A stretch of DNA of 62,447 nt, filler included, from Convolutriloba macropyga (Eukaryota): assembly GCF_964194025.1 (NCBI RefSeq). It is 4 parts of 4 records of this genome, joined end to end, with 100 filler letters (N's around TTAATTAATTAA, not from the genome) between each part and the next. Parts side by side here need not be neighbours in the genome. Positions count along the whole stretch, not along the records: positions 1 to 13,102 come from NC_134468.1; 3 more parts are not named here. One strand, written 5' to 3'. Positions 1-62,447 of this stretch are shown here, in pieces. The notes beneath the pieces are model-generated. The model did not search any database. It was not told where the DNA came from and saw only the letters and a list, made by a program, of their open reading frames with translations. The translations under genes were made by a program, and so were the position numbers. How positions within the stretch are numbered: the first letter of the stretch is position 1; each line of letters starts with the position of its first letter.

Positions 1-806
1 TTCCTGAGTCGCTCTTCTATATGATTACTACAGCTCATGTCATCTTTGATGTGAATTCCCAAGTTTTATACTGTATCGGCATTTGCCAAATCGATAACCA
101 CAATATCGAAATTTTGCCTTTTCCCTCTAAATGTTATCTGAGCACATTTGTCCAGTACCAGCTCCATCTTGTTTTATCTGACCTACGTTGAAACGCTGTT
201 TAGGTCTTCCTGGATTGTCCAATGATCTTTTCCGATCGCGAGGATTTTCAGGTCGTCTGCAAAGATGAATGGGTCTGAGAACTTCAGCGCGTCGGGTAAA
301 TCGATGATGAAGATGCAAAACAGGAGCGGCTCTAATACTGAGCCCTGAGGTACTCCACTACTAATTTTTCGATCATCGGAACATGTGTTATCGATTCTGA
401 CGAACTGTAGCCGGTTGCTTAGGTAGTCCATGAGAACTTGCAGGAGACATCCTCCTACCCCAATATTTGCAACCTTTATTTAATAGCTCGAAATGTGATA
501 CTTTATCGAAGGCTCTCGAGAAGTCCGTGTAGAACGCAAAAACTTCTGAGTTTGGATTGTTATCAAGTGCGTCGTGGATCTTTTTCAGGAAAGTAATCAA
601 GTTTGTAAAAACAGATCAATTTTTAACAAAACCATGTTGGTGCTCTGTCAAGAAAAAGGCAAAGTGGTCGTAAAGAGCCACGTAGATGCACTTTTCCAGG
701 ATTTTACTTTCTATGTCCAGTAGGGACACTGGACGGTAGTTTTGTACGCAGCGTTTCTCTCCCTTCTTGTGGATTGGCGTCACAGCGGCTGTCTTCGATG
801 TATCAG
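1..806 (-). mobile_element. Decayed non-LTR retrotransposon (CR1/L2 group) ORF2, reverse transcriptase region; frameshifted; runs off the window start
   Basis: Consecutive minus-strand ORFs give VTPIHKKG-NYRPVSLL-QHGF (616-825), YTDFSRAFDKVSH (388-600) and SGVPQGSVLEPLLF-FADDLK (183-431), followed by NKMELVLDKC and NLGIHIKDDMS below 183. These are non-LTR RT motifs in native order. Confidence 0.93.
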
Positions 807-1598
807 TATTCTCCCCCCACTCCATGTTTTTATGACTCCCAATTAAAATTTATGGGTTTGTATATAGCACATTATTATGTAAAATTCTAAAATGCGATAC
901 AATGTTATGCCCACTAGGCTGAGCCGGAGCAGAAGAGATCCAAAATATATTGACAAATAGATATAAACGATTTCAAGTAAGTGATACTTTTTCCCTGGAG
1001 CAAAATTCAGCAAGAGGAGCCCCAGGGAAGTGTGCTCAGGCCTTCACTCTTTTATATGTATTTAACGATCTCAAAAAACAACTTCGAATCGCAATGCGAA
1101 ACGTACAATTTTCTCACAATTGCCTGTTATACTCGGATAATATTGTTGGTTATCAAAGCAAAAACGATTTGAGCAAAACTCCCACTAAAGACATGTAATA
1201 TACCAGTGGTACTGTTTCTTTTGATGCCCGTTTATATAATGGCAGAGGATGAGCTCCGCAGTATCTTCGTACACAGGGATGCTTGGGCTGACTCTATCTA
1301 CTTCTTGTTCATAAAACTGATTATAGTGAGTTTACAATCCTTAATTATTTACTTAGATAACGATATAAATTCTCGCTTCTAACGAAGCAACTCTTGGGTA
1401 CAAGCAATTTCCGTTGTTCTGAATGGTATTATAAATAACATTTACGTTATATAAAGGATAGAATACCTTCACATTATGTAAAGTTTAAAATTTCTTCACA
1501 TTATTGTGTGATAACTGTTGTGATAAACATGAATAGCAGTTTTTTAAAAGACCGGAAATCTGGACTGCATAGCCTATGGCGTTTTCATTGAAGAATTT

Positions 1599-2222
1599 TT
1601 GAGGCCGGCACATACGGTCTACCTCGTAGGTGCGAGCTCTCTGAAGCACATCATCGACTGCATCCCATACGACCAACGACGACATCTGTTTCGCAGAATT
1701 TATTCAATGACTGGATTGAGCTTCAAACCCAACGCAGTCAACAAATTGAAGATCTTGCAAAATCATTTGACAAGAAGAAATGTACTTGCCAAGAAGCAGA
1801 AAATCATCATCTGGCACGACGTAATCAATAGAACAATCTCCAAACATTGAAGCAACAGCAACACGTTTTGTTCAACCGAAGAACTGAAAGAGATCCTCAG
1901 AACTTTCAGTGATAGAATAGGAGCATTAATATACCTCAGAGAGGGAACTATCCATATCTGGGATAAGTTTATCAAAACAAGATTTCCAATAGTCGACGTG
2001 ACGAAGAAGCCGCTGTCCCACAGAAAGCAGAAAGACCTGAAGATCCTGAAGGACGTCGATCAAGTACACCGATCCTTTGATCTTGAGGAGCGTCTATTGA
2101 AAACAGTGTGAAAGAAGCGAAACCTACTCTCTCAAGTCGTGAAAAGAAGAAACGAAAGAAAAACAAGCTCTCCCAGAAGGAGACACGCAAGAAACAAAGG
2201 AAACAACAGCAGCCATAGGTGA
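1599..2222 (+). pseudogene. SGNH/GDSL-hydrolase-like reading frame (208 codons, two internal TGA), copy 1
   Basis: One frame reads VYLVGASSL (block I-like), IIIWHDVIN (block III position) and DVDQVHRS (block V position; copy 3 reads AQLHPS), then a basic tail. Confidence 0.6.
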
Positions 2223-2282
2223 TTCAGTATTGCTTTCGCTTTTCTCTCTCTGAGCTTATTTCTTTCAAGACCTCTTTTAGTT

Positions 2283-2504
2283 GGAGGGGGCTATGTTCAC
2301 TGTAGGATCCCCTAGCCTCGGGTGCTACCATTTCTATGTGCCTTCGGGACCTTCTTTGGCTAGAAAGGGCTGAGAAATAAAGGTAGCGAGAGTTAATTTC
2401 CTCAGAAACCGCTCTAGCTTAGTGCCTTCAAGACCTTTGCTGGTTGGAAGCGAAAAGCAGTTTCATCTATACTTCGCTCTATTTTACTCTATATTATACT
2501 CTAT
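2283..2504 (+). mobile_element. Polypurine tract followed by the start of a putative 3' LTR (truncated); copies at ~5115-5336 and ~7950-8171
   Basis: GGAGGGGG-CTA-TGTTCACTGT at 2283-2303 (AAAGGGGG-CTA-TGT in copy 3) lies ~60 bp after the ORF stop, with AATAAA at ~2376. A PPT followed by TG is the standard 3' LTR boundary of LTR retroelements. No matching 5' LTR is in the window. Confidence 0.55.
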
Positions 2505-2645
2505 ATAGGAAAGAAACTACTGCGAGACCCAACAAGCTTAGAACCAACTGCTCTGAACAACAAGCTTGAGATAATAGAGAAAGCCATTGCTGAGAACCAT
2601 GCATCTGCAGCCAACATACAGAGAAGCCTGAAATTGGAATATGAA
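2505..2645 (+). mobile_element. 141-bp copy of ORF1 of the neighbouring LINE family (matches 9452-9592); also in units 2 and 3
   Basis: ATAG(G/A)AAAGAAACTACTGCGAGACCCAAC...GAAATTGGAAT(A/T)TGAA aligns without gaps to 9452-9592. Confidence 0.9.
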
Positions 2646-3254
2646 AAGTAAAGGGTGTAAAAGTCACTCGAAAATTCAAAATTGTCAGGCGATAATTTTG
2701 CATACACACTATTTTAATATTTGCTGTGAACTGCGTTCAGGAGCAATTAAAAAGCGCACTCCCTACATTCATAATTATTTGAATTTGACATTTAAACAGA
2801 ACTCTTCTCCTCTAGACAGGATACAACTGACAATACTGCATAATAACTAAAGCCCTGTAAACTTCAAAGAAAACATAAATTAGAAAACAAATCCTACTTC
2901 ACGCGCTTTATCTAAAAAATGGAAGTATTTGAGATCCACCCGGTAGAACAAAAATCTTAAAATAACAAGAAATCGACGAACGCCGAGCAGATTACTCTCC
3001 AACCAACGACGAGCAGTTGTCATAGGTAGCAGCCAACTGGGGCTTAGGAATGCTAGCACGGGAGTTGAATAAAGCTTCAATTTTTCTGGTCTTTAGGTTG
3101 TCGTCTGGACCAGCTCTTCAGTAGTGGCGTCGTCCACGCGAAATTGACAGTCTGTTCGCAGGTATAATAAGTCGGAAAGAATCCAAATTAACCTTTAGGT
3201 GGGCAATTAAATACTCTTATACCTGTAATTGCTCCTCATCTAATATATACTTTT

Positions 3255-3905
3255 AATTAAATCTTTAGAGTCTTTTCCAGGCTCATTGAAAATTGCAAAT
3301 GTTACTCCTTTATTAAAAAAATGATCCTCTAACTGTTATTAAATACGGACCTAGTGCAATAAAAAGGTTTTTCTAAAATCTTCGAAAACATACTGCGTGA
3401 GCAAATTTCAGTATCATAAAAACGAATGAACATTTGGGATTCAGGAAGAAATTTTCAATTAATATTTCGACTTATTATCACCGCTTCGATTCGGACATGA
3501 AACTTTAGGCTGCTCTACTAGACCCATCAAAAGCTTTCGATTTGAATTTTTCTTCAAAAACCCTTACGGAAATTGGAAAAATTGCTTTAGTAGGTCAGCA
3601 TTGCTTGTTATTGAAATTTTGTAATTGGTAACTAATCTATTCTGCCCACCCACTCCACTGTTTTTATGATTTCCAATTACAAATTATGGGTTTGTATATA
3701 GCACGTTGTTATAAAAATTTTAAAATGCGATACAGTGTTATGCCCACTAGGCTGAGCTGGAGCAAAAGAGATCCAAAATATATTGACAAATAGATATCAA
3801 CGAGTTCAAGTAAGTGATACTTTTTCTCTGGAGCAAAGTTCAGCAAAAAGTGCCCCAGGGACGTGTGTTCAGGACTTTAGTCTTTTATCTGTATTTAACG
3901 GTCTC
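3255..3905 (+). mobile_element. Heavily decayed LINE RT fragment spanning the unit junction (also 940-1075, ~6100-6750, ~8960-9330)
   Basis: Translated remnants FPGSLKIANVTPLLKK, FSKIFENIL, FGFRKKFS, LLDPSKAFD, then LTNRYQRVQV and VPQG(S/R)V. Confidence 0.75.
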
Positions 3906-4430
3906 AAAAAACAACTTCGAATCGCAATGCGAAACGTACAATATTCTCACAACTGCCTGTTATACTCGGATAATATTGTTGGTTATCAAAGCAAAAACGA
4001 TTTGTGCAAAACTCCCACTAAAGACTTGTAATATACCAGTGGTACTGTTTCTTTTGATGCCCGTTTATATAATGGCAGAGGATGAGCTCCGCAGTATCTT
4101 CGTACACAGGGATGCTTGAGCTGACTCTATCTACTTCTTGTTCATAAAACTGATTATAGTGAGTTTACAATCCTTAATTATTTACTTAGATAACGACATA
4201 AATTCTCGCTTCTAACGAAGCAACTCTTGGGTACAAGCAATTTCCGTTGTTCTAAATGGTATTATAAATAACATTTACGTTATATAAAGGATAGAATACC
4301 TTCACATTATGTAAAGTTTAAAATTCCTTCACATTATTGTGTGATAACTGTTGTGATAAACATGAATAGGAGTTTTTAAAAGACCGGAAATCTGGACTGC
4401 ATAGCCTATAGCGTTTTCATTGAAGAATTT

Positions 4431-5054
4431 TTGAGGCCGGCACATACGGTCTACCTCGTAGGTGCGAGCTCTCTGAAGCACATCATCGACTGCATCCCAT
4501 ACGACCAACGACGACATCTGTTTCGCAGAATTTATTCAATGACTGGATTGAGCTTCAAACCCAACGCAGTCAACAAATTGAAGATCTTGCAAAATCATTT
4601 GACAAGAAGAAATGTACTTGCCAGGAAGCAGAAAATCATCATCTGGCACGACGTAATCAATAGAACAATCTCCAAACATTGAAGCAACTGCAACACGTTT
4701 TGTTCAACCGAAGAACTGAAAGAGATCCTCAGAACTTTCAGTGATAGAATAGGAGCATTAATATACCTCAGAGAGGGAACTATCCATATCTGGGATAAGT
4801 TTATCAAAACAAGATTTCCAATAGTCGACGTGACGAAGAAGCCGCTGTCCCACAGAAAGCAGAAAGACCTGAAGATCCTGAAGGACGTCGATCAAGTACA
4901 CCGATCCTTTGATCTTGAGGAGCGTCTATTGAAAACAGTGTGAAAGAAGCGAAACCTACTCTCTCAAGTCGTGAAAAGAAGAAACGAAAGAAAAACAAGC
5001 TCTCCCAGAAGGAGACACGCAAGAAACAAAGGAAACAACAGCAGCCATAGGTGA
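4431..5054 (+). pseudogene. SGNH/GDSL-hydrolase-like reading frame, copy 2
   Basis: Near-identical to 1599-2222 at offset 2832. Confidence 0.6.
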
Positions 5055-7273
5055 TTCAGTATTGCTTTCGCTTTTCTCTCTCTGAGCTTATTTCTTTCAA
5101 GACCTCTTTTAGTTGGAGGGGGCTATGTTCACTGTAGGATCCCCTAGCCTTGGGTGCTACCATTTCTATGTGCCTTCGGGACCTTCTTTGGCTAGAAAGG
5201 GCTGAGAAATAAAGGTAGCGAGAGTTAATTTCCTCAGAAACCGCTCTAGCTTAGTGCCTTCAAGACCTTTGCTGGTTGGAAGCGAAAAGCAGTTTCATCT
5301 ATACTTCGCTCTATTTTACTCTATATTATACTCTATATAGGAAAGAAACTACTGCGAGACCCAACAAGCTTAGAACCAACTGCTCTGAACAACAAGCTTG
5401 AGATAATAGAGAAAGCCATTGCTGAGAACCATGCATCTGCAGCCAACATACAGAGAAGCCTGAAATTGGAATATGAAAAGTAAAGGGTGTAAAAGTCACT
5501 CGAAAATTCAAAATTGTCAGGCGATAATTTTGCATAAAAAAGACACACACGTTTTTAATAATTGCTTTGAACTGCGTTCAGGAGCAATTAAAAAGCGCAC
5601 TCCCCACATTCATAATTATTTGAATTTGACAATTAAACCGAACTCTTCTCCTCTAGACAGGATACAACTGGCAATACTGCATAATAACTAAAGCCCTGTA
5701 ATCTTCAAAGAAAACATAAATTAGAAAACAAATCCTACTTCACGCGCTTTATCTAAAAAATGGAAGTATTTGAGATCCACCCGGTAGAACAAAAATCTTA
5801 AATTAACAAGAAATTGACGAAAGCCGAGCAGATTGCTCTCCAACCATTGACGAGCAGTTGTCATAGGTAGCAGCCAGCTGGGGCATAGGAATGCTAGCAC
5901 GGGAGTTGAATAAAGCTTCAATTTTTCTGCTCTTTAGGTTGTCGTCTGGACCAGCTCTTCAGTAGTGGCGTCGTCCACGCGAAATTGACAGTCTGTTCGC
6001 AGGTATAAAAAGTCGGAAAGAATCCAAATTAACCTTTAGGTGGGCAATTAAATACTCTTATGCCTGTAATTGCTCCTCATCTAACATATACTTTTAATTA
6101 AATCTTTAGAGTCTTTTTCCAGGCTCATTGAAAATTGCAAATGTTACTCCTTTATTAAAAAAAATGATCATCTAAATGTTATTAAACACGGACCTAGTGC
6201 AATAAAAAGGTTTTTCTAAAATCTTCGAAAACATACTGCGTGAGCAAATTTCAGTGTCATAAAAACGAATGAACATTTGGGATTCAGGAAGAAATTTTCA
6301 ATTAATATTTCGACTTATTATCACCGCTTCGATTCGGACATGAAACTTTAGGCTGCTCTACTAGACCCATCAAAAGCTTTCGATTTGAATTTTTCTTCAA
6401 AAACCCTTACGAAAATTGGAAAAATTGCTTTAGTAGGTCAGCATTGCTTGTTATTGAAATTTTGTAATTGGTAACTAATCTATTCTGCCCACCCACTCCA
6501 CTGTTTTTATGATTTCCAATTACAAATTATGGGTTTGTATATAGCACGTTGTTATAAAAATTTTAAAATGCGATACAGTGTTATGCCCACTAGGCTGAGC
6601 TGGAGCAAAAGAGATCCAAAATATATTGACAAATAGATATCAACGAGTTCAAGTAAGTGATACTTTTTCTCTGGAGCAAAGTTCAGCAAAAAGTGCCCCA
6701 GGGACGTGTGTTCAGGACTTTAGTCTTTTATCTGTATTTAACGGTCTCAAAAAACAACTTCGAATCGCAATGCGAAACGTACAATATTCTCACAACTGCC
6801 TGTTATACTCGGATAATATTGTTGGTTATCAAAGCAAAAACGATTTGTGCAAAACTCCCACTAAAGACTTGTAATATACCAGTGGTACTGTTTCTTTTGA
6901 TGCCCGTTTATATAATGGCAGAGGATGAGCTCCGCAGTATCTTCGTACACAGGGATGCTTGGGCTGACTCTATCTACTTTTTGTTCATAAAACTGAGTAT
7001 AGTGAGTTTACAATCTTTAATTATTTACTTAAATAACAATATAAATTCTCGCTTCTAACGAAGCAACTTTTGGGTGCAAGCAATTTCCGTTGTTCTGAAT
7101 GTTAATATAAATATTGTTTACGTTATATAAAGGATAGAAATCCTTCACATTATGTAAAGGGTAAAATTCCTTCACTTTATTGTGCGATAATTGTTGTTTT
7201 GAACTTAAATAGGAGTTCTGAAAAGACCGGAAATCTGGACTGCATAGCCTTTAGCGTTTTCATTGAAAAATTT

Positions 7274-7889
7274 TCAAGGCCGGCACATATGGTCTACCTC
7301 GTAGATGCGAGCTCTCTGAACCACACCTTCAACTGCATCCCGTACGACCAACGACGACATCTGTTTCGTAGAAGTTATTCAATTACTGGATTGAGCTTCA
7401 AACCCAATGCAGTCAACAGGTTGAAGATCTTGCAGAATCTTTTGACAGGAAGAAGTGTACATGCCAAGAAGCAGAAAATCATCATCTGGCTCGACGTAGT
7501 CAATAATACAATCTCCTAACATTGAAGCAACAGAAACACGGTTTATTTAACCGAAGAACTGAAAGAGATCCTCAGAAATTTAGTGATAGAATAGAAGCAA
7601 TAATATAATTCAGAAAGGAGGGAACTATCGATATCAGGGATACGTTTATCGAAACAAGAATTCCAAGAGTCGACGTGAAGAAGAAGCCGCTGTCCCACAG
7701 AAAGCAGAAAGACCTGAAGGACGTCGCTCAATTACACCCATCCTTTGATCTTGAGGAGCGTCTATTGAAAACAGTGTGAAGAAAACGAAACCTACTCTCT
7801 CAATTCGTGAAAAGAAGAAACGGAAAAAAACAAGCTCTCCCAGAAGGAGACACGCAAGAAACAAAGGAAACAACAGCAGCCATAGGTGA
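7274..7889 (+). pseudogene. SGNH/GDSL-hydrolase-like reading frame, copy 3 (more diverged)
   Basis: Contains VYLVDASSL, IIIWLDVVNN and LKDVAQLHPSFDLEE, with extra stops and indels. Confidence 0.58.
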
Positions 7890-8654
7890 TTTAGTATTGC
7901 TTTCGCTGTTCTTTCTCTGAGCTTATTTCCTTCTTGACCTTCTTTAGTTAAAGGGGGCTATGTTCACTGTAGGATCCCCTAGCCTCGGGTACTACTATTT
8001 CTATGTGCCTTCGGGGCCTTTTTTGGCTAGAAAGGGCTGAGAAATAAAGGTAGCGAGAGTTATATTCCTCAGAAACCGCTCTAGCTTAGTTCCTTTAAGA
8101 CCTTTGCTGGTTGGAAGCGAAAAGCAGTTTCATCTATTCTTCGCTCTATTTTACTCTATATTATACTCTATATAGGAAAGAAACTACTGCAAGACTGAAC
8201 ATGCTTAGAACCAACTGCTCTTAACAACAAGTTTGAGATAATAGAAAAAGCCATTGCTGAGAACCATGCATCCGCAGCAAACATACAGAGAGTCCTGCAA
8301 TGGGAATTTGAAAAGTCAAGAGTGTAAAAATCACTCGAAAAGTCAAAATTGTCAAGCGAAAATTTTGCATAAAAAAGATACAAACGTTTTTGATAATTGC
8401 TGTGAACTGCGTTCAAGAGCAATTAAAAAGCGAACTCCCTACATTCATAATTATTTGAATTTGATAATTAAAACTAACTCTTCTTCTCTAGACAGGATAT
8501 TACAGGCAATACCGCATAATACCAAAATCCCTGTAAGGTTCAAAAAACATAAATTAGAAAACAAATCCTACTTCGCGCGCTTTATATAAAAAATGAAAGT
8601 ATTTGAAATCCACCAAATAGAAGAAAAATGTTAAAAAACAAGAAATCGACTAAA

Positions 8655-8895
8655 ACCGAGCCGATACCTCTCAAACCGCCGACCGACGAGCAGCTGGCAT
8701 CGGTAGCAGCCAGCTGGGTCTTAGGAATGCTAGCACGGGAGTTGAATACAGCTTCCATTTTTCTGGTCTTTAGGTTGTCCTCTGGACCAACTCTTCAATA
8801 GTGGCGTCGTCCACGCGCCATTGACAATCTGTTGGTTGGTATAATAAGTCGGAAAGAATCCAAATGAACCTTTAGGTCCACGCACAGTTCCTTAC
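8655..8895 (-). pseudogene. Possible C-type lectin domain C-terminal remnant (copies ~2980-3200 and ~5820-6040)
   Basis: Minus strand reads KSWSRGQPKDQKNGSCIQL, then after a 1-nt shift RASIPKTQLAATDASCSS, and ICS in units 1 and 2. This resembles the W-x2-GQP...C...D-x2-C...IC spacing of C-type lectin domains. Confidence 0.38.
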
Positions 8896-9402
8896 TGGGC
8901 AATTAATTACTCTTATACCTGTATTTGCTCCTCATCTAACATATACTTTTATTGAAATCTTAAGAGTCTTTTTCCAGGCTCATTGAAAATTGCAAATGTT
9001 ACTCCTTCATTAAAAAAGGATCCTCTAAATGTTATTAAAAACAGACCTAATGCAAAAAAAAGTTTTTCTAAAATCTTCGAAAACATACTGCGTGAGCAAA
9101 TTTCAGTGTCATAAAAACGAATGAACACTTGGGATTCAGGAAGAAATTTTCAATTAATGTTTCGACTTATTATCACCGCATCGATTCGGACATAAAACTT
9201 CAGGCTGCTCTACCAGGCATATCAAATGCTTTCGATTCTAATTTTTCTTCAAAAACCCTTACGGAAATTGGAAAGATTGCTTTTGTAGGTCAGCATTGCT
9301 TGTTAAGGAAATTTTGTAATTGGTAACTAATCTATTCTGCCCCCCCACTCCAATGCTTTTATGACTCCCAATTACAAATTATGGTTTTGTATATAGCACG
9401 GG

Positions 9403-36047: not shown

Positions 36048-38172
36048 TGAAACCTGAAATGGAATGAACGTTCAATATAGAAATTTTTCTCTAGCTCCGA
36101 TACACCCGTGTCCAAAAAGACCTTGATAAGAAACGTTTTCGAATGCGAGACCTAAAACCATATTATAATGGTAATGAAATTGATCAACAAAAAGATGTGG
36201 TTGAACTCTTTAGGGCACTGAGTCAAATGCTTTGCAATGACTAAATCAACTGGCCCAGCAACTTTTGCTCCTAATAATTAGAGGACTTCTCAATATACCA
36301 AAACAAGCTACTCTTCTTGATTATACCAACATTCATGTTTCTCACATAATTTTGTCTGAAAACTGGTTGTCTGTAGAAACAGAAAGTAACCCAAGTCACA
36401 AGCAGGCTTTCCCGATAACACAGAAAAAACGGAAAGCATAGTGATGTTCTAGCTTTAATCGGAAAACAGTTTCGGTTTCAGTAGATCATCAGGATGTTTG
36501 CTCTGACTCTGATTTTGCTTGTTTTTTATCCTTAAGACTTCCTACTGCGTCGTAATAGTTATTACTGTATATTTATTTACGTTATATAGCACTTAAAATG
36601 TTCCCGTGGATTTTCTATATAGTATTACTGAACATGCAGTCAAACGGGCGGAAGTCAACTATCCGTATTCGTCATGCGTCATCTCACTATGTGTAATGGG
36701 CCATCTTAATCTACCAAAAACGAACTGGCAGAATTTCGGTAGTTCGAACATAAGAGAAGAATCCTATTCTGCTTTTCGTTTTTTAGTACTTTTTTTTTGA
36801 GTCATCGTGTCACAAAGTCCAGCATCCATGAAACCAAAAACATTTGGGACAATGTTTTTGTGATCGACGATTGTAACATGTTTCCATCAGTAGTGCTCAA
36901 ACTGGTTTTTTTCAGTGAACATATTGCAAATCAAAGTAACTGTATCTCCAAGGACGCAAATTGCTTGATGAAAATTACGAAATCACGGCCTTCATTGATT
37001 TTTGATTGCTATCAGGGTGAAACAATTTTGACACTTTTCAATAGGTATTTGCGGCAGCAGATAGATTATTGTTTCCCTTGGAAAATAACATTACGGTTAA
37101 AAGGAGTGGAATATTTTTTTACTACACCTCACATATAATTTGTTGTCTTATACAAAGAACAGAGCTGCAAGACGTAGAACATTTTGCGAAAAACCGTCGA
37201 GTTAAAACAATATTCTGCTGAATGAAAGGAAATCTGATTTAAGCGTATCTGATGAGCTGGACAAATTTTGTTTTATTATCGACTACTGTTTTCTGTCAGG
37301 AGCGCAAGGAAAAAAGTTATAATTCTCTTATGGGTCAACAACGAACCCCTATTACCTACGGCCAGCGGTTTCCTGAAACGCTAAACAGTTTTTATATTTT
37401 TAAAATCTCAAGTGCTACGAATCAAAAAATTCCGTTATGCTAACCAATAATTTCAAATTTGTTACCTCGCCTAACACAATGAATGAAATTGTGAATACTA
37501 AAACCTCTTTTTATGAAACAAATGACCAATTTCACAAAAAAGCTTCTCAAAATGTTATCTGGGTCTTTTTCAGAAATTCTATTCACAGTTTTTAGTTCGA
37601 TAGTTTTTAAAACCTTAATTAGCATGTGGAAATTTGGTTTTATCAGCCTCTCCAAAAAAATTTGTTCTTAACCAAAGACCAGTCAGCATGCTTGCTAAGC
37701 GGTCCATAAATTAAAAAAAAATATATGGAATTTTCTATGATCACGTCGAACGTGATTCGTCGTTCAGAATAACAAACACGTTAATATAAAACTGATTAAC
37801 TTCGTGCGATCACTGCATCAAAATCGAAGCTCCCACTTATACGCCCTGTGTCTCGTCAATCAGAATGTGTTCAAAAAAATTGTTGTTAACATATTAATGA
37901 ATAAGCTCACTCATTTCAATTCTGACGAAGTTTCAATTATTTTTCCCCCAAACAATCTGTTTGGTAGGAGTAAAGTAACAGGTATGAAATATTTATCCTT
38001 ATTTATTTGCAAAGACATGTTGATTGTTGCTCCACAGTGGTTACTCCAGGGCCCGCTTGTCTTTTCTTGACTCTCTAATTTGGATGTTTACCAATGACCT
38101 AAAATTTATTATCTGGTGCTCTCATCGTTCGTGATGTTTTGACGCAGTTTTACAATTGGAGCATAGCAAATG
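36048..38172 (+). mobile_element. Most complete array unit (~2.12 kb), retaining the APE C-terminal half and the APE-RT linker
   Basis: Contains VMGHLNLPKTNW (GDFN-like), IWDNVFV and SEHI (SDH-like), then APQWLLQGPL (VPQG-like) before the next junction. Confidence 0.8.
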
Positions 38173-39176
38173 AAAACTCAAATGGAGTGAACGATCAATA
38201 CAGAAAAATCTTCCCCAGCTGCGATGCAGATTCGTCGAAAAATGCCTTGAAAAGAAACGTTTTCGAATCCAAGACCTAACAGCATATTATAATGATAATG
38301 AAATTGGTCAGGAAAAAGATGTGGTTGAAATCTGTAGGGCACTGAGCTAAATTGCTCTGCAATGACTAAACCATCTGGACCAACGATTTTTGTTCTTAAT
38401 AATCTAAGAACTTCTCAGTATACTGAATAAAGCTGCTCTACTAGATTATGCAAGCATCCACCGTTCTGACATTGTTTTTACTAAAAGCTGTTTGTCTGAA
38501 GAGACGAAAAATATCGCAAGTTACAAGCAGGCTTTCAGGTTGAGATAGAAAGAACGGAAATCATAACGATGTTCTATGTATAAACGAAAAACTGTTCTGT
38601 TATCATTAGATTATTTGCATGTTTGCTCTGAGTCTGATTTTGTTTGTTGTTTTATCTTAAAGGCGTCCTATTGCGTCGTAAAAATTACTGCAGTACAATT
38701 AAATCCGTTGTGCCCATGCAGAACTTCTTGAACATGCAGTCAATCGGGCGCAAGTCAACTATCAACCTTCGTCATGCGACATCTCATTGTGTGTAATAGA
38801 CCATAATCATCTTCCAAATACGGACTGAGAGAAAACGAGTACTCCAAACATAGAAGAAGCATCCCATTCTCATGATTTTAATACTTTTTCTCTGAGACCT
38901 GTTATCACGAAGCCCAGCAACCATAAAGCACGAAGCATTTTTGACAATGATTTTGTGACCGACGTTTCCAACTCAATTTCAACAGTAGGCTAGAAATCGT
39001 TCCGTTCTGTAAACATATTACTAAACAATTTATTTGTTGCTCGGAAGCAATTGACGACCTGCAACTCAGTCTATTTTACTCTTTTAGAGACGCAAATTTT
39101 GATGATTTTTCCAAATTCATGGACTTCACTTGGTTTTGTTAATTATCATGATGAAACTAATCAAAGATAACACAGG

Positions 39177-42100
39177 ATGATGCTAAATAAAGAAAAATCT
39201 GGTATTAGCGATTCTGCTTAGCTGTACCAGGTTTGTGTTATAGATGAAGAATGCACTTCATGAATCGACTACTGTTTTCTTGCAGATGCGCAAAGAGAAA
39301 ATTTATCATTCTATGTACAACCAAGACCCCCTATTACCTATGGCCAGTGGTTTCCTGAATTACTAAATAGTTTTTTCTGCTACGAGTTTCAATCGAAGTT
39401 ATTAAAAAGTCAATTATTACGACTCAAAGACCTCCGTTATACTATTGAAGGAAATCCTATTGAAGGAATAGTTCTTCGAAAATCCTTCATCCGAAATAGT
39501 TCATCCGAATTAGTTTGGTGTTGTGTTTAGTCTAACAAGTTCATCCGAAATAGTTCGGTGTTCAGTCTAAAAAAAGCGCTATTATCTAACTTATTGACCT
39601 CATGAAATCAGAGCACCATAGTCGAAGCGCTCATTTATATGCCATATGTCTAGAGTAGGAACTAGTGTTCAATAAGGTTCCTTTTAACATTTTTTGAGTA
39701 AGCTCACGCGTTTTGATTTGGATTAACTTTTAATTAATTTTTTGCCAAAACAATCTGTTTGGTAGATGTCAAGTAACAGGGATGAATACAAAATGAAACA
39801 ATTCTAACTCTTTTCAGTGGGAATTTATAGCAGCAGGTTGATGCTTTTTTCCCTCCAAAAATAAAAAATCTGTTAAAGAATAAGGACTCCTTTCTATAAC
39901 ACCTCTCATACAATGTGTTGCCTTAATATAAAGAACAGAGCTGCAAGCTGTTTTGCGAAAAAAACCTTTCATATAAAACAGTATGATGCTAAATGAAGAA
40001 ACATCTGATATTAGCGATTCTGCTGAGCTGTACCAGGTTTGTGTTATAGTTGAAGACTGCACTTCATGAATCGACTACTGTTTTGTTGCAGATGCGCAAA
40101 GAGAAAACTTATCATTCTATGTACAACCAAGACCCCCTATTACCTATGGCCAGTGGTTTCCTGAATTACTAAATAGTTTTTTCTGCTACGAGTTTCAATC
40201 GAAGTTATTAAAAAGTCCATTATTACGACTCAAAGACCTCCGTTATACTATTGAAGGAAATCCTATTGAAGGAATAGTTCTTCGAAAATCCTTCATCCGA
40301 AATAGTTCATCCGAATTAGTTTGGTGTTGTGTTGAGTCTAACAAGTTCATCCGAAATAGTTCGGTGTTCAGTCTAGCAAAAGCGCTAATATCTAACTTAT
40401 TGACCTCATGAATTCAGAGCACCATAGTCGAAGCGCTCATTTATATGACATGTGTCTAGACTAGAAACTAGTGTTCAATAAGTTTCCTTTTAACATTTTT
40501 TGAGTAAGCTCACGCGTTTTGATTTGGATTAATTTTTAAGTAATTTTTTGCCAAAACAATCTGTTTGGTAGATGTCAAGTAACAGGGATGAATACAAAAT
40601 GAAACAATTCTAGCTCTTTTCAATGGGAATTTATAGCAGCAGGTTGATGCTTTTTTCCCTCCAAAAATAAAAAATCTGTTAAAGAATAAGGACTCCTTTC
40701 TATAACACCTCTCATACAATGTGTTGCCTTAATATAAAGAACAGAGCTGCAAGCTGTTTTGCGAAAAAAACCTTTCATTTAAAACAGTATGATGCTAAAT
40801 GAAGAAAAATCTGATATTAGCGATTCTGCTTAGCTGTACCAGGTTTGTGTTATAGATGAAGAATGCACTTCATGAATCGACTACTGTTTTCTTGCAGATG
40901 CGCAAAGAGAAAATTTATCATTCTATGTACAACCAAGACCCCCTATTACCTATGGCCAGTGGTTTCCTGAATTACTAAATAGTTTTTTCTGCTACGAGTT
41001 TCAATCGAAGTTATTAAAAAGTCAATTATTACGACTCAAAGACCTCCGTTATACTATTGAAGGAAATCCTATTGAAGGAATAGTTCTTCGAAAATCCTTC
41101 ATCCGAAATAGTTCATCCGAATTAGTTTGGTGTTGTGTTTAGTCTAACAAGTTCATCCGAAATAGTTCGGTGTTCAGTCTAACAAAAGCGCTATTATCTA
41201 ACTTATTGACCTCATGAATTCAGAGCACCATAGTCGAAGCGCTCATTTATATGCCATATGTCTAGAGTAGGAACTAGTGTTCAATAAGGTTCCTTTTAAC
41301 ATTTTTTGAGTAAGCTCACGCGTTTTGATTTGGATTAACTTTTAATTAATTTTTTGCCAAAACAATCTGTTTGGTAGATGTCAAGTAACAGGGATGAATA
41401 CAAAATGAAACAATTCTAACTCTTTTCAATGGGAATTTATAGCAGCAGGTTGATGCTTTTTTCCCTCCAAAAATAAAAAATCTGTTAAAGAATAAGGACT
41501 CCTTTCTATAACACCTCTCATACAATGTGTTGCCTTAATATAAAGAACAGAGCTGCAAGCTGTTTTGCGAAAAAAACCGTTAAATTAAAACAGTATGATG
41601 CTAAATGAAGAAAAATCTGATATTAGCGATTCTGCTGAGCTGTACCAGGTTTGTGTTATAGATGAAGACTGCACTTCATGAATCGACTACTGTTTTCTTG
41701 CAGATGCGCAAAGAGAAAATTTATCATTCTATGTACAACCAAGACCCCCTATTACCTATGGCCAGTGGTTTCCTGAATTACTAAATAGTTTTTTCTGCTA
41801 CGAGTTTCATTCGAAGTTATTAAAAAGTCAATTATTACGACTCAAAGAACTCCGCGTTATACTACTGAAGGAAATCCTATTGAAGGAATAGTTCATCGGA
41901 AATCCTTCATCCGAAATATTACATCCGAATTAGTTTGATGTTGTGTTGATTCTAACAAGTTCATCCGTAATAGTTCGGTGTTCAGTCTAACAAAAGCGCT
42001 ATTATCTAACTTATTGACCTCATGAAATCAGTGCATCAGAATCGAAGCTCTCATTTATATGCCATGTGTCTAGACTATGAACTAGTGTTCATAAAGGTTC

Positions 42101-44380
42101 CTTTTAATTTTTTTTGAGTAAACTCACGCTTTTTGATTTAAATTAACGTTTAAGTAATTCTTTGCCAAAACAATCTGTTTGGTAGATGTCAAGTAACAAG
42201 GATGAATACAAGATGAAACAATTGTAACTCTTTTCAATTGGAATTTATGGCAGCAGGTTGATGCTTTTAAAGAATAAGGACTCCTTTCTATAACACCTCT
42301 CATACAATGTGTTGCCTTAATATAGAGAACAGGGCTGCAAGCTGTTTTGCGAAAAAAACCGTTAAATTAAAACAAGATGATGCTAAATGAAAAAAAATCT
42401 GATATTAGCGATTCTGCTGAGCTGTACCAGGTTTGTTTTATAGATGGAGACTGCGCTTCATTAATCGACTACTGTTTTCTTGCAGAAGCGCAAAGAGAAA
42501 AAGTATCATTCTATGTACATCCAAGACTCCCTTTTACCTATGGCCAATGGTTTCTTGAATTTGTGTTATACCAGGTTTGTGTTATAGATGAAGACTGCAC
42601 TTCATGAATCGACTACTGTTTTCTTGCAGATGCGCAAAGAGAAAATTTATCATTCTATGTACAACCAAGACCCCCTATCACCTATGGCCAGTGGTTTCCT
42701 GAATTACTAAATAGTTTTTTCTGCTACGAGTTTCAATCGAAGTTATTAAAAAGTCAATTATTACGACTCAAAGACCTCCGTTATACTATTGAAGGAAATC
42801 CTATTGAAGGAATAGTTCTTCGAAAATCCTTCATCCGAAATAGTTCATCCGAATTAGTTTGGTGTTGTGTTGAGTCTAACAAGTTCATCCGAAATAGTTC
42901 GGTGTTCAGTCTAACAAAAGCGCTATTATCTAACTTATTGACCTCATGAATTCAGAGCACCATAGTCGAAGCGCTCATTTATATGCCATGTGTCTAGAGT
43001 AGGAACTAGTGTTCAATAAGGTTTCTTTTAACATTTTTTGAGTAAGCTCACGCGTTTTGATTTGGATTAACTTTTAAGTAATTTTTTGCCAAAACAATCT
43101 GTTTGGTAGATGTCAAGTAACAGGGATGAATACAAAATGAAACAATTCTAACTCTTTTCAATGGGAATTTATAGCAGCAGGTTGATGCTTTTTTCCCTCC
43201 AAAAATAAAAAATCTGTTAAAGAATAAGGACTCCTTTCTATAACACCTCTCATACAATGTGTTGCCTTAATATAAAGAACAGAGCTGCAAGCTGTTTTGC
43301 GAAAAAAACCGTTAAATTAAAACAGTATGATGCTAAATGAAGAAAAATCTGATATTAGCGATTCTGCTTAGCTGTACCAGGTTTGTGTTATAGATGAAGA
43401 ATGCACTTCATGAATCGACTACTGTTTTCTTGAAGATGCGCAAAGAGAAAATTTATCATTCTATGTACAACCAAGACCCCCTATTACCTATGGCCAGTGG
43501 TTTCCTGAATTACTAAATAGTTTTTTCTGCTACGAGTTTCAATCGAAGTTATTAAAAAGTCAATTATTACGACTCAAAGACCTCCGTTATACTACTGAAG
43601 GAAATCCTATTGAAGGAATAGTTCATCGGTAATCCTTCATCCGAAATATTTCATCCGAATTAGTTTGATGTTGTGTTGAGTCTAACAAGTTCATCCGAAA
43701 TAGTTCGGTGTTCAGTCTAACAAAAGCGCTATTATCTAACTTATTGACCTCATGAAATCAGTGCATCAAAATCGAAGCTCTCATATATATGCCATGTGTC
43801 TAGACTATGAACTAGTGTTCATAAAGGTTCCTTTTAATTTTTTTTGAGTAAACTCACGCTTTTTGATTTAAATTAACGTTTAAGTAATTCTTTGCCAAAA
43901 CAATCTGTTTCGTAGATGTCAAGTAACAAGGATGAATACAAGATGAAACAATTGTAACTCTTTTCAATTGGAATTTATGGCAGCAGGTTGATGGTTTTAA
44001 AGAATAAGGACTCCTTTCTATAACACCTCTCATACAATGTGTTGCCTTAATATAGAGAACAGGGCTGCAAGCTGTTTTGCGAAAAAAACCGTTAAATTAA
44101 AACAGGATGATGCTAAATGAAAAAAAATCTGATATTAGCGATTCTGCTGAGCTGTACCAGGTTTGTTTTATAGATGGAGACTGCGCTTCATTATTCGACT
44201 ACTGTTTTCTTGCAGAAGCGCAAAGAGAAAAAGTATCATTCTATGTACAACCAAGACTCCCTTTTACCTATGGCCAATGGTTTCTTGAATTGCTAAACAA
44301 TTTTTTCTGCTACAAGTTTCAATCGAAGTTATTAAAATGTCAATCGCTACGACTCAAAAAACTCCGTTATACTATCCAAT
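39177..44380 (+). repeat. Young ~806-bp tandem sub-array (about six units plus partials) derived from LINE linker and RT pieces
   Basis: ATGATGCTAAAT occurs at 39177, 39983, 40789 and 41595 (806 spacing), 42377 (782), 43327 and 44107 (780), with a related copy at 47101. Units are nearly identical. Confidence 0.95.
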
Positions 44381-47300
44381 AACTTATATTGTCTTTTACC
44401 TCGGATAACATTATGAGTGAAACCGGGAAGACTAAAACACTACTTACGAAACCAATGTCAATTTTTCCGCAAAACATCTCAAATTGTTACCCGGGTCTAT
44501 TGCAGGCACTTTATGCACAGTTTTTAGTTCAACAGTTTTAACGAAAATTGTCCTTACTATTTGAAAAATTGCTTTGATCAAGCCTCTCCAAAATAAGGGT
44601 TCGAATGCAGAGTTTGAAACTACAGACCAACCAGATTGCGCGCCAGGCTGTCCCTAATTTTTGAACTACTTTTATATGGAATTTTCTTAATTTAATGTTT
44701 AATTATTAATTTCTTTTTCAATGAAGTCATTATTTTTTCAATCTGTTTGGTGGATAACAAAGTGAATAATAACTCCGTGTCTTTAAAAACGTGTTGAGAG
44801 GTGTTACTGTTGGGCCCGCTTCACTTTTTGATTTTTATAGATGACCTGTCATGCTTTTTTATTAACTCTACAAGTTGGATGTTTACCGATGACCTAAATT
44901 TATTATTCTGTGCTCTTATCTTTTTGATGTCTTGACGCGGTTTTACAATTCGAACATAGCAAATTAAAACTGAAATAAAATGAACATTCAGTAGAGAAAA
45001 CTTTTCTCCAGCTCCGATACAGCATCGACCAAAAAGGCCCTGATAAAAAACGATTTCGAATGTGAGACCTAAAACCTTTTTATAATGATAATGAAACTGA
45101 TCAACAAGAAGATGTGCTAGAAATTTTTAGGGCAGTGAGCTAAAATGCTTTGCAATGACTAAACCATCTGGCCCAACAAATTTTGTTCCTAATAAGCAGA
45201 GAACTTCTCAGTATATTGAAACAAACTGCTCTACCTGGTTATGCAAGCATCCACGGTTCTGACATTGTTTTGACTGAAAGCTGGTCATCTGAAGAGCCGG
45301 AAAAAATAGCAAGTGACAACCAGGCTTTCACGTTATGATGCATAGAAGGGAAAGCATAGTGACGTTCTTGCTATAAAAGAAGAATTGCTTTGTTATCAGT
45401 AGAACATCCGGATGTTTGCTCTGACTCTGATTTTGCTTGTTGTTTTATCTTATAGACATCCTACTGCGCCGCAATAGTTATTGCTGTATTTTTACCTTTG
45501 TTATGTAGCTCTTATAATATTTCCCTGGATTTCTAATATAAAATTGTACGTGAAATTTTATATAAGAAACCAGTGACAATTTTCCCCAAAAAGCTTCTCA
45601 AAATATTACCTGGATCTATTGCTGACATTTCATGCAAACTTTTGAGTTGAATAGTTTGAACGAAAATTTTCCCTAGTTTTCGGAAAGTTGCTTTTATCAG
45701 ACCTCTCCATAAAAACGGCTCTAAAGCAAAAAAATGGAAGCTACAGACCAATCAGCATGCTTGCTAAGCTGTCCCCAAATTTGGAGAAAGTTTTATTTGG
45801 ATTCTTATCTGATCACGTTGAAACTGATATTGATTCGAAATAAGTCGGAGTTCAGTCTAACAAACTTGTCATTATACAACTAATTGATTGATCATCAATT
45901 TATCAAAAGAGAACATTTATCATTCTATGTACAACCAAGACCCCCTATTACCTATGGCCAGTGGTTTCCTGAATTGCTAAATAGTTTTTTCTGCTACGAG
46001 TTTCAACCGAAGTTATTAAAATATCAATTATTACAACTCACAGAACTCCGTTATGATTTTGATGGAAATCCTATTGAAAGAATAGTTCATCGGATATCCT
46101 TCATCCGAAATAGTTCATCCGAATTAGTTTGGTGTTGTGTTGAGTCTAACAAGTTCATCCGAAATAGTTCGGTGTTCAGTCTAACAAAAGCGCTATTTAA
46201 CGGTTTTTAACGGTTTTTTGCTATAAATTTTAACCGATTTTTTAAAATTTCAATTGCAACGATTCAAAAAATGCCATTATACTAACCAATACAATGTATA
46301 TATTTTTTCTCCAATTACATTATGAGTGAAATTGTGAAGACTAAAAGCTCAACTTATTGAACCAATGACTATTTTCCCACAAAACTCCTCCAAACGTTAC
46401 CTGGGTCTATTGCTGACATTTTATGCACAGTTTTTAGTTCGATAGTTTAATGAAAATTTTCCACAAACTTGTCCATAAGGAGGTCTCTAAAGCGACGATT
46501 GGAGACTCGAGACCAATCAGTAAGCCTGCTAGCAGTCCCCAATTTTTGAAAGAGTTTTATATGGATTTGTTTATGATCACGTCGAATCAGTTCATCGGAA
46601 ATCCTTCATCCGAAATAGATCATCCGAATTAATTTGGTGTTGTGCTGAGTCTAACAAGTTCATCCAAAATAGTTTGGTGTTCAGTCTAACAAAAGCGCTA
46701 TTATCTAACTTATTGACATCATGAAATCAATGCATCAAAATCGAAGCTCTCTTTTATATGCCATGTGTATAGTTTATAAACTAGTGTTCAATAAAGTTCC
46801 TTTTAACATTTTTTGATTCAGCTCACGCGTTTTGATTTATATTAACGTTTAAGTAATTTTTTGCTAAAACAATCTGTATGGTAGATGTCAAGTAACTGGG
46901 ATGAATACAAGATAAAACAGTTGTAACTCTTTTCAATGGGAATTTATGGCAGCAGGTTGATGCTTGTTTCCCTCGAAAAATAAAAAATCTGTTGAAGAAT
47001 AAAGACTCCTTTTTTAACACCTCACATAAAATGTGTTGCCGTAATATAAAGAACAGGGCTGCAAGCTGTTTTGCGAAAAAAACCGTTATATTAAAACAAG
47101 ACGATGCTAAATGAAGAAAAATCGTATGTTAGCGATTCTGCTGAGTTGTACCAAGTTCGTTTTATAGATGGAGCTTGCACTTCATTAATCGACTACTGTT
47201 TTTTTGCAGGAGCGCAAAGAGAAAATTTATCATTCTATGTACAACCAATGCCCCCTATTACCTATGGCCAGTGGTTTCTTGAATTGCTAAATAGTTTTTT

Positions 47301-48490
47301 CTGCTACAAGTTTCAATCGAAGTTATTGAAATGTCAATTGCTACGACTCAAAAAATCATGCAATACAATCCAATAACTTATATTTTCTTTTACCTCGGAT
47401 AACATTATGAGTGAATCTGGGAAGACTAAAACACTACTTACTAAGCCAATGACAATTTTCACGCAAAACATCTCAAATTGTTACCCGGGTCTATTGCAGG
47501 CACTTTATGCACAGTTTTTAGTTCAACAGTTTTAACGAAAATTGTCCTTAGTATTTGAAAAATTGCTTTGATCAAGCCTCTCCAAAATAAGGGTTTGAAT
47601 GCAAAGATTGAAACTACAGACCAACCAGATTGCGTGCTAGGCTGTCCCTAATTTTTGGAATACTTTTATATGGAATTTTCTTAATTTAATGTTTAATTAT
47701 TAAATTCTTTTTTAATGATTTCATTATTTTATCAATCTGTTTGTCAGATGTCAACTAACAAAGTGAATAATATCTCCGTGTCTTTAAAAAACGTGTTGAG
47801 AGGTGTTACTGCTGGGCCCGATTCACTGTTTGATTTTTTTAATTGAACTGTAATCCTTTTTATTGACTCTATACGTCGGATGTTTGCTGATGACCTAAAT
47901 CTTTTATTTAGTGCTCTCATCTTTTGTGATGACATGACGCGGTTTACAATTGGAACATAGCAAATGAAAACTGAAATAAAATGAACATTCAGTATAGAAA
48001 ATTGTTCTCCAGCTCCGATACAGTCTCGTTCAAAAAGGCTCTGTTAAAAAATATTTTTGAATGCGAGACCTAAAACCTTATTATAATGATAATGAAATTG
48101 ATCAACAAGAAGATATGCAAGAAATCTTTTGGACACGGAGCTAAACTGCTTTGCAATGACTAAACCATCTGGCCCAACAAATTTTGTTCCTAATAATCCG
48201 AGAACTTCTCTTTTTCTTGGAACATGCTGCTCGACTTGGTTATGCAAGCATCCGCGGTTCTGACATTGTTTTAACTGAAAGCTGGTCATCTGCAGACAGA
48301 AAATACAGCAAGTAACATGCAGGCTTTCACTTTAAGATGCATAGAAGGAAATGCATAGTGACGTTCTTGCTATAAAGGAAAAACTGCCTTGTTATCAGTA
48401 GATCATCCGGATGTTTGCTCTGACTCTGATTTTGCTTGTTGTTTTTATCCTATAGACATCTTACAGCGCCGCAATAGTTATTGCTGTATT

Positions 48491-48590
48491 NNNNNNNNNN
48501 NNNNNNNNNNNNNNNNNNNNNNNNNNNNNNNNNNTTAATTAATTAANNNNNNNNNNNNNNNNNNNNNNNNNNNNNNNNNNNNNNNNNNNN
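48491..48590. other. Artificial contig spacer: 44 N + TTAATTAATTAA + 44 N
   Basis: Same 100-bp structure. Confidence 0.97.
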
Positions 48591-48904
48591 ACACACAAAG
48601 ATTTACTAGATTCAACTATTCAAAATTCGGAAGCTTTCAAAGTAGCAAATCCGTCATTTCTTTTACACTAATAGTCGCGTCTTGAGTGTCAATTGTGTAA
48701 GATTTTTAGCCCAAACTATTAACGAAATTAACAGTTAAAGTGTAGCTTAAATTAAAAAAATTTGATATCTGTCAAACATCGGTAACCTGGAGTTTTCGAT
48801 TGATTCTATTGATAGACTCAATCAGCTGCTTTAACATAAAAACTCGACTTATTTTGTTAAATATTTGAATAGTATTGAAACGCAAATTATGTATTTCGTT
48901 GTAC

Positions 48905-49206
48905 CTGATTTGATGGATAAGTTGCCATCTCCTCTCTGACTTTCCAACTTTTTCGCTTTTTCCTCTAGATCCTCTAACAGAATGCAGTATTCTTCCAAAT
49001 CGTCAGTGTCAAGGTCATACGACCTTCCCGCATCTTCATCCGCTGACTTTTTGGCCTTGAGGCTACATTCGATGTCATTGATAGTTTCATCAACTTCTTT
49101 CTGGAACCCGTTACCTTGGAGGGTATCGTGTTGTTGGACAGACATGAAAAGTTCTTCAAACTTCCGATACTTTTGACCACGGACAGGCAAGAGATCTTCG
49201 GATAAC
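48905..49206 (-). CDS. Probable internal exon of an unknown host gene (acidic, coiled-coil-like peptide)
   Basis: Acceptor gtgttttctag|G and donor TCA G|gtacaa flank a 302-nt open frame LSEDLLPVRGQKYRKFEELF...LEDLEEKAKKLESQ...IKS. GC content is higher than in the flanks. Confidence 0.55.
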
Positions 49207-49260
49207 CTAGAAAACACGACCCGGATCATCCATCATACAACTTTCCTGGATTTCAAACAA

Positions 49261-49326
49261 GATCATATCATTTTTGGTAATAATACAAGGTTATGACCTT
49301 GTATTATTACAAAGTATCATATGATC
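49261..49326. repeat. ~66-bp foldback with a perfect 15-bp inner stem
   Basis: GTAATAATACAAGGT-tatg-ACCTTGTATTATTAC (49277-49310), with outer arms GATCATAT / ATATGATC. Confidence 0.85.

Positions 49327-62447: not shown

Follow-up and report, generated by a model that had tools for sequence, protein, structure and literature searches.

The window analysed here comprises 62,447 nucleotides of repeat-rich DNA, animal-like in its LINE content, from Convolutriloba macropyga (assembly GCF_964194025.1), with four parts joined end to end by filler and positions 1–13,102 taken from record NC_134468.1. The three tandem copies of an ORF described in the original prediction are confirmed by self-BLAST, which places them in units of ∼2.83 kb across positions 807–9400 (Table 1). 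The remnant of a LINE reverse transcriptase (RT) at the start of the array continues the sequence at ∼3270–3637 of the preceding unit. Two very high-copy small repeats (1220–1440 and 2644–2704) lie within the tandem unit, the first of which is likely to be the 3′ end of a LINE or SINE. Elsewhere in the window, positions 28000–48500 contain long higher-order tandem arrays that consist in part of decayed LINE RT pieces, and positions 51939–60417 hold a 4.24-kb tandem duplication with 99.9% identity that is either recent or an assembly artefact.

Table 1. Features at and around the tandem array, in window coordinates.
Feature	Position	Strand	Evidence or remark
Tandem array, three ∼2.83-kb units and 64 bp of a fourth	807–9400	+	self-BLAST 94% and 90%
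LINE RT remnant, heavily decayed, other family	807–1210	+	RT motifs by eye; best tblastn E 0.019
High-copy repeat between RT remnant and SGNH ORF	1220–1440	.	contig depth 3,600–6,350, against ∼450 alongside
Predicted SGNH-fold ORF (ORF0), copy 1, broken	1614–2218	+	tblastn 56% over 201 aa to intact relative P0004
Non-coding spacer, 286 bp (earlier read as PPT and LTR)	2219–2504	+	within the window, found only in the three tandem units
Supposed PPT, a purine tract that closes repeat 1 and forms the 3′ side of a predicted weak hairpin	2283–2290	+	
LINE ORF1 fragment, coiled-coil region just past the PHD-like finger	2505–2645	+	93.6% to 9452–9592
Very high-copy small repeat interrupting the ORF1 fragment	2644–2704	.	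contig depth >100,000, many loose ends
Copy 2, SGNH ORF (4446–5050) and spacer	4446–5336	+	
Copy 3, SGNH ORF (7289–7885) and spacer	7289–8171	+	further stop, indels in ORF
Decayed 5′-truncated LINE: end of PHD-like finger, ORF1, APE-RT ORF2, Cys-rich C-terminus	9401–13100	+	

The motifs LVGASSL and IIIWHDVIN lie in frame at 1599–2222, and AQLHPS is found in copy 3, as originally described. The frame itself, given as an open one of 208 codons, is interrupted by stops at 1848 and 2109 in all three copies, and copies 1 and 2 lack a start codon. A basic tail is present, but the tail that matches the family is in another frame, running by eye from ∼2140 to a TAG at 2216–2218, with the copy 1 frameshift near 2140 likewise placed by eye. 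Copy 1 aligns with the family over 195 columns (hhalign probability 100). The damage to the ORF is mostly older than the tandem duplication, and the window copy is a dead fragment. Stop-codon readthrough or an alternative code was rejected, since the standard code gives open frames in the relatives and copy 3 carries both indels and an additional TAA. A Cys-rich reading just 5′ of the ORF was at first taken for the end of an ORF2, an idea dropped as unsupported. Contigs from public runs of the same organism contain other copies that are ∼88–90% identical over the ORF and spacer. The sequence thus belongs to a multi-copy family, though some of these contigs may represent alleles or the source data.

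Read with X at the stop positions, the window frame returned four proteins, one being the window's own record and another, P0004, an intact relative of 202 aa that is 56% identical to it. A profile search collected a family of basic proteins of ∼200 aa in 539 clusters at E ≤ 0.001, the full-length matches being mostly ∼190–230 aa long; a second search gave 314 proteins, with one cluster of 432 members. Seven close relatives have isoelectric points of 10.2–11.1, with 13–19 Lys/Arg among the last 35 residues. An AlphaFold2 model was built for the relative P0004, not for the window copy, on a 92-row alignment (pLDDT 96, pTM 0.88) and displays the three-layer α/β arrangement of the SGNH fold. The check suggested by the original prediction, structure prediction followed by Foldseek, was run on this intact relative and found SGNH/GDSL hydrolases: each of the five Foldseek matches within E ≤ 0.001 is a GDSL lipase or an acylhydrolase. 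A wide structural search was led by OatA (Z 11.3, r.m.s.d. 3.1, 140 residues aligned), with 3p94 (Z 10.9, r.m.s.d. 3.4 over 153) and other SGNH enzymes also among the leading matches, and an Atlas match scored 0.91, with Lipase_GDSL_2 on 23% of its members. The SGNH fold originally proposed is supported by these results, and the window ORF is accordingly one that is predicted, through the model of its relative, to have an SGNH esterase fold. The ZfL2-1 esterase is not among the fold matches listed, which excludes nothing. Pfam had no match to the window reading, no relevant one to three homologs and none to a GDSL family among 92 members, so the family is invisible to routine annotation; a PDB sequence search gave only matches with E of at least 0.7. 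No longer fused forms were present among 7995 candidates of 488–2000 aa, which is weak evidence.

The SGNH blocks were assigned from secondary structure and residue spacing without superposing structures, with residues numbered as in P0004 and columns counted over the 92 alignment rows. The block I serine (Ser8) is kept in 83 rows, the block II glycine (Gly34) in 85, the block III asparagine (Asn72) in 71 and the block V histidine (His153) in 84, with all four together in 54; His68 (84 rows), Asp69 (86) and His78 (83) are also well kept. A loss of the catalytic blocks is only partly borne out. It holds for the acid of the DxxH motif, with Asp or Glu three residues before His153 in five of the 92 rows, but not for the conserved Ser, Gly, Asn and His; a D-x-x-H sequence (DQVH) does exist in copies 1 and 2, yet its acid is not conserved in the family. 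Judging by the alignment columns, Asp69 or Glu159 (Asp or Glu in 81 rows) may act as a stand-in acid, if there is one. The spacing Ser8–Gly34–His68–Asn72–His153 parallels Ser143–Gly165–His191–Asn195–His282 of ZfL2-1, mapped by spacing and not by superposition, in which His191 is a transposon-specific residue according to the available part of PMC3905857. From the conserved columns and this parallel spacing, we infer that the protein is more likely to be a Ser–His esterase whose acid is missing or displaced than an inactive enzyme.

A metagenome locus scan yielded 18 related loci, those with context being ∼28–43% identical to P0004; scans with the window reading (metagenomes), the alignment (viral contigs) and P0004 (prokaryote genomes) gave none. 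A LINE ORF1 lies directly downstream on the same strand in nine of the 18 (L001, L005, L006, L007, L009, L010, L011, L013 and L014), behind ORF0–ORF1 spacers of ∼80–260 nt. As L006/L007 and L011/L014 are 99% identical, these nine loci represent seven distinct elements. Matches of their ORF1 to PHD or C1 are below Pfam's cut-off, and the start of ORF2 in L005, L007 and L014 was located by eye or by tblastx only. Two loci, L001 and L009, are complete and contain the SGNH ORF, an ORF1 with a Cys-rich finger and an ORF2 with endonuclease and RVT_1 (E 9e-32 and 5e-35, respectively); L010 and L013 extend as far as an endonuclease match. The complete elements end in a microsatellite tail without an LTR, (TAT)n in L001 and (CAA)n in L009, and no SGNH ORF follows these tails, so the SGNH ORF is fixed at the 5′ end. 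We take these LINEs to belong to the CR1 group, a label derived from their PHD-type ORF1 and general knowledge.

No LINE ORF1 is visible downstream in the other nine loci. Four of them (L003, L008, L015 and L018) are cut or broken, and L002, L003, L012, L015 and L018 provide no usable context, the ORF in L002 and L012 being followed only by non-coding DNA for 400–530 nt. In L004 the SGNH ORF precedes an ORF whose gag-like character comes only from an Atlas lead (score 0.80; 31% of members carry DUF1759) and suggests a BEL-like element; if confirmed, L004 would be an LTR element carrying an esterase ahead of gag. L008 is a cut relative of L004, and a PBS-like TGG motif 5′ of the SGNH ORF is common to both (L004 1046–2878, L008 589–1546). 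Divergent members in L016 (2–4208) and L017 (2–1766) directly follow Helitron-like PIF1/GIY-YIG or GIY-YIG ORFs. A quick tree was calculated from 32 database proteins and 14 of the 18 loci; L018 is broken and L007, L014 and L015 are near duplicates, and these four were omitted. The window copy groups in it with P0004, P0005, P0009 and P0012 (support 95), which are its nearest proteins and have no genomic context, with L004/L008 and L016/L017 on separate branches of their own, also well supported. The sequence TTAAATAG occurs once per locus, 54–223 nt before the SGNH start, in five of 14 loci (L003, L006, L009, L010 and L011) and also in window copy 3 at ∼7207; shuffling gives an expectation of 0.1 loci for this motif, which was picked after being seen. 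It may be a core promoter or mark the 5′ end. Just upstream, TTGTTGTGATAAAC is common to L006 and window copies 1 and 2.

In the window, the spacer runs directly into 141 bp of LINE ORF1 that lacks the PHD-like finger and is 93.6% identical to the ORF1 of the decayed LINE at 9401–13100. Since the spacer–ORF1 junction is without the PHD region, the link between ORF0 and ORF1 is one drawn across a deletion. The ORF1 of the 9401–13100 LINE matches that of L007 (E 2e-12), none of the seven ORF1s otherwise falling below E 0.04; its ORF2 matches those of L001 and L009 (tblastn E 7e-59 and 3e-73, respectively) and has a Pfam endonuclease match (E 3e-5). The end of this LINE is approximate, as it meets an assembly gap; at this gap (∼13100–13200), which directly follows the LINE 3′ end, two N runs flank a short linker of the TTAATTAA type. 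An ORF2 with APE and RT is found downstream on the same strand in L001, L009 and the 9401–13100 LINE and not within the deleted unit of the window, where only an ORF1 fragment, and not a full ORF1–ORF2, follows the SGNH ORF. The RT remnant at 807–1210 has no DNA match to the ORF2 of the 9401–13100 LINE. A further LINE RT fragment on the minus strand at 1–816 is 55–63% identical to the ORF2 of L009.

The window contains a dead, tandem-triplicated piece of a mobile element. We consider it probable that its SGNH ORF is the front gene (ORF0) of a LINE with three ORFs and that what was taken for a PPT and LTR is the ORF0–ORF1 spacer. This reading draws on the fold match of the relative, the Ser, Gly, Asn and His columns, the ORF0–ORF1–ORF2 order and the adjoining ORF1 fragment; against it stand the want of a close relative with context, the non-native junction at 2504/2505, the nine loci with no visible LINE ORF1 downstream, among them L004 and L016/L017 on other elements, the spacers that have no repeats, and the incomplete conservation of the four catalytic columns with no DxxH acid. 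The window copy would have arisen by deletion of the PHD part of ORF1 followed by insertion of the small repeat, and the damaged unit would then have been duplicated in tandem together with the flanking older RT remnant. A retrotransposon origin, as first proposed, is retained. The placement of the ORF at the env position of an LTR element is not supported, because the related loci carry it upstream of LINE ORF1 and APE-RT ORF2. That order had been named in advance as one that would speak for an ordinary LINE ORF1; the order itself is found, but the SGNH ORF is a separate third ORF and not the ordinary ORF1.

The non-native junction and the loci on other elements could also be explained if the esterase were a portable module on another element type, such as a BEL/Pao-like LTR element or a Helitron, with the ORF1 fragment as an unrelated neighbour. 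L004 carries the ORF before its gag-like ORF and after the PBS-like TGG motif also found in L008, L016/L017 carry it after PIF1 and GIY-YIG, and 2504/2505 is not a natural ORF1 start. We nevertheless regard this explanation as unlikely for the window, as L004/L008 and L016/L017 are on other branches than the window copy, the window copies have neither a gag nor a helicase nor a PBS-like motif beside them and the adjoining fragment is of the ORF1 type of an ORF0-headed LINE (L007).

The spacer bears on the remaining alternatives. It contains three imperfect 28-nt repeats (at 2259, 2338 and 2422) and closes with CTCTAT-type short repeats (2461–2504). Two or three direct repeats are also present in the spacers of L001, L006 and L010, and such repeats are absent from those of L005, L009 and L014. 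In the window, neither the purine-tract hairpin (z −0.36, no better than shuffles) nor the whole spacer (z −0.28) nor its six repeat hairpins (z −0.86 to +0.40) support RNA structure; five of 11 other downstream regions reach z of about −3, and Rfam has no family that matches the spacer RNA. Each spacer repeat in L001 (855–1041) and L010 (986–1072) forms a hairpin that scores better than shuffles (z −2.1 to −3.8), unlike those of the window. The short tandem repeats that end the segment, together with the exclusively non-coding downstream DNA of L002 and L012, would fit a complete short non-autonomous SINE-like retroelement, comprising ORF and spacer, moved by a LINE and tailed by the CTCTAT-type repeat. 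This is improbable: a target-site duplication was not observed, the majority of loci that have downstream sequence run on into ORF1, and the spacer of 286 nt is close in length to the ORF0–ORF1 spacers of the related loci.

The original prediction, in which the SGNH ORF occupies the env position of an LTR retrotransposon and the segment is its 3′ end with a PPT and a 3′ LTR, is very improbable. The sequence GGAGGGGG-CTA-TGTTCAC at 2283–2300 and the AATAAA at ∼2376 are present as described, and GDSL ORF3 of bdelloid Vesta elements provides a precedent in the available part of PMC5408684; an SGNH ORF at this position, described as unusual, has already been published. The supposed PPT consists of eight purines 3 nt from TG. 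Across the window, 159 sites combine a tract of at least eight purines with a TG no more than 3 nt away, and 26 of these have an AATAAA at a distance of up to 150 nt. Five sites, copies 1 and 2 among them, show the stricter G-rich form, which is therefore uncommon but not unique. The purine tract belongs to one of the spacer repeats and is altered to AAAGGGGG in copy 3. Within the window, positions 2220–2504 recur only inside the three tandem units, though the segment could be truncated; no paired repeat lies outside these units and no CA is found at the 3′ junction of the spacer. Contig depth in run X1 is 248–507 over the spacer and not above that over the ORF (409–667), but depth does not give copy number and carries no weight here. 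The DNA 5′ of the window ORF is a LINE-type RT remnant and a high-copy repeat, not LTR pol, and none of the 18 loci has LTR pol upstream on the same strand (many of the loci are short, and seven have >600 nt upstream). A 3′ accessory ORF, either an Ngaro-type hydrolase following a tyrosine recombinase (YR) and followed by split direct repeats (PMC9210276, available part) or an ORF3 of the upstream same-strand RT remnant, can be set aside as barely credible, as the upstream ORFs scanned in the loci include no YR and none was noticed 5′ of the ORF in the window, the repeats here, at 28 nt, fall far below the 152–236 bp of those in Ngaro, the RT remnant is much more decayed than the ORF and set apart by the high-copy repeat, and the complete L001 and L009 have nothing after their tails.

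LINE ORF1p is a nucleic-acid chaperone, and ORF2p combines nicking by APE with target-primed reverse transcription. In an intact three-ORF LINE, a full-length RNA would give ORF0p first and then ORF1p and ORF2p. By analogy with ZfL2-1, the basic surface and Lys/Arg-rich C-terminal helix of ORF0p would bind the element RNA and anionic membranes, and ORF0p may be a weak Ser–His esterase bringing the RNP to membranes, a role proposed for the ZfL2-1 protein (PMC3905857); its acid, if any, would come from Asp69 or Glu159. The spacer repeats would be candidates for promoting translation of ORF1 and ORF2 behind ORF0, although the fold of those in the window is no better than shuffles. For such LINEs it would also have to be explained how a single RNA serves for the translation of three ORFs. 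Intact elements with the esterase and the PHD-ORF1 as separate genes part a membrane-related esterase from the RNA chaperone, so the role of a transposon esterase would be testable by single-ORF deletion. More tentatively, and with the balance of our expectation against it, the leader with TTAAATAG, the stand-alone SGNH ORF with its Ser–His site and basic tail, and the repeat spacer may form a portable cassette that, within a single lineage of invertebrates, is shared by many LINE families and has also reached Helitrons and BEL-like LTR elements. If so, tricistronic LINEs would be common there, and unrelated transposons would share a helper for membrane targeting or cell exit.

To our knowledge, LINEs have been described with one or two ORFs, the esterase-type and PHD-type ORF1 being alternatives. 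The published systems are compared here as they are described in the available parts of the cited papers. An esterase is known as ORF1 of CR1, L2 and RTEX LINEs (PMC3905857, PMC4120745, PMC13343379), with RTEX and Penelope cases listed from cnidarians and sponges (PMC3905857). The esterase of ZfL2-1 hydrolyses pNP-acetate and floats with liposomes (PMC3905857). As in this type IV ORF1, an SGNH fold is predicted here in a LINE upstream of APE-RT, in a strongly basic protein with a Lys/Arg-rich motif and with a histidine four residues before the oxyanion asparagine (His191 in ZfL2-1). Unlike ZfL2-1, the ORF here is a stand-alone one of ∼200 aa ahead of a separate PHD/coiled-coil ORF1, making three ORFs; it has no N-terminal coiled coil, its basic motif lies at the C-terminus, blocks I and III read GAS and WHDxxNN, respectively, and there is no conserved DxxH acid. 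Type IV, defined by an esterase that is ORF1, is fused to a coiled coil or zf/lz and lies directly before ORF2, does not describe this arrangement, and it is given as restricted to vertebrate L2/CR1 subgroups (PMC4120745), whereas the host here is an invertebrate.

Separate accessory ORFs of this fold are also known outside these LINEs. Bdelloid Vesta LTR elements carry a GDSL ORF3, and Athena/Terminon elements carry GDSL ORFs (PMC5408684), so that there, as here, a separate GDSL/SGNH ORF is common to unrelated retroelement types; the Vesta ORF follows pol at the env position, whereas the relatives described here precede ORF1 or a gag-like ORF. Ngaro elements likewise have a separate accessory SGNH ORF, but it follows the YR and is accompanied by long split direct repeats, neither of which is seen here (PMC9210276). 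A platyfish Helitron bears an SGNH gene (PMC4021074), similar to the arrangement suggested for L016/L017; the window copy lies in a different context. In the openly accessible main texts searched, no paper describes an esterase as an ORF of its own in front of a PHD-ORF1. It is this separate ORF0 esterase before a PHD-ORF1 that distinguishes the present elements from the published LINE ORF1 and env-position esterases.
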